Shown: positions 1 through 64,000 of the stretch, one piece after another
How positions within the stretch are numbered: position 1 is the first letter of the stretch
How the letters are laid out: each line of letters begins with the position of its first letter
The notes under the pieces: model-generated
The model's database searches: none
Told to the model about the DNA's origin: nothing
The model's input: the letters and a program-made list of their open reading frames with translations, nothing else
Translations under genes and position numbers: made by a program
Assembly: GCF_006345805.1 (NCBI RefSeq)
Contig: NC_043004.1
Coordinates: 7,750,001-7,814,000 of the forward strand
Source: Octopus sinensis
Taxonomy: Eukaryota
DNA length: 64,000 nt
Direction of reading: 5' to 3'

Positions 1-6
1 TCGTAC

Positions 7-158
7 CTTTTTCAGAGTTGGAGATCTGGTTTCTCTAGTATGTTGGTCGTTTAGAAGCAGGTCGTTGTAGTGTAGATTTAGGAAGATATCAGGAGTGAGA
101 ATATTTCCTTGGTGCCCTTCAGTGCCAGCAGTCGCCAGTTCAGTGACTGGATCGGAAC
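7..158 (-). CDS. CPLANE1: CPLANE1 coding exon 26 (last in window)
   Basis: aaccag|(G)SDPVTELATAGTEGHQGNILTPDIFLNLHYNDLLL...PTLKK|gtacga; phase 1 to 0. Confidence 0.82.
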
Positions 159-606
159 CTGGTTTAAGATGACACGTAAACAAAATCAGTTTTTTTTTGT
201 GTGTATGAGGTGGGGTAATTGATGTTAGAATATTACCAGTACTTACACCATGTTTACATCTTTCATTCACTGACACACAAACAACTGACTTCTGGATAGT
301 TATTTATTAAATTCCAGTCACAAGACTTTGTTCGATCCAAGTTATGGTAAAAGACAATTTTCTAATGTGTCATACAGTGGGATAGAACCTGCAACCCTAT
401 GAACCACACATCCAATCCTTCTCTAAAATGTTCTACCTCTGTATCAATGTTAGACATTAATATATTCTTAACCATAAATAGTCATTTTGAAACTAATTAC
501 CAATTCTACATAAAAAGCAAAGCCAACAAATCTTTTGCCATTTGATGTTTCACAAATACTTCCACTCCAATTTCTCTAACTGATGATGATGATGATGATG
601 ATGATG

Positions 607-1190
607 ACATCATCATTTAATGTCCATTGTCCATGCTGGCATGGGTTGGACGGTTTGATCAGGGCTGGTAAACTGAGGGGCTGCACCAGACTCTAGCCTG
701 ATTTGACATGGATTCTTTGGCTGGATGCCCTTCAGAATGCCAACCACTCAAAGAATGCAATGGGTGCTTTTATGTGCCACCAGCACAGGTGCCATTTATG
801 CGACACTGGCATTGGCCATGACTGTGATTTCACTTGGCTTCCTCAAGCACAGCACATCACCAAAGGTCTTGGTCACTTGTCATTGCCTTCATGAGGCCCA
901 ACATTCAAAGACCATGCTTCACCACCTTGTCCCATGTCTTCCTGGGTCTATTTCTTCCACAGGTTTCCTCCACAGTTAGAGATCAACACTTCTTTACACG
1001 GCTGCCTTCATCCATATGCAGCACAGTCATCTCTCTTTCACACCACATCTGATGCGTCTTATGCCCAACTTTTCTCTCAAGATGCTGACACTCTGTCATA
1101 CATGCACACTAACATTACACATCCAACGAAGCATGCTAGCCTCATTTCTTTCAAGCCTATGCATGTCCTTGATCCTTGGTGGTCACAGCC
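607..1190 (-). mobile_element. RTE-clade LINE 3' fragment
   Basis: (cat)n end plus the family 3'UTR (ccatgctggcatgggttggac...ctggatgccctt), continuing into the antisense of the ORF end also seen at 18480-18850. Confidence 0.75.
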
Positions 1191-1973
1191 CATGATATAT
1201 TTAATAAGTTGACACTGATAAGATTGTTATCCATTTCTGAAGTGCAATAAGTAATTAGAAGCTGGTTAAGTGCTGAATTCTCACTTCTAAGTTAAAAGTT
1301 TATATTTTACTGTTGTTATGCTGTCAGGCAATATATATATATATATAAATATATTTTATATATAGAGATATATACAAACCTACATAGTAGATATACATGT
1401 TGCTCTATAGATTGAAGAAAAAAAGATGAATATCTTTAACAGGTTTCCAATACTTATTAGAGTCTCATTAGGTGTTTACATCACTTGACCAATCTGAGAG
1501 AAATAAGCAGCTAATCTGTTTATTTCCACAACAAATCCAGTGGCTTCAGATGACTGGGTCTGCCAATTTGCATAATAAAAGTATTTAGAAATTCATTTAA
1601 TTTCAGGGGCCTTCAACGGGGCACCCAGTCCACACAGTATCAAGGTATGATATATGTAAACCTACTATCTTGGTTTACATATAATTAAGTATTTAATTCT
1701 ACTTACATAATTAAATCAGTTTTATGAACACTTGGGTTGGGGAATCCTTGAATGATGGTGCTTAGCTCAGGTTTACATGAAATACCATAAAAGAGAGGAA
1801 GTCAGTTTGCTGCAGCTGACCTGAACACGTTCCTAACAACCAGGTGGACAAAGCTTCCTTGAAACAACAAATTACCAGCCAGAAATTTGAGCAATTACTT
1901 CAATATTTTATCCATTCACCATCTCACTTGTACTTTCTCAATTAAGACATAATTAAAGTGTTAATTAATTTAC

Positions 1974-2089
1974 CCGTGTCTTTAGTGATGGAAGTAGCAA
2001 CATCAGTCATTTGTTTTATTTCTTCAATCACAGGATCAGTCACAACACTCACATCAGACGTTTGTTTCTTTCGCTTCAACTGCATCCAT
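1974..2089 (-). CDS. CPLANE1: CPLANE1 coding exon 25 (5' phase unresolved)
   Basis: tttcag|A WMQLKRKKQTSDVSVVTDPVIEEIKQMTDVATSITKDT G|gtaaat; open only when entered in phase 2, whereas exon 24 ends in phase 0. Confidence 0.7.
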
Positions 2090-2759
2090 CTGAAAATACA
2101 TCACAAGAAACACAAACCAGGTTACTCTTTTTGTGTTTTTTTCAATGGTGTCAGTCATTCAATTGTGGCCATGCTGGGGGCACTATCTTAAAGGGGTCTC
2201 TTTTTTGTTGTTGTTGCTGGTTATATGTTTGTATTAAGCCTGGTACTTTGTCTAATGCCTAATTTAGCAATTACATAAAAGAGAACATCCATAAAAAAAG
2301 GCTGAAATGGAACCAAAGGGTCTTTGGCATTTTGGTTTGATGCTCTGATTCTGGCATTCTTCATGGATGCTTTATCATTTGGGTCAGACAGAGTTTGTTG
2401 AGGTCGATATTTTATAGCTGGATGCTCCTCCTGTCACCAAGCCTCACCCGTTTCCATTTAAGATAATATTTCCCTCCATGGCCAGGCACGTTTTCATGGA
2501 AGATTTGTTGTTACACTGCTTGTGCGATGGTGATGCTCACTTTCAACAATCAACAGTCAAGACAAGGAGACACAAATACACTCATGCACAAGACAATGGG
2601 CTTCTTTTAGTTTCCATCTACCAAATCCACTTACAAGGCTTTGGTTAGCCTGGGGCCATAGCAGAAGTCACTTGCTCAAGGAGCCACACAGTGGGACTGA
2701 ACCCAGCACCATGTGGTAGGGAGACGCAATCACACAGCCATACCTATACCTGTTTATAC

Positions 2760-2900
2760 TGGTAAAGGTTTAAGCTGCCAATTCTGTACAAGACATTGTA
2801 GATCTTTAGCTGGGCTAAAAAGTCACATTCGATCACAGCACCAATAACAGTTAAAGCTTCATGCAATGGCCATACTCGATAACGAGGGGGCAGCCATCAT
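2760..2900 (+). mobile_element. LINE 3' end fragment with C2H2-like knuckle (RTE-type)
   Basis: Translates GLSCQFCTRHCRSLAGLKSHIRSQH*, followed by a short 3'UTR and (TA)n. Confidence 0.6.
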
Positions 2901-3664
2901 ATATATATATATATATATATGTACATATACAGCCATTCCTATGCCTGTTTATATATGTGTGTGTGTGTGAGTGTGTATGTACATACATATTGGCCTGCCT
3001 GCCTGCTTCCTGCCTTGCCAGTGGGATGGCAGCATTTAAGAGCTAAAACACTGCTAAACACATTGTGATCAGTGGGGTATAACAACATCCAACAGCCTGG
3101 TGAGGTTATGATTATATTATCAATCGCACATACTCAGTGTATGTTTGTTTCGTTTATACACAGAATCAGCTGCGGAATAGCATCCTGGAAAAGCTCTCTA
3201 AAACAATGTTGAGGGTTAAAGAAACAGACTTCATTCCATTTGCATAGAAGTCAGAGACCAGCAATTCAATTCCTTTCAAGATGATCTGGGTACATGGTAG
3301 CTGTACAATGGGATTGAACCTGAAACCACGTGGTTGTGAATGAACACTGAACCACAGCCCTATCTATGCCCCTTCACCAAAGGAAAACAGTTCTTATAGG
3401 TTTTCCTGAGTAGTCCCAATATTCATCAAGAAAATTATCATTTACATTTACTGTTCAGTCTACAGAGGAATGGCAGTAGGCATGGTTCTTGTAGAACCAA
3501 ACTTATTTTTAAAAGTACATACATAGGCACAGGCATAGCTGAGTGGTTCAGAAGCTTGCTTTGTAACCATGTGCTTTCATGTTCAATCCCCCTAAACAGT
3601 ACCTTGGGGCAACAAATGCCTTCTGAGTGAATTTGGTAGACAAAACTACATGGAAGCATATATA

Positions 3665-4103
3665 TAATAATAATAATAATGAAATTATTGTATACAGTGC
3701 TCAGGTACAACACAACTTGTCAAAAGTGCATATAAAGCATATGCAGTAATGTACAAATGTCTGGGAAGTGAACAGTGTATGAGTCAGATACATGCTTGTG
3801 TGTGTATGGAGGGGAGAAGATCAGGTGTAGTATTGGCAAATCTCAGGAAGCATGGAAGTTTTGAAGGATGCAGTGCTCTGACGACTAACAACTGATGTCG
3901 GCAGTTTGTTCCATGCTTCAGCAACTCTTAGTGTGAAAAAATGGTTTCCGAAAGTCATGGGAGCTGTGCTGTTTTCTGACTTTGTAAACATGTCCACGGG
4001 TGTTAGACAGATGGAGTTTGAAAAGGTGCTCAGAGTTATTGTTTGTAAGATAGTTAATAATTTTATGGGTGTCTGCCAAGTCAGCTGCCAGACGTTGGAG
4101 TTT

Positions 4104-4105
<2 letters not shown>
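3665..4105 (-). mobile_element. CR1/L2-type LINE 3' fragment
   Basis: [16 protein letters not shown]...[13 protein letters not shown]; near-identical copy at about 42075-42570 and a partial one at about 48545-48750. Confidence 0.8.
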
Positions 4106-4175
<70 letters not shown>

Positions 4176-4185
4176 GTGTGTGTAT

Positions 4186-4223
<38 letters not shown>

Positions 4224-4302
4224 GTATATATATATGTATGTATATATATATGTATGTATATATATATGTATGTATATATACATGTATATATATATGTATG
4301 TA

Positions 4303-4335
<33 letters not shown>
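4106..4335. repeat. (TA)n/(TATG)n microsatellite
   Basis: Direct; explains the YI-repeat ORFs. Confidence 0.97.
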
Positions 4336-4336
<1 letters not shown>

Positions 4337-4501
4337 AAAGAGTAAGTATCACACTTCAAACAAACAAACCCAAGTACTGGGTTTGATTTATTTGATTAAA
4401 AACCCTTCCAGGCAGTAATCCAAAAGACAATTAGGAAAACCAGAAATGTAATTGTAGCATAGGAAAAAGTAATATAAAATTGTTATTAGGTTAATATTTA
4501 C

Positions 4502-4620
4502 CTTCTTAGATTCAAGTCTTAATTTTTGGAGTTTTGTTGCAACATCATATTGAATTTTGGAGTAGTTGCTTGTAGGAACCCCTAATTCAGCTCCCAATTT
4601 TAGGAAATTGTCAAAAGAAC
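4502..4620 (-). CDS. CPLANE1: CPLANE1 coding exon 24
   Basis: caatag|(G)SFDNFLKLGAELGVPTSNYSKIQYDVATKLQKLRLESKK|gtaaat; phase 1 to 0. Confidence 0.8.
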
Positions 4621-4674
4621 CTATTGAAAGAGAAAAAAAAAAAACACAAAAAAAGTTCAGAATAATTACCAACA

Positions 4675-4792
4675 TGGTTCCGGGTTCAGTCCCACTGCAT
4701 GGCACCTTGGGTATGTGTCTTCTACTAGAGCCTCAGGCCGACCAAAGCCTTGTGAGTGGATTTGGTAGACGGAGACTGAAAGAAGTCTGTCG

Positions 4793-4829
<37 letters not shown>

Positions 4830-5040
4830 GTATGTGTGTATATGTTTGTGTGTTTGTCCCCCCAACATCGCTTGACAACTGATGCTAGTGCTTTTACGTC
4901 CCCGTAACTTAGCGGTTTGGCAAAAGAGACCGATAGAATAAGTACTAGGCTTACAAAGAATAAGTCCTGGGTTCGATTTGCTCAACTAAAGGCGGTGCTC
5001 CAGCATGGCTGCAGTCACATGACTGAAACAAGTCAAAGAG
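4675..5040 (+). mobile_element. tRNA-derived SINE (5'-truncated copy)
   Basis: ggttccgggttcagtcccactgc box-B-like head, internal (TA)n; same family as 23985-24385. Confidence 0.75.
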
Positions 5041-5652
5041 CCATATTACACATACCAACACACAAATATATTTGGGTTTGGCCTGTGTTTGTAGTGGATT
5101 GACTTTATACAAGCGACTGGAAGAGGGAACTTATGGGGTACAAGGCATAATGTAGAGGTGACAGCATGAAAGATGGCAGACGACATAAGGAGAGGGAGGG
5201 TTAGCAGCTACACCTGCATTTTCTGACAGTAAGCTACAGAACAATCTAAAGAAGGATACTGTCTTGGAATTCTTGGGAGATGAGGGAGGATGAGAATTTA
5301 AGTTGAGACAAACAAAGAGAAGGCAAGGGAAATACAATGACAAATATGGAATGAGGTTGTGACAAGGTAAGAATGGATGTGACCTGTAAATCTACCGGAC
5401 CAAGACAAAATACATGCAGATAATGCAAACGCCATAGCACACAGGAACCAACATTGTTGAGATGCAGAAAAGGCCATACCAATGCAAAAGGCAACAATAA
5501 TATAGAATACTACAAACTGAAAATGAAACAACAACAACAAAAAGGATGTTGAAATATGTGAAAGGCCTTTTGCTTTTGATTCTGAAAGTCTTCGTAAAGA
5601 TCAAAGCAATCCCATTGACTCTAATTTAATTGTAAAGATTAGCTTTCCTTAC

Positions 5653-5749
5653 CAGGGTTGAAAATAAAATCTTTGTGAATCTTTTCTGGTTCCAATTTCT
5701 TCTCTTCTGGTTTCTTCAATGAGACTGAAGATTCCATTTGATCTTTATC
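5653..5749 (-). CDS. CPLANE1: CPLANE1 coding exon 23
   Basis: ttatag|DKDQMESSVSLKKPEEKKLEPEKIHKDFIFNP|gtaagg; phase 0 to 1. Confidence 0.8.
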
Positions 5750-6535
5750 CTATAATAACAAGGTTTTCTTTATTAGCCACAAAAGGGGTTTACATTAAAA
5801 AGCAAAAACATTAAGGACAGCACAGGACAAAACACCGAGAGTGTGTGTGTGTGTGCGTGCATGTGCCCATGTGTGTTAGGATTTTGTGTGTAAACAGGTT
5901 TAACAAAATAAAAAAGTAATAATAAAATTTTAACAATGAATATCCCTCAAAAGGGAGGAGAGAGTTGAGGGCTGCTCATGGAAAAACCCTGGGTGCCATT
6001 CCTCAGTTCTTTATCTCTGGTTTAATAATAATAATAATAATAATAATAATCCTTTCTATTATAGGCAGAATCAGCAGCCCCCCAGATGAAATGTTTAGCA
6101 GCCAATTTGGCCCAAATTCTGCTGGGATTGGCTTTACCTTTTATCCTTTTAGGGTCAATGGAATAAAAACCAGTTGAGCATTGGAATTGATGTAATCAAA
6201 TTATCCTTAAAATTTTTGGTCTTGTGCCAAAGTTTGAAACCATTATACAAGTGATGGAATATCAGGAATTCTATAATATCAGAATAACTGTCATGTCTGA
6301 TGTTGTTCAAATTCCTCAATGTTCTAAATTTAAATTCTAAGCAACATCCAATTTGCCTTTCACCTTGGAAGGATTAATAAAATAAGCTCAAGATATTTAT
6401 TGAAACTGATTATAACACCTTCTGCCTGCAATTAACCATTTCCTTATACAATTGTCTCTTACAAATTATTAACCAGGCACCAATAACAGAATCATTACTT
6501 TTTCAACATTCCTCAGAGGCAAAATCTTTCTTTAC

Positions 6536-6608
6536 CTCAACTTTTCTCTGTGTTTTTTCCAAACTTTTCTTTTCTTCTTCCTCCTCCTTTTTCTTTCTTC
6601 GAATGCTT
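6536..6608 (-). CDS. CPLANE1: CPLANE1 coding exon 22
   Basis: caatag|SIRRKKKEEEEEKKSLEKTQRKVE|gtaaag; phase 2 to 0. Confidence 0.8.
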
Positions 6609-6719
6609 CTATTGGCAAAAAAAAAAAAAAAAAAAAAGAAAACCTTCAACATAACTTTAATACAGTTTCCATATTCAACAAATAGATTACATAACAAGTT
6701 TAACTGAATGGAACACACC

Positions 6720-7730
6720 ATCGTCGTCATCATCGTTTAATGTCTGCTTTCCATGCTGGCATGGGTTGGACGGTTTGACTGAAGACTGGTGAGCCAGGAG
6801 GCCACACCAGGCTCCAATCTGATCTGGCAGAGTTTCTACAGCTGGATGCCCTTCCTAATGCCAACCACTCCAAGAGTGTAGTGGGTGCTTTTTATATTCC
6901 ACCAGCACAGGAGCCAGCAAGGCGGGCCTGGCAATGATCACATTCGGACAGTGCTTTTTATGTGCTACCGGCACAGGGAGCCAGTTAGGATGGTGAGTGC
7001 TGGCATTGACCATGTTCAGATAGTGCTTTTTACGTTCCACTAGCACAGGGACCAGTCAGGCGGCACTGGCAACAACCCATGCATAAATAGTGCTTATTGC
7101 ATGCTACCAGCACGGGGAACCAGTCAGGTGGCATTTCCATTTTTTATTTTGATTTGATTGAGATTGTGATTTTGATTTTTGATTTTACTTGACTCAATGG
7201 GTCTCTTCAAGCACAGTGTGTCACCCAATGATTCAAAGGTACCTTTTAAATGGGCTGGTTATGTGACACTGGTATAGGCTACAGCTGTGATCTCACTATA
7301 CTTGTCAGGTCTTCTCAATCACAGCATATCTCCAAAGGTCTCGGTCTTTTGTCATTGCCTCTGTGAGGCCCAAAGTCTGATGGTCGTGCTTCACCACCTC
7401 ATCTCGTGTCTTCCTGGGTCTCCCTCTTCTACTGTTAGAGAAGGACACTTCTTCACACAGCTCTCCTCATCCATATGCAACACATGACCATACCAGCGCA
7501 GTTGTCTCTCCTGCACACCACATCTTATATCCAACATTTCTCGCAGGGCACTTATACTCTGTTGTGAGTGCACACTGACATTACACATCCAGCGGATCAT
7601 GCTAGCTTCATATCTTTCAAACCTACGCATCTCTTCAGCAATCATGTTTCACTGCTGTGTAGCATGGCAGTATGCACACATGCATCATACAGTCTACTTT
7701 TCGCTCTGAGTGAGAGGCCCTTTGTCACTA
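6720..7730 (-). mobile_element. RTE LINE 3' fragment (ORF end plus 3'UTR)
   Basis: Minus-strand ORF ..ERYEASMIRWMCNV..LRWYGHV..; (cat)n terminus at about 6720. Confidence 0.8.
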
Positions 7731-9858
7731 GTAGAGGTAGGAGCTTTCTGAACTTTGCCCAGGCTATTATTAATTTTTTTTGTTAATCCAGTTCAGTTAT
7801 GAGTGTTTCTAGGAATTGGATCAGAGCAGGAATGGCAGTGTCATACAATATAACAATTAGAACTGTGAGGAATTTACTAGACACATATCCATTAATACCC
7901 CATTTCTTCATTTCTTTCCCTTATTCTAACTGCTTCAAACAATTCTTCAGAAGGAGTTTAAGACCTTTGTTGATGATTTCAATCAAATTCTGCTGAAAAA
8001 CTTCAGAAGATCAAGACAGGACTGCGTGGGCAGAAAAAGAAACCCGAAGCATTCGGGAAGTGACTTTATGTCGTGTTTAGGAAGGGAATAGACAGGAAAT
8101 CCATCTATTCAAACACTGAGCATATATAAAGGGTTATGTAGGGTCTGTAGTGGACTGACATGAAGAAAACAGCTAATGGTACGGACATCCAGAGTTTGAA
8201 CGTGTTGGAATGCTTACAAGGATCTTTAGAAATGGTCGGTAAATTCAGTTACCTTGAGGATAATCACTACTAAAGATGAAGATAATGGTAAAGTCTGAAT
8301 GTGAGGGAATAAAGTTCAGAGAACTGCAAAAGAGATTTTGGAATCTCTGTGTCCTGAGGTTGGTGCCTGTTTTCAGCATTCATTCCGCTGAGGTCGACTT
8401 TGCCTTTCATCCTTTCAGGGTCGATAAATTAAGTACCAGTTACGCACTGGGGTTGAGCTAATTGACTGGCCCCCTACCCCAAAATTTCGGACCTCGTCCC
8501 TTGAGTAGAAAAGAATAATAAAATTTCCACACGAGGAGGACACTGATCTATTATAAGAGACTTTTCTTACTAAGGCAACTAAACACGATAATTATCATCT
8601 AATTAAACATTTGCTAATTATACCAAACCAAACACTGCTTAGTGTAATACATTTTATCACTCTGTGGAACCTATTTACAGTGAGATGGATACTTTGCAAA
8701 GTTGAGTATCTGGATCATAAATACAGCCAAGTGTTATAGACAGAACATGACCGACTGACCATTAAATTGGCCAGTCTCGTTCTCTTCAGACAGTTTCTAT
8801 TAATAAATATCATTTGCTATATTATTAACCCCATTTTTGCCTTTGTACTAAACACAAGGTTTTGACCAGTCTCTCAGAGTTCTTAGAACAGGTGCTTCAT
8901 ATACCTGCTTGTTGAAAGAGGTAACTAAAGAAGGAAGAGGGGAAGAAAAGACATTCAGTTGTAAAACATTAGCTCAAAAAGTCTCATTCAACCCATGCCA
9001 GTATGGAAAAACATCCAGTCCATGCCAATCTTAAGTCACCTTCAAATGTCTTCTCTCTAAATATATACGTTTACCTTCATTAATAATAAAAGCCCTGAGT
9101 TCAAACCCAGACCAGGACACCTGGAGATGAACAGACACTGGCTTGACAGAAATGTCATATAAAATGCAAAAGATGGTATTCATGGTTCAAAAAATTTCTA
9201 AACTGGTCAGCAAAAGGTTATGAAATCCTATTTGATTCTTTGCCCTCAATACAATCCCAATCACTTGGTTATAAACATTAATAATGGTAATCACACCAAG
9301 TTCTGAATCTCAGACTTTGACCGCTACTTTTTCTCCTCTGCAGTATTTAGAGCATTTCTTGTAACCATTAGCAGGATGAAGAATCACCAATGAAGTCTTT
9401 GTCCAAAGAGCGTTAAGAAAAAATGAAGATTATGAAGTCTAAACCATTCTAGTTTATTAAATGTAGCTGGAAATTGGAGGAAGAAAGTGAAATGAAATGA
9501 TTCCACCAAGAATCAAACAAATGTTGCCAATATTTATTTTAAACCCAAGCCGTATGTTCAACGAACCACAAAATCTGAATGGATCATCATAATTTAATTA
9601 AGCAGAGTATCATTAAAAAATGTTTTTATGTTTTAGTGAAAAAAAAAACCTTTTCCAGGGCCACAAGATGAGTGGGAAAAAGGGAGGAGGTCATTGTCAG
9701 AGTAAAAGCCTGGTATAAAAGCTTGCAACAGAATGAACTCTGCTTGAGGTACCCAAGGGACAAAGGGGTGGAGGTTAAACCAGATGACTGGTTTAGTCCA
9801 TCACTCACTGTCATCAGTCACTCTTTTTATTTGATTAAAAACATAATCAATGACTTAC

Positions 9859-11063
9859 CGTTTGAGATTGTTTACATGAGAGTCTTTATAAACTTTGGAT
9901 TCCGTTGATTGTTCATCTTCTCCAGAAGATGGTTGTTTCATCCTGAGATACTGAAATTCCAATGGAGTCGGGCTGCTTTTCTTCCCCTCTTCCTTCAGTT
10001 TCTGTAATTCGTTTTGCTGAAACTTTATAAAGTTTTTCTTTTTATTTTCAGTTTTCTCCAGAAGTTTCTGCTTAAAGCCAACAATGAGTTCAGGTGGTAT
10101 GAGCTGATAAGACAAATGAGGGCTGAGCATCTCTGATTTGTCTTTGGGGATTTTTAGTAATGGCATCGGGGAAGGTTCTTCTGGTTCTTCCAGATCAGAA
10201 GAATCAATCAACAATTTAAAAGTTTGTTTCGGAAATTGCATCGTGTTGATATTAGTATTAGTAGCATTGTGGTAATTTACAAATTTACTGCTGCCAGAAT
10301 TTGCCGATTTCTGGGAGGAAGAAACTTTATTGTTAATTTCCACAGCTTCTTGCCTAACTTGGGGAATACATAAATAAGGTTCTGGAATTTTAAAAATATT
10401 GGGTTGTTTCTTTGTAAGACAAAGCAAAGGCATTCTGACAGGGTTCTCTGGGTTTGATTGCTGCCCCTCCTGGTTGTTAACTGCAGTGGGTTCTGTTACT
10501 GAATTAAGTTGTGGCAATGACATCAAAGGTGGAGATTCCGAGACGACATTGTCGAGATTAAATAAACGGTAGTTCTGATGTGAACCTTTATTGGTCACAC
10601 CACCCGTCATTGCATCAGTTACTCTCCTGTTATCATTAACAATCTGTTGGTGCTGGTAATTTTCTGAAGGATCAATTCTTTGATTGTAGTTCTTATTATT
10701 CAAAGGTTTTGAAATCAAAGTTGAAGAACTTTCTTTTGTAGTCTGAGATATTTCTTGAAGATTCTCCAATTCCTTTAAGACTCCTCTAATATTTCCAACT
10801 GAGCTTTTAGGATGTTTTAGGCTTCTTAGTCTGAAGGATGAGGTAGAATCTGGTGCTCTGATATCAACTTGTGTCTTTTTAGAAGATATTGTCACAGGTG
10901 GTCTTTGATTCTCAGACTCTGAATCGGAACTAAAACTATCCTCGGCCACACTGGAACCAGCTGGAATTTTATTAATGCTGTCTGCTCTCTGGTTTCTTTT
11001 GTTCTTTACCTTTTTATGAGGTAACAAGGCATCTATAACAGACTGGAATCGGTCGTTTTGAAC
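9859..11063 (-). CDS. CPLANE1: CPLANE1 coding exon 21 (1205 nt, low complexity)
   Basis: ttttag|VQNDRFQSVIDALLP... extends ORF 9855..11027; donor CG|gtaagt; phase 0 to 2. Confidence 0.87.
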
Positions 11064-13619
11064 CTAAAAAACAAAGAAAATACAAAAACTAAAACATTAA
11101 AAATAGCAAGGCATTAATAAACTGTAAACAGAGGGAGCTGGCATTGACCACGTTTGGATTGTGCTTTTACATGCCACTGGCATAGGAGCAAGTCAAGGCA
11201 GCAGTGCCATCAGCTATGTTCAGATGGTGCTTTTTATGTGCCACTGGAACAGAAGCCAGTTGGGGTGAGGGGCTGGCATCGACCACGTTTAGATGATGCT
11301 TTTTACATGTCACCGGCATGGGGAGCCAGACAGGTGGGCTAGCATCAGCTACAACTACAATTTCCATTTGATTGTGGGATGTTATGAGAATTATACATTA
11401 TGATAATTATCATTATTTAACATCCATTTTCCATGCTGGCATGGGTTGGACAGTTTGAGCAGAGCTGGCAAGGCTGGAGAGCTGCACCAGGCTCTGATTG
11501 TCTGCTTTTGTATGGGTTCTACAGTTGGTTGCCCTTCCTAATGCCAACCATTTTGCAAAGTGGACTGGTTGCTTTTTTTAAGTGGCACCATCACCAACAG
11601 GGTCACCAGGTACCTTGCAAGACAACAATCCTTTAATTGGGAGTGAGAAGTAGGACTGAAGGCGGGTGGGGGTGCCAGTTGAGAGATTAAAAGTATAAAG
11701 GGGTCAGAGATAGGTGTCTTACTATAAAGTAGACACTTGGGAACCTCAGTCGGAGAAGAAAGGAGAGTGAGTTAGGGAGTAAGATAAGGAGAGTGACAGA
11801 GAGAGAGAGAGACGATGGTGAAGAAGGAGGCTGATGGAGGCAGTAGGAGGAGGAGCAAAGATAATGGGAAATGGAAGTGGTTTGGGGCGGAGGAAGAAAG
11901 GTAAGTGAGAGAAAACCGGGGAGACGTAGTGTGTGCTGATTCTGGTTTCAGGTGATAGTGGGAGTGAGAGGTGAGAGAGAATGAAGGTGGGGAAAATGAT
12001 AGGAACTGAGATGTTGCTCAATGACTTCTTCCCAAGATGCAACCCTGTAGTATTGCCTTCCTGCTATATTTCCCTTACATACCTCAACTTAACTCAATAT
12101 CAAACTGAGTACCAACTACCTCAAAATCATTCGTACTTCCCTCCTCCTTTGATTAACTAATAATAATAATAATTATTATTTTAAATTTTGGTGCAAAGCC
12201 ATCAATTTTTGTGGGAGAAAGTTAGTTAATTACATCAGCCACAGTACTTGATGGTACTTATTTTTTAACCCCCAAAAATAAAAGGCACAAGTCCGAGGTT
12301 TATTCCTGTACTTATTTCAGTAATTTTGACAGCGGCCATGCTGGAGCACCACTTTTAGTCGAACAATTAGACCTCAGGACTTATTCTTTGTAAGCCTAGT
12401 ACTTATTCTATCAGTCTCTTTTGCTGAACCACTAAGTTACGGGGACGTAAACACACCAACATCAATTGTCAAGTGACGATAGGGGTGACAAACAAAGACA
12501 CATAAATACACACACACACACACATATACGACAGGCTTCTTTCAGTTTCTGTTTACCAAATCTACTCACAAGGCTTTGGTCAGCCTAAGGCTATAGTAGA
12601 AGACACTTGACCAAGGTGCCACGCAGTGGGACTGAACCCTGAACTATGTGAATAAAACGAAAACAAATTCTATTCTTTAAATGCAGTTCTATTGTTGAGA
12701 ATTAGATGGTTGCAAAATAAACTAAATCTATTGTTGTTGTTGTTATTAATTTTCAGAAGCCTGGTGCAGGCTTCTGCCTGGCTGGCTCTTGTGAAACCAT
12801 TCCACCCATGCCAGCATGGAAAGTGGACGTTAAATGATGATGATGATGATAAGAAGAAGAAGCTGATTGACTTAGTTCTGGTTAAAAAAGTGATGAAATT
12901 GTTATTGCACGTCAGACTCTTTCACTAGTTTTAGTCATTGGTGATGGCCATGCTGGGACTCCATACTCTAAGCTCAGCTCCTGTCAATCCCACCAATCCA
13001 TGAAAACAGGGTTGTGACGAGATTTTCCAAGAATGTTATACAAATTTGACATCATCATCATCATTTAACGTCTGCTTTCCATGCTAGCATGGGTTGGACG
13101 ATTTGACTGAGGACTGGTGAACCTGATGGCTGCACCAGGCACCAGTCTGATCTGGCAGTGTTTCTACAGCTGGATGCCCTTCCTAATGCCAACCACTCCG
13201 AGTGTAGTGGATGCTTTTACATGCCACCGGCACGAGGGCCAGTCTAGCCGTACTGGCAATGGACATGCTCGAAATGGTGTTTTTTTTCATGCCACCTGCA
13301 CAGAAGTGCCAGATATTACAAATGGAATACATTAAATCCAAAATCATATTTGGTTTTTACATACTTTTTATGGATTGAATGCATTTGTAGATTTTTGAAG
13401 GAGTTGAGGAGAGCAAGAGAGTACAGGATGTATTTCTTTAACGGCACCAACTGGAATGGTAGCTTTTTCTTTCTGATGTTATAGAATAATGAATTTCATT
13501 GCTTCAGTTTAACCTATTTAGAGAACAATGCTGCTTTCAAAATTTAATGAGTGCTTCTTAAAAATAAAGAAACTAGGCAATGTGTTTGTCTATGATGTGT
13601 ACTCGATAGCCATATGAAT

Positions 13620-14085
13620 CTCAACAAGAGTCCAGAAGCTGGCTACCCGCATGGTTCTTGGTCTCAAGCATTTGTCTTATCAAGAAAGGCTGAAGACGCT
13701 CGACCTTTATTCTCTAGAAAAACGACGATGCCGTGGTGATCTCATTCTTGCTCACAACATCATAAGCAGAAAGTGTAACCTCTCGAAAGAGCTGTTTTTC
13801 ACTCTTGCTCCAGAATGTCGGCTGCGGGGTCACTCCGAAAAGCTCTATCTGCGACGATTTCATCTCAATCGAAGGAGAGGGGCTTTCTCCATCTGGGTTG
13901 CGGATCCGTGGAATAAGCTGCCGGACGAGATAGTGAAGATGCTGAAGACCACTCGGTTCAAAGTCTCCCTTGACCACAAATGGCCTGAACTCTTTGCATG
14001 AACACCACCCTGTACATAACTCCATGTCCCCCTACATGACCTTGCTTTTTGCTTTTTGAGCCAAAAAATTAACTTAACTTAATTA
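13620..14085 (+). mobile_element. CR1 LINE 3' fragment
   Basis: LSYQERLKTLDLYSLEKRRCRGDLI...RLRGHSEKL...WNKLP is the typical CR1 RT C-terminus. Confidence 0.88.
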
Positions 14086-14125
14086 GAGAAGGGGTTTAAA
14101 GGGAGAAAATAAACGACTTGCTTAC

Positions 14126-14408
14126 ATCGATCAGCTTTTGGATTTCCAGTTGGATAACATCCATCACATCCTGTTTTACATTTTGCTGAACTTCAGAAAT
14201 TATACTTTCTTTGTTGAGTTCTTGTCTTTTAGATTTGGTTTGGTTACCTAAAGAAGAATGTGTTTCTGATAAAACATTATTTTTGGTCTTAGATGCTGTT
14301 GATTGTGAAGTCTGAAGAGGTTTCTGGTTTGGAGAAATTTCTACATCATCCAAACTGTCTGTCGTAAATGATGATGTAACAGAAACACTCAGAGGATCAC
14401 TATGGCTT
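14126..14408 (-). CDS. CPLANE1: CPLANE1 coding exon 20
   Basis: ttccag|SHSDPLSVS...IQLEIQKLID|gtaagc; phase 2 to 0. Confidence 0.83.
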
Positions 14409-17244
14409 CTGGAAAATAAAACGAAACTTCATTTAATAAAATGTTTTGAATTTTCAATCTGCTGTTCCTCAACCCTTTCATTACTGTATCTATTTTGAGA
14501 AGCTTTATGTTTCTTTCAATTTCTTTAAATATAATAGAGAATTTAGTAAAATAACTTGGTTATCATTAAGCTAGCGTTAGGAATATAAATTGTGACTAAG
14601 GTTTGGTGGAAGATTTTAATTAAAAACTTATGAAAACAAGACATTTGTACTGAGAGCCAGAGCTGGTTTCAGCCGGGTTGGTAACGACAGGGTTAAGGGA
14701 AACTGCAGAAACTGGTGAAAAATAAACAGAATATGATTTGATATTGAAGATATTAAGCATATGAATATTAGAACGGTGAGCTTAAGAGTGATGAAATTAG
14801 TCTCAATAATAGAAAAGTGAAACTCCATTTTCATTTCTACATTATTATACATATGTGGCAAATAATAAATGAAATGGCTTTGCCTCTATGCTACACGGCC
14901 GGGTTTGAACTCTTAATCTTGCAATCAGTGGATTAGTAGAACCAGGAGTGCATCAGAAAAAAACTTCTTGCAATGTAAGTTCAAATCTTTCTGAAGACAA
15001 TTTTATCTTTTATTCTTTCTGAGACTGATAAACTAAGAAACCACCCAAATATTGGAGTTGATTTAATCAAGTTTATCTCCCCCACCCCAACACCCCCAGT
15101 CCCCACTTCCACCAGCCTGACTGTAGTATTGCATCCATCATAATTTTAATGTCCACTTTCTCAGGCTTGCATGAGTCAGACAGAGTTTATTGAGGCTAAT
15201 TTTTCTATGGTTGGATGTCTTTCCTGTTGCCAACCTTGACCTATTTCTGCACAAAGGTAATATTTCCTCATGGCTAGACATGTTTTCTTCACAGAAGATT
15301 GGAAATGAATGACATTGCTTGTCTGACAGGAACTCTCATTGTCAAGACAAGAATACAAACACACATGCACACAAATACAGAGGATGTTTAGGCCAAATCT
15401 GGTGGCTTCCATAAAGGCAAAAGACAACACAATATCCCACCCAACAAAAAAAGTATTTTTAAAAAATCAAAAAATATCAATTCGATTATGGCTGGGAGAG
15501 GAGTTTACTCAAAGTAGCTGCTCTTAGTTTCCACCACAGCCTCAAGACAGCTTTGGAACCTAAAATGCATTCCTCACCATGTCTCGTGGAAGATTTTTGA
15601 ACACTTCCTTCAACTTGGCCATCAGCTCAGCCTTGGTCTTGCAGGCAGAGTGGTTGGTATCCTTCTGAACTGTACCCACACAAATTTAGCCTGAACACCT
15701 TATGTATTATAGGCTTCCTTCAGTTTCCATCTATGGAATCCACTCAAGGTTTTGGTTAGCCCAAGGCTATACTAGAAGGCATTTGCCCAAGGTGGGACTG
15801 TATCTGTGTCAGGAATGAATTATTCCTGTTTCTTGAAGCCATTTCTCTCCTGTCTCATATGCCAGATGTCCAAATTAATGGGGAACCAGAGAACCAGTTG
15901 AGAAACCAGAGTCTCATATCCTGTTATCAGCACATTAGTGTGACCATGGCTGTAGCACTTGATTCTCCATGATTGGAATCACCTGGATTCAAGTAGGTGC
16001 CCCAGGATGGTAGAGATCCCTGCTGTAGGCAGTCACTCTACTGCAAAACTGTCAAGTGATAAGTTGAGTCTTGAAATGCTGAATTCAAGTCTGTTCATTA
16101 AGAAAGTTAATTGTTTCTACAGGAGATGATTTATCTTTCAACCAGATTTGATGACTGGCACCCATGCCAGTAGAGTGCTAACAGCTCCATCCGAGCAGGA
16201 TCACTGCCAGAGCAGCTGTCTGGCTTCCATGCCGGTGGCATGTAAAAAGCACCATTTGAGTGTGATCGTTACCAGTGTCGCCTTACAGGCACTTGTGTCG
16301 GTGGCACGTGAACAAAACATTTGAGCAAGGTTGTTGCCAGTGCCGCTGGACTGACTCCTGTGCATGTGGAATGTAAAAAACACCATTTGAGCATGGCCAT
16401 TGCCAGTACTGCCTGACTGGCCCTCATGCTGCTGGCACGTAAAAGCACACACTACACTCTCGGAGTGGTTAGCGTTAGAAAAGTCATCCAGTTGTAGAAA
16501 CTCTGCCAGATCAGATTTGAGCCTGGTGCAGCCATCTGGTTCGCCAGTCCTCAGTTAAATCATCCAACCCATGCTAGCATGGAAAGCGGACGTATGATGA
16601 TGATGAATATTCAATTCTACAAAAATCAAAAATAAGTAGAATATGGAGGTCTGAGAAAGGAAAAAAATATTTCCTTCTGAAGAGCAGAGAATTAGATTCA
16701 AACAGATGGTAGATAAATCTATGGAAGGATAAATACAGATAAATTTTCCAGGAAGATTAACTTATTTTACAAAATTTCTGCAAATTTGAGTAAATTAATA
16801 AGGCACCTGCAGTTGGTGTTAGGAAGGGCATCCCGCTGTAGAGACCAAGCGAAATCAGACTGGAGCTTGGTGCCGCTCTCTGGCTTATCAGTCCTAGCCA
16901 AACCATGCCAGCATGGAAAACAAATGATGATGATGATGTAAATAGGTTGAGAAAAAAAGATATTCATTTATGCTTGATGGAAAACAAACCATCATAAAGA
17001 TAAGATGCTTCCACTTAAAAATATGGATATAACTGGTTTCCTTTGCCTCAGGCTTTTATATACCAATTTTTGTGTTAAGAAAATGGTGTAGTCTCAAAGT
17101 CTAAGGAAACAAGCAGGATTCAAAGTTATGAATCCAAGTGCCAGACATGCCAGGACCTAATCTACTTCAGATGGTTGCTTAATTTACAACATTGGGTGTA
17201 AGACTTTGAAATAATTAAAAAAACTTAGACAAGAATTGACTCAC

Positions 17245-17316
17245 TCTTGGGTCTGTTGAGTCTCAGAAACTGCTGAGACATTGCTGAGTTCTGTGGCAAA
17301 ACTCCCTTCATTGATA
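17245..17316 (-). CDS. CPLANE1: CPLANE1 coding exon 19
   Basis: tttcag|INEGSFATELSNVSAVSETQQTQ|gtgagt; 72 nt, phase 2 to 2; supported by splice sites and phase only. Confidence 0.72.
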
Positions 17317-18124
17317 CTGAAAAAATATGCAAATAAAATTATGTATAACAAAACAAAAGTTTACACATCAGCATCATTTTATATGCAATCATAAAAAAGA
17401 AAATCTTGAATTAAATAGTTTTACATTAGTTTAGAATTGACTGAAGATATTTATATTGAAACCACCAACATTTCGTAGAACTTACATTAAATTTCTTCAA
17501 GCAAAACCATAAAGTAAAAACAAAACCAAGTATTTTGCTAAGATAATGAGGGCTAATAAGAGGTAAAGGTGGGGAGTAGAATAGATTTCTGCTGGAGCAC
17601 CATTCAAGCATGAGTCGATGCCAGGGCTGCCTGACTGGCTCCCCATATCGGTGGCACATAAAAAACACCATCCGAACATGGCTGATGCCAGTTCCCAACA
17701 ACTGGCTCCTGTGCCGGTGACACATAAAAAGCACCATCAAAATGTGGTTGATGCCAGTGCCGCCTGACTGGCTCCCATGCCAGTGGCACGTAAAAAGCAC
17801 CCACTACACTCTTGAAGTAGTTAGTGTTAGGAAGGGCAGTCAGCCATAGAGACCTAGCTAAATTAGATTGGAGCCTGGTGCAGCCTCCTGGGTTGCCAGT
17901 CCCCAGTCAAACCGCCCAACCCATGCCAGCATGAAAACCGGATGCTAAACAATGATGATGATGATGAATGGGATAATGATTAAATTTTCAGGTATTAAAC
18001 ATAGTAGTTTACTCAGTGGTTATGAGTCAGTCAACCAGTGTGTACCCTGGTTCAAATTCAAGTGGAATGAGCCGGTGACATCACAATTAGGGGATTAACT
18101 AAAGAGAGCCAGATTTAATAAAGA

Positions 18125-20650
18125 GAGCCAGTGAGGTGGCACTGGCAACGACTATGCTTGAATGGTGCTTTTTATGTGCCACTAGCATGAGACCAGTCAG
18201 ACGGCACAGGCACCGACCACATTCGTATGGAGCATTTTATGTGCCACTGGCACGGATGCCAGTCTGCTGGGACTGACATTGCCACGCTCAAATGGTGCTT
18301 TTTATGTACCAGTCAAACGTCGCTGGCATCAGCCACAACAATGATTTCACTTGACTCAACAGGTCTTCTCAAGCACAGTATATTGCCCAATGATTGAAGG
18401 ACACTCTTAAAGGGGCTGATTATGCGACACTGGCATAGGTCACGGTTACGGTCTCATTTGGCTCGCTGAGTCTTCTTAAGCACAGCATATCTCTAAAGGT
18501 CTCAGTCACTTGTCATTGCCTCTGTGAGGCCCAACGTTTGAAGGTCGTGCTTCACCACCTCATTCCAGGTCTTCCTGGGTCTACCTCTTCCACAAGTTCC
18601 CTGTACTGCTAGGGTGTGACACTTTTTCACACAGCTGTCCTCATCCATATGCAACACATGATCATACCAGTGCAGTCATCTCTCTTGAACACCACATCTG
18701 ATGCTTCTTATGTCCAAGGTGCTTACAATTTGTTGTATATGCACACTAACATTACACACATCCAGCGGAGTATACTACCTTCATTTCTTGCAAGCTTACA
18801 CATGTTTTCAGCAGTCACGGCCCATGTTTCACTACAGTGTAGTAGGGCTGTTCATACACATGTATCATACAGTCTACCTTTCAGTCTGAGCAAGAGCCCC
18901 TTTGTTACCAGCAGAGGTAGCAGCTCTTTGAACCCAGGCTATTCTTACTCTAATAGCTATGACTAGATAACGGAAACTATCAACTACTTCTAGTTTTTCT
19001 CCCTGGAATGTGATGGAAGCTGTTTTCTGCATATTTTCAGTGTTTATTGCCCCTGTGCATTGCCACACACAAACATTATCTTCCCAGTTAGCCATTCTTT
19101 GATATTGCTGCACCTCTTATGTGTCCATAGCTTACATCAGGTACATCTTATGGAGTTTCTACCTACACCTTTTCTACAGATCGAGCTAGGCTATCCACCT
19201 GTAGGGATTTGTGGTTTGTCTGCCTTCCTACTTATTAAGACTTTGGTTTTTGCTAGATTGACTCTAAGGCCCTTCAATTCTAGACCTTGCTTCCACACCC
19301 TAAATTTCTTCTCTAATTCTGATAGTGATTCAGCTATTAGAGCAAGGTCATCAACATATAGGAGATACCAGGGGCATCTCATCTTGAATTCCTCTGTTAT
19401 TGCCTGGAAGACTATGATGAATAAGAGGGGCTTGAGCACTGATCCTTGGTGAATTTCTACTTGTACCCTGAAATCTTCACTATACTCGTTGCTGAGCCTC
19501 ACTTTACTGACAGCATCCCTGTACCTGACATGTACAGCTCTCACTAACCACTCATATATCCCTAGTTTCTAGATTGTCCACAAGATAAGGGATCAGGGGA
19601 CCCTGTCAAAAGCTTTCTCCATGTCAACAAAAGCCAAGTACAGGGGTTTATCTTTGGTTAGGTATTTCTCCTGCAGCTATCTTACCAGAAATATTGACAT
19701 CAGTGGTGCTTCTCCCTGGCACAAACCCAAATTGCATCTTGTCTAAACTAACTCTCTCCCTAATTAGTTGGGCTATGACCCTCTTTATGACTTTTATCAC
19801 CTGATCTAACAATTTGACACCTCTGAAATTATTTGTATCTAGGGCGTCACCTTTACCTTTGTAGCAGTTGACTATGGTGCTGCTACACCAGTCATTGGGT
19901 GTGACTGCTTCATGTATCACCTGATTGACTATACAGGTGACTAGACAATAGCCGACACTGCCAGATATTTTAAGCATCTCTGCAGTGATTCCTGATGGGC
20001 CAGGGGCTTTCCTTGTCTTCACACCTTTAATTGCTTTATCTACCAAGGTACTGTCAATTTGAATAGCTGGTCCCTCTGTTGGGTTGACATTTGGCAGGCT
20101 CTCTTTCTCCCATTCATTCTCTTCCTTTAGCAACCTTTCATAGTGGCGTCTCCAGGTCTTTCTCCTAGCAGCCTCATTTAACGCAAGTGAGCCGTCATCC
20201 ATGCAGACACATTTCTCTCCTATGACATCTTGATTCTCTGTCACACACTGTCTTGCAACACAAAACACCTCAAGTCTTTGGCCCTCGCGATGCAGAACAC
20301 TGGGAAAATATTTTCTTATCTGCCTCCCCTCTTGCTAAGTAAACCTATCTCTCCTAGCTTCTCTTCTGGCAATCTGACACAGTTCCCTGCTACCACTGTT
20401 CTTCCAGTCCTTCCATGCTTGTTTCTTTTCTCTAATGGCCCTGTCAACTACATTGTTCCACCACCATGTTACCTTAGACCAAGATGGGACTTTGCACCAT
20501 CCCCAGATCTGGTCAGAAGCCCTCAACAGGTTGTCCCATAGGAACCTCCAGTTGTTTTCCACATTATGTGATGCTATGTCCTCCTTTTTTTCATCAAAAG
20601 CTTCAAGTAACACGTCTCTAAATCTCTGTCCATTCACAGGAAATTTGTAA
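18125..20650 (-). mobile_element. Degraded 5'-truncated RTE-clade LINE with reverse transcriptase
   Basis: KAPGPSGITAEML, NNFRGVKLL, QFGFVPGRSTTD, IHQGSVLKPLLF and LLYVDDL spread over several frames; continues into the family 3'UTR. Confidence 0.92.
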
Positions 20651-21308
20651 ACACTACTAAATTTACTGCAACTTGATTAAGTTTTCAATTCACCAGGGCT
20701 AATTATAATGTTTGGACTAGTTACTAGCATCTAAAGTGTTTTGCAGTAAACAGATCTTCCCATACTTTAAACTCTTCTCCTAACAAGCTGCTCCCTTGGG
20801 TTTCACAACCTTGCAAGCTGCATGGCGACCTTACTAGTGTCAGTGGCATGAAAAAAAGCATTCAGCACATACTGTAAAGTGACTGCCATTAGTAAGGGCA
20901 TCCAGCCATTGAAACCCTGGAGTACAAGGCCGTGTTTGAGCCCAGTGAAGTCAGTTAAACCATCCAACCCATGCCAGCTTGGAACATGGACATTAAATGA
21001 CGACGATGATGATGATGTTTGGTAATCACAGCTGCAAACACAAAGTTACTAATTAAGTCAGTAAGGGAATCTTCACATGGTCACTTAACCTGCAAAAAAT
21101 AGCAGCCAAATCTCTCTCTCTCTCTCTCTCTAGCTTAATCAGGAGGAAGGACTCACAACCAGCTGTTTTAAAAGGATAAGCATACATGTTGGATAATTAG
21201 TTTTACATACACAATCATGTCTAAAACACAACAGGATAGCCATCTTTGATCAGAGCCAATCAAAGACTAATTAACAACAACAACAACAACAACAACCAAT
21301 TTACTCAC

Positions 21309-22924
21309 GTGTGGAGAACGTATTCGTACGCTTGATTCACTTCTTCACGTTCTTCTTGTTCTTCCTCTTCCAGGTTTTTAAATTTGAGAGGTTTCATCGT
21401 TTCCAAAGGATTCCATACCACTTTCTGTTTTTGTTTTTTCTTTTTTTTATTAGTTTTGCTGCCAATTTTATTTGATGTCAAAGACTGAGTTTCCTGTTCA
21501 TTTCTGGCTTCAATTCCATTCTCTGAACTTCTCAACCATTTTCTAAATTCTTCTTTGTCAAATGAAAGAGCTGGAGGAAGCGAAGGCTCTTTGTCTTTTG
21601 ACAGAGATGAAGAATCACTCTTTTTCTTTCTTTTCTTCTTTTCTAAGTGACTTCTGGAACTCTGAAAAGTCAGTTTCTTGGAGGTTTCTTTTAGACTGGA
21701 AGCAAACTGGACTGAATGGTTATCTGTAGTTGTATTAGTTAAAGGATAATACTTCTGTTCCAAAAGCCACAAAGCAAGAACCAACAACTGAGGCTGGACA
21801 ATGGCATGCATGGCAGAATCTCCATCTTTTTGTTCCTCTTCAAGTTGAGAAATGAGAATATGGTTCTTTTTAGCCCACATAATCAGCCAATCAACCAACT
21901 GGTTCAGTTTCAAATACTGAGAACCAAAATCAATATCAAATGACCACAGAATATTTTGTTTGTCTGAAATACTATCCAAAGATTTTGATCTGTTACTCCG
22001 TGGCATCGTCGTTTCTCTACATCTGTCCTGCCTCCTTTTAGCTTGGCTCCACAACTGTCTTTTCTCAACTGCAGTCATTTGACTAACAGGACTTGTAGCA
22101 GAGTAGTGACATGAGGCATCGGCTGAATGACTCCGATTAAAAAGACCTTTGGTTTTTTTAGGAGTTTGTTGATTAACTGAACCAAAACTTGGATCCAATA
22201 TATTACTGGAATCTTGGAAATTGGTCGCTTCTTTGCATGGCTTTGATAAAATAAGCAGACTCTGTTTAGGATGTCGACCTGTCATTGTTCGAAATGGCAT
22301 GGATTCCATTTGCATGGCAACAATTTCTTCCGTGAATACATCAAGCAATGGGGAGAATGACTTTGATTGTGATCTCTCTTCTTCCAGAAGTTTTGAAAAG
22401 GAAATGTCATAAAACATATCCAAGAATTTACCATATGATTCACATGTTTCAAATGGGAAAGAACCAACATTAATACTATGTTCTGTGGCGGTTTTGGAAT
22501 CAAACATAAACTCACAGTAATTTCCAAAGTAGTTCTTTTTTTTATCCATAGTCTTCTCCACAGAACTGCAATATTCTTGGAAGTATACTGACAAAGACTT
22601 CTCAGATGAAGAACTTCTTCTGATAATGCCACTTTTTTGCTTAATACTTTGGACCTTGATAACTGGAAATGTTTGCCATCGTTTCAACAAAATTTCCAGT
22701 TTTTCTTGAACTTCAGAATCAAGCTGTTCCACATCGTGACAGAAAGTTGCCAGGATTTGAGCTGTATAAACTGAAGGTTCCAATTCTGATAAAACTGAGA
22801 GAAGAACTTTGTAAGACCATTCTTCATCAGCTAAATAATGGCTGAATGGGATGAAATGAACATTCCAGGTAAGACAAACTTCACACAAAGCACACCATTC
22901 TTCATCTTTTAATGTAGATGGTTT
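21309..22924 (-). CDS. CPLANE1: CPLANE1 coding exon 18 (1616 nt)
   Basis: tttaag|KPSTLKDEEW... within ORF 21305..22975; contains YGKFLDMF, LVDWLIMWAK, LALWLLEQ; donor AC|gtgagt; phase 0 to 2. Confidence 0.92.
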
Positions 22925-23984
22925 CTTAAAAAGTAAATAAAATGAATACAGAAAATTATATTTAATGCTTAGCAAACAAAACAGAGTTTTTTTTATTTCT
23001 AAAAAATAAATTAGGGAAAAAAGTAATTTTAATATGTTTAAAGGGAGATTAGCAAGTGTATTCTAGTTTTAGAGAAGGTAGATTCTGTTCCTGCAAGTTG
23101 TAAGAGGCAACTAAAAGGGTTGGCAACACAAAAGGGCATCCAAGAACACAGGCATCCTAGAAGACAGACCCAGTGAAACCAGTTGACCGATGCCGGAATG
23201 GAAAAGTGGACATAAAATGGTGTTGAAGGACAGGGATGCTTAACCCTTTTGCATTTAAACCAGCCCTATTTGGCCCAAATAGTCTTCCAGTTTTATGTTC
23301 AAACTGAACAGATCTGGTCTCTCACACCTATCCTACAATGTCGTTCTAAAAATAAACTATCACATCATCAAAATCTCAAAGTAACAGGTTAACACGAGAT
23401 TAACTCAAAACAATTTGAATAAATAAACATTACATTTAAAAGTAATCTGAATGCAAAGTGGGGTCAAAGGGTGAAACTGGGGGGGAGGTATTAAATGTAC
23501 CGTGGACTGACCAATAGAAGACAGGAAAAAAAGATGGCGGTGCAAGAAAAAGTGGTCTCAGTTTACTTTGCAGCTCTGTGGTTATGTGACACTTTGGATA
23601 AATGTCTTCTGCTCTAAGATTTCACTTGACCAAGCTCATTATTATTGTTTAGGAGACTTTATCCCTTGCCTGGTGCCTTTAATAGGGGTAATGTCTTCAT
23701 TCCCTAAACCAGTGGAGGCTAAAGTCATTGCTGTCCGAGGCTGAAACTCTGTACACATCCATGTAGGCGTGGTTAAGTGACCACAGATCGTTTTGGAACC
23801 ATGTAGCTTTGTATTCCATTCCTTTCTAAATATCCGGAAGCTAATACAGGATGGGGATTATACATGGATAAACCAAAAATAGAATTTCAATGCCCGACAC
23901 TTGGATTGAAATCGCTGCACAAGGGAGGAAACTCTACACTCACTGCTTACTTGAGTAAAAATCTGGTTTAATGAAAAGTACATT

Positions 23985-24385
23985 TTACTCTTTTACTCTT
24001 TTACTTGTTTCAGTCATTTGACTGCGGCCATGCTGGAGCACCGCCTTTAATCGAGCAACTCGACCCCGGGACTTATTCTTTTGTAAGCCCAGTACTTATT
24101 CTATCGGTCTCTTTTGCCGAACCGCTAAGTGACGGGGACGTAAACACACCAGCATCGGTTGTCAAGCAATGCTAGGGGGACAAACACAGATACACAAACA
24201 CACACACACATACATATATACGACGGGCTTCTTTCAGTTTCCATTAACCAAATCCACTCACAAGGCTTTGGTCGGCCCGAGGCTATAGTAGAAGACACTT
24301 GCCCAAGATGCCACGCAGTGGGACTGAACCTGGAACCATGTGGTTGGTAAGTAAGCTACTTACCACACAGCCACTCCTGCGCCTG
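23985..24385 (-). mobile_element. Full-length tRNA-derived SINE with (gagtaaaa)n tail
   Basis: Head ggcgcaggagtggctgtgtggtaag...ggttccaggttcagtccc; related copies near 2600, 12330-12650, 15700, 43305-43890 and 56510. Confidence 0.85.
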
Positions 24386-25877
24386 TAAACAATTTGCAAA
24401 ATTGTAACCAATTTGAAATTTAGTCAGTAAATGTAAAAATTACATATTAATTCGCTAAATGACATGAAACACCGACCAAATTATACCTTTCTGATGATGA
24501 TTTGTGCCAATTATTATACCTCTAAAATTACTTATCAGTAATTGTGCTTGAGGAGACCTATTGAGTCAGGTACATCAACATCAAAATAAATATCAAATGG
24601 AAATTGTAGTTGTGATACCTGTGTTGGTGGCACATAAAAAGCACCATCCGAACGTGGCCGATACCAGCACTGCCATGACCGGCTTTCGTGCCGGTGGCAC
24701 ATAAAACGCATCAACTGATCATGGCTGTTACCAGCCTCGCCTGGCACCTGTGCCGGTGGCACTTAAAAAGCATCCACTACACTCATGGAGTGGTTGGCGT
24801 TAGGAAGGGCATCAAGCTGTAGAAACATTGCCAGATCAGACTGGAGCCTGGTGCAGCCTTCTGACTTCCCAGACCCCGGCTGAACCGTCCAGCCCATGCT
24901 AGCATGGAAAACGGACGTTAAATGATGATGATGATGATGATATTTCTAGTCTTCAGTCAAAAAATTCAGTGTCAGGCACTCATTTGTGATTTGATATCAA
25001 ACCAACTGAGACATAATATGGATACGTATATTGAAATTCTACACTCTGCAGATTTCATTAATGTTGAAGTTGATTAAATCATCCATAATGTGTGTCAAAT
25101 ATTTATCAGCCTTGGAGGCGATTGGCAAAGTTGGCCATCTTAGAGTTTTTACTCAGAATATATCATCGTCACATTACGTTTCTTTTTTTCCTCATTTTGG
25201 CACAGCATTTGTTGCAGGCTCTTTGTCATTTCCATTGGGAAATCTAAGACCTGTAATGAGACTTCAGCACTTCTTTGATCATTTATGCAGGCTCCTTCCA
25301 CTTTGGTCGCCTGAGACTTCTTCAATACCTCACGTCATCTTTCACAGGCATCACATGTCCATAACGGTTCAGCAGTCTTCTCTCTTGTACTCTACAACTA
25401 ATTTATCTGATGTTCTTTTTCCCCTCTTACCTCATCCCTGCTCAGTTCTCCATACACACTTACATTACACAATCTTTCTTTTTTCCTTGCGCCCTTTTCA
25501 AGCCTAGCCAGGCTCATGGGCCCGGTTTCCTGGTTTCTATGGCGTATGTGTTCCCCCCAGCTGGACGGGACACCAGTCCATCGCAGCATTACTCAAGAAA
25601 CAGGAAGAAAGAGTGAGAGAAAGTTGGGGCGAAAGAGTACAGCAGGGATCGCCACTACCCCTGCTGGAGCCTCGTGGAGCTTTAGGTGTTTTCGTTCAAT
25701 AAACACACACAACGCCCAATTTATTTATTTACACAGAAAAACTAAATAGTCAGACAACTCTGGGGAGATTTGAACTTAGATTTGAAGAGAGCCAAATTTA
25801 AAATATTTCTGTGAGGCATTTAGTTTAGCAATCTACCAGTGACGATAATGAAATTAGTAAAAGATAGGAACACTTAC

Positions 25878-26093
25878 AATGCGCTGCCTTTCTATGTAAG
25901 ATCTTCGCAATCTGTTATGCAATGACAGCTGGTCACGGACATGTAGGAACCAGGTGAGTCCACAAAAGTTCCGAAACGAAGAGAATATTGGTAAAAATTT
26001 GGTATTAGTTGTAAATGATTGAAGATTAGATTTCACACTTCCCAGATGCAAAAGTATATCTGGAAATTCCATAATTGGACCATCAAATTCTTT
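25878..26093 (-). CDS. CPLANE1: CPLANE1 coding exon 17
   Basis: atatag|KEFDGPIMEFPDILL...FRNFCGLTWFLHVRDQLS...QRI|gtaagt; phase 0 to 0. Confidence 0.92.
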
Positions 26094-26911
26094 CTATATA
26101 AAATGAAAATGGAAAAAATAGAGAGAATATGGTTAAAAAATTTCCAGCACTTTCTACAATGGATACGTTTTTTTTTTATAATTAAAAGTCATTCTAAGAC
26201 AATCACATCATCAAAATCTCAAAGTAACATGTTAACACAAGATTGACTGGCTCCTGTGCCGATGGCACTCAAAAGGCACTGTTTGAGCATGGTTGTTGCC
26301 AGTGCCACATAAAAAGCACCCATTACACTCTCTGAGTGGTTGGCATTAGGAAGGGCATCAAGCTGTAGAAACCTTACCAGATCAGATTGGAGCCTGGTGC
26401 AGCCTCCTGGCTTGCCAGTCCTCAGTCAAACCGTCCAACCCATGCCAGCATGGAAAGCAGATGTTAAACAATGATGATGATGATGATAATAATCTTCTGT
26501 CACCAATACTTTTTGGGTAAAATTTCGGTGAAAATTTTCGAAAAGTCTTTGGGGAAATTTTCGGCAAAAATTTTTGAGTAAAATTTTCGGTGAAAATATT
26601 CGGTAAATTTCCGAAAAATTTTTGGGGAGAATTTTCAGTGGAACTCTTCGAAAAGTTTTGGGGGAAAATTAACGGCAAAAAGTTTTGGGTAAAATTTCGG
26701 TGAAAATTTTCAAAAAATCTTTGGAGAAAATTAACGGCAAAAAGTTTTGGGTAAAATTTTCGAAAAATTTTTGGTGAAAATTTTCGGTAAATTTTCGAAA
26801 AATTTTTGGGGAGAATTTTCGGCAAAAATTTTCAAAATATTTTTGGGAAAATTTTTGGTGAAAATTTTGGAAAAATTTTTGGGTAAAATTTTTGGGGAAA
26901 ATTTTCGAAAA

Positions 26912-27113
26912 CCCATATAACGAATATGCTCCATATGCTGAAGTCTATAAAAGTCGATATCGTCATAGTTGTTAAGTGTAAGGCAGAATCTGGTGTATCG
27001 GGGATGGTGAGGCATCTTGACTGTAATATTAAACCAGAATTCACTCTATACACAGAAAAAAGCAGCAAGAGCTACATAAAAATCTATTTTTAGCCATAAC
27101 ATCTATTTTTAGC
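26912..27113 (-). mobile_element. Endogenous CRESS-DNA-virus-like ori plus Rep N-terminal fragment, copy 1
   Basis: ATG at 27015: MPHHPRYTRFCLTLNNYDDIDFYRLQHMEHIRYMGF; TAATATTAC at 27031-27023; repeated ATCTATTTTTAGC at 27082 and 27101. Confidence 0.75.
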
Positions 27114-27378
27114 TTGGGTAAAATTTTCCACAAATTTTTGGGTAAAATTTTCGTAAAATTTTTGTGGAAAATTTTCGTAAAAGTTTTGGGTAAAATTTCG
27201 GTGAAAATTTTCGAAAAATCTTTGAGGAAAATTTTCGGCAAAAATTTTTGGCTAAAATTTTCGGTGAAAATTTTCGGTAAATTTTCGAAAAATTTTTGGG
27301 AAAAATTTTTGGGTAGAATTTTCGGTGAAAATTTTGGAAAAATTTTTGGGTAAAATTTTCGGTGAAAATTTTCGAAAA

Positions 27379-27581
27379 CCCATATAACGAATATGCTCCA
27401 TATGCTGAAGTCTATAAAAGTCGATATCGTCATAAGTTGTTAAGTGTAAAGCAGAATCTGGTGTATCGGGTATGGTGAGGCATCTTGACTGTAATATTAA
27501 ACCAGAATTCACTCTATACACAGAAAGCAGCAGCAAGAGCTACATAAAAATCTATTTTTAGCCATAACATCTATTTTTAGC
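27379..27581 (-). mobile_element. CRESS-like ori/Rep fragment, copy 2 (frameshifted)
   Basis: ATG at 27483: MPHHTRYTRFCFTLNNL* (+1 insertion); nonamer at 27499-27491. Confidence 0.75.
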
Positions 27582-27858
27582 TCGGATAAAATTTTTCGAA
27601 AAATTTTTTGGTACAATTTTCAGTGGAACTCTTCGAAAAGTTTTTGTGGAAAATTTTCGTAAAAGTTTTGGGTAAAATTTCGGTGAAAATTTTCGAAAAA
27701 TCTTTGGGGAAAATTTTCGGCAAAAATTTTTGGCTAAAATTTTCGGTAAATTTTCGAAAAATTTTTAGGAAAAATTTTTGGGAAAAATTTTCGGTAAATT
27801 TTCGAAAAATTTTTGGGTAGAATTTTCGGTGAAAATTTTGGGTAAAATTATTCGAAAA

Positions 27859-28148
27859 ATCACAAGGCCAGCAGTGCCAAAATCACAAAGTATAGAAGGC
27901 CAGCGGTGCCAAAATCAAAAAGTATGGAAAGCCAGCGGTGCCAAAATCAAAAAGTATAGAAAGCCAGCGGTGCCAAAATCAAAAAGTATGGAAAGCCAGC
28001 TGTGCCAAAATCAAAAAGTATGGAAGGCCAGCGGTGCCAAAATTAAAAAGTATGGAAGGCCAGCGGTGCCAAAATCAAAAAGTATGGAAGGCCAGCGGTG
28101 CCAAAATCACAAAGTATGGAAGGCCATAATTTGTGATTTTGGCAGCGC
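27859..28148. repeat. 32-bp minisatellite (gaaggccagcggtgccaaaatcaaaaagtatg) x about 8.5, ending in an inverted unit
   Basis: gtgcc recurs every 32 nt from 27874 to 28098; 28130-28148 is the reverse complement of the unit (18/19). Confidence 0.95.
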
Positions 28149-28907
28149 TAAAATTTTTAGGTAAAATTTTTTGGTGCAATTTTCAGTGGAACTCTTCGAA
28201 AAGGTTTTGCGGAAAATTTTCGTAAAATTTTTAGGTAAAATTTCTGTGAAAATTTTCGAAAAATCTTTGGGGAAAATTTTTGGGGAAAGTTTTCTATGAA
28301 AATTCTCGAAAAGTTTTTGGTGAAAATATTTGGTGAAAATTTTCGAAAAATTTTTGGGTAAAATTTTCGGTGAAAACTTTCAAAAGATTTTTGGGTAAAA
28401 TTTTCGAAAAATTTTTGGGGAAAATTTTCGCTAAAATTTTCAGTGAAAACTGGAAAATTTTCCGTGAAAATTTTCGAAAAGTTTTTGGAGAAAACTTTTG
28501 GTGAAAATTTTCGGAAAATTATTTGGTAAAATTTTCAGTGAAACTCTTCCAAAAATTTCTGCGGAAAATTTTCGAAAAATTTTTGGGGAAAATTTTCGTA
28601 AAATTTTTGGTTAAAATTTTCGAAAAATCTTTAGGGAAAATTTTCGAAAAATTTTTTGGTACAATTTTCAGTGGAACTCTTCGAAAAGTTTTTGGAGAAA
28701 ATTTTCGTAAAATTTTTAGGTAAAATTTCTGTGAAAATTTTCGAAAAATCTTTGGGGAAAATTTTCGGCAAAAATTTTTGGTGAAAATTTTCGAAAAATT
28801 TTTGGAGAGAAGTTTCGGCAAAAATTTTCAAAAAATTTTTGGGAAAATTTTCGGTGAAAATTTTGGAAAAATTTTTGGGTAAAATTTTCGGGGAAAATTT
28901 TCGAAAA

Positions 28908-29079
28908 CCCATATGCTGAAGTCTATATCGTTATAGTTGTTAAGTGTAAAGCAGAATCTGGTGTATCGGGGATGGTGAGGCATCTTGACTGTAATATTAA
29001 ACCAGAATTCACTCTATACACAGAAAGCAGCAGCAAGAGCTACATAAAAATCTATTTTTAGCCATAACATCTATTTTTA
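28908..29079 (-). mobile_element. CRESS-like ori/Rep fragment, copy 3 (two internal deletions)
   Basis: ATG at 28983: MPHHPRYTRFCFTLNNYNDIDF...; nonamer at 28999-28991; 10 and 18 nt deletions. Confidence 0.72.
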
Positions 29080-29556
29080 TTTCGGGTAAAATTTTCGAAA
29101 AATTTTTGGTACAATTTTCGAAAACTTTTTGCGTAAAATTTTCGAAAAATTTTTGAAAAATTTTTGGGTAAAATTTTCGGTGAAAACTTTCGAAAAATTT
29201 TCACCAAATATTTTCACCAAAAACTTTTAGAAAATTTTCATGGAAAACTTTCCCCAAAAATTTTTGGAAAATTTTCGCCGAAAATTTTCCCCAAAACTTT
29301 TCCCAAAAATTTCACCAAAAATTTTCAAAAAATTTCACCGAAAATTTTCCACAAAAATTTTTCGAAAATTTTAAACAAAAATGTTTAGAAAATTTTCGCT
29401 GATAATTTTCCCCGAAAATTTTCCCAAAAATTTTTCCAAAATTTTCATCGAAATTGGTACAATTTTCAGTGTCATTACCTGAAGCGTTCTCATGTCAAAG
29501 TAATTAAGAAATATAAAAATAATTTATAGGGTTAAATGACAGGTAACTAAACTTAC

Positions 29557-29736
29557 TCCAAATTTATTTGCAGATCTCTTGGAGACTGTCATCAGTTGCT
29601 GAATATACCATTGTGCCAATGGCAGAGACAATTTGGCTCCTTGAAGAACAATCAGTATAAGACGTATCAAAACTGAAGTCTTATGTCTCAGTTCCTTCTC
29701 TTGGATTAAAGCAGCAGACTTTATTGCTGAATCATT
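29557..29736 (-). CDS. CPLANE1: CPLANE1 coding exon 16
   Basis: tcctag|NDSAIKSAALIQEKELRHKTSVLIRLILIVLQGAKLSLPLAQWYIQQL...KFG|gtaagt; 180 nt, phase 0 to 0; missed by the ORF track. Confidence 0.9.
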
Positions 29737-30453
29737 CTAGGAAATAAATGAAAACACAAAAAACAATACAAAAAATGCCACTATGAAAGAAGAAACGGTA
29801 AATGTGTACGTTTATAAAATCATGCCAAATATGGTAAAAAAGCTTAACTATTTTTGATGGAATGTGAGGAAAGAATGAAATTCTTTAACATAATTCCAAC
29901 TCTCAAGATGTTGTATCTGACCGAAAAATTGACAGAAAAGAACCAAAAGAAATAATTTCTTCTTGACATTAATTTATTCAATTCCGGATCAGTGTCAAGT
30001 ACGAACATTAAAATAATGAGGATATCAACAATAATAAATTCATGTTTTTTTTAACACGGAATGTTTCCAATAAATCCTTTATGATGTAACTGCTTGGTTA
30101 TGATCATGGCTCTCATTTGAACTCATCCTCATCCTTTTAGGTTTGTTTTGTATGAATGGAACAGGTCATCACAGTCCACACCAGTCCTTAATCAGAGCTA
30201 TTCCCTCTCTCTTTCAGGTTTTCTAGTTTTAGCTTGGTTTCTACAGATGGATTAGGATTAGTGTTAGTCCACTATCACTGTCAATGATGACCAAAGACGT
30301 GACCTGGCAGAAGAGGACAGGGAATGGCTGGTCAGTCCAGTGCACGCTCAAAAGCCTCTGCCATGGGTCAGGCCTTGCACAGTTTGCATTTGCTTTGTGC
30401 CCCTGCAGCTATTGTTGTACAGATGGATGGATACCCTAACCCTAACACCAACA

Positions 30454-30906
30454 ACTTTGCAGCATACACTGGGTTAACTTTGCTGAGATACTAACTCTAA
30501 AGAGGCCAAGTCCTCAGCAAAACAACACCAAAGAGGCCTTTCATTGCTACATTGCTGCCACTTATTTGCCAACCATTTTGCAGAATGCTGTGACCAATTT
30601 AAAACATAAAAGAATAAGCATAATACATGTATAAAAAGGAAGTTATTATTTTTGTAGTAATGGTAGTATGAATTATTTCCAGTTTATATTCGGACTTAGG
30701 GTTTTCATGAATTATTCTTCCTTTGTCTTTCATAGTTACTCATAAATATTCTTTTATCACTGTTTATTATATGGAATGTTGGCTATTTTTGCTTTAATTT
30801 CGGATTTAGAATTCTTATAAAGTATTCTCTTCTTTTTTTTTTGCCTCTTCATCATTTTAATCGTCTATTTTATAAAATGGGAATATTTAAAATTTTCCAT
30901 TTGCAT

Positions 30907-30942
<36 letters not shown>

Positions 30943-31196
30943 TTAATTGAATAACGATGATAAAATAATAATTGTTTAATGTATTGTATTATACTTGAAA
31001 TAATATTTTCTATAAATGTACTATGTTTATTGTTCTTTTGTTTTACATTGGTCACAGCATTCTGCAAAATGGTTGGCAAATAAGTGGCAGCAATGTAAGG
31101 CCCCTTTGAAAGGCCCCTTTGGTGTTGTTTTGCTGAGGACTTGACTTCTTTAGAGTTAGTATCTCAGCAAAGTTAACCCAGTGTATGCTGTAAAGT
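30454..31196. mobile_element. Inverted-repeat (MITE-like) element, about 170-bp arms around an AT-rich spacer
   Basis: 30454-30630 is the reverse complement of about 31016-31196. Confidence 0.7.
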
Positions 31197-32162
31197 CACA
31201 CAGGAATTCACTAGTGCCAGTCATCATCATCATCGTTTGACGTCCATTTTCCATGCCAGCATGGGTTGGACGATTTGACTGAGGATTGGCGAACCAGATG
31301 GCTGCACCAGGCTCCAATCTTTATCTGGCAGAGTTTCTACAGCTTCCTAACGCCAACCACTCCGAGAGTGTAGTGGGTGCTATTATGTGCCACCAGCACG
31401 AGGGCCAGTTTGGCGGTACTGGCAACGGCCACGCTCGAAAATGGTGTTTTTTACGTGCCACCTGCACAGAAGTCAGTCCAGCAGCACTGGCAACGACCTC
31501 GCTTGAATGAAAAAAAAGCACCCCCTAGATTCTATAAAGTGGTTGGCTTCAGGAAGAGTATCCAGCCATGGAAACCATGCCAAAGCTGGTACTGAAGCTT
31601 GATGCAGTTCTCTGGCCCTTCAGATTCTGTCCGTCCATGCTAGAACGGAAGATAGACATTAAATGATGATGTACTGAATGCATTTTATCATGGCACCAAT
31701 AAGTATATCATTAGTGAACAAAAAGATCTTTTGTAAAACCAAAATAATATCCTTTCACATAATCAATTTCTTTAATGTATGTCACCATCATCATTTAACG
31801 TCCATTGTCCATACTGGCATGGATTGGACAGTTTGACTGGGCTGGCATGCTGGAAGGCTGCGCCAGGATCCAGTCTGATTTGGCATCGTTTTCTATGGCT
31901 GTATAATATAATAAGGATCAAATATTTTATTGCGACAGACACGTAAAAGCACCCACTACACTCTCGGAGTAGTTGGCATTAGGAAGAGCATCCAGCTGTA
32001 GAAACTCTGCCAGATCAAGACTGGAGCCTGGTGCAGCCTTCTGGCTTGTCAATCCTCAGTCAAACTGTCCAACCCATGCCAGCATGGAAAGCGGACATTA
32101 AACGACGATGATGATGACGAAAAGAATAATAAATAAAATTTGAGTAACTAAAAATTACTTAC

Positions 32163-32383
32163 CAAATCAGAAGGCTGCCATAAATAAAATGGAGGTGCAG
32201 GTAGATGGAAATCACTTGGAACACTGGCAGAGAAATTGCTCACCATATTTTGAAGAGATTCAACTAGAACAGGGAAAAGCCAAGTGACCAAGTCAACACC
32301 ACAGACTATCCCGGTGGTCAATATACTATCAATGGCTGCGGTCAGCTGAATTTGATGATGGTCATCCTTCACTTCAAATACAT
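32163..32383 (-). CDS. CPLANE1: CPLANE1 coding exon 15
   Basis: tgaaag|(D)VFEVKDD...DFHLPAPPFYLWQPSDL|gtaagt; phase 1 to 0. Confidence 0.9.
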
Positions 32384-33307
32384 CTTTCAAAGAGACAGAC
32401 AATGATATGGAGGCATTAAATGTGATACACATAAATGCATTCCAGTTAAGGATGACATAGAAACATCACAATAAATTCAATAAAATAAGGAAACAAGTGG
32501 ACAGTCACCTCCTGCCACTCACATATGAGAGCCAATGGCTGAACGGTCAAAATATTGGAACACTGATAATATCATTGTGAGTACAGAGCTTACTACAACT
32601 ACCATAACAACATGTAAAACGGCCATCATCAGCATCGTCATCATTTAATGCCTGTCTTCCATGCTGGCATGGATTGGACAGTTTGATAGGAGCTGCACCA
32701 GTTTCCAGTTGTGCGTTTTGGCATGGTTTCTATGGCTGGATGCCCTTCCTAATGCCAGCTGCTTTACAGACTGTACCAGGTGCTTTTTTTACATGGCACC
32801 AACACCAGTGGGGTCATCAATTAACTCGCAAGACAAAGACCCCCCCTGGCTGAGAGAGGGAGTAGAACCGAAAGAGGTGGCTTTGTGCTGGTTGAGAGGT
32901 TAAGGTATAATGGAGGGATTCAGTGACTAATGCTGTGGTCAGAAAAGTGATGGAGGGGGATGGGTGTGGGGAAGAGACATGCCATGAACAAACTCGGTGT
33001 AGAGAAACAGACATAAATGATATGCTTTTAGGACCTTCAATTGTCCTGATATGGATGGGTCTTCTCAAACAAAGCAAATTACCAATCATCTTAACCCTTT
33101 GGCATCTCCTTCATGAGACTCAACATCCATAGGTCAATCTCACCTACTTTTTCAACTAAACCTATTTCAATCAACTAAAGCTACTTTTTAAAATGTGACC
33201 ACTACCCTAGTGGTCATCAGATCACATTTTAAATCATTGTAACGTCATAACAACAACAACAACAGGGCAAGCCACAGTGTAACACAGATGAATCTGTGTA
33301 TGATTAC

Positions 33308-33429
33308 CTTTATATTCGTTACAAGTGGAAGACATTGTATTTGGATGTGTAGGTAACAAAACAGACAGTTTCCTCTTCAAGATTTCAGATGGATGAAGAT
33401 CTTCTGGAAGGCTGAGTTCCAAAGAATCT
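33308..33429 (-). CDS. CPLANE1: CPLANE1 coding exon 14
   Basis: ttttag|DSLELSLPEDLHPSEILKRKLSVLLPTHP...NEYK|gtaatc; phase 2 to 1. Confidence 0.87.
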
Positions 33430-34267
33430 CTAAAAAAAGAGAAAATTATAATAAAGAAACGGTACATAGAAATTATTTCAATGTTTAGGAAAGAAACCAA
33501 ACTATTATATTCACTTTTTGGTTCTGACAGCAAGAAGGGAAGGAGGAAATAACCAGCATTGACAGAGTTTGGGTCAAAGAGTTATCATCATCATCAGCGT
33601 GTAACGTCCGCTTTCCATGCTAGCATGGGTTGGACGATTGACTGTGGGCTGGCGAACCAGATGGCTGCACCAGGCTCCAATCTTGATCTGGCAGAGTTTT
33701 TACAGCTGGATGCCTTCCTAACGCCAACCACTCTGAGAGTGTAGTGTGTGCTTTTACGTGCCACTGGCACAGGGCCAGTCAGGCGGTACTGGCAATGACC
33801 TCGCTCGAATCCTTTACACATGTCACCGGCACAGGTGTCAGTAAGGCGATACTGGTAACGATTACACTCGAATGGTGTCTTTTACGTGCCACCGGCACGG
33901 AGGCCAGATACCTGCTCTGGCAATGATCACGCTTGGATGGTGCTCTTAATACTCTACTAGCACGGGGTTCAAGTGCCAGTTCTGTTGGTATTTATTGCAA
34001 TGAGGAATTCTGAAAATAGGTGGAGTTGATAGACAAGACCGTAACTAGGTGGTTCTTGTGTCAGACAGGAGTGAAAGGTTTACCAAAGCTAAGAGCAACA
34101 AAACTACATGTCTCAAAGTTCTGAAGAGTCAAACAAAGGCATCAATTTTCAAAGAAACCAATGTGAAAACAACATGGAAAGAAAAAGACCATATTAAGCA
34201 TACTGTCACCACCACCACCACAACCACAACCACCACAATTATCTGTAAATGTGTAAACATAACCAGC

Positions 34268-34493
34268 CTTTCATAGAGCAGAGGAAAGATTGTCCTGTGT
34301 TTCATGAGTGCAGCGGAGATTGTAAGAGCAGCTTTCCAGTCACCAACTTTGTTGGAAAACCAAGCAGCTTCTGGGACAAGGCCACTGAGTAGAAGATATT
34401 CCAGGCATCGACTGACTGTCCATATATCTTCCAGACCACTTGAGCTGATGACTGAAGTCACATCTTGCTGGAACTTTGGTATAATTCGTTCTT
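34268..34493 (-). CDS. CPLANE1: CPLANE1 coding exon 13 (3' boundary at an inferred GC donor)
   Basis: ttttag|(K)ERIIPKFQQDVTSVI...GLVPEAAWFSNKVGDWKAALTIS...LLYE; phase 1 to 2 if the donor is AAG|gctggt. Confidence 0.85.
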
Positions 34494-34844
34494 CTAAAAT
34501 TCACACAGAAATATCATAGAAAAGCAACAATTAAAATATACAAATGAAAAAAAAAGTACAATAAGAATTTCAAATTTCATAATTATATTTCTAAAGAAGA
34601 CTAAATAATACATCTTTGTAGATTATATTGTTGATATTTGAAAGTCTTTGAAATGATTAACTGAACTAGCAAAATTTTTACAGCAAGACTAGCTAACTTT
34701 AAGTGAGTTTTGGTTAAAGATCATATGATCTCTATGCTTCATCAGGAAATGAAAAATGAAATTTAGGAAATATTTAGTAATATCTGTTTTTAAACTAAAA
34801 CTTGGATTATACCACAAATTATGTACGGGTTGGATGGTTGGATA

Positions 34845-35390
34845 TCATCATCATCATCATTGTTTAACGTCTGCTTTCCATGCTAGCATGGGTTGGACGA
34901 TTTGACTGAGGTCTGGCGAACCAGACTCCAATCTGATCTGGCAGACTTTCTACAGCTCTTCCTAGCGCCAACCACTCCGAGAGTGTAGTGGGTGTTTTTA
35001 CGTGCCACTGGCACGAGGGCCAGTTAGGTGGTTCTGGCAACAGCCACGTTCAAATGGTGCTTTTTATGTGCCACCTGCGCAGGAGCCAGTCCAGCGGCAC
35101 GGGCAACGATCTCACTCGAATGCTTTTTTCATGTGCCACCAGCACAAGTGCTGGCCTGGTGACACAGGTAACGATCTACCTCGAATGGTGTTTTTAACGT
35201 GCCATCGGCACGAAGGCCAGCTTGTTGCTCTGGCAACGATCTCACTCGTATGGTACTCTTAGCGCTCCACTAGCACGGATGCCTGTCACCAAGTTGGATT
35301 TCGATTTCACTTGCCTCAACTGGTCTTCGCAAGCAGAGTTTAGTGTCCAATGAAGGAAAGGCATGCACTAGTGGACTGGTTACACAAATA
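34845..35390 (-). mobile_element. RTE LINE 3'UTR copy (representative of more than 20 in the window)
   Basis: Same family, both orientations, at about 11080-11630, 13050, 16140-16605, 17570-17970, 24600-24940, 26250-26490, 31222, 31930, 33585, 41050, 45245, 45760, 50640, 53995, 56835, 57370, 58650, 59590 and 63375. Confidence 0.85.
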
Positions 35391-35531
35391 TATATTGTTT
35401 TACTAAATTAACACACACACACACATATGTATACACACACAAGTGTGTATGTTAATAAATATATATATGTGTGTGTATGTATGAAATGGTAGATGAAGGT
35501 ATAAGAAACTGCAAATAGATTAATTCCTTAC

Positions 35532-35691
35532 TCAAGGTATGTGGAGAGGCATGACATAAATGAGGAAGTGGTGATGGCGAATTTGGAGGGAAAATAAACA
35601 GCTGCATGTTGCAAAAATACATGGCCATGTAACGTGCAAGAGTCTGCACTACTTGTCGGATTGCTGGATTCTTGATGCAAGGCACTTTTTG
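35532..35691 (-). CDS. CPLANE1: CPLANE1 coding exon 12
   Basis: cttcag|QKVPCIKNPAIRQVVQTLARYMAMYFCNMQLFIFPP...PHTL|gtaagg; phase 0 to 1. Confidence 0.92.
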
Positions 35692-36439
35692 CTGAAGAGC
35701 GAGAAAGAGAAAGAGATATTTGAAGGAGTGAAACAAAAAAACAATTAGCAAAATAAGTAAGGCAAGGCCTCTTTATTAAGGGGACAGTGCAGTTAAATCA
35801 AGGGACAAGAAACTAGGAAGACTACGAAAGGTCAATTCCTTGAGTGGCAGAAAGGGAGAATGGAACTAAATACCTTTTGGTATTTACCTAAATCCTTTTG
35901 CATTCCAAATTCAAATCCTTAACATTATAATTCCTTTGTTAATAATAAGAACAGTAACAATAATATTTTTTATTATAAGCACAAGGCCTGAAATTTTTTG
36001 GCAGGAGAGGCCAGATGATCACATTCTTTTCTACCCAAGCCACAAGTCCCAACATTTTTGGAGAGGGTGCTAGTCATTTAGATTGACCTTAGTACACAAC
36101 TGGTACTTAATTTATCAACCCCGAAAGGATGAAGGACAAAGTTGACCTCAGCAGAATTTGAACTCAGAACATAAAGACAGACAAAATACGGCTAAGCATT
36201 TCGTCTGGCGTGCTAATGATTCTGCCAGCTCACCACCTTTGATCACATTGACCCCAGTGAACAGCTGGTACTTTGACCCTGAAAGCATGAAAGACAAAGT
36301 TGACCTCAGTTTACACTCAGAACATAAAGACGGACAAAATGCCTAGCGTCATTTTGTCCGTCTTTATGTTAACGAGTCTACCAGCTCATTAAAGGTGGAC
36401 AGTGGGACAATCCCCAGGATGAATTCAATCAATAGTTGC

Positions 36440-36720
36440 ATTCATCTCACATGTGATAACAGCTATTTGACATAACTCCATAAATTGGCAATGCTTGTAC
36501 ACTGGACAAATGCATGCAGAATGGTTTCACTGCTTTGTGCACAACTTAGACAGTCCTGTTTTGGCAGTGATTCTATACCTGTACAACTTATCTTGAACTG
36601 ACAGTGATTCCACACTTGCAGAGCTGATCTTGAAGTGGCAATGCTCCTTGCTAGCACTGCCAGACCAGGGATTTCTGGAAGTTGTTCACGGGAGCACCAG
36701 GATTGAAAGTTCTTTAAAAC
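36440..36720 (-). mobile_element. L1/Tx1-clade LINE C-terminal fragment
   Basis: CLSCAQSSETILHAFVQCTSIANLW is a CCHC zinc knuckle of the L1/Tx1 type. Confidence 0.65.
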
Positions 36721-37813
36721 AGATCAACTCATCAATGTCTAAAGTTTCTCAAAAAAAGTCTCACTCTTATCCACCACTAGATTTCTATATATCATTAATG
36801 TAGAACTTCTACCGACTGCACTGCCCAACTGAGAGAGGGCAGTGTGCACCTGATGACATTCTAAGGCCACAAATTTGGAGGCGAAGTCAACTGAACAACT
36901 TGACCCCAGTATTTTTATTTTATCAACTCATACTTGACTGAAAAACAAAGTTGATCTTTTGGAGGAGGGATTTAGTGGATTAAATTGACCCCAGTAATTC
37001 ACAGGTATTTTATTTTATTGAGCTGGAAGGATGAAAGGTGAAGCTGACTTTAGCAGAACGTAAAGAACCAAAGATTACCAACAATAAAGAAACAAATTTT
37101 ATTGCGGGAAGGGTTTTATACAGCCATGAAAAACTTAACTGATATTTATTTTGCAACTTTATAAAAGCCAATTTAAACTCATAATGCAATGATACAAGTT
37201 TAAATACAGTTACAACATTAATTTTCCTGAACCTATGGTTCTAAAGCTATTCTGGATAACTAATTTTTCCATGCCATGAGTGGTCACTTCTAAATGAAAC
37301 AAATATTAAATTTACTTAGATAATTCAATGAAATACAGGTTCTTCTTCTACATTAGCGCAATTAATATAAGTTTACTAATGCAAGATGCTGTGAAACTGG
37401 GCTTCCTAGTGAACTAGTCTGGTGGCCACTGGAATTTGAGGTTCTTGCTTGTAGATTGGTGGGAATTGTAAGAGTTCCCGACTGTCAGAATCCAGAAGGT
37501 CATTGTTGCATTTGTCCTGCTGAGCATTTAATCTGACATCGGATGGATTCTACCACTCAAAAGAACAGCTTCTTTCATCAGCTCAAGGCCACCCATTTGT
37601 AGGGGAAGAGTATACAGTCAAGAATTAATCTTAGTACTGACAGGACAAGTCCATATTTTATTATTACCCAGCAAGATAAAAGCTGAAGAAAATATCACCA
37701 GAAGAAATTCAAATTCAAAATATCAAGGCATGAATCTAAATATTTGTAAGAATTTTTAGAAAAATAAAGAATAAACAATAAAGCTGGTCTGAAGAAGTTT
37801 TCAATAATTGTAC

Positions 37814-38031
37814 CTGAGCTGATATGGAAGTGTTCATGATGGTAAGAAACGATGGTGGATTCAGATCCTGTGAATTCCCGATTTGATCTTTTGAGATGGC
37901 CTTGATGTCATCTTTCAGAACTAGAGTCTCCACCATTTCCATGGCTTTTGCTAACTGACCTCTCAGTAAATAAGTGTAGAGGAGGGCATGAAGAATACAG
38001 GAAGAAGTGGTATTCGAGAAATAAGTTGCAT
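37814..38031 (-). CDS. CPLANE1: CPLANE1 coding exon 11
   Basis: tttcag|(D)ATYFSNTTSSCILHALLYTYLLRGQL...TSISAQ|gtacaa; phase 1 to 0. Confidence 0.85.
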
Positions 38032-38589
38032 CTGAAAGAAGAGCAAAGGAGGTATGATAGAACCGTGGTGCCAAAGACCGAAATGTGTTTGTATAAAAAC
38101 GTGTGGGTGTGTGTGTGTGTACAAATACAGAGACATAAGAGTGTGTGCGTATACATACATACATATATATATGTACGGATATAGAGGTGTGTGTGTAAAA
38201 AGATGGCTGCATGGCTGAGAAGTTTGATTCCCAATAATGTAGTTTCAGCTTCAGTTCCATTGCATGGCACCATGTATGTATGTATGTATGTATGTACGTA
38301 TGTACGTATGTATGTATATTTATTTATTTATTTATGCACACACACACACTCTGTAGTCCTGGGTTAACCAAAGTCTTGTGGCTGGATCTGGCAGATGGAA
38401 ACTGAAAGGAGCCTATAGTGTGGGTGCAATGTGGCAGGATATATGATTACCAGTCAAAGAGTTAACTAAGATATATCAAAGTGTTATACCCAATGACTAG
38501 CATAGCAGTATCATTGTTGATTGCTACAAAGGTAAAGGAGATACCTACAAAGGTAAAGACAGGTAACCTTAGAGGAATCAAAGAATCCG

Positions 38590-39730
38590 GTTATGAAGAT
38601 CATGGAGAGAGCCATAGCACAATTGATACGTGACGGTACATCTCGATGAGATGCAGTCTGGAAAAAGTGCCTTGGATGCAATCTTCCTAGTGAGGCAAAT
38701 ACAGGAGAAATACTTGGCTAAGCGTAAACCACTATTCCTGGCCTTCATTGACCTGCAGAAGGCATTTGACAGAGAACCACATACAATAATCTGGTGGACA
38801 CTTAAGAAACTAGGGGTTGATGCACCAGCTGAGCACAAAAACGCAGGAAGTGAAGTGAGAGTTAACAATGATTTCAGAGACAAATTAAGCGTGAAGGTAG
38901 GAGTTCACATCAAAGTTCAGTTCTCAGTCCTCTGCTGGTCATCCAAAATGCTAATGATCTGATTCTCATTGCTGAATCTATAGTGCAATTATAGAAGAAG
39001 AAATTCTGAACGCGGAAGCTAAGCTTAGAACCAAAAGGTCTTAAGGTAAACTTAACAAAAGCGGAGGTTTTAATAAGAAGACAGGGCTTGGCCCTCTCAT
39101 ATCTTCCATTGATGCCGACTGTTTCTTCTTCACTATATCCGCAAGGATTATGTACAAATTCCATATACTGCATCCAATGAAAGCAATGGACACAAAAGGT
39201 GTAGTGAAACCACAAGCAGTCTATCTGAGAATGCAAACTTCAAATGTGGTAGGTGCGATGGAGCAATTCATACTTTGAACACACCATAAATAGAATCTCC
39301 TCTACGTCCAGATGACTCATTAGAAGTAGTTGAGAGTTTTGTTACCAAGATAATGAAAATTAGCAGGGGAGGTGGTTGTTCTGAAAGTAAAGCAGCCAGA
39401 GTAAGAATGGGCTGTAGAAAGTTCAGGGAGCTACTACCACCACTGGCTATAAAGGGCTTTTACCCCTCAGAGTGAAGAGCAAATTATATGAAACTTGTGC
39501 TAGAACTGCAATGCTGCATGGTAGCGAGACATGAACCTTGAATGCAGAGGACTTGAGAAGACTGGAAAGAAATGAAGCTAGCACTGGACATGTAATGTAA
39601 GTGTGCTTGACAGACATGGCACAAAAAAGTACTGAGAGGAAAATGGGGCACGAAGGGAAATCAGATGTAGAGTACAAGTGACCAGACAGTATCAGTTTGG
39701 ACATATAGTTGAGGACAGCTGTACAATGAA
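38590..39730 (+). mobile_element. Degraded RTE LINE RT fragment (antisense to host gene)
   Basis: DAIFLVRQIQEKYLAKRKPLFLAFIDLQKAFDR. Confidence 0.85.
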
Positions 39731-40213
39731 GCAAAAAACTTTAACTGAGAATATGCATGTATTTAGTGGATAAATGTCCTCCTATATATGTTTGAAATCA
39801 GAAAACAACAAGCAAGGTACATAACGCCAATAAGTCCGTAAAAATTTAAAGATTTAAAAAAAAAGATCCACTCCAAGCTGCTTATTTTTATTTCTCAAAA
39901 ATTTCAATTAGCTGAGCTTACTGAAATTAGCTCCCTTACTTTTAGATTTTAAATACTCGTGTGAGCATTTGTCTCCAATTTTCAAGGATAGTTACACAAG
40001 TTTTTCAACTTGCTGTACTACATTACTAAAAGGGCATTCATTATGTGGAACCCCCACCATCGATTGCCCATATTTACACCAGAATTTGCATTTTTCTAAG
40101 ACTTTTACAGACTTTTGTATCATTTAATCTTATGATTTGATTTTCAAAAGAAAAACAAAAGACACACACACAGACACAGATACATAAAATCCCCCAAATG
40201 TTGTAAGCCTTAC

Positions 40214-40288
40214 CTTTTAATTTAGCCAGCTGTTCTTTCCAAGCATCCTCAGCCAAAGTATGTCTCGATTCTAAACTATATCTCTCAC
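40214..40288 (-). CDS. CPLANE1: CPLANE1 coding exon 10
   Basis: tcttag|(G)ERYSLESRHTLAEDAWKEQLAKLK|gtaagg; phase 1 to 1. Confidence 0.85.
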
Positions 40289-41719
40289 CTAAGATTAAAA
40301 AAAAGAAAAAAAAAGAAAAATTTTTAGGCTAAAACTGCTGAAGAATTTAATCAATTACTATTGAATCTATATTATAATTATAGTATAGACTTTAGCGTAT
40401 TTAGGAACACCCTATACAGTAGAATTAGTATGCTGTACAATATGTACAGCATACTACATAAAATCTTGTCAAGAAAGAAATATGAAATTATCTAATATTA
40501 AAGTTTTTCTCTCAAAGGCATTAACAACATAAATGAAGTGAAACAGCTTGAACTAGGACAGAAAACAGCCTTAGGTGTGGTTTCATCTAGAGTTTACATT
40601 ACAACTGAAACCACTAAACAGAACACACACACACACACCATGATCATGATCAGTTAACATCTGTTTTCCATGCTGGTATGAATTGGATGGGTTGACAAGA
40701 GCTGGCAAGTCAGAAGACTGTACCAAGCTCTACTGTCTACACACACACATGCATAATGTGTACACAGTAGCATCACAGGCAGATGAAAAGGGGAGTTCGT
40801 ATAGAGAAGAGACAGAGCAATAGTCAAGAATATGAGTATCCAAAACCTGAGGTGGCTATTTAAGAGTAACTGACAGTTTCTCAGTGACCCAAACAGCAAT
40901 GGTGCAAGGTTCTGTGTAACCATAGTAACCAGAGTAAATACAGAGAGGGAAATGTTCAAGGAACTATTTGCATTGGTTCACTATAAAGGAATTCTCTTTG
41001 AGCGAAGGGTAGTTTGTATGAGGCTTGTGTTGGAAATGAGATGCTGCAACGTCGCCTTACTGGCATCTGTGCCATGTATAAAAAGATTCGAGTGAGGTCA
41101 TTGCCAGTACTGCCTGACTGGCCCCCGTGTCGGTGACATGTAAAAAGCACCCACTACACTCTCAGAGTGGTTGGCGTTAGGAAGAGCATCCAGCTGTAGA
41201 AACCATGCCAAATCAGATTGGAGCCTGGTGCGGCCGTCTGGTTTGCCAGCCCTCAGTCAAAATCGTCCAACCCATGCTAGCATGGAAAGTGGACGTTAAA
41301 CGATGATGATGATGATGTGTAAAAGAGAATGGAGTTTGGTGCGGTCCTCTGGATCACTAGTCCTGTTGGAGCATCCGACCCATGCCAGCATGGAAAACAG
41401 ATGTTTAATGATGATGATGAAGATGATGCATGGAGGCTGACTAGAAATACAGCAAACATTCTGCACTTGGTGTTTAATGCTGATGGGTATGAGAATGATG
41501 CAATGAGGTCAAGGAAAAAAAATAGCAGACAGCTTCAATGGCCATGGGAAAAAAAACTGAGCTAATATAGAACATGTGGTGCACATGAAGGATAAGAGGA
41601 AGGGTGACAAGTGGCAGGCAATCCAGCCAAAAGAATTGGAAGAACAAGGAATACGCGAGAAGAACTGCTAAGGAAGACCTGCCTAATCTATGGATACACA
41701 GGGAAAAAATGGACTGCTG

Positions 41720-41795
41720 CTGCTGCTGATGGTGATGATGATGATGATGGTGATGATGGTGGTGATGATGTTGGTGATGATGATGGTGGTGATGA
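41720..41795. repeat. (GAT/GGT)n microsatellite
   Basis: Direct; source of the poly-His ORF. Confidence 0.9.
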
Positions 41796-42074
41796 ATTCC
41801 TGAAAACAAATGGACTGAAGATTGCAGACTGTAATTGAAGTGAAGACACTCCAGAGTGGCTTAACATCAGGCTTTATCTGGAGCTAAACAAATAATTGTT
41901 ATGTAGATCTTCTCACGAGGCTTATTTAAAACCATAAAGATTTAAACATGTTTATGAAGGATGCAGTGAAGAGTTTGCAATAAGACAGAACCAACAAATG
42001 GACCAGCACCTTATTGACTCTTCAAGCTGCAGATCCTGGCAAAATAAGAGACTCTAAAAATATATATTATAATA

Positions 42075-42570
42075 ATAATAATAATAAGGAAATTATTGTA
42101 TACAGTGCTCAGGTGCACCACAACTTGTCAAAAGTGCGTATAAGGCATATGCAGTAACGTACAAAAGTCTGGGAAGTGAACAGTGTATGAGTCAGATACA
42201 TGCTTGCTTGTGTGTATGGAGGGGAGAAGATCAGGTGTAGTGTTGGCGAATCTCAGAAAGCATGGAAGTTTTGAAGGATGCAGTGCTCCGACAACTAACA
42301 ACTGATGCTGGCAGTCTGTTCCATGCTTCAGAAACTCTTAGCGTGAAAGAAATGTTTTTGAAAGTCATAGAAGGAGCTGTGCTGTTTTCTGACTTTGTAA
42401 ACATGTCCACGGGTGTTAGACAGGTGGAGTTTGAAAAGGTGCTCAGAGTTATTGTTAGTAAGATGGTTAATAATTCTATGGGTGTCTGCCAAGTCAGCTG
42501 CCAGACGTCTGAGTTTCAATGTGTCCATGCCCAGGGAAGTAAGGCGCTCAGAATATGGCAAATGCCTGAT
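42075..42570 (-). mobile_element. CR1/L2-type LINE 3' fragment
   Basis: MPYSERLTSLGMDTLKLRRLAADL...TRGHVYKV. Confidence 0.85.
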
Positions 42571-42794
42571 GGAGGGTATTCTCTGGTATATTGTATTCTT
42601 ACAAACTTTATTACTTGACTAAAATACTCCTCCTTTGACATCCATGTTGGAATGGGTTGTATAGGTTTGCAAAAATTATTACTCTTCAGTCATCTCCATC
42701 CTTAACCAGCTCTCTACTATCTGTCATTATGCAGAAGACTTTATTACTCATCTCTGTTCTATATCTCTACATTTGAACCTATCTTCATACATAC

Positions 42795-43003
42795 CTTTGC
42801 TGATATTACAAGGTCTTTCTTTGATGTCTTGTGTGCTGGACAGATTGGAGAAAAGAAGTGTGTTGAGGCGCTGGAACAATTCCCTGAGTATTTCTGAGAA
42901 CTCACTTTCCTGCTGGCGTGGTGACTTTTTTTGTCTTTGTTTGAAGTCCTCAGCTGCAACCATCTCAGCATGTTTCATCAACAACTTCCAAGTTGGTAAC
43001 AAT
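42795..43003 (-). CDS. CPLANE1: CPLANE1 coding exon 9
   Basis: gtgcag|LLPTWKLLMKHAE...RPCNISK|gtatgt; phase 2 to 1. Confidence 0.85.
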
Positions 43004-43429
43004 CTGCACAAAAAAGTAAAATAAAATTCACAAGGAACAAATTCAAGCTTATCAGGTTTTGTTTCAGGTTTCTCGAAACTGTTTCATATTGATTCTAGTG
43101 ATTGGATACTTAATCATATTGATTTTAGCAGTGACAGGATTTACAACTAATATGTTTTTAGGGATGCTACAATATCTTGCCTGAACAATTAATAAAACTA
43201 AAATAAAAGGAAAAAATGACCACCAGCTGCCCAAAGATAACTTAGATGAGTTAGATAAGAACTTATACTCCACAGTTCTAAATAAAGTAAATATAGGTGC
43301 AGGAGTGGCTGTGTGGTAAGAAACTTGCTTCACAACCACATGGTTCTGGGTTTAGTCCCACTGCGTGACACCTTGGGCCAACCAAAGCCTTATGAGTGAA
43401 TTTGGTAGATGGAAACTGAAAAAAGCCTG

Positions 43430-43468
<39 letters not shown>

Positions 43469-43914
43469 AAGTAAGACAGGGGTTATGGGTGTAACCCACT
43501 ATGGGATAGTATTTATCCAATATACTGTTGGTAGAGTACCCAGATTCTTAATACATAAATGTTTTTAATTGCAATGCAATTAACTCATTTATTGTATTAA
43601 ATGGGTGAAGGTAAATATTCTAATATCCGAAAGTTGATGAACAAACTAAATTTGTTTCTCCATTTTCTTATTTATATATATATATTTGCACGTGTGTGTC
43701 CGTGTTTCTCCCTGTACCATCACTTGACAACCGATGTTGGTGTGTTTACGTCCCCGTAATTTACCGGTTTGGCAAAAGAGACCGCTAGAATAAGTACTAG
43801 GCTTACAAAGTATAAGTGCTGGGATCGATTTGTTTGACAAAAGGCAGTGCTCCAGCATGGCCAGCAGTCAGATGACTGAAACAAGTAAAAGAACAAACGA
43901 ATCAAAGAACTTAC

Positions 43915-44991
43915 TCTTGTAAAGAACTATTTTGGATTGTTTGCTCAACATTGGGTTTCTTTTTAGGAACTTTCTTTCTTGAATTCGAAGTCTTTGAGCA
44001 ATTTCTTGAAGGTTCATACCAACTATTATCTTCTGATTCTGTGTTTATTTCCAGAAAAGGATCTTCCCTTCCCCTGGCTTTTGATGGTGGATATTTTGAA
44101 GACCAGGTGTAAGTCTTGCTAAGAATTCGGTTAGTAAAGTTGAGTAAAGCTTCACATCCCAGAAGTGTTTTAATAGCAGGATCAGATTTGGAAAGGTTCT
44201 TGTTATTAAGTATAAGTTTAACAATTTTATGAACAAAACAAATGATGACATTGAGATGTCGTTGATATAAGAAATCAAAATGAAGAAGATGCAGAAATTC
44301 CCGAAACATTCGAATCAAATGAAAAAGAGAGGATTTATCTGACATTTCATTCTTTAAAGACTTGGTTAATGATGACACCTCAAGAAAAAGCTGGAATACC
44401 TTGGAGGTATTCACTAAAGTCGCTTTGGTAATTTTTGCTCTTGTTGGATCCCAGGTACAACCTGATGTCACCTCAAGTTTCCAAGCTAAGAGCAAACTGA
44501 GATAAATATTTTTCAAAATTTCTGAGTGGGTTTTAGAAGTTTTTGGCTGTGATTTGCAGTTGTTGGTTAAAGGAACACCAAATGTAATGACTCCAGCATC
44601 TAGATTATTAAGATGATCCTCTTGAAGAATGCTTTGGTCACTATCTTCTGAATGTGTTCCCTCTTCAAAGTGATAGGATCTGGGAGGTTGCAATAAAGTA
44701 AGGCTGCTAATGTTTTCCTTGACAAAAATTCCATCAGCAGAGCTCTGTTCGGAATGGGTAAAATCAAGTTTGTATTCTTTACTTAGTAAAGAAAGCTTCT
44801 GAGAGGACCAAGAGACGAGGTTCTGAACCAGAGACAAACAGTCCAAATTGTAAGGCAGTTCAAGAACAGTCACAAGAAAGCCGTCACTACAAATAATAAT
44901 TGGTAAATGTGGATGAGTACTTATTGAGAACTTTTGAGAATTGAGAATCTCATTTCGTTGATTTGCCTCGGCTTTTGATATATTTTCATCT
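43915..44991 (-). CDS. CPLANE1: CPLANE1 coding exon 8 (1077 nt)
   Basis: tcacag|DENISK...QKFSISTHPHLPIIICSDGFLVTVLEL...NSSLQ|gtaagt; extends ORF 43911..44873; phase 2 to 2. Confidence 0.92.
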
Positions 44992-46549
44992 CTGTGAAAG
45001 AATAAAAAACAAAAAACAACCTTAACAATGACTGAGAAACAAAAATTACAAAATCATTAAATAAAATAATTTTTTATATTTTTACTTCAATAAAATAAAA
45101 GTTTATTTATTAATGTATAAAATAATGTGATAAAAATATTTGAAAGAGAGAAAAATACAATAAATAGAATCTAAGGAATTCAATATCTTTGTGATGATAT
45201 CAATTTTAGGTGAAAACAACAATTTTCACCTGAAAAATGTGAAATCATTGTTTAACGTCCGCTTTCCATGCTAGCATGGGTTGGATGATTTGACTGAAGA
45301 CTGGCAAACCAGATGGCTGCACCAGGCTCCAATCTTGATCTGGCAGAGTTTCTACAGCTGGATGCCCCTCCTAACGCCAACCACCCTGAGAGTGTAATGG
45401 GTGCTTTTAAAGTGCCACTGGCATGAGGGCCAGTCTGGCAGTACTGGCAACAGCCATGCTCGAAAATGGTGTTTTTGAAATGTCTTTTAAATCAAAGAAA
45501 TTTTAAGGATCAGAACCTAGCTTCCTTGTCATGGTGTTAAGAGGATGAGAAAAATTATCTCACGGAAAGGACATTGGTCAGTCACAAGTAACATTCCCAG
45601 ATCTGATATTATTGGCAACAAGGTGAACTCCAGGTGCATAGAAGTATGTGTTTGTTAAGAAGCTGGAATAATTGCAAAACTTTTGAGCTGGAATGCCAAT
45701 AGCTGACAAATCTTTCCTGTTACAACAATTTGTGGCTAATGCTGACTGGCACCTGTGCTTGTGGCATGTAAAAAGCACCATTCAAGTGTGGACAATGCCA
45801 GTGCCACCTGGGTGGTACACAAAAAGCACCATTTGAGCATGGTCAATACCAGTGCCGCCTGACTGGCTCCCATGCTGGTGGCACATAAAAAGCACCCACA
45901 ACACTCTCAGAGTGGTTGGCGTTAGGAAAGGAATCCAGCTGTAGAAACCTTGTCAGATCAAATTGGAGCCTGGTGCAGCCTCCTGGTTTGCCAGTCCTCA
46001 GTCAAACCGTCCAAACCATGCCAGCATGGAAAGTGGACATTAAACGATGACTGAAGAAAGGTGGATTGAAAAGTAAAACTTGTTGGGCATCAGTCATGTT
46101 TGTCAATGTGCACAATAGGAGGAGGAGATGAATGAAATGAAATCTGTGTTGGGGGAAAAGTGCCATGAGCCCTTTGGTGGATGAGGATCTAACAGAGAAG
46201 CAAAACAAACAAACCAAAAAATGTTTGAAGATGGCAAAGTCAGATGTGAGAATGGTACCATGATGACAATTGTTGAATAGTCCTAAGTAACAAATGGACA
46301 AACAGATTTGAAGATGGAAATTATGATGATGATCACCATCATCATCATCATTATCTTCATGCTCTCCCCCACCCCCCCACCCCCAATGATTGTTAGGATG
46401 ATGATGGATTGGAAAGACGGAGCTGTGTTTTTTTAAAATTTTATTTCATTTGCCAAGCTCTGCTAGTTTTATTCAGCTGACAGGAAGGAGTTTGTAAGGA
46501 TTCTTGGAGTATTCTGAACAAAAAAAAAAAAAAAGATTGCATTAATTAC

Positions 46550-46732
46550 CTTACAATAATAACAGGATGAATTGGCAGGAAGAAGGCTGGTCCCATTTCT
46601 TGGGACAATCCATTGGTCTTCAAAAGTACAGGTTCACCAAGACGAGGAAGAATACAAACAGAGCCAGAGTTGAGTATACAGACGACAAACAAGTTGTTGT
46701 ACGTCCATTTCATAGAAGCGATCCAGTAATAA
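46550..46732 (-). CDS. CPLANE1: CPLANE1 coding exon 7
   Basis: tggcag|YYWIASMKWTYNNLFVVCIL...EMGPAFFLPIHPVIIV|gtaatt; phase 2 to 2. Confidence 0.92.
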
Positions 46733-47068
46733 CTGCCAAAATGAAAAAAAGATAAAAATAACAACAACAATAATAATAATGGTTTCAAATTTTGCCACAA
46801 GGGCAGCAATTTTTGGGGAAGGGAGAAGTTGATTTCCTCAACCCCAATATCTCACTGGTACTTAATTTATCAAGAACGAAAGGTAAAGTCAACCTCAGAC
46901 GAATTTGAACTCAGAATGTAGCAACAGGTGAAATACCACTAAGCATTTTATCCAGTGTGCTAACAATTCTGCCATCTCCCTGCCTTAATAATAATAATAA
47001 TAATAATTATGGAGATGTACTTGCATAGCAAGTGACCTGATCTGAAATCATGTGCTGGAACAAAAACA

Positions 47069-47360
47069 ATTGCAGTGTGGAAGATGTTTATAAGCCATTT
47101 AAAAACACACAAAAACCATTAGATTCACTTCAACATTTAAATATAATTTGCCAAAATATTTCCATCACTTTAAGACTGCAACCTGTTCACTGACAAAATT
47201 CTGGGCTGCATCTCAGATGCAACATGGAATTTTGTCAGTAAACAGGTCACGGTCTCAAAGCGACGAAAAATATTTTGACAAGTTAAATTTAAATGTTGAA
47301 GTAAATCTAATGGTTTTTATGTGTTTTTAAATGGCTTATAAACACCTTCCACACTGCAAT
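47069..47360. mobile_element. Palindromic (hairpin) element, about 145-bp arms, 1-nt loop
   Basis: Centre tgcatct-c-agatgca at 47214; termini attgcagtgtggaag / cttccacactgcaat. Confidence 0.85.
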
Positions 47361-48114
47361 AATAATAATAAATTTCATTTCTTTACTGGCCACAAAAATT
47401 GGTTACACAAAAAGGATAACAGAATATGCAACAATGTTATAATAAATGAATAAATAAATATATGAAGAGAAGATCAAAACACTCTGAACATTATACTGAA
47501 ATAGGTTTTAAATTTAGTAAAAATAAAGACAAATAAAGAAGGTATGGATGAAAGTCCCCACCTAGATGTGATCAAGGGATGACCATGACTACCTTCATTC
47601 AGATCACCTTCTCCAAACTGGGTCCTCTGAAATTGTCAGTGAGTTAAAACATAAAGAATGCCCAAACTTACTGAGCAGTGATCCCTTATTTATCAATAGT
47701 TCCCTGGTTGTTTACTGACAGCCACCTCTTACCCTGTGGGGGCAACTGGTATTTACCTCTTGTCCTCAGTCAGCTCAATATTTGTTTTGTCCTCTTAAGT
47801 TCAATACCAAATCAAGCAAGTAGATAAAATTGTGGACCTCAATGTGGGGTCATCTCTTCAAGGAGGGATTTAAGCCTTTTCTGTGAAATTATCTTGAATT
47901 TTTTTCTTTTTCTTTTTTTTAATTATTCCTTTTGTTTGCCTTTAGTTAAGTTCAGTTCCATTGCATGCATTCAAAGCAATCTTCTGGTCTGAAGGGTTTT
48001 CCTTACTTACCCCTCACTAGGCTTAGAGAAACTACAAAATAAAGGTCACAAGCACTGCCCTTCCTTCTCTCACTAAATCTTTAAATAGTTCTGTTAATGA
48101 TGTTGTTTGGTTAC

Positions 48115-48357
48115 CTGAAATGAGTTGATGAAGATTCGTTAGTACCATTTCCTTTCATGTCTGTCACAACAGTTGTATTTGTAAAAGGAGACAAGAACAT
48201 TATTTTGTTTTGGTTGGCAACAGTCTTGTTGATGGCAACGGCAAGTATTTGGCCATCCCTGGAGTAGGCAGCCACTGGTTTGTCATTCATCTTGTTCAGT
48301 GCTATGTCAGTTTGGTTGTAGCTAACAGACATCCAATCAAAGTTAAATGGATAGAAG
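48115..48357 (-). CDS. CPLANE1: CPLANE1 coding exon 6
   Basis: tttcag|FYPFNFDW...KPVAAYSRDGQILAVAINK...STHF|gtaacc; phase 2 to 2. Confidence 0.92.
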
Positions 48358-50471
48358 CTGAAAACAAGACCAGAAATGAATTTAGATTACAACAACAATG
48401 CTACCACCAGCACCAACACCACAAGCCATCAGGGATTTTAAAACTTATTTCCACGTGGAACCTTTTATATGATTTCCAAAAATTAGTGAAAGTCTAATTC
48501 TACCTGCTTAATTTAACAAAACATTAAATGAAATAATGATTGTTTTAAAGAGAGAATTTATAATAATAATAATGAAATTATTACAGTGCTCAAGTGCACC
48601 ACAACTTGTCAAAAGTGCGTATAAAACATATGCAGTAATGTACAAATGTCTGGAAAGCGAACAGTGTATGAGTCAGATACATGCTTGTGTGTGTATGGAG
48701 GGGAGAAGATCAGGTGTAGTGTTGGCGAATCTCATGAAGCATGGAAGTTTTATGGAAAAGCAACAAGTAATTGGCATGAAAATTGGTATGAAATCTAATT
48801 TTGAAAAAAAAATTCTTTTATAAATTCTTTTTCTCCTGGAATTCCAGAATTTTCTTTGGAATTCATTTTGGAAAATATTGTTTGACCTGCTTGAAATATC
48901 AATCCAATTGGATTTTTAAAAAATGGTTTGCAAACAGGCTTTATGAACTCTGACTATTATCCATGTGTTGACCATTTCTAGAAAACATTCTTCATAGGTT
49001 GTTTCTGACAAATCAACTCAGATGGGACAGGGTTCCAAGAGAGACCCCTTGTGGCATAAGGCTTTGAGGCAGAGGCCAAACAGAAAACCAACAACAGAAG
49101 ATAAGAGAGGAGCATGATTAAAATCATTATGGGACATAAAAATGGAATATTTCAGACTCAGTTTGGACTGGCAGTATCTGTTCAGACTACCTGTGCTCTG
49201 GGTTCAAATCACATTGAGGTCAGCTCTGTCTTTCATCCTTCCAGAATTGATAAAATAAAATACAAATCAAGAGCAGTGGACTGACAGAATTGCCAGACAA
49301 AATGCCTCGGGACTTTTGTTCTGGTTCATTGCATTCTGGGTTTGTCCGAGACAACATTGGTATTGGGCTGTATCAGCCCTCGCCTTACCCTGGAGCAATA
49401 CTAGTGAGGGGGGTATGGAGAGGGAAGACTTGCTGCATGAACAACTATCAGTTTCCATTAAAAAAAAATGTTTAGTCCAAGTCAACCACCTTGAAGAGGA
49501 ACTTTCAAGGTGGTCGACTTGGAAAATTCCTATCCAGATCAACCTTGTTGACCCAACTAATGGAGGCCTTAAAATTCATTTGGGATAAACACTTGCATGC
49601 TAACAATGCTGGTTGTATTCTGTCTCCAAATGCATGAACTGATGTCTCATCAGGTGGTGAAGCAGCTCTGAAGAGGCTTTGGCCCCTTCCATTGTGATAC
49701 AAGAGTTGCCCCAGGACACCCACCAATATAAGCAGTACCAGAACTGCCTGGAGTCACCTACTGATGTACTCAATACTAGAGCTGCCTGGGGTCACCTGCC
49801 GATGTAGATGACACAACTCCAGCGTAACAATCTCAAGCTGTTATGCAAGAGTCTTGTTAAAAAAAATAAACGAAAAATGTCAAGTTAGAAAAAGAGAAGC
49901 AAAATGAGTTAAATACTGGTCGATATTATTTGTGAATCAATCTCTATAAAGCTGAAATGCGAAAAAGTTGTTTGATTTCTTGGTTATTTGTCTCATTTTG
50001 GGATGGGAACGGTTTAAGGGGTGGTAGATGGGGTCGGATTGGCACCAAAATTTACACTGGGGGATAAAATGGGGTGGGCAATGGTGTGAGGAGAGTTGCA
50101 AGTCACTCGGGACTACCGTTTAGTTGCCATAGTGAGGAATATGGGAAAAACTGAGATTTATGGGATAGACAGGTTGCACTGTTTGAATAATGGTGGCTTT
50201 TCGTGTTGCTGCAGCGGCTAAAGGCGGTTATGTTTAATTGTGGGTGTAAAAATTTGGGGGATTTTGGGAAGTGGAGTAAAGAAGAGGGCAATAAAATAAC
50301 CAGGTAAAGAAGATGAACAAAAGAAGAAAGGGAAAAGGAGACAGCACTCATAAAACAACAACACCACCAAAACCCGAGCGAAGCACGGGTCAAAATTGCT
50401 AGTCTAAATACATTAAAAGTTAAATTGAAAAAAAAAAAACCCAAAGATTATTTAAAAACAGAGTATCTTAC

Positions 50472-50581
50472 CTTGATGTGGGAGGTAAAGCAGCAGATAA
50501 GAAGTTAAGGTAGAGTGTAACGATGGTGAAAGCTTGTTTGTCGGACAACAAGAAGGAACAATTGCAACAGCAGCCAACAAC
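50472..50581 (-). CDS. CPLANE1: CPLANE1 coding exon 5
   Basis: ttgcag|VVGCCCNCSFLLSDKQAFTIVTLYLNFLSAALPPTS|gtaaga; phase 0 to 2. Confidence 0.85.
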
Positions 50582-51575
50582 CTGCAACATATAATTTATA
50601 GGAAAGTGAGGGCTAATATGTTCCATGTGGTAAGCCATCATCATCAACATCATTATTTGATTCCAATCAAATTCAATGACTGGCACCCATGCCAGTGGAG
50701 CGCTGAGAGCTCCATCTGAGCTGGATCACTGCCAGAGCAGCTGTCTGGCTTTTGTGCCAGTGGGCACGTAAAAAGCACCATCTAAGCATGATTGTTACCA
50801 GCATTGCCTTACTGGCATTTGTGTCAGTGGCACAAGAACAAAACATTCGAGCGAGGTTGTTGCCAGTGCCGCTGGACTGACTCCTGTGCAGGTGGCACGT
50901 AAAGAATACCTTTTTGAGTGTGGCCATTGCCAGTACTGCCAGACTGGCCCTCGTGCAGGTGGCACGTAAAAGTACCTACTCTCGGAGTGGTTGGCATTAG
51001 GAAGGGCATCCAGCTGTAGAAACTCTGCCAGAACAGATTGGAGTCTGGTGCAGCCATCTGGTTCGCCAGTCCTCAGTCAAATCGTCCAACCCATGCTAGC
51101 ATGGGAAGTGGACGTTAAAGGATGGTGATGATGATGTTTTCCATGCTGACATGGATTGGATGGTTTGACAGGGTCCAGTGAGCCACAGAGCTATGGTTGA
51201 GCTCAGATGTCAGCTTTGACAGGATTTCCATGATTGGATGCCATTCCTAATACCAACCATTTCACAGTGTATAGCAAGTGCTTTGCTTCTTTTTTCTTTT
51301 TGTGCCACAGGGTGCAAGTGATGTTGCTGAGTAGCATTTCGTAATGAAGAAAAGGGAAAATAATTATCTGTGTGACTATTTTTAGTCAAGAAAAACAGAG
51401 AAGAAAACCATAGAATTTAAATTAAAATTCTTAAAACATAAAGAAGGCGTGCATTTTCAATTACAGTAGTTTTATGATTGGTGAGAATGCATGGCCAATG
51501 ATAAAACTGCATTTCTTCAAACCCAAAGTCAAACTACAAATAACACTCATGCAAAATGGAGACAGAGATACTTAC

Positions 51576-51796
51576 CACATTGCTATAAAAGATGGCTGTT
51601 ATTACAGATTGATTAGCCAATCTAAAAATATCTTGAACGCTTTCAGAAATATCAACTGGATACCAGCAACCAATGACATTTTGTTCCTTGATTGAAACTG
51701 AAGGGACTGATGACCAAAGCCAAATATAGACACTGCCATCACTGGCAGCAACCAATATTTTCGTGGCATCATCAGATACGTAAATGCTGTAACAAT
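51576..51796 (-). CDS. CPLANE1: CPLANE1 coding exon 4
   Basis: ctttag|(D)CYSIYVSDDATKILVAASDGSVYIW...TAIFYSNV|gtaagt; phase 1 to 0. Confidence 0.88.
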
Positions 51797-52125
51797 CTAA
51801 AGACGAAACAAAATTAGGCAGGACACAACAAAAACAAAAGAAATAACAAAAATAAGCTTTTCTGATTTTGGTGCCATAAATTTTGAGGGGAGGGAAAAAT
51901 CAATTACAGCAACCTCAGTATTCAGCTGGTACTTGCTTTATTGACCTCCAAATGGACGAAAGACAAAGTCAGCCTCAGTGAAATTTGTGTTAGGGTTAGA
52001 ATGTAAAGAGCCAGAAGAAATACCAGCATTTGCTCCTAAAACTCTAACAATTCTGTCAAATAATAATAATAATAATTGGAGTAAAGATTGTTTGCTAACA
52101 ATATGGCAGTCCTGGTTTAGGACAA

Positions 52126-52443
52126 ATGTTGCTGTAATTTAGCCCCAGGAGACATCGTCTCCAGCTGGCTGTACGACATGATCTGTGTCCTTATATTTTC
52201 AAACAAGGGAATCTAGCACCCCAACTCAGCTCAAAACAATATCTGTGTATCGTGATTTCCGGGTTATTTCCTGAACAATTATTCTGTGCTGATGAAGAGA
52301 AATAACCCAGAAATCGTGATACACAGACATTGTTTTGAGCTGAGTTGGGGTGTTAGATTCCCTTGTTTGAAAATATAAGGACACAGATCGTGTCGTATAG
52401 CCAGCTGGAGACGATGTCTCCTGGAGCTAAATTACAGCAACAT
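52126..52443. mobile_element. Hairpin MITE-like element, 145-bp arms, 28-nt spacer
   Basis: 52126-52270 versus 52299-52443, 8 mismatches counted, all transitions. Confidence 0.88.
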
Positions 52444-53381
52444 CGGTAATTTTCTTGTCCTCTACTTTACCAGATGTAATAACTTGGCCTGTACTTTTCC
52501 AGGTTTCCCATGTAATCCATGATTTTTCCAGGCTATGATATTATGCTAATTATAATGTGTCAAATGTTTCTTTACCTCAATGGCGTCGGTGACATATATT
52601 AAAAGTTCCTTTATAGAACTATATTCATAAAAAAGTATAGAACTATATTATCACCTTCAAATTTGAGAAACACTCATAACTTTTTTCTTTTAAAACTTCA
52701 TTACATGAGATTGATATCTTGAAATTCCTCAAATTGAGCTCTATCATTTAAGCTTAATTAAAATAGTTTGTTTTTAAAATAAAAAAGTTAATTATACTTA
52801 AATCCAATTTTTTGCCTTACTTATATTTTTTTCATGATATTTTACCTCACAACTTTTTTGATACAAATTTTTGCTGCATGGGATCAAAACTATGAAATTC
52901 TTCATGCCTTCTTCTATCACTGAAGCTAAGATAAATATATTTTGCTTTTAAAATAAGAAATTTATTTAAATCTAAACTTGATTGGAGGCGTTACTCTCTT
53001 ATAACATTGCTACAAATTTTGATGTAAACCTTTTTTCTTCTGGACCAAATCTGAAATTTTTTATGCCAAAATGTAGCTAGGAACCAGTCCTCTTCAAAAA
53101 TGTTAACAGCTTTAAATTTTGTTAAGAACTGAATTAGCGACAAGCTCTGAAAGATGCTGGGTGTGAATAAATTGTGGCCTTAAGAATATCATTCAACTAC
53201 TACCGTAGTTGAATGATATTCTTAACACATGTCAGTATGGACAATGGATATTAAATGATGATACACACACATATATAAGCATGGCTGTATGGATAGTGAG
53301 TTCACTTTGTTATTATCTGGTCCCAAGTTCTGTATTACTGGATGGATGGAGTAGATAGATCAGACCAGATTAGACAGATAT

Positions 53382-53432
<51 letters not shown>

Positions 53433-53520
53433 TTGTTCTGATAAACAATTTGCTACACATTTACAATTAAGTTAGAAAGATTACATTAAAGATAAAAAAA
53501 TGTCCTTTTTTCTTCCATAC

Positions 53521-53640
53521 CTTGGTTTGTTCCCCAATTTGAAATATACTGAGGAAGCCCTTCAATCATCCACACTTTGTTGCCATCTTTTTTCCAAAGA
53601 AATACTAACCCATTCTGGAGCAAACCAGCTAAGTACAATC
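53521..53640 (-). CDS. CPLANE1: CPLANE1 coding exon 3
   Basis: cttcag|(G)LYLAGLLQNGLVFLWKKDGNKVWMIEGLPQYISNWGTNQ|gtatgg; phase 1 to 1. Confidence 0.9.
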
Positions 53641-55199
53641 CTGAAGAGTAAAAAAAAAAAAAGAATTTTACACACACACACACATATATATAAGAATAGA
53701 ATCAGGAGATATGAGAAGTGAATACAGATTTATTATCTCCATGTGATTACAACTGTTTCAGAACCTTCTCCATATTGTATAAATTTTAACATTCCAAATT
53801 AGATACATACATTTTACATTAATATGTACATTTAGCATTCTATACTTATTCTTTACTCCTTGTGGAAATATATACTACTTTATAGCCTAGATTTTAGGTT
53901 GCATGGACAAGTAAAACTACATCATAATTCAATTACTCTATGAACTGATAACCAGTTTCTAGCCGGAATGCTTACTGTGAATTCTGTTTGATACTCATCA
54001 TCATCATCGTCATTGTTTAATGTCTGCTTTCCATGCTAGCATGGGTTGGACGATTTTGACTGAGGACTGGTGAACCAGATGTTTGCACCAGGCTCCAATC
54101 TGATCTGGCAGTTTCTACAGCTGGATGCCCTTCCTAATGCCAACCACTCCGAGAGTGTAGTGGGTGCTTTTACATGCCACCAGCACGAGGGCCAGTCTGG
54201 CGGTACTGACAACAGCCATGCTCAAATGGTGTTTTTTACATGCCCACCGGCACAGAAGCCAGTCAGCTGCTCTGGCAACAATCATGCTTGGATGGTGCTC
54301 CTAGCGCTCCACTAGCACGGATGCCAGTCATCAAATTTGATTTCGATTTCACTTGCCTCAACAAGTCTTCACAAGCAGTGTTTAGTGTCCAATGAAGGAA
54401 AGGTACACATAAGTGGGCTGGTTACACCCCTGGCATAGGCCATGAGGTTATGGTCTCACTTGGCTTTCCAGGTCTTCTCAAGCACAGCATATTTCCAAAG
54501 GTCTCACTCTGAATCCAATTTTCTATTTCATATATATTTTATGTATATTATCTAAAAAAAAGACTATAACTTGAATTCTGGTTATATGTATTTTCCTTGT
54601 TTTTAGAGCAAATTATCTAATGTTATGGTAAAATACTTCAAGTTTTTGATGTAAGTTCTTGAACATTTAAAAATTTCAAAGGAATCTGCCCTTAGAAACC
54701 TAGAAAACAAAAGAATTTTGTTCATTATTTTACCAAAATGTAAGGAATATTTTCTGCCAATTCTGAATGACATGGAAATGAAAAGACTGCATGAGCAGTA
54801 CTTCACAGACATACGGAGACAACACATACATACAACACTCAGTCACAAAGATATGGACTGAAATATTTGCAAAAGATTTGAACCCACGATATCCAATATT
54901 GTTTCAGTTTGTCTGGATCATCTGGGGATTTTATCAGCAACAGTCCAACGTCTTATCCAGAGTGAGAGACTTATTGCTCATCTCCTTCACACCATGACAT
55001 CAGCTTTAATGTTGTGTGAATGCCAAGATTTGAATTCAAAGCAGTGAAGATCCAACCAGGACAAAATTAATCCAAACCAATAAAATAAACTTCTATTGTC
55101 AAATGTCTTCACAATGGACATTTCAAAATATGATCAAGCTATCTTTTCTTGGAGATTATTTCAACAAAACAAAAGAAATGTCTTTAAATGAACTTTTAC

Positions 55200-55335
55200 C
55201 ATTGTTTGAGCAATTTACAGAAATGCTGTCAGCCACAAGGGGTGATACTTTAGCAATAGTTTTCTTTGTCTTCCCATCTGGAAGGTACAGCAGACTTATT
55301 CGTTTTGGATCCAAAAGAACGAGGCTTTCTTCTTC
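55200..55335 (-). CDS. CPLANE1: CPLANE1 coding exon 2
   Basis: ctgcag|EEESLVLLDPKRISLLYLPDGKTKKTIAKVSPLVADSISVNCSNN G|gtaaaa; phase 0 to 1; not in the ORF track on this strand. Confidence 0.88.
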
Positions 55336-56109
55336 CTGCAGAAGGAGAATAAAAGGTAAAAAAAAAACATTAATTATTTCTAAATTCTAAAATAATCATA
55401 TCTTTGAGGAAGCCATGTATCCATCTCTTCAACACAACACCTGCTTCTGTCTCTGTCAAATTTTCATATCCCTTAACCCTTTTGATACCAACCTGACCAA
55501 AACCGCCTCTGGCTCTGTAGTACAAATGTCTTGTTTTCATAAGTATTGAATTAAAATCTTCCACTAAACCTTAGTCACAATTCATGTTTCCAACACTAGC
55601 TTAATGATAACTAAGTTCTTTTATTAAATTCTTTGTTATATTTAAAATTAATTGATTGAAACACAGAGCATCTCAAAATAAATATGGTAATGAAAGGGTT
55701 AATATTATGCTTCACTCTGTTGAGGGGTTTTGTCTTGTAGGAACTTGGCCACTTCACCAGTTCTGGTACCACACACACACAAAAAAAAAAAGAAAAAAAA
55801 AAAGAAGCACCCAGTACACACGGTGAAATAGTTGGCATTAGGAGGAAAGTGGTAATAACCATGCCAAGGCAGACACTGAAAGTTGGTGCCGCCATCTGGT
55901 GCCTCTGTTCATGTCAAACCATCCGGACCCATGTTAGCATGCGGAAAAGAGACATCAAATGCTGATTTTAGACTGATTTTGTAAAAACAATTTACCTTTT
56001 TTAACATTGATATATTAAACTAGCATTTCATATATAACAAAAGGTTCTTCTATAAATAGGCTATAGAATTTGTCTCAGAAATACTTTAATTGCAGGTAAA
56101 TACAAGAAA

Positions 56110-56285
56110 AATCTATCTGTCTATCTGTCCATCTATCCACCCACCTACCTACCTATCCTTCTGTCTATCTATCTACCTACCTACCTACATGTCTATCTAT
56201 CTATCTATCTACCTACCCGTCTATATCTATCTATCTACCTACCTACCTATCCGTTTATCAATCTATCTACCTACCCATCTTTCTG
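56110..56285. repeat. (TCTA/CCTA)n microsatellite
   Basis: Direct. Confidence 0.9.
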
Positions 56286-58453
56286 TCTTATATTACTGTT
56301 CATTATTATATTCAGGCAAAATAGCCTTATTTCATTTGGTCTGTCATTGTTTTTTTCCCCTCTTTCTTCCCATTTTTCATATCAATTAGTCTTTCTGTCA
56401 TTGAATTAGAATAAACAAGAGTAAATAATAAGTTTTGAGTGATTGGGTTTGGTTTCCTCTGAAAATTTTCAAAGGGAAAGGATTTAAAAAGTGTTCCCTA
56501 TAAGTTCAAGGTATGGCTACGTGGTTAAGAAGCTGACTTTGTAACCACATGGTTATGGGTTCAGTCCCACTGCATGGTACCTTGACCAACCAATGTCTTG
56601 TGAGTGAATCCTAGTATAAAGTTCCTGCTCTTCGCTTGAGGTTAGTTACTTGGTGACCTCACTAGAGCTGGTGGTAGCAAAAAGCCCCTGTACGTGCTGT
56701 GAAGCATCAGGAAACCATGCCAAACAGACACTGCAACACGATGTACTTCTTGGGCTCATCAAATCCTGTCAAATTGTTCAACCCATTCCAGCATGGAACA
56801 GGGCTGTTAAACGATCATAATTAAACATCATTTGATCATCATCATCATCATCGTTTAACGTCCGCTTTCCATGCTAGCATGGGTTGGACGATTTTGAGTG
56901 AAGGCTGGTGAACCAGATGGCTGCACCAGGCTCCAATCTGATCTGGCAGAGTTTCTACAGCTGGATGCCCTTCCTAATGTCAACCACTGAGTGTAGTGGG
57001 TGCTTTTAAAGTGCCACTGGCACGAGGGCAAGTCTGGTGGTACTGGCAACGTCCACACTCAAAAATGGTGTTTTTTACGTGCCACCTGCACAGGAGTCAG
57101 TCCAGCAGTACTGGCAACAACCTAGATATTGATTAAGTTGGTAAACTGGCAGAATCATTAGCATGCTGGGTAAAATGATTAGCAGCATTTTGTATGCTTT
57201 TATGTTCTGAGTTCAAACTCCGCTGGAATTAACTTTGCTTTCATCCTTTCAGGGTTGATAAAATAAGTACCAGTTGTGTGCTGAGGTCAATGTAATCAAC
57301 TTACTCTCTACTTTGAAATTGCTGGCCTGGTGTCACATATTTCAAACCATGCGTATCCTTACTAGCACTTGTGCTGGTGGTACGTGAAAAAAAACATTCT
57401 AGTGAGGTCATTGCCAGTGCCGCTGGATTGGCTCCTGTGCAAGTGGCACAGAAAAAGCACCATTTGAGCACGGCTGTTGCCAGTACCACCAAACTGGCCC
57501 TCGTGTTGGTGGCACATAAAAGCACCCACTACACTCTCAGAGTGGTTGGTGTTAGGAAGGGCATCCAGCTGTAGAAACTCTGCTAGATCAGATTGGAGTC
57601 TAGTTCGCCAGACCTCAGTGAAATCATCCAACCCATGCTAGCATGGAAAGCAGATGTTAAACGACAATGATGATGATTATCATCTCCAGATATAAGGTGT
57701 TCATCTGGCAGAATTGTTATTGTAGCAGACAAAAATGGTTAGCAGCATTTTTTCTGGCTTTTAAGGTTCTCGGTTCAAATGCTGCCAGAGCCGACTTTGC
57801 CTTTCATCCTTTTCCTGAAAGAAGAACCAGCTGAGCACCAGAATCGATGTAACTGACTTAGACCCCCTCAAAAAAACTGCTGGCCTTGTGCCAGAATCTG
57901 AAACCAATATTTATCTGTAGATATATTTTATATATTTGCATGGTGTTATATAAATAAAAACGTTTCACCTCTAAACATAAGGTTTACAGTAAAAAAAATT
58001 ATAATCAGAAAAAAAAAAATGGTTTTCCATTTATGAGAATTTGTGCAAAATAAGATGACAGTTCAAATTATAAAAATTACAATGCAATTTTTAAAATTTA
58101 GGATTTAATGTCAATTTTAGCAGAGAAAATATGACATTATTGATTCTACACATTTCCATGAAATTCTACCAGAAATATATACATAAGAACCTTTCCTAAC
58201 AGCTAAAACCTGGCCTGATTGTAGGCTAGAATCATTAGCATTTTAGGGTCTGATTTTCTTATTGGTACCAGTGCCCATTACAGCATTTCCTCATTCCTCT
58301 CCATCCTGGATAATCTCTTTCATTTAATTTCAACAGAACAGAACTTAAGTCACAGGAACTATTCACCATCAGAACATGCCACCCCCCCAGCCCCAGTACT
58401 GTTGTCTCTCCTCCTAAATACAAACTGACAGCAAAGTTAATCAAATGCTTTAC

Positions 58454-58546
58454 CTTTCCAATCCAAAGAATCTCTGACCATGGTTTCTTTCTTTTAATGT
58501 TTGTAGAAGCAATAACATTCAAATGAAGAGTTAGGTCTTCTACCAT
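58454..58546 (-). CDS. CPLANE1: CPLANE1 coding exon 1 (exon begins 58598 with 52 nt 5'UTR)
   Basis: MVEDLTLHLNVIASTNIKRKKPWSEILWIGK; donor AAG|gtaaag (phase 0); upstream acceptor ttttaacag|G at 58598. Confidence 0.9.
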
Positions 58547-60015
58547 ATTGACTTCGGCTCTTAAATATATATTTCACATTTTACTACTGGTTTCCTACCT
58601 GTTAAAATAAAGAAAATATAATTGCCATATTACATATATATATATATATAAAATCAAATGGAAATTGTAGTTGTGATCCCTGTGCTGGTGGCACGTAAAA
58701 AGCACCATCCGAATGTGGCCAATGCCAGCGCCGCCTTGACTGCCTTCCGTGCCGGTGGCATGTAAAAAGCACCATCCAAATGTGGTCGTTGCCAGCCTCC
58801 CCTGGCACATAAAAAGAACCCACTACACTCACGGAGTGGTTGGCGTTAGGAAGGGCATCCAGCTGTAGAAACACTGCCAGATAAGACTGGAGTCTGGTGC
58901 AGACTCCTGGCTTCCCAGACCCCGGTCAAACCGTCCAAACCATGCTAGCATGGAAAAACGGATGTTAAACAATGATGATGATCATCATGATATATATATA
59001 TATATATCATTTCATACAAGGTCTCCTGAGCATAAATGCTCTTTCTTTCTTTAATATTTCCACAAGTAGAAAGCTGGCAGAACTGTTACCATTGCCAGAC
59101 AAAATGCTTAGCAGCATTTCATCCATCTTTATGTTCTGAGTTCAAATTCTGCTGGGGTCAACTTTGCCTTTCATCCTTTTGGGGTTGATAAAATAAATAC
59201 CAGTTGAGTACAGGGGTCAATGTAATTGACTAGCACCTTTCCATAAATTGCTAGCCTTGTGCCAAAATTTGAAACCAATATTTCCCCATTTATTGGGAAT
59301 ATTGCAATTCTGTGTATTGAGAGTGTTGTTTGGAAATGATAATCTTTGGTATTGTTGATTTTTAATGGATGCAGAGGGGGGGGGGATTTGGAAGATGCTG
59401 GTCTATTGTTTTTTGCACCAGATTTTGAAGTGGTTGGAAGAATTGTATAAAGGAAAAGTGGACTATGGGAACATAATCATCATGGAGATATAGGCCAAAA
59501 ATGGTAAACCACAAGAATCTTGGAGGATAGATCCTTGGAGTATTCCATTCAAAATTGTTGCTTCTATGTGTGTTGTTATCTACAGACAGGGCAACCAGGA
59601 AAGTAATTTGCGGGCCAGCATTTATTCATAATCATCATCGTTTAATATCCGCTTTCCATGCTAGCATGGGTTGGACGATTTGACTGGCGAATCAGATGGC
59701 TGCACCAGACTCCAATCTGATCTGGCAGAGCGGCTCACAAAGGACTTGGTGATACTTCATGACAGTTGCTGTTGTTGTTTGTGGTGAATGGTGGGTGTGG
59801 TGCAGAGGATGAAGCATCATATATTTTTTTACCACATTTGTGAAAAGTGTGGTGGATTAGAGTTTGGCCTGAATCAATGTTGTAATTTGGAGAAAGACTT
59901 GTGTGGGTTTATGACATGAAATGTTGCAGGGTGAGAATAAGAAAATTATTGGTTTGTGATGCTGCTTTGCTTCTAAAACTGTTGATTTAGAGAGTAATCA
60001 TGTCAGTGATTATAT

Positions 60016-60270
60016 TTCTTCAGGTTCCAGGTCCTATGTTTTAGGGGTAAATTCTTCAGGTCCCAGGTCCTATGTTTTAGGGATAAATTCTTCAGGTCCC
60101 AGGTCCTATGTTTTAGTTTTAAATTCTTCAGGTTCCAGGTCCTATGTTTTAGGAATACGTTCTTCAAGTTCCAGGCCCTATGTTTTAGGGGTAAATTCTT
60201 CAGGTTCTAAGTCCTGTGTTTTAGAGGTAAATTCTTCAGGTTCCAGCTCCTATGTTTTAGGGGTAAATTC
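60016..60270. repeat. 36-bp minisatellite x7 (ttcttcaggttccaggtcctatgttttaggggtaaa)
   Basis: Units start every 36 nt from 60016 to 60232; no spacers. Confidence 0.95.
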
Positions 60271-61629
60271 GCAATTTTCTCAGGCTCTGAGGCTTTTGTG
60301 TTTCATTGACCCTAGTCCAAGACGCTAGTTCCAGAATGAAAGAAACATGTCGAGATAGAACAGTATTTGCCTTACGCTTCACTTTCTTGGCACATTTATA
60401 AGAAGCTGGTTTTCAAAAGGTATTTTACGTAAGACTTTGCTTGCTGTGTGTTATCTGAAATTGCTATTGTAACATGAGTGACCGCACCACACCAAAGTAA
60501 TAATTGTAAAGTGAGCTGGACGAAGGAGCTTCTGCTTAGTGGTTTGACACACTAGACATAGTAGCTAAACTGCTGTAGAATAACAGCTGGCTATTTTAAA
60601 GAGATAATATATTGGCTAATGTAGTTCTAGAAGAGTTACTTCGGAAAATGAGAGGGGACGGTCACGGTTGCACAAACTTGGATCGTAGGTCTGTTCGATC
60701 AGGACTGAAACCGGTACAAAACAACTCTAACAGTTGCTAAACAGGCACTGGAATTTGGTACATTTCAGCATTGTAAGGTTTGAGAATGTTGTACGAAAAA
60801 AAGTGTTTCATTAAGTTACAAACCTTCTTCGAGTCTGAACATGTTACTGAACAATGGACGCTTTCAAGCTAACTTGCGGTCGATACACAAAAGCCTAAGT
60901 TAGCGGCTTCTCCCAAAATATGTGGGCGTGTGTGCGTATATACGTTATATACATATGTGTGTGTACGTTATTTATATGTGTATTATGTATGTTAGGCGTG
61001 CGAGTGTGTGTGTGTGTGCACTTCGAAAGTTTTCTGGGTAAAAACAAATTTATAGTTTTTTAAGCATGAAATAATTTCAGAGATTGTAGTGTAGCAACCG
61101 AAAAGAGAACTTCTAATTTTGTTTCAATAACTTATAATTTTCCTTTAAAATCAATAAAATAAAATAAACAATGTGTATATTTAAACCATATCATATCACA
61201 TATATATATATTCATATCTGCACATACACACATTGAGACTTCGAGTGATGGTTCTTAGCAACAGAAATACAAAGCTGTAATACAATGTAGAAAATGTGGA
61301 TTTAATGATTTAAGAGGCGTTTAAAATATCTATATGCCATAAGAATAAAGAGAAAGTTACAAAAGTAAGCCTAACAAGTTAATATGATTGAATAAATAAT
61401 ATCTACGGCTGTTTCAAATAAAAGAAACAAAATATATTAAAAGTCAGAAATAGTTTGTAGTTACTTGCCAACCGAAAGTAAACAATGTCTCGCCTCCATA
61501 TTTAAATCTCTACAGGTTCTCCCGTCATGCATCCGAAATAAGAGTTATTTCCCCTTTTTGGTCCCTTGGTTAAAGTGCGCGACCGACTTTGGATTCTTTC
61601 CGCTCTTCGACTGTTTCCTTTGTGTTACG

Positions 61630-61642
61630 GTTGCCCGGCAAT
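61630..61642. promoter_or_regulatory. Candidate RFX X-box GTTGCCCGGCAAT
   Basis: 12/13 match to the palindromic RFX/EF-C site GTTGCC-N-GGCAAC, in a non-repeat, CpG-containing patch about 3 kb upstream of the ATG of a ciliary gene. Confidence 0.55.
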
Positions 61643-61671
61643 CTTCGTAAGCATGTTATTATCAGACAATA

Positions 61672-63180
61672 AAGGCGGCGAGCTAGCAGAACCGTTAGCA
61701 CGCCGGGCGAAATGCGTAGCCGTATTTCGTCTGCCGTTACATTCTGAGTTCAAATTCCGCCGAGGTCGACTTTGCCTTTCATCCTTTCGGGGTCGATAAA
61801 TTAAGTACCAGTTACGCACTGGAGTCGATGTAATCGACTTAATCCCATTTGTCTGTCCTCTCTGTGTTTAGCCCCTTGTAGGTAGTAAAGAAACGGGTTA
61901 TTATCAGACAATAAAACTGAAAAGAATGAAGGGGAAAATATCTGCCTCCCTATAGCGTCTTTGTTTTCAATCATTAGACCGCAACCATACTTCAGCATCA
62001 ACTTGAAGTATTTCTGTCGAACGAATTGACCCCAGGACTTACTGTTTTAAAGCCTGGTACTTAGTCTATCGGTCTGTTTTAACGAACAACTACGTCATGG
62101 ACACGTAAACACATGCCTATGAAATCCACTTATGGGGGACTGAACGCGGAACCATGTGGTTGTGAAGCAAACTTCTTACCACTGAGCCACACTTGCGTCT
62201 GAAATTAATTTTCACGAAAATTTGTGCTTTTTAATGCTCTTTTCTACAAATACTTTTCTGATGGTGAAGATTACGATAGTGGCTTTGCACACACACATAC
62301 TGACACATTTTTTTCAAAATTTCTTCGTTTTGCGTGTGTGTGTGCACATGCGATGTGGGATCTTTTCGGTTTGAACGTGAGTGTAGTGGGTGTTTTTAAC
62401 GTGCCACCGGCACAGGGGCCAGAGCAATGCAATATTCTTGTAATTCTAAGACGGTGATCTGGCAGAAATGTTAGCACGCTGGGTGAAATGCTTAGTATTT
62501 CATCTGTCTTTACATTCTGAGTTCAAATTCTACCGAGGCCGACTTTGTCTTTCATCCTTTGGGGTCGATTAAATAAGTACTAATTACGCACTGGGATCGA
62601 TGTAATCGACTTAATCCGTTTGTCTTCTCTGTGTTTAGCCCCTTGTGGGTAGTAAAGAAATAGGTATTTCGTCTGTCTTTATATTCTGAGTTCAAATTCC
62701 GCCGAGGTCGACTTTGCCTTTCATCCTTTCGGGGGGCGATAAATTAAGTACCTGTTTCTTTACTACCCACAAGGGGCTAAACACAGAGGGAACAAACAAG
62801 GACAGACAAAGGGATTAAGTCGATTACATCGACCCCAGTGTGCAACTGGTATTTATTTAATCGACCCTGAAAGGATGAAAGGCAAAGTCGACCTCGGCGG
62901 AATTTGAACTCAGAACGTAACGGCAGACGAAATACGGCTACGCATTTCGCCCGGCGTGCTAACGATTACGCACTGGGGTCGATGTAATCGACTTAATCCG
63001 TGTGTCTGTCCTTGTTTGTGCTCTCTGTGTTTAGCCCCTTGTGGGTAGTAAAGCAATAGGTATTTCATCTGTCTTTACATTCTGAGTTCAAATTCCACTG
63101 AGGTCAATAAATTAAGTACCAGTCGATCTAATCAATTGGCCCTCACCCCAAAAATTCCAGGCCTTGTGCCTAGAGGAGAA
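61672..63180. mobile_element. Cluster of tRNA-headed SINEs with a Nin/Deu-like core
   Basis: ggcggcgagctagcagaa...gagttcaaattccgccgaggtcgactttgcctttcatcctttcggggtcgataaattaagtacc; other copies near 8360, 36040-36345, 46830, 57140, 57700, 59070 and 63910. Core assignment is from recall. Confidence 0.75.
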
Positions 63181-64000
63181 AAGATTATTCTTATAATTCT
63201 GAAATTGTTCATGGACAGGATCAATGCAAACTGGAATGAATCATTAAAAAAATCTCATGAAAAATTAATTGACAATCTTAAACTCAATAAATATTAACAA
63301 CATTAAATGTGAAATGTCTTTTAAATGCACAGAAAGTGTGCATTGCCTATCAACTGTAGAAACTGTTAAATAGAATCATTGTTTAACGTCCGTTTTCCAT
63401 GCTAGCACAGGTTCGACGATTTGACCAGGGTCTGGGAAGCCAGGAGGCTGCACCAGGCTCCAGTCTGATCTGGCAGTGTTTCTACAGCTGGATGCCCTTC
63501 CTAATGCCAACCACTCTGTGAGTGTAGTGGATGCTTTTTACATGTCACTGGCACAGGTGCCAGGGGAGGCTGGCAGCACTCACAATCAGTTGGTGCTCTT
63601 TACGTGCCACCGGCACAGAAGGCAGTCAAGGTGGTGCTGGCATCGGCAATGAAAATGAGGGAAGTCAAAACTAAAGTCTTCCAGTTTTCTTTGCCTTCAC
63701 TTAAATGACTGAGATTGTACTGAAGACCTTTATGTTAAAAAAACAAAAAAATGTCATATTACAAGGAATTCCAAAGTGGCAAGGTTGCTAGTGTAATAGG
63801 ATTTCTTGTAGAATTGTTTCTAAAGATAGTATTAGGTTGTCAGGCAATCAATCATGACTGGTCTGTGGACATCTTATAAAAATTTACTTTTGTAATATGT
63901 CATAACATTAAGGCTGCGAGCTGGCAGAACCGTTAGCATGCTGGGCGAAATGCTCAGCGGTATTTTGTCTGCCGCTATGTTCTGAGTTCAAATTCAGCCA

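What the first reader, a model, noticed from the sequence alone, without database searches (positions are those of the whole stretch)
26510..29471. Candidate system: satellite array carrying repeated ssDNA-virus replication origins inside a host intron
Seen: a self-complementary satellite brackets three copies of a CRESS-like ori plus Rep start, sense to the CPLANE1 pre-mRNA, beginning about 85 nt from the exon-16 donor. Known: CRESS Reps nick NANTATT^AC origins, can act in trans, and drive rolling-circle replication; endogenous viral elements can yield small RNAs in animals. Inference, two non-exclusive models: (a) a non-autonomous rolling-circle element or satellite amplified or mobilised by a viral or endogenous Rep; (b) a host-transcribed dsRNA-forming cassette that turns viral sequence into small RNAs. 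I know of no described octopod element like this, but could not search.
Basis: partly seen in the sequence, partly recalled or inferred. Interest (0 to 1): 0.9.

Follow-up and report, generated by a model that had tools for sequence, protein, structure and literature searches.

The report
Circovirus-like gene fossil repeated in satellite
An intron of this animal gene holds three near-identical copies of a 207-base fossil of a small circular-DNA virus (its replication-gene start and a remnant of its replication origin), multiplied along with an AT-rich satellite repeat; it looks like a dead relic and not a working replicating element.

Summary
The array at 26510-29471 is real. It is an AT-rich, self-complementary 12/24/37-bp satellite with three 98%-identical copies of a ~207-bp unit and a 32-bp minisatellite.

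On the minus strand, which is also the host gene's strand, each unit starts a reading frame. Its first 36 codons are homologous to the N-terminus of CRESS/circovirus-type Rep. The whole-library phmmer E-values are 4e-9 and 1e-7 to two broken Rep genes. One of those is Pfam Viral_Rep and matches solved circovirus Rep nuclease domains.

A nonamer lies 7 nt before the ATG on the Rep strand. Free relatives carry theirs in the same orientation, but inside a 9-12-bp stem. Here only 3 bp can pair, and folding is no better than shuffles.

Everything after codon 36 is missing from the whole window: motifs II and III, the helicase and the capsid gene. All three copies share the same junctions with the satellite, and the nonamer is interior to the unit.

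Best reading: one fossil fragment of an endogenous circovirus-like element, co-amplified with the satellite by ordinary tandem-repeat dynamics. The transcript can form a long hairpin (z = -15). Small RNAs, genome-wide copy number and the gene name could not be tested.

The parts
26510..29471 (.). Whole composite array: AT-rich satellite (29.7% G+C against 38.5% for the window), three virus-derived units and one 32-bp minisatellite
26510..26907 (+). Satellite block A (G>C orientation). Its last ~300 nt align in register with blocks B and C and with the end of block D
26908..27015 (-). Rep gene fragment, copy 1. The first 36 codons (MPHHPRYTRFCLTLNNY...) are open, then the frame runs into satellite. 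It is truncated: Rep motif I only, with no motif II, motif III or helicase
27016..27114 (-). Non-coding upstream part of unit copy 1. It holds the nonamer TAATATTAC at 27023-27031 (Rep strand) without a closing stem, and two 13-nt direct repeats at 27082-27094 and 27101-27113
27115..27375 (+). Satellite block B. With unit copy 1 it forms a 468-bp higher-order repeat
27376..27483 (-). Rep gene fragment, copy 2. It is broken by one frameshift followed by two in-frame stops, and truncated like copy 1
27484..27582 (-). Upstream part of unit copy 2, with the nonamer at 27491-27499
27583..27863 (+). Satellite block C (84.5% identical to block B, 87% to 28637-28901)
27864..28149 (+). 32-bp minisatellite: 8.2 copies at 94% identity (27864-28126), with a short inverted copy at 28124-28149. 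It occupies the slot where the next unit would be expected. No match in any viral locus
28150..28904 (+). Satellite block D, about 1.5 higher-order repeats of satellite without a unit
28905..28983 (-). Rep gene fragment, copy 3. It is broken by two deletions totalling 28 nt, one of which shifts the frame, and truncated like copy 1
28984..29079 (-). Upstream part of unit copy 3, with the nonamer at 28991-28999
29080..29195 (+). Satellite block E (forward orientation)
29196..29447 (-). Inverted satellite block F (C>G). In the transcript it pairs with 28640-28900, so unit copy 3 sits between the arms of a long imperfect hairpin
29448..29471 (+). Short terminal piece in forward orientation. It carries the recurrent GGTACAATTTTCAGTG motif of the array
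29557..29640 (-). Neighbour: candidate host exon on the minus strand. Its donor GT is at 29556/29555, 85 nt from the array. The exon bounds are inferred from the open frame and splice signals only
26230..26495 (+). Neighbour: SINE-like dispersed host repeat that abuts the array, with more than 30 copies in the window

Best explanation
The ~207-bp unit is a dead fragment of an endogenous circovirus-like (CRESS-DNA) element. It comprises about 99 nt of the region upstream of Rep, including a decayed remnant of the origin loop, plus the first 36 codons of Rep.

One such fragment came to lie inside an AT-rich intronic satellite. It was then copied to three places together with its flanking satellite, by ordinary tandem-repeat dynamics (unequal crossing-over or replication slippage producing a ~470-bp higher-order repeat).

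It encodes no functional protein and has no origin hairpin, so it most likely neither replicates nor moves. Its only present-day property is that the host pre-mRNA carries it inside a long, imperfect A/U-rich hairpin.

**Shown:** viral ancestry, truncation, copy structure, loss of the stem, hairpin potential. **Inferred:** the order of events and the recombination mechanism.
For: **Homology to Rep**
- The 36-aa peptide finds two proteins among 1.84 billion representatives: P0002 (E 4.4e-9, 76% identity) and P0003 (E 9.9e-8, 57% identity).
- P0003 is Pfam Viral_Rep at E 1.7e-9, 38.3 bits against a cutoff of 26.
- P0003 matches solved circovirus Rep nuclease domains (2hw0, 5xor, 6wdz, 7lar) at E 3e-6 to 5e-5.
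- At DNA level the coding part aligns to L001 over 106 nt with score 87, against a shuffle maximum of 27.
- A free IMG/VR relative (L008) hits all three copies by tblastn, at E 1e-6 to 3e-4.

**Truncation**
- No other Rep or capsid similarity exists anywhere in the 64 kb.

**Origin remnant without a stem**
- In 11 of 26 IMG/VR relatives the nonamer lies on the Rep strand, 15-48 nt before the ATG, closed by a perfect 9-12-bp stem.
- In the window it lies 7 nt before the ATG with a 3-bp stem and fold z-scores of +0.2 to +1.2.
- The region around the nonamer aligns to the origin regions of L008, L013 and L010 better than all but 1, 3 and 7 of 300 shuffles respectively; by eye, the bases just either side of the nonamer match the inner stem ends there.

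**Single capture followed by duplication**
- All three copies have identical junctions with the satellite.
- Unit plus satellite forms a 468-bp repeat.
- Satellite blocks align in register at 80-87%.
- The units are about 98% identical.

**Host context**
- The array sits between a dispersed SINE-like repeat and an exon of a conserved minus-strand gene.
Against: - Genome-wide copy number, orthologous loci and read support could not be examined. The satellite might therefore always travel with the unit, which would favour a mobile or replicon-derived module.
- What is retained is exactly the origin-proximal piece: the upstream region plus the Rep 5' end. From my own knowledge, not checked here, this is also the part kept by sub-genomic defective DNAs of circular ssDNA viruses and by the tobacco geminivirus-related repeats. 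A replicon-derived multimer is therefore not excluded.
- The upstream 99 nt shows no significant similarity to the upstream regions of the two closest relatives, L001 and L002. Their origin hairpins lie about 90 nt upstream in the opposite orientation.
- The 98% identity between copies means the amplification is recent.
Confidence: 0.7

Rival explanations
1. Replicon-derived module. The ~468-bp repeat (origin remnant, Rep 5' end and AT-rich filler) is an integrated multimer of a sub-genomic defective or satellite-like circle of a circovirus-like virus, or a non-autonomous rolling-circle element once amplified by a Rep supplied in trans.
For: - The retained part is the origin-proximal region, with the nonamer on the Rep strand next to the Rep start, as in free relatives.
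- The arrangement is tandem, with a 468-bp period.
- Tandemly repeated endogenous geminivirus sequences with partial rep genes and an origin loop are documented in yam and tobacco (PMC5014472, PMC7758297).
- Broken but longer relatives exist in sequencing runs of an unidentified large genome.
Against: - There is no stem around the nonamer in any copy, and this state predates the duplication.
- The nonamer is interior to the unit, so no junction lies at it.
- Satellite-only stretches exist at both ends and in the middle of the array: 26510-26907, 28150-28904 and 29080-29471.
- The satellite has no match in any viral locus held.
- No Rep gene lies in the window.
Confidence: 0.12
2. Host-exploited hairpin locus. 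The intronic array is transcribed with the gene, folds into long dsRNA and is processed into small RNAs, or heavily edited. This gives the host sequence-specific material against related viruses.
For: - The unit is in the sense orientation of the host gene, 85 nt from a donor.
- RNA of 28640-29471 (minus strand) folds at -267 kcal/mol against -158 +/- 7 for shuffles, z = -15. Unit copy 3 lies between the arms.
- siRNAs map to tandem endogenous geminivirus repeats in yam (PMC5014472).
Against: - The paired arms are satellite, not viral sequence. The viral unit lies in the unpaired interior, so dsRNA-derived small RNAs would mostly be satellite.
- Only ~207 nt of virus is present.
- No expression, small-RNA or editing data could be consulted.
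- Any inverted AT-rich satellite would fold like this.
Confidence: 0.1
3. Assembly artefact or contaminant: viral reads wrongly joined into a host scaffold, or an array mis-expanded by the assembler.
For: Satellite arrays are error-prone in assemblies, and no reads could be checked here.
Against: - The three copies differ by substitutions and indels, as true paralogues do.
- The unit is a truncated, decayed fragment with satellite on both sides, and it lies between a host SINE-like repeat and a host exon.
- No free virus with this sequence was found in IMG/VR or in JGI metagenomes.
Confidence: 0.05
4. Chance resemblance: the unit has no viral ancestry.
For: - Pfam and PDB searches with the 36-aa peptide alone found nothing.
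- The nonamer as a bare word is at chance frequency.
Against: - Whole-library E-values of 4e-9 and 1e-7 to proteins, one of which is itself a significant Viral_Rep member.
- DNA-level alignment far above shuffles.
Confidence: 0.02

Closest known systems
Endogenous circovirus-like / CRESS-DNA Rep elements (CVe) in animal genomes, including molluscs (PMC6069186)
   Same: It is Rep-derived sequence of the Viral_Rep family, fixed inside host DNA, truncated and broken, and flanked by host repeats and a host exon.
   Different: - Only the first 36 codons plus the upstream region survive.
- It is multiplied within a satellite higher-order repeat.
- PMC6069186 lists bivalves and gastropods but does not mention octopus.
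Geminivirus-related DNA (GRD) of Nicotiana and EGV1 of yam: tandemly repeated endogenous geminiviral sequences (PMC5014472, PMC7758297)
   Same: These are tandem copies of a circular-ssDNA-virus fragment. EGV1 includes partial rep genes and an intergenic region with the origin nonamer. siRNAs map to EGV1.
   Different: - The hosts are plants and the viruses are geminiviruses.
- The yam repeat is 2.6 kb and keeps a GC-rich stem around the nonamer. Here the stem is lost.
- Here the repeat is ~470 bp, more than half of it non-viral satellite.
Uncultivated CRESS-DNA viruses in IMG/VR (2.0-2.3-kb contigs; best L008, IMGVR_UViG_3300020044_011983)
   Same: - The Rep N-terminus is similar: 58-62% identity over about 30 aa for copies 1 and 3 (81% over the 16 aa aligned in copy 2), tblastn E 1e-6 to 3e-4.
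- The nonamer is on the Rep strand shortly before the ATG.
   Different: - They have an intact nuclease domain and a perfect 9-12-bp stem.
- The nonamer lies 15-48 nt from the ATG, against 7 nt in the window.
Broken Rep copies in Logan contigs of runs SRR11869385, -390, -391 and -394 (L001, L002, L038-L040; organism not identified)
   Same: - These are the closest relatives: 76% and 57% aa identity, with the coding DNA aligning over 106 nt far above shuffles.
- They are also degraded. In L001 the nuclease-domain similarity is split over two frames, with stops in every frame downstream. In L002 a premature stop follows 104 codons.
   Different: - They keep Rep motif III and, in L001, decayed helicase-region sequence, which I read by eye from the DNA and did not test.
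- Their origin hairpin lies about 90 nt upstream in the opposite orientation.
- No satellite is seen in the pieces read.
Helitrons (eukaryotic rolling-circle transposons with a HUH Rep)
   Same: They are eukaryotic genomic elements that depend on a HUH nuclease, so they are a conceivable frame for 'non-autonomous rolling-circle element'.
   Different: The peptide's relatives are Viral_Rep (circovirus-type) proteins, not Helitron Rep/Hel. No Helitron-type termini were looked for or seen, and membership was not tested further.

Membership tests
CRESS-DNA virus Rep (Pfam PF02407 Viral_Rep), as a derived sequence | N-terminal motif I region homologous to family members | tested here: met
   - phmmer E 4.4e-9 and 9.9e-8 to P0002 and P0003.
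- P0003 is Viral_Rep at 38.3 bits against a cutoff of 26 and hits circovirus Rep structures.
- The peptide alone does not reach Pfam.
CRESS-DNA virus Rep (Pfam PF02407 Viral_Rep), as a derived sequence | Motif II (metal-binding His motif) and motif III (catalytic Tyr) | tested here: not met
   The frame runs into satellite after codon 36. tblastn with ten Rep relatives finds no further Rep similarity in the 64 kb.
CRESS-DNA virus Rep (Pfam PF02407 Viral_Rep), as a derived sequence | SF3 helicase domain | tested here: inconclusive
   The unit ends at codon 36, so none can lie within it. The queries were mostly nuclease-domain pieces, so only weak coverage of the helicase region was searched. 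Nothing was found.
CRESS-type replication origin | Conserved nonamer in the region upstream of Rep | tested here: met
   - TAATATTAC lies on the Rep strand 7 nt before each ATG.
- It differs at one position from the TAGTATTAC of 11 IMG/VR relatives, which carry it on the same strand.
CRESS-type replication origin | Nonamer presented in the loop of a stable stem | tested here: not met
   The stem is 3 bp, and fold z-scores are +0.2 to +1.2. Relatives have perfect 9-12-bp stems. L001 folds at z = -2.2.
CRESS-type replication origin | Short direct repeats (iterons) next to the stem | tested here: inconclusive
   Two 13-nt direct repeats lie at 27082-27094 and 27101-27113, but they are 51-90 nt from the nonamer, not adjacent to it. 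They were not compared across relatives.
Endogenous viral element | Virus-derived sequence contiguous with host DNA on both sides | tested here: met
   A SINE-like host repeat lies on one side. On the other side is a candidate exon (bounds inferred from frame and splice signals only) of a minus-strand gene whose large exon at 21305-22975 is conserved.
Endogenous viral element | Germ-line fixation: same insertion in other individuals or related species | not testable with these tools
   No host assemblies or reads are reachable. The host's own proteins are not in the protein collections.
Satellite DNA with higher-order repeat | Head-to-tail monomers, plus a longer period in which blocks align in register | tested here: met
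   TRF periods are 12-61 nt plus 468 nt. Satellite blocks are 80-87% identical in register.
Non-autonomous rolling-circle element or satellite replicon | Element ends or repeat junctions at the origin nick site, with an intact origin | tested here: not met
   The nonamer is interior to the unit, all junctions are unit-to-satellite, and the stem is absent.
Non-autonomous rolling-circle element or satellite replicon | Multiple dispersed copies, and a Rep source in the same genome | not testable with these tools
   There are none elsewhere in this window.
Hairpin small-RNA or dsRNA locus | Long inverted repeat within a transcribed region | tested here: met
   Arms of about 250 nt are 70-83% complementary. 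RNA fold z = -15. Transcription is inferred from the intronic position only.
Hairpin small-RNA or dsRNA locus | Small RNAs or editing clusters that map to it | not testable with these tools
   No expression data are available.

The most novel reading that the evidence does not exclude
The ~470-bp module is the chromosomal trace of a multimeric sub-genomic circle of a cephalopod circovirus-like virus, an animal counterpart of the tandem endogenous geminivirus repeats of tobacco and yam. The host now transcribes it, inside an intronic hairpin, into RNA that feeds small-RNA or editing pathways directed at related viruses.
Probability: 0.08. Interest if true: 0.7.

Novelty: new member of a known kind. 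Interest (0 to 1): 0.4.

Why it matters
It would add a cephalopod to the animals known to carry circovirus-like fossils. No such cephalopod element turned up in the paper searches. The survey in PMC6069186 lists bivalves and gastropods and does not mention octopus.

It also shows a viral fragment being carried along and multiplied by satellite dynamics inside an intron. This is a route by which virus-derived sequence can gain copy number without any viral activity.

Finally, it gives a dated marker. The copies are about 98% identical, so comparing the same intron across octopods could time both a past infection and the growth of the satellite. Beyond that it is an ordinary fossil.

Tried and rejected
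**Searches with the short peptide that found nothing**
- Pfam (E up to 10) and PDB sequence search.
- Word-indexed protein search: no candidate.
- IMG/VR scan with copy 1's own peptides: none confirmed.

**Other look-ups that led nowhere**
- Exact look-up of eight ORFs from the units: none is in the collection.
- JGI metagenome scan with family patterns: none.
- Rfam at a permissive threshold gave only sub-threshold miRNA-like hairpin hits caused by the palindromic satellite. There were no tRNAs.
- P0004 and P0005 from the phmmer search are repeat-driven junk.

**Gene identity and host of the relatives**
- Pfam on five large minus-strand ORFs and on the homologues P0001 and P0016 gave no family. 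CPLANE1 therefore remains untested.
- The run accessions of the closest relatives are not mentioned in any held paper, so their host stays unknown.

**Rejected readings**
- A stem hidden in a wider context: 41-121-nt folds on both strands are no better than shuffles.
- Significant homology between the unit's upstream 99 nt and the upstream regions of L001 and L002, in either orientation: not found.
- The 32-bp minisatellite or the satellite being viral: no match in any viral locus.
- A target-site duplication flanking the array: none seen by eye.
Full report
**1. What is in the sequence**

Positions 26510-29471 form one composite tandem array. Tandem Repeats Finder reports overlapping periods of 12, 13, 24, 37 and 61 nt, plus a 468-nt period.

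The array is 29.7% G+C, against 38.5% for the window. All 25 copies in the window of the 10-nt palindrome TTTTCGAAAA lie inside it, so the satellite is self-complementary at monomer level.

From about 29196 to 29447 the satellite is inverted. G/C skew reverses there, and inverted-repeat arms of up to 266 nt are 70-83% complementary to the forward blocks.

Three features interrupt the satellite:
- Three copies of a ~203-207-bp unit, at 26909-27114, 27376-27582 and 28905-29079. They are 97.7-98.8% identical over aligned bases. Copy 3 is shorter by two deletions totalling 28 nt.
- A 32-bp minisatellite of 8.2 copies at 27864-28126.

Neither the unit, the satellite nor the minisatellite occurs elsewhere in the 64 kb.

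**2. Host context**

The long conserved open frames of the window are on the minus strand. One of them (21305-22975) has a 42%-identical homologue covering 90% of it, at E 6e-103.

On the minus strand a GT donor sits at 29556/29555, directly after a short open exon-like stretch.

On the other side the array abuts a SINE-like repeat (26230-26495) that has more than 30 copies in the window. The array is thus embedded in ordinary host DNA.

I could not test the gene name or the exon number. No Pfam family was found for the exons or their homologues, and the host's own proteins are not in the collections.

**3. The Rep start is real**

Read on the minus strand, each unit has an ATG (27015, 27483, 28983) that opens MPHHPRYTRFC[L/F]TLNNY....

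The 36-aa peptide alone is too short for Pfam or the PDB sequence search. An exhaustive phmmer scan of 1.84 billion representative proteins found two true relatives:
- P0002: E 4.4e-9, 76% identity over 34 aa.
- P0003: E 9.9e-8, 57% identity over 35 aa.

P0003 is a significant member of Pfam Viral_Rep (PF02407; E 1.7e-9, 38.3 bits, cutoff 26). It also matches solved circovirus Rep nuclease domains (2hw0, 5xor, 6wdz, 7lar) at E 3e-6 to 5e-5.

At DNA level the coding part of the unit aligns with the P0002 locus (L001) over 106 nt. The score is 87, against a maximum of 27 in 500 shuffles. This homology runs to the very edge of the unit, where the satellite begins.

Thirty uncultivated CRESS-virus contigs in IMG/VR (2.0-2.3 kb) are more distant relatives. 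The best, L008, hits all three window copies by tblastn at E 1e-6 to 3e-4.

The unit therefore carries the first 36 codons of a circovirus-type Rep gene, which is motif I only. Nothing after that is present anywhere in the window: no motif II, no motif III and no capsid similarity.

The state of the three copies is:
- Copy 1 is open but truncated.
- Copy 2 has one frameshift followed by two in-frame stops.
- Copy 3 has two deletions, one of which shifts the frame.

**4. The origin: nonamer yes, hairpin no**

The window's nonamer TAATATTAC occurs only in the three units. That is one independent occurrence against 0.73 expected by chance, so as a bare word it means nothing. Its place is what matters: on the Rep strand, 7 nt before a genuine Rep ATG.

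In 11 of 26 IMG/VR relatives a nonamer differing at one position lies on the Rep strand 15-48 nt before the ATG, in a loop closed by a perfect 9-12-bp stem.

The window's region around the nonamer aligns to the origin regions of L008, L013 and L010 better than all but 1, 3 and 7 of 300 shuffles respectively. By eye, the bases just either side of the nonamer match the inner ends of those stems. This is borderline after allowing for eleven comparisons. I read it as a plausible decayed origin loop.

The stem is gone, however. Only 3 bp can pair, and every fold of 41-121 nt on either strand is no better than shuffles (z +0.2 to +1.2). The three copies are identical here, so the loss predates their duplication.

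One result cuts the other way. The two closest relatives (L001, L002) have their origin hairpin about 90 nt upstream in the opposite orientation. The unit's upstream 99 nt has no significant similarity to their upstream regions.

Two 13-nt direct repeats (27082-27094, 27101-27113) are iteron-like in form but lie 51-90 nt from the nonamer. I leave these as inconclusive.

**5. How the three copies arose**

All three copies join the satellite at the same bases on both sides. Unit plus about 265 nt of satellite forms a 468-bp repeat. The satellite blocks before and after the units align in register at 80-87%.

There are also satellite-only stretches at both ends and in the middle of the array. The 32-bp minisatellite sits where a further unit would be expected.

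The nonamer is interior to the unit, so no junction lies at it.

This pattern is what one capture followed by segmental tandem duplication gives. It is not what independent insertions, or initiation and termination at an origin, would give.

**6. Hairpin potential**

The pre-mRNA-sense RNA of 28640-29471 folds at -267 kcal/mol, against -158 +/- 7 for shuffles (z = -15). The inverted block pairs with the forward satellite on the other side of unit copy 3.

The paired arms are satellite, and the viral unit lies in the interior.

**7. Relatives elsewhere**

The closest relatives come from Logan assemblies of runs SRR11869385, -390, -391 and -394, on contigs of 0.9-1.8 kb.
- Both diverged types occur in one run (SRR11869390).
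- The P0003 type recurs in four runs.
- In three of those runs the contig ends 26 nt after the gene.

Both types are degraded. In L001 the nuclease-domain similarity is split over two frames, with stops in all frames downstream. In L002 a premature stop follows 104 codons, and motif II is not conserved in the alignment to solved structures.

This looks like fixed paralogous fossils in a large genome. I could not identify the organism. No closer free virus was found in IMG/VR or in JGI metagenomes.

**8. Comparison with what is known**

Circovirus-like and CRESS Rep fossils are known in many invertebrate genomes, including bivalves and gastropods. The survey in PMC6069186 does not mention octopus.

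Tandemly repeated endogenous geminivirus sequences are documented in tobacco and yam. The yam EGV1 repeat includes partial rep genes and an origin loop in a GC-rich stem, and siRNAs map to it (PMC5014472; PMC7758297).

The present case is the same kind of thing in an animal, but much smaller and without the stem. More than half of each repeat is non-viral satellite. I therefore file it as a new member of a known kind (an endogenous CRESS/circovirus-like element) with an unusual satellite setting.

It is not a member of any class of working origin or rolling-circle element. The defining stem-loop and the nick-site junctions were tested and not met.

**9. Verdict**

| Reading | Confidence |
|---|---|
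| Passive fossil co-amplified with a satellite | 0.7 |
| Replicon-derived multimer or Rep-driven module | 0.12 |
| Host-exploited hairpin locus | 0.10 |
| Assembly artefact or contaminant | 0.05 |
| Chance resemblance | 0.02 |

Interest is 0.4. The evidence points to a relic, not to a system.

Noticed in passing
26230-26495 and more than 30 other places in the window: A SINE-like dispersed repeat of about 190-270 nt with an (ATG)n/AT-rich tail, on both strands, 70-90% identical between copies. Its translations account for many of the spurious ORFs in the window.
   Followed up: partly
27864-28149: A 32-bp minisatellite (8.2 copies, 94% identical) ends in a short inverted copy that makes a small hairpin. 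It occupies the slot of a unit in the ~470-bp higher-order repeat. Its origin is unknown, and it has no match in the viral loci.
   Followed up: partly
19191-20268 (-), 7391-7645 (-), 13651-14001 (+), 38630-38962 (+): ORFs that look by eye like fragments of LINE-type reverse transcriptase genes inserted in the introns. Two of them (19648-20268 and 13651-14001) gave no Pfam family at E <= 0.01; the others were not searched.
   Followed up: partly
3906-4386 and 41474-41809: Long TA/CA-type microsatellite, and a CAT/CAC repeat that gives a His/Gln-rich ORF.
   Followed up: no
L001, L002, L038-L040 (Logan runs SRR11869385, -390, -391, -394): Two diverged, broken circovirus-like Rep copies co-occur in the same sequencing run, and the P0003 type recurs across four runs. 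In three of those runs the contig ends 26 nt after the gene. They look like fixed fossils of an unidentified large genome. Upstream of each lies an arginine-rich stretch on the opposite strand that could be a decayed capsid gene start; I read this by eye only.
   Followed up: partly
L007 (Logan run ERR11443730): A more distant Rep relative (P0006) with an intact nuclease domain lies next to an HMG-box gene fragment on a 2.4-kb contig. This suggests another endogenous copy in a different eukaryote.
   Followed up: no

Follow-up and report, generated by a model that had tools for sequence, protein, structure and literature searches.

The window, a stretch of 64,000 nucleotides from Octopus sinensis (contig NC_043004.1, positions 7,750,001 to 7,814,000 of the forward strand), contains a compound array of 2.9 kb at 26510..29450, made of a 12-13-bp AAAATTTT satellite, three copies of a core repeat and one 32-bp block. 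Nearly all AAAATTTT words of the window (99/106) fall inside these limits, and the polarity of the satellite is reversed over the final ~350 bp of the array. The core unit is about 200 bp long (26912-27112) and consists of a leader and codons 1-34 of a fossil CRESS-virus Rep N-terminus. In copy 1, these codons occupy 26914..27015 on the minus strand with the ATG at 27015 and encode the peptide MPHHPRYTRFCLTLNNYDDIDFYRLQHMEHIRYM, in which the motif I position (residues 12-16; 26968..26982, minus strand) reads LTLNN; FTLNN is found in 69 of 106 copies that span the ORF. The non-coding leader of copy 1, which comprises about 97 nt 5' of the ATG (27016..27112, minus strand), has a TATA-like word near 27044-27053 and the nonamer TAATATTAC at 27023-27031. 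Copy 2 (27379..27580, minus strand; ATG at 27483) is 2% different from copy 1 and has a one-base frameshift immediately past motif I, while copy 3 (28906..29079, minus strand; ATG at 28983) has lost 28 nt in total from its Rep part. An earlier note on this DNA had described LTLNN in copy 1, FTLNN in copies 2 and 3, and a 94-aa chimeric ORF running from copy 1 in frame into satellite; all of this proved correct, and the reading frame of copy 1 continues past codon 34 into satellite to give an ORF at 26731-27015 (minus strand). Its statement that the three copies stop at the same point holds for the DNA junction, which is common to them, but not for the protein, as not all of the copies encode 34 residues.

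The second passenger of the array is the 32-bp minisatellite block (27864..28126, plus strand; 8.2 copies), which also occurs in arrays that have no core and, apart from these, in a dispersed segment. On either side of the array lies a likely host exon with AG/GTAAGT ends and one open frame (25878..26059 and 29557..29736, both predicted on the minus strand), and the array is thus likely intronic, between two exons of a minus-strand host gene. A large multi-exon gene at 9855-52000 (minus strand) spans the array. We take some of its exons to resemble CPLANE1/C5orf42, an identity for which our searches gave no confirmation.

The earlier note had also read the fragment as the N-terminus of a CRESS-virus Rep with motif I, and this reading is supported by an endogenous Rep on contig C3 of the same assembly (C3 Rep), by hits in a global protein search and by a Rep profile. 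As in CRESS Reps, motif I lies near the N-terminus. The window peptide is identical to the N-terminus of C3 Rep at 21 of 34 residues (62%; E = 1e-15 pairwise and 3.7e-8 in the genome), and C3 Rep scores 82.5 bits on Viral_Rep, above the cut-off; a Viral_Rep search gave 2 matches among 12 candidates in this genome and none in 14 control genomes. When 1.84 billion proteins were searched exhaustively with the window peptide, 4 hits were returned, and the best two share the N-terminus of the peptide (76% and 57%); the second-best (P0100) is above the Viral_Rep cut-off and the best has no Pfam match, while the other two, P0101 and P0102, are tandem-repeat proteins and were discounted as artefacts. 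A Rep profile gave the peptide 21.0 bits compared to 6.6 bits for the best of 1000 shuffles; it was built from 75 environmental Reps, which were left of the 87 hits of a C3 Rep search after dropping 7 octopus-like sequences and 5 without a motif-I word, a selection that favours motif I. Homology to Viral_Rep is in this way indirect, through C3 Rep, P0100 and the profile, since the direct Pfam scan proposed earlier gave no match for the 34-aa peptide at E ≤ 10; a PDB search with the window peptides likewise gave no Rep match.

Comparison of the window element with C3 Rep revealed pN = 0.234 and pS = 0.852, with 12, 5 and 18 differences at codon positions 1, 2 and 3, respectively, which demonstrates past purifying selection relative to the C3 endogenous Rep. 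Such a difference between pN and pS is the mark of two coding viral lineages and indicates that the window element goes back to a virus of its own, related to that of the C3 fossil, and is not a copy of this fossil. We regard it as practically certain that the fragment is a real piece of a CRESS Rep. By sequence similarity, it stands closest to other endogenous Reps of the octopus type. When a close free-living virus was sought, a single distant contig (41%) turned up in IMG/VR and no match among metagenome contigs. A peptide of 34 amino acids is too short to assign the source virus to the circoviruses or the nanoviruses. The motifs of a functional CRESS Rep beyond motif I (motifs II and III and the SF3 helicase) are absent from the fragment.

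C3 Rep belongs to an endogenous CRESS virus (L031, G000:C3:47237488-47240733) with a 272-aa Rep frame containing motifs I-III and Walker A/B, which stops early in the helicase. A same-strand Arg-rich ORF resembling Circo_capsid (score 0.95) adjoins C3 Rep, and a perfect palindrome of ~60 nt lies upstream. The best PDB match of C3 Rep is 2hw0 ('Replicase', E = 2e-14), which we take to be from porcine circovirus 2, followed by 2hwt (E = 1e-6), presumably from a nanovirus. The nearest named virus is Dragonfly larvae associated circular virus-10, whose Rep is 41% identical over 96% of the length; the similarity searches do not place C3 Rep in a family.

The three copies that the earlier note saw in the window are indeed there, but the feature is not local and copies occur genome-wide. 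In the 2.72-Gb animal assembly, the core gave at least 60 DNA matches (40 of 165 candidates scored) and the Rep peptide at least 151 at the protein level (150 of 221 scored), C3 Rep itself among them. By hand count, the core occupies at least 35 loci, of which 10 large contigs contain 29 and small contigs the other 6, and 236 whole or partial core hits were found in 40 of the 42 stretches examined. The arrays, whose structure comes from one assembly in which misassembly could contribute, measure ~1-12 kb and are mosaics of satellite, core and 32-bp block with internal inversions, within which the polarity of the core relative to the satellite is fixed. Among copies that reach the Rep end, the AAAATTTT satellite comes next in 181/186, while the remaining 5 continue into a short piece of satellite or some other part of a repeat. 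Rep sequence past codon 35 (residues 36-272, including motif II) was found in none of the 42 stretches, consistent with the earlier claim that the copies are cut before motif II and encode no nuclease. In sequencing runs with three further organism labels (B, C and D), 102, 159 and 126 contigs, respectively, match the core; at the Rep/satellite junction, the loose ends listed for these runs are satellite as well. A longer parent copy running into motif II was found neither in the stretches nor among these loose ends, and no founding locus emerged. The 181 copies and the satellite loose ends in B, C and D suggest that the junction is single and predates the split of those organisms. The mean distance was 0.129 between loci and 0.105 within loci, and only 55 of 112 copies had their nearest neighbour within their own locus, which fits exchange between loci. 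The core has the features of an endogenous viral element: it lies on contigs of up to 213 Mb, between likely exons, is decaying, and recurs in B, C and D.

To describe the decay of the family, we drew from 193 hits the 106 copies that span the ORF. The ATG and frame are kept in 57, whereas a frameshift is present in 14, stops occur in 24 and the ATG is missing from 21, these classes overlapping. Diversity in the same 106 copies was 0.111, 0.099 and 0.099 at codon positions 1, 2 and 3, respectively, and pN/pS was 0.83 in the Rep frame compared to 0.91 and 0.74 in the other two frames. The copies therefore evolve neutrally, and the 94-aa chimeric ORF is incidental because of this. The ORF part is less variable than the leader (0.103 versus 0.164), which counts against the explanation that we favour below and could be attributed to the microsatellite-like nature of the leader. 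That the fragment is non-coding and goes back to one capture is, in our judgement, very probable. One run presumed to be RNA, its type being guessed, had a single contig on the core at depth 2, which speaks neither for nor against expression.

An exact satellite 38-mer occurs 44 times in the genome (reversed control, 0), at 33 loci by hand count, of which 10 are known core loci. In 20 of the remaining loci, selected for having no known core, we found the core in none and the 32-bp block in 6; the core is absent from satellite locus C886 as well. A common terminal sequence was found in none of 19 arrays, and 48 flank pairs, with array edges set by eye, showed no regular target-site duplication. 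Clear flank duplications were seen in only about 5 of the 48 pairs, which also counts against the favoured explanation; they comprise a 756-bp direct duplication at L096/L097, inverted duplications of 213 bp at L132 and 321 bp at L142, a 519-bp direct duplication (88%) at L146 and, at L139:1880-4770, a host piece of ~200 bp re-copied between satellite blocks. The architecture of L139 is the same as that of the Rep arrays, with a non-viral passenger. The AAAATTTT satellite is thus dispersed without the core and without defined ends, and it re-copies neighbouring host DNA.

The best explanation overall, and one we consider probable, is that the Rep fossil spread as a passenger of the satellite to at least 35 loci. 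The core-less satellite, the lack of termini and the parallel of L139 together point to a Rep fossil that was captured by a satellite patch next to it, re-copied locally and then spread. In the proposed route, a CRESS virus of octopuses would have integrated in the germ line, and a satellite patch would then have been placed at Rep codon 35. Adjoining DNA of ~200 bp could next have been re-copied locally, as a host piece was at L139, to give [satellite-core]n arrays, pieces of which may have reached new sites through recombination or template switching at palindromic satellite units, the enzyme route being hypothetical. This last step possibly passed through extrachromosomal circles and would leave ragged ends, inversions and occasional flank duplications. 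A TIR element (127-bp TIR) lies directly 5' of the core at 3 single-copy loci; together with a SINE-ended segment that carries the 32-bp block, it suggests that transposons contributed at some loci. A variant in which AAAATTTT is a terminus-less mobile satellite that inserts into chromosomes and multiplies the DNA next to it, in which it captured the promoter and 5' end of Rep, and in which the host kept the arrays as a small-RNA memory against the virus lineage, seems to us rather improbable.

Several other explanations were weighed against spread as a satellite passenger. The arrays could descend from defective viral DNA or a non-autonomous HUH element, amplified in trans by Rep through rolling circle and repeatedly integrated, in a genome that does contain many CRESS fossils. 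The nonamer TAATATTAC, which this explanation would take as the viral origin, lies directly 5' of the ATG in the window copies but is a minority variant, present in 15/106 copies versus 39/106 with TACTACTAC. The copies of the TAATATTAC type (17/120 copies, 7/27 loci) form a young group (p 0.061), yet one that appears nested in the midpoint-rooted tree. The TAATATTAC region folds with only -0.2 kcal/mol, 198 of 200 shuffles being equally good, and forms no stem-loop, unlike the origin of a CRESS fossil on contig C16 (-11.5 kcal/mol; z = -3.75). Two truncations stop at positions 88-89, beside the would-be Rep nick, but breakpoints are otherwise scattered, and the putative nick coincides with just 2 of 24 distinct 3' ends and with none of 35 5' ends, chance alone predicting ~1 of the 3' ends there. 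A comparison of leaders with those of the C3, C14 and C16 fossils was not significant for the window copy, and for the L038 copy the counts were 14 and 5 of 1000 shuffles. We rejected TAATATTAC as a viral origin on these grounds (minority variant, nested, no stem-loop, scattered breakpoints), and as unit lengths are irregular and inversions occur inside arrays, amplification by Rep in trans is quite unlikely.

It is also unlikely that the arrays are the cargo of a conventional transposon, whether a Helentron/Helitron, a MITE or a LINE-driven retrocopy. Satellite-like arrays of oyster are described as riding on Helentrons (PMC10048060), but most of the octopus core arrays start and stop within satellite with unrelated flanks, and neither the shared termini nor the target signature of Helitrons/Helentrons, MITEs or Replitrons were seen in the 19 arrays and 48 flank pairs described above. 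The 32-bp block does sit in a ~2-kb SINE-ended segment, found in part in the satellite-bearing arrays L116 and L125. The 127-bp-TIR element that adjoins the core at 3 loci has 2579 candidates and was rejected as the carrier, since the core lies outside the TIRs and is present at only 3 of 20 mapped loci, all three of them known before. A role for the host, which would have kept the fragment either to make antiviral small RNA directed at CRESS viruses of octopuses or to encode a micropeptide, might account for the high summed depth in the runs of the three other organism labels, the short ORF left intact in more than half of the copies and the TATA-like word upstream. The neutral codon pattern argues against a peptide, and the satellite carries non-viral passengers in the same manner, making such a role very unlikely. 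Finally, the possibility that a non-viral repeat resembles Rep motif I by accident, which the peptide's own lack of a Pfam or PDB match might suggest, is contradicted by the identity with C3 Rep, the profile score, the global hits and the synonymous excess, and can be considered extremely remote.

The GRD (geminivirus-related DNA) repeats of Nicotiana are the closest known case; GRD2, GRD3 and GRD5 are described in PMC5014472 and PMC3095596 as a truncated rep with an origin, in clustered repeats that evolve neutrally. The octopus core likewise is a degenerate, truncated CRESS rep in clustered copies, neutral after integration and common to related hosts. It differs in its animal host, its non-geminivirus Rep, of which only 34 codons are present here, and its interleaving with a host satellite that is dispersed alone. 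According to these papers, GRD occurs in few clusters and carries a v-ori-like sequence, whereas the octopus core occupies at least 35 loci on at least 10 large contigs in both orientations and has no origin stem-loop. The truncated rep in clustered repeats is thus there, but a nonanucleotide in a stem-loop is not, and the core was for this reason not classed as GRD-type defective DNA.

Endogenous Reps of animals and fungi, according to PMC3198968, usually number fewer than 10 and at most ~60 copies per genome, and arose as separate integrations or with a TIR transposon. The octopus copies are likewise germ-line fossils, mostly truncated and decayed, but unlike the cases covered there they number more than 200, whole or partial, and share one junction. 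They also resemble the dispersed short satellite arrays of PMC10048060 in forming short euchromatic arrays at many loci, but show no Helentron-type ends and have one viral building block. Like Replitrons (PMC10288648), they are eukaryotic sequences present in many copies and akin to a Rep HUH endonuclease, although the octopus core has no transposase, short direct terminal repeats or defined ends. The wider CRESS families are treated in PMC6668415. In a mainly open-access literature, including the available portions of PMC9615429 and one supplement, neither CRESS fossils of octopuses nor the AAAATTTT satellite were found described. One O. vulgaris ORF already carries the UniRef label 'Replication associated protein'. 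A genome-wide screen by Zhao, Lavington and Duffy in 2021, cited in PMC9615429, may list octopus Reps.

Together, these results suggest that the core repeat likely records an old octopus CRESS virus whose DNA is now part of a satellite. The core is an unusually amplified animal CRESS fossil, neither a new enzyme or system nor a gene. Through it, octopuses become likely hosts of a lineage of circular ssDNA viruses whose relatives are for the most part environmental sequences without a name. It also parallels, in an animal, the GRD repeats of tobacco, with a higher copy number and a wider spread. How satellite DNA captures other sequence and moves between chromosomes is an open question in satellite biology, and because it has one junction and a known origin, the viral tag can serve as a tracer for both processes.

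The genome contains further CRESS fossils and repeats. At L046/L056 (G000:C16:4799474-4803998), two copies of an origin stem-loop, one of them with TAGTATTAC, enclose an ambisense CRESS fossil of 2141 nt. The Rep of this fossil is internally deleted, but the helicase half lies in a 354-aa open frame that shares 95.3% identity over 301 aa with Octopus vulgaris CAI9733846.1. The insertion is likely orthologous, and the helicase ORF has possibly been retained. Loci L045-L057 comprise 9 helicase-like and 4 capsid-like CRESS matches, and the annotations of O. vulgaris and O. bimaculoides include related ORFs for the helicase half. A frameshifted Rep nuclease fragment at L032 (G000:C14:52359198-52362443) lies inside an ISXO2/IS1595-like transposase ORF, the transposase match (Pfam E 0.001) falling short of the cut-off. 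The TIR element mentioned above (L044:4268-4650 and relatives) is abundant and non-autonomous, with TIRs of ~127 bp, and is often found beside TA runs. The ~2-kb dispersed segment with the 32-bp minisatellite was seen at L114, L116, L120, L122, L123 and L124; it has a SINE at its constant end and a variable far end, as in truncated retrocopies. At L038:1-3102, a single core with short satellite lies between Penelope-like and CR1/L2-like RT fragments (labelled by eye), and this core is in frame with the CR1/L2-like fragment, within a 560-aa frame.

What the first reader, a model, noticed from the sequence alone, without database searches (positions are those of the whole stretch)
27016..27113. 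Origin anatomy: TAATATTAC nonamer 7 nt before the Rep ATG plus paired iteron-like repeats
On the Rep-coding strand the order is GCTAAAAATAGAT twice (19-nt spacing), a weak TATA-like gtgtatag, TAATATTAC, 7 nt, ATG. This resembles the iteron-TATA-nonamer arrangement of geminivirus-type origins. The nonamer is intact in all three copies while the coding part has decayed. Caveat: the flanking stem is imperfect (wobbles and mismatches), not a clean hairpin.
Basis: partly seen in the sequence, partly recalled or inferred. Interest (0 to 1): 0.75.

Follow-up and report, generated by a model that had tools for sequence, protein, structure and literature searches.

The report
Dead circovirus-like Rep stub, tandemly amplified
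Three near-identical ~190-bp fossils of a small circular ssDNA virus (part of its intergenic region plus the first 36 codons of its replication gene) sit inside a host AT-rich satellite array; they keep an origin-like 9-mer but have no hairpin, so they are viral relics and not a working replication origin.

Summary
The sequence features are real. On the minus strand, three copies (about 26915-27113, 27383-27581 and 28905-29081) each carry two 13-nt repeats, a TATA-like motif, TAATATTAC, 7 nt and an ATG.

The ORF is viral. Its 36 codons match two relic proteins (E 4e-9 and 1e-7 against 1.84 billion proteins). One of these passes Pfam Viral_Rep and matches solved circovirus Rep nuclease domains.

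Only motif I survives. The gene stops before motif II and runs into host satellite, and no other Rep piece lies in the window.

The origin reading is only partly supported:
- **No hairpin.** The 9-mer folds at -0.2 kcal/mol, worse than shuffles. In 40 related environmental genomes it sits in a perfect 8-12-bp stem, 15-71 nt before the ATG.
- **Different layout in the closest relatives.** Both have their hairpin about 100 nt upstream, with the nonamer on the opposite strand.
- **"Iterons" not supported.** They are a local 19/20-nt tandem duplication with no counterpart in relatives.
- **Conservation argument void.** The copies are about 97% identical recent duplicates (P = 0.55).

Whether the 9-mer is a decayed loop relic or chance is roughly even odds. 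This is a new member of a known kind: an endogenous CRESS-DNA virus element, arranged like the Nicotiana GRD repeats.

The parts
26915..27113 (-). Copy A of the ~190-bp virus-derived unit (intergenic-region fragment plus rep 5' stub)
   Evidence: 100% self; copies B and C 97.5% and 96.9% identical
26908..27015 (-). Copy A rep stub: 36 codons, aligning to about the first 40 residues of intact Reps (motif I only). Open as far as it goes, 3'-truncated before motif II, then runs into satellite
   Evidence: P0001 76% id, E 4.4e-9; P0002 57% id, E 9.9e-8; alignment A3; tblastn
27023..27031 (-). Origin-type 9-mer (copy A), 7 nt before the ATG, with no stable flanking stem
27046..27053 (-). TATA-like motif (copy A). 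Relatives have TATA-like runs at a similar distance from the ATG
   Evidence: alignment A2
27061..27068 (-). TGCTGCT block (copy A; longer in copies B and C). It is the only upstream stretch that aligns with L009/L012, where it lies just 3' of the hairpin
   Evidence: (11-23 of 500 shuffles reach the score)
27082..27113 (-). The two 13-nt 'iteron-like' repeats of copy A; the full 19/20-nt head-to-tail duplication runs on a few bases 3' of them on the rep strand
   Evidence: no counterpart in relatives; 9 of 13 match to satellite GCCAAAAATTTTT
27383..27581 (-). Copy B of the unit. Its rep stub carries one frameshifting indel (in-frame stops follow) plus the same 3' truncation. Nonamer at 27491-27499, 13-mers at 27550-27562 and 27569-27581
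28905..29081 (-). Copy C of the unit. Its rep stub has internal deletion(s) totalling 29 alignment columns plus the 3' truncation. Nonamer at 28991-28999, 13-mers at 29050-29062 (exact) and 29069-29081 (2 mismatches)
26510..29447 (.). Host AT-rich satellite complex (12/13/24/37/61-nt periods) that embeds the three units. Copies A and B with their satellite form a 468-bp higher-order period
   Evidence: TRF: period 468, 2.0 copies, 89% matches, 26920-27858

Best explanation
**What it is.** This is a dead endogenous viral element. A germ-line integration of a circovirus-like (CRESS-DNA) virus has been reduced to a ~190-bp piece holding about 100 nt of the intergenic region and the first 36 codons of rep.

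**How it became three copies.** The piece lies inside a host AT-rich satellite and was copied along with it, by unequal exchange or slippage with a 468-bp period. That gave three ~97% identical copies. The identity and array structure are shown; the copying mechanism is inferred.

**Why it cannot act as an origin.** The gene keeps only Rep motif I. Motifs II and III and the helicase are absent from the window. No inverted repeat frames the nonamer, so the unit can neither encode a nickase nor present the loop that such nickases cut.

**The 9-mer.** TAATATTAC next to the ATG is, at slightly better than even odds, what remains of the ancestral origin loop, with a stem eroded mostly by transitions. 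This is inferred and not shown.

**The 13-nt repeats.** They are a local tandem duplication, not Rep-binding iterons.
For: **Viral identity**
- An exhaustive phmmer search of the 36-aa peptide against 1.84 billion proteins gave two real hits: P0001 (76% identity, E 4.4e-9) and P0002 (57% identity, E 9.9e-8).
- P0002 scores 38.3 bits on Pfam Viral_Rep PF02407, above the 26-bit cut-off, across profile positions 2-82 of 82.
- P0002 matches solved circovirus Rep nuclease domains (2hw0, 5xor, 6wdz) at E about 1e-6 to 1e-5.
- Alignment A3 places the window peptide on about the first 40 Rep residues, ending before motif II.
- Intact Reps from IMG/VR hit the window only at the three stubs, and so do the relic ORFs of L009 and L012.

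**Host context**
- Satellite on both sides, reverse-transcriptase fragments elsewhere in the window, and no Rfam hits.
- The contigs carrying P0001 and P0002 end in dispersed repeats that also occur in this window at 84-88% identity. The relatives are therefore integrated copies in a related host.

**Recent duplication**
- Copies are 96.9-97.5% identical over the whole unit, with a 468-bp period.

**No origin structure**
- The window hairpin folds at -0.2 kcal/mol, z +1.4.
- Environmental relatives fold at -12.3, -18.2 and -15.7 kcal/mol, z -3.5 to -6.2.
- 40 of 47 relatives carry perfect 8-12-bp stems.

**Hints that the 9-mer is a loop relic**
- It is rare in shuffles of the upstream 100 nt: 0.3-3.3%.
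- 10 of 11 in-register flank positions are either paired or one transition away from pairing. P is 0.004 for that register and 0.07-0.08 after correcting for 25 registers.
- The relatives' conserved loop block finds its best match in the window upstream exactly at the nonamer (35-126 of 1000 shuffles reach the score).
Against: - The window peptide itself has no Pfam hit, no PDB hit and no word-index hit. The Rep assignment is transitive, through two short relic proteins.
- The loop-relic reading conflicts with both closest relatives. L009 and L012 have their hairpin about 100 nt upstream of the ATG, 5' of the TGCTGCTG block, with the nonamer on the strand opposite rep, and no nonamer in the leader.
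- The 7-nt gap to the ATG is outside the 15-71 nt range of 38 same-strand relatives.
- The anchor used to call the architectures homologous (TTGCTGCTGCT) is only marginally significant.
- The host species was not identified, so integration rests on context within this one window.
Confidence: 0.8

Rival explanations
1. The 9-mer is a chance AT-rich match in the 5' leader. By homology with the closest relatives, the true ancestral origin was a hairpin about 100 nt upstream on the opposite strand. It was lost at, or eroded near, the 5' edge of the unit, where the 13-mer duplication and satellite now lie. The viral-fossil reading is otherwise unchanged.
For: - L009 and L012 both have the hairpin 5' of TGCTGCTG, with the nonamer opposite to rep, and no nonamer in the leader.
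- The window's TGCTGCT and TATA-like blocks sit at matching distances from the ATG.
- There is no stem in the window.
- The 7-nt gap is unprecedented among 38 relatives.
- The looser motif appears in 3.3% of shuffles in this 71% A+T leader.
Against: - The exact 9-mer is expected in only 0.3% of shuffles.
- The flanks are more symmetric than chance (P 0.004 uncorrected, 0.07-0.08 corrected).
- The relatives' loop block matches best at this very spot.
- Only two close relatives are known, and both are themselves decayed relics.
Confidence: 0.4
2. A still-competent origin: the nonamer plus iterons could be recognised and nicked by a related Rep supplied in trans. Two direct copies 468 nt apart would then be units that could be released as circles.
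For: - The nonamer is exact in all three copies.
- The copies are direct repeats with a 468-bp spacing.
- Precedent for truncated rep plus origin-like sequence in direct repeats comes from the Nicotiana GRD elements (PMC5014472).
Against: - No hairpin is present.
- The putative iterons have no counterpart in relatives.
- Invariance across the copies is explained by their recent duplication (P = 0.55).
- No Rep is encoded anywhere in the window.
Confidence: 0.03
3. Not viral at all: a host satellite variant whose short ORF resembles Rep motif I by chance.
For: - The peptide alone gives no Pfam, PDB or word-index hit.
- The unit is embedded in satellite, and the 13-mer is 9 of 13 identical to a satellite word.
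Against: - E 4.4e-9 and 9.9e-8 against 1.84 billion proteins, to proteins that go on into Rep motif III (and, in L009's next reading frame, motifs II and III) and pass Pfam Viral_Rep.
- The nucleotide match to L009 is 76-77% over 107 nt and starts exactly at the ATG.
Confidence: 0.02

Closest known systems
Geminivirus-related DNA (GRD) repeats of Nicotiana, and the EGV1 repeats of yams
   Same: The layout matches: a degenerate, truncated rep plus an intergenic fragment with an origin-like sequence, present as multiple direct repeats in a host chromosome (PMC5014472).
   Different: - The host here looks like an animal (LINE-type reverse-transcriptase fragments), not a plant.
- The relative's Rep is the circovirus type, Pfam Viral_Rep, and Gemini_AL1 is not among its hits.
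- The rep remnant is far shorter, at 36 codons.
- The unit is amplified as a passenger of an unrelated AT-rich satellite, not as tandem viral genomes.
- EGV1 keeps a GC-rich stem around its nonamer. This element keeps none.
Endogenous circovirus-like / CRESS-DNA elements (CVe) of invertebrate genomes
   Same: Rep-derived, often fragmentary, divergent from sampled viruses, and flanked by host DNA (PMC6069186).
   Different: - Published CVe are detected and described by their rep coding sequence.
- Here only about 13% of rep is left. The feature of interest is the non-coding upstream piece and its amplification within a satellite.
Rolling-circle origins of environmental circovirus-like genomes (IMG/VR contigs L013-L072)
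   Same: An origin-type 9-mer lies on the rep strand upstream of the rep ATG (38 of 40 relatives). The Rep N-terminus is of the same type (A3).
   Different: - Relatives frame the 9-mer with perfect 8-12-bp G+C-rich stems (-12 to -18 kcal/mol) and place it 15-71 nt before the ATG.
- The window has no stem and a 7-nt gap.
- Its 9-mer variant was not seen among the 40 relatives, which mostly carry TAGTATTAC (28 of 40).
Relic copies L009 and L012 (Logan assemblies of SRR11869385/390/391), the closest relatives
   Same: - The N-terminus is 57-76% identical.
- They share a TGCTGCTG block and a TATA-like run upstream.
- They sit in a host that shares dispersed repeats with this window.
   Different: - They retain a recognisable hairpin about 100 nt upstream, with the nonamer on the strand opposite rep.
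- They keep more of Rep. P0002 spans the whole Viral_Rep profile. L009 has motifs II and III and helicase-like stretches spread over at least three reading frames.

Membership tests
CRESS-DNA virus Rep (HUH endonuclease, Pfam Viral_Rep PF02407) | Motif I (FTLNN-type strand) near the N-terminus | tested here: met
   Alignment A3: T, N, N, Y and the preceding F are invariant across the window peptide, P0001, P0002 and four intact IMG/VR Reps.
CRESS-DNA virus Rep (HUH endonuclease, Pfam Viral_Rep PF02407) | Family profile matched above the curated cut-off | tested here: not met
   The window peptides gave 0 families at E<=10. Only the relative P0002 passes (38.3 bits against 26). Membership of the window stub is therefore by transitive homology.
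CRESS-DNA virus Rep (HUH endonuclease, Pfam Viral_Rep PF02407) | Motif II (metal-binding HxQ) and motif III (catalytic Tyr) | tested here: not met
   The stub ends before motif II. No further Rep-like stretch was found in the window by tblastn with intact Reps or with the relatives' ORFs.
CRESS-DNA virus Rep (HUH endonuclease, Pfam Viral_Rep PF02407) | C-terminal superfamily-3 helicase domain | tested here: not met
   Absent from the window.
CRESS-DNA rolling-circle origin | Conserved nonanucleotide | tested here: met
   Exact in all three copies. It is 1-2 mismatches from the variants read in 40 relatives.
CRESS-DNA rolling-circle origin | Nonanucleotide presented in the loop of a stable inverted-repeat hairpin | tested here: not met
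   The fold gives -0.2 kcal/mol, and 192 of 200 shuffles fold at least as well. Relatives have 8-12-bp perfect stems at -12 to -18 kcal/mol. Only a faint symmetry remains.
CRESS-DNA rolling-circle origin | Iterons (Rep-binding direct repeats) next to the hairpin | tested here: inconclusive
   - The 13-mers are 51-82 nt 5' of the nonamer.
- They form a 19/20-nt tandem duplication and have no counterpart in L009, L012 or in 68 IMG/VR loci beyond chance.
- The repeat census in relatives showed no clear pattern.
- Rep binding cannot be tested with these tools.
CRESS-DNA rolling-circle origin | Position in the intergenic region upstream of rep, at the family's usual distance | tested here: not met
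   It is upstream and on the rep strand, like 38 of 40 relatives. However, it lies 7 nt from the ATG against 15-71 nt (median 62) in relatives. The two closest relatives place it about 100 nt upstream on the other strand.
Geminivirus-type origin (iteron - TATA - stem-loop) | Rep of the geminivirus family (Gemini_AL1 catalytic domain) | tested here: not met
   The relative P0002 matches Viral_Rep, and no Gemini_AL1 hit is listed. Its PDB matches are circovirus Reps.
Geminivirus-type origin (iteron - TATA - stem-loop) | Rep transcribed away from the stem-loop on the strand opposite the nonamer, with iterons between its TATA box and the stem-loop | tested here: not met
   Here the nonamer lies on the rep-coding strand, between the TATA-like motif and the ATG. 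The geminivirus layout is taken from my own knowledge of that family.
Endogenous viral element (EVE) | Virus-derived sequence contiguous with host DNA | tested here: met
   Viral identity. Host satellite, reverse-transcriptase fragments and long host ORFs lie on the same 64-kb stretch.
Endogenous viral element (EVE) | Inherited or fixed: present at the orthologous locus in related individuals or species | not testable with these tools
   The host was not identified. No eukaryotic genome collection is on hand. Only related relic copies at other loci were found.

The most novel reading that the evidence does not exclude
The relic is the seed of a host higher-order satellite repeat, and its nonamers remain recognisable to a related circulating virus. 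Under this reading, direct copies 468 nt apart would mark a chromosomal site that interacts with exogenous Rep, or serves as a template for small-RNA defence against that virus lineage. This animal CRESS-DNA lineage is otherwise almost unsampled: only two relic relatives turned up among 1.84 billion protein clusters.
Probability: 0.04. Interest if true: 0.7.

Novelty: new member of a known kind. Interest (0 to 1): 0.3.

Why it matters
- It adds a fossil from a barely sampled circovirus-like lineage. Only two relatives, both relics, were found in 1.84 billion protein clusters, and none in IMG/VR or JGI metagenomes at this level of similarity.
- It shows that a very short viral stub can be multiplied as a passenger of a host satellite. 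That is an animal counterpart of the Nicotiana GRD repeats.
- It is a caution for scans. An intact nonamer in tandem copies says nothing about selection when the copies are recent duplicates. A nonamer without its hairpin is not an origin.

Tried and rejected
1. Pfam, PDB and word-index searches with the window peptide itself found nothing. Only the exhaustive phmmer search did.
2. A word-index search with P0002 returned only P0002.
3. Searches for closer exogenous relatives all failed:
   - the nonamer plus motif I pattern in IMG/VR gave 0 hits;
   - the back-translated N-terminus gave 0 in IMG/VR and 0 in metagenomes;
   - a back-translated NNY..D.Y pattern gave 91 + 10 loci, none confirmed by tblastn.
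4. I considered that the 13-mer repeats are the decayed, duplicated loop of an L009-type hairpin. By eye, GGCTAAAAATAGA resembles GGTAATACTAGA. This was rejected as unsupported, because the relatives' loop block aligns best at the nonamer region and not at the 13-mers.
5. Host identification failed:
   - no Rfam hits;
   - the 94-aa window ORF is not on record;
   - the 556-aa host ORF has one unnamed homologue cluster from Logan runs;
   - a paper search for the SRA run prefix gave an irrelevant hit.
6. A census of iteron-like repeats beside the hairpins of 39 relatives showed no clear pattern: 16 had repeats of 6 nt or more on the 3' side, against 8 on the 5' side.
7. P0003 and P0004 from the phmmer search are internally repetitive proteins, not Rep.

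Full report
**1. What is in the sequence**

The finding's letters are all present on the minus strand.
- TAATATTAC occurs exactly three times in the 64-kb window, at 27023-27031, 27491-27499 and 28991-28999, against 0.73 expected.
- Each is followed by 7 nt and an ATG.
- Each is preceded by a TATA-like gtgtatag, a TGCTGCT block and two copies of GCTAAAAATAGAT spaced 19 nt start to start. One of the six 13-mers has two mismatches.

The three sites are not independent. They are copies of one ~190-bp unit: A about 26915-27113, B about 27383-27581, C about 28905-29081. The copies are 96.9-97.5% identical over their whole length.

The units are embedded in an AT-rich satellite with 12/13/24/37/61-nt periods, spanning 26510-29447. 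Copies A and B, each with its satellite, form a 468-bp higher-order period. The two 13-mers are the cores of a 19/20-nt head-to-tail duplication.

**2. Is the ORF a Rep?**

The ORF is 36 codons long before it runs into satellite-encoded low-complexity sequence.
- On its own it gives no Pfam hit at E<=10, no PDB hit and no word-index homologue.
- An exhaustive phmmer search of 1.84 billion representative proteins gave two real hits: P0001 (78 aa, 76% identity over residues 1-34, E 4.4e-9) and P0002 (104 aa, 57% identity, E 9.9e-8). Two further hits are internally repetitive junk.
- P0002 matches Pfam Viral_Rep PF02407 at 38.3 bits (cut-off 26) over profile positions 2-82 of 82.
- P0002 also matches solved circovirus Rep nuclease domains (2hw0, 5xor, 6wdz and others) at E about 1e-6 to 1e-5.
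- In alignment A3, the window peptide covers about the first 40 Rep residues. It includes motif I and stops just before motif II.
- tblastn with five intact environmental Reps, and with the relatives' own ORFs, finds nothing else Rep-like in the window.

The "Rep ATG" is therefore real, but only about 13% of the gene is left.

- All three are 3'-truncated.
- A has no internal break.
- B has one frameshifting indel, with in-frame stops after it.
- C has internal deletion(s) totalling 29 alignment columns.

**3. Context**

The window is eukaryote-like DNA.
- G+C is about 0.38.
- It holds reverse-transcriptase fragments and long minus-strand ORFs without known domains.
- It has no Rfam family.

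P0001 and P0002 come from short Logan contigs: L009-L011 from SRR11869391, SRR11869385 and SRR11869390, and L012 from SRR11869385. The ends of these contigs match dispersed repeats in this window at 84-88% identity. They are therefore integrated relics in a related host. L009 holds more of Rep (motifs II and III and helicase-like stretches), spread over at least three reading frames.

**4. Testing the origin reading**

*(a) Hairpin.* As single-stranded DNA, the 46 nt around the nonamer fold at -0.2 kcal/mol, and 192 of 200 shuffles fold at least as well. Like-for-like windows from three environmental relatives fold at -12.3, -18.2 and -15.7 kcal/mol (z -3.5 to -6.2) with the nonamer in an 11-nt loop. 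The relic L009 still reaches -7.3 kcal/mol.

*(b) Position in relatives.*
- Of 47 IMG/VR relatives with at least 150 nt upstream, 40 have an origin-type 9-mer framed by a perfect 8-12-bp stem.
- 38 of these are on the rep strand, with 15-71 nt (median 62) between the 9-mer and the ATG. None is at 7 nt.
- The two closest relatives differ again. Their hairpin lies about 100 nt upstream, immediately 5' of a TGCTGCTG block, with the nonamer on the strand opposite rep.
- Their leader has no nonamer.
- The window shares the TGCTGCT block and a TATA-like run at similar distances from the ATG, but this anchor is only marginally significant (11-23 of 500 shuffles).

*(c) Conservation.* There are 11 substituted columns among 173 ungapped unit columns. 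The chance that none falls in the nine nonamer columns is 0.55.

*(d) Iterons.* The 13-mer has no counterpart upstream of rep in L009 or L012, and no more than chance matches in 68 IMG/VR loci. Its best match in the neighbouring satellite is 9 of 13. A repeat census beside the relatives' hairpins was inconclusive.

*(e) Evidence on the other side.*
- An origin-type 9-mer within 100 nt upstream of a Rep start is rare in dinucleotide-preserving shuffles: 0.3% exact, 0.9% any variant seen, 3.3% for the loose pattern.
- The flanks abutting the nonamer give 6 Watson-Crick, 3 G.T and 1 A/C of 11 positions. That is the pattern a G+C-rich stem would leave after transition decay. P is 0.004 for that register and 0.07-0.08 after allowing 25 registers.
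- The relatives' conserved loop block finds its best match in the window upstream exactly at the nonamer, in either orientation (35-126 of 1000 shuffles).
- The nonamer itself holds no CpG, so it would outlast a CpG-rich stem in a methylating genome. This last point is my inference.

**5. Explanation**

The best-supported reading is a dead endogenous CRESS-DNA (circovirus-like) element.
- It has been cut down to part of the intergenic region plus 36 codons of rep, then multiplied with the surrounding host satellite.
- It encodes no nickase and offers no hairpin, so it is not a working origin.
- Whether the 9-mer is the eroded loop of the ancestral origin or a chance AT-rich match in the leader is close to even. 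I put the relic reading slightly ahead.
- Three weak signals agree on the relic reading. The counter-argument rests on two decayed relatives and a marginal anchor.
- The 13-nt repeats are best read as a local tandem duplication.

**6. Comparison with what is known**

- The nearest precedent in layout is the geminivirus-related DNA of Nicotiana, and EGV1 of yams. These consist of truncated rep plus an origin-like intergenic fragment, in direct repeats (PMC5014472).
- The nearest in lineage are the circovirus-like elements reported in invertebrate genomes (PMC6069186).
- The geminivirus arrangement itself does not fit. The relative's Rep is the Viral_Rep type, and the nonamer lies on the rep strand between the TATA-like motif and the ATG.

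**7. Verdict**

The iterons, the geminivirus-type anatomy and the selective-conservation argument are not supported.

This is a new member of a known kind, and its interest is modest. The lineage is almost unsampled, and the passenger amplification within a satellite is a neat case, but nothing suggests present function.

A genome-wide census of independent copies is the decisive descriptive test.

Noticed in passing
window 27864-28126: A clean 32-bp minisatellite (8.2 copies, 94% matches, no indels) sits inside the AT-rich satellite complex between copies B and C. A 128-aa ORF (27778-28164, + strand) reads through it.
   Followed up: no
window 9855-11027, 21305-22975 and 43911-44873 (all minus strand): Three long ORFs (390, 556 and 320 aa) have no Pfam family. 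The 556-aa ORF has a single homologue cluster (P0005, 42% identity, Logan ERR runs). They are probably exons of an uncharacterised host gene. If so, the satellite/relic complex lies in one of its introns, on the same strand.
   Followed up: partly
window 19191-19544, 19648-20268 and 38630-38962: Fragments of LINE-type reverse transcriptase. RVT_1 scores 42.4 bits at 19191-19544 and gives a weak hit at 38630-38962. They support a eukaryotic host context.
   Followed up: partly
window 4961-4997, 24025-24058 and 43828-43862: Short dispersed repeats match the ends of the relatives' contigs L009 and L012 at 83-88% identity. This implies those relics sit in a host related to the source of this window.
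   Followed up: partly
L009:482-527 and L012:452-497: In both closest relatives the origin-type hairpin lies about 100 nt upstream of the rep ATG, with the nonamer on the strand opposite rep. The loop and its 5' flank are strongly conserved between the two (score 42, 0 of 500 shuffles), while the stem arms differ.
   Followed up: yes
window 3906-4352 and 41474-41809: Microsatellite-driven ORFs: TA/CA-type repeats reading as YIYI..., and a His/Gln homopolymer run. These are ordinary low-complexity DNA.
   Followed up: no
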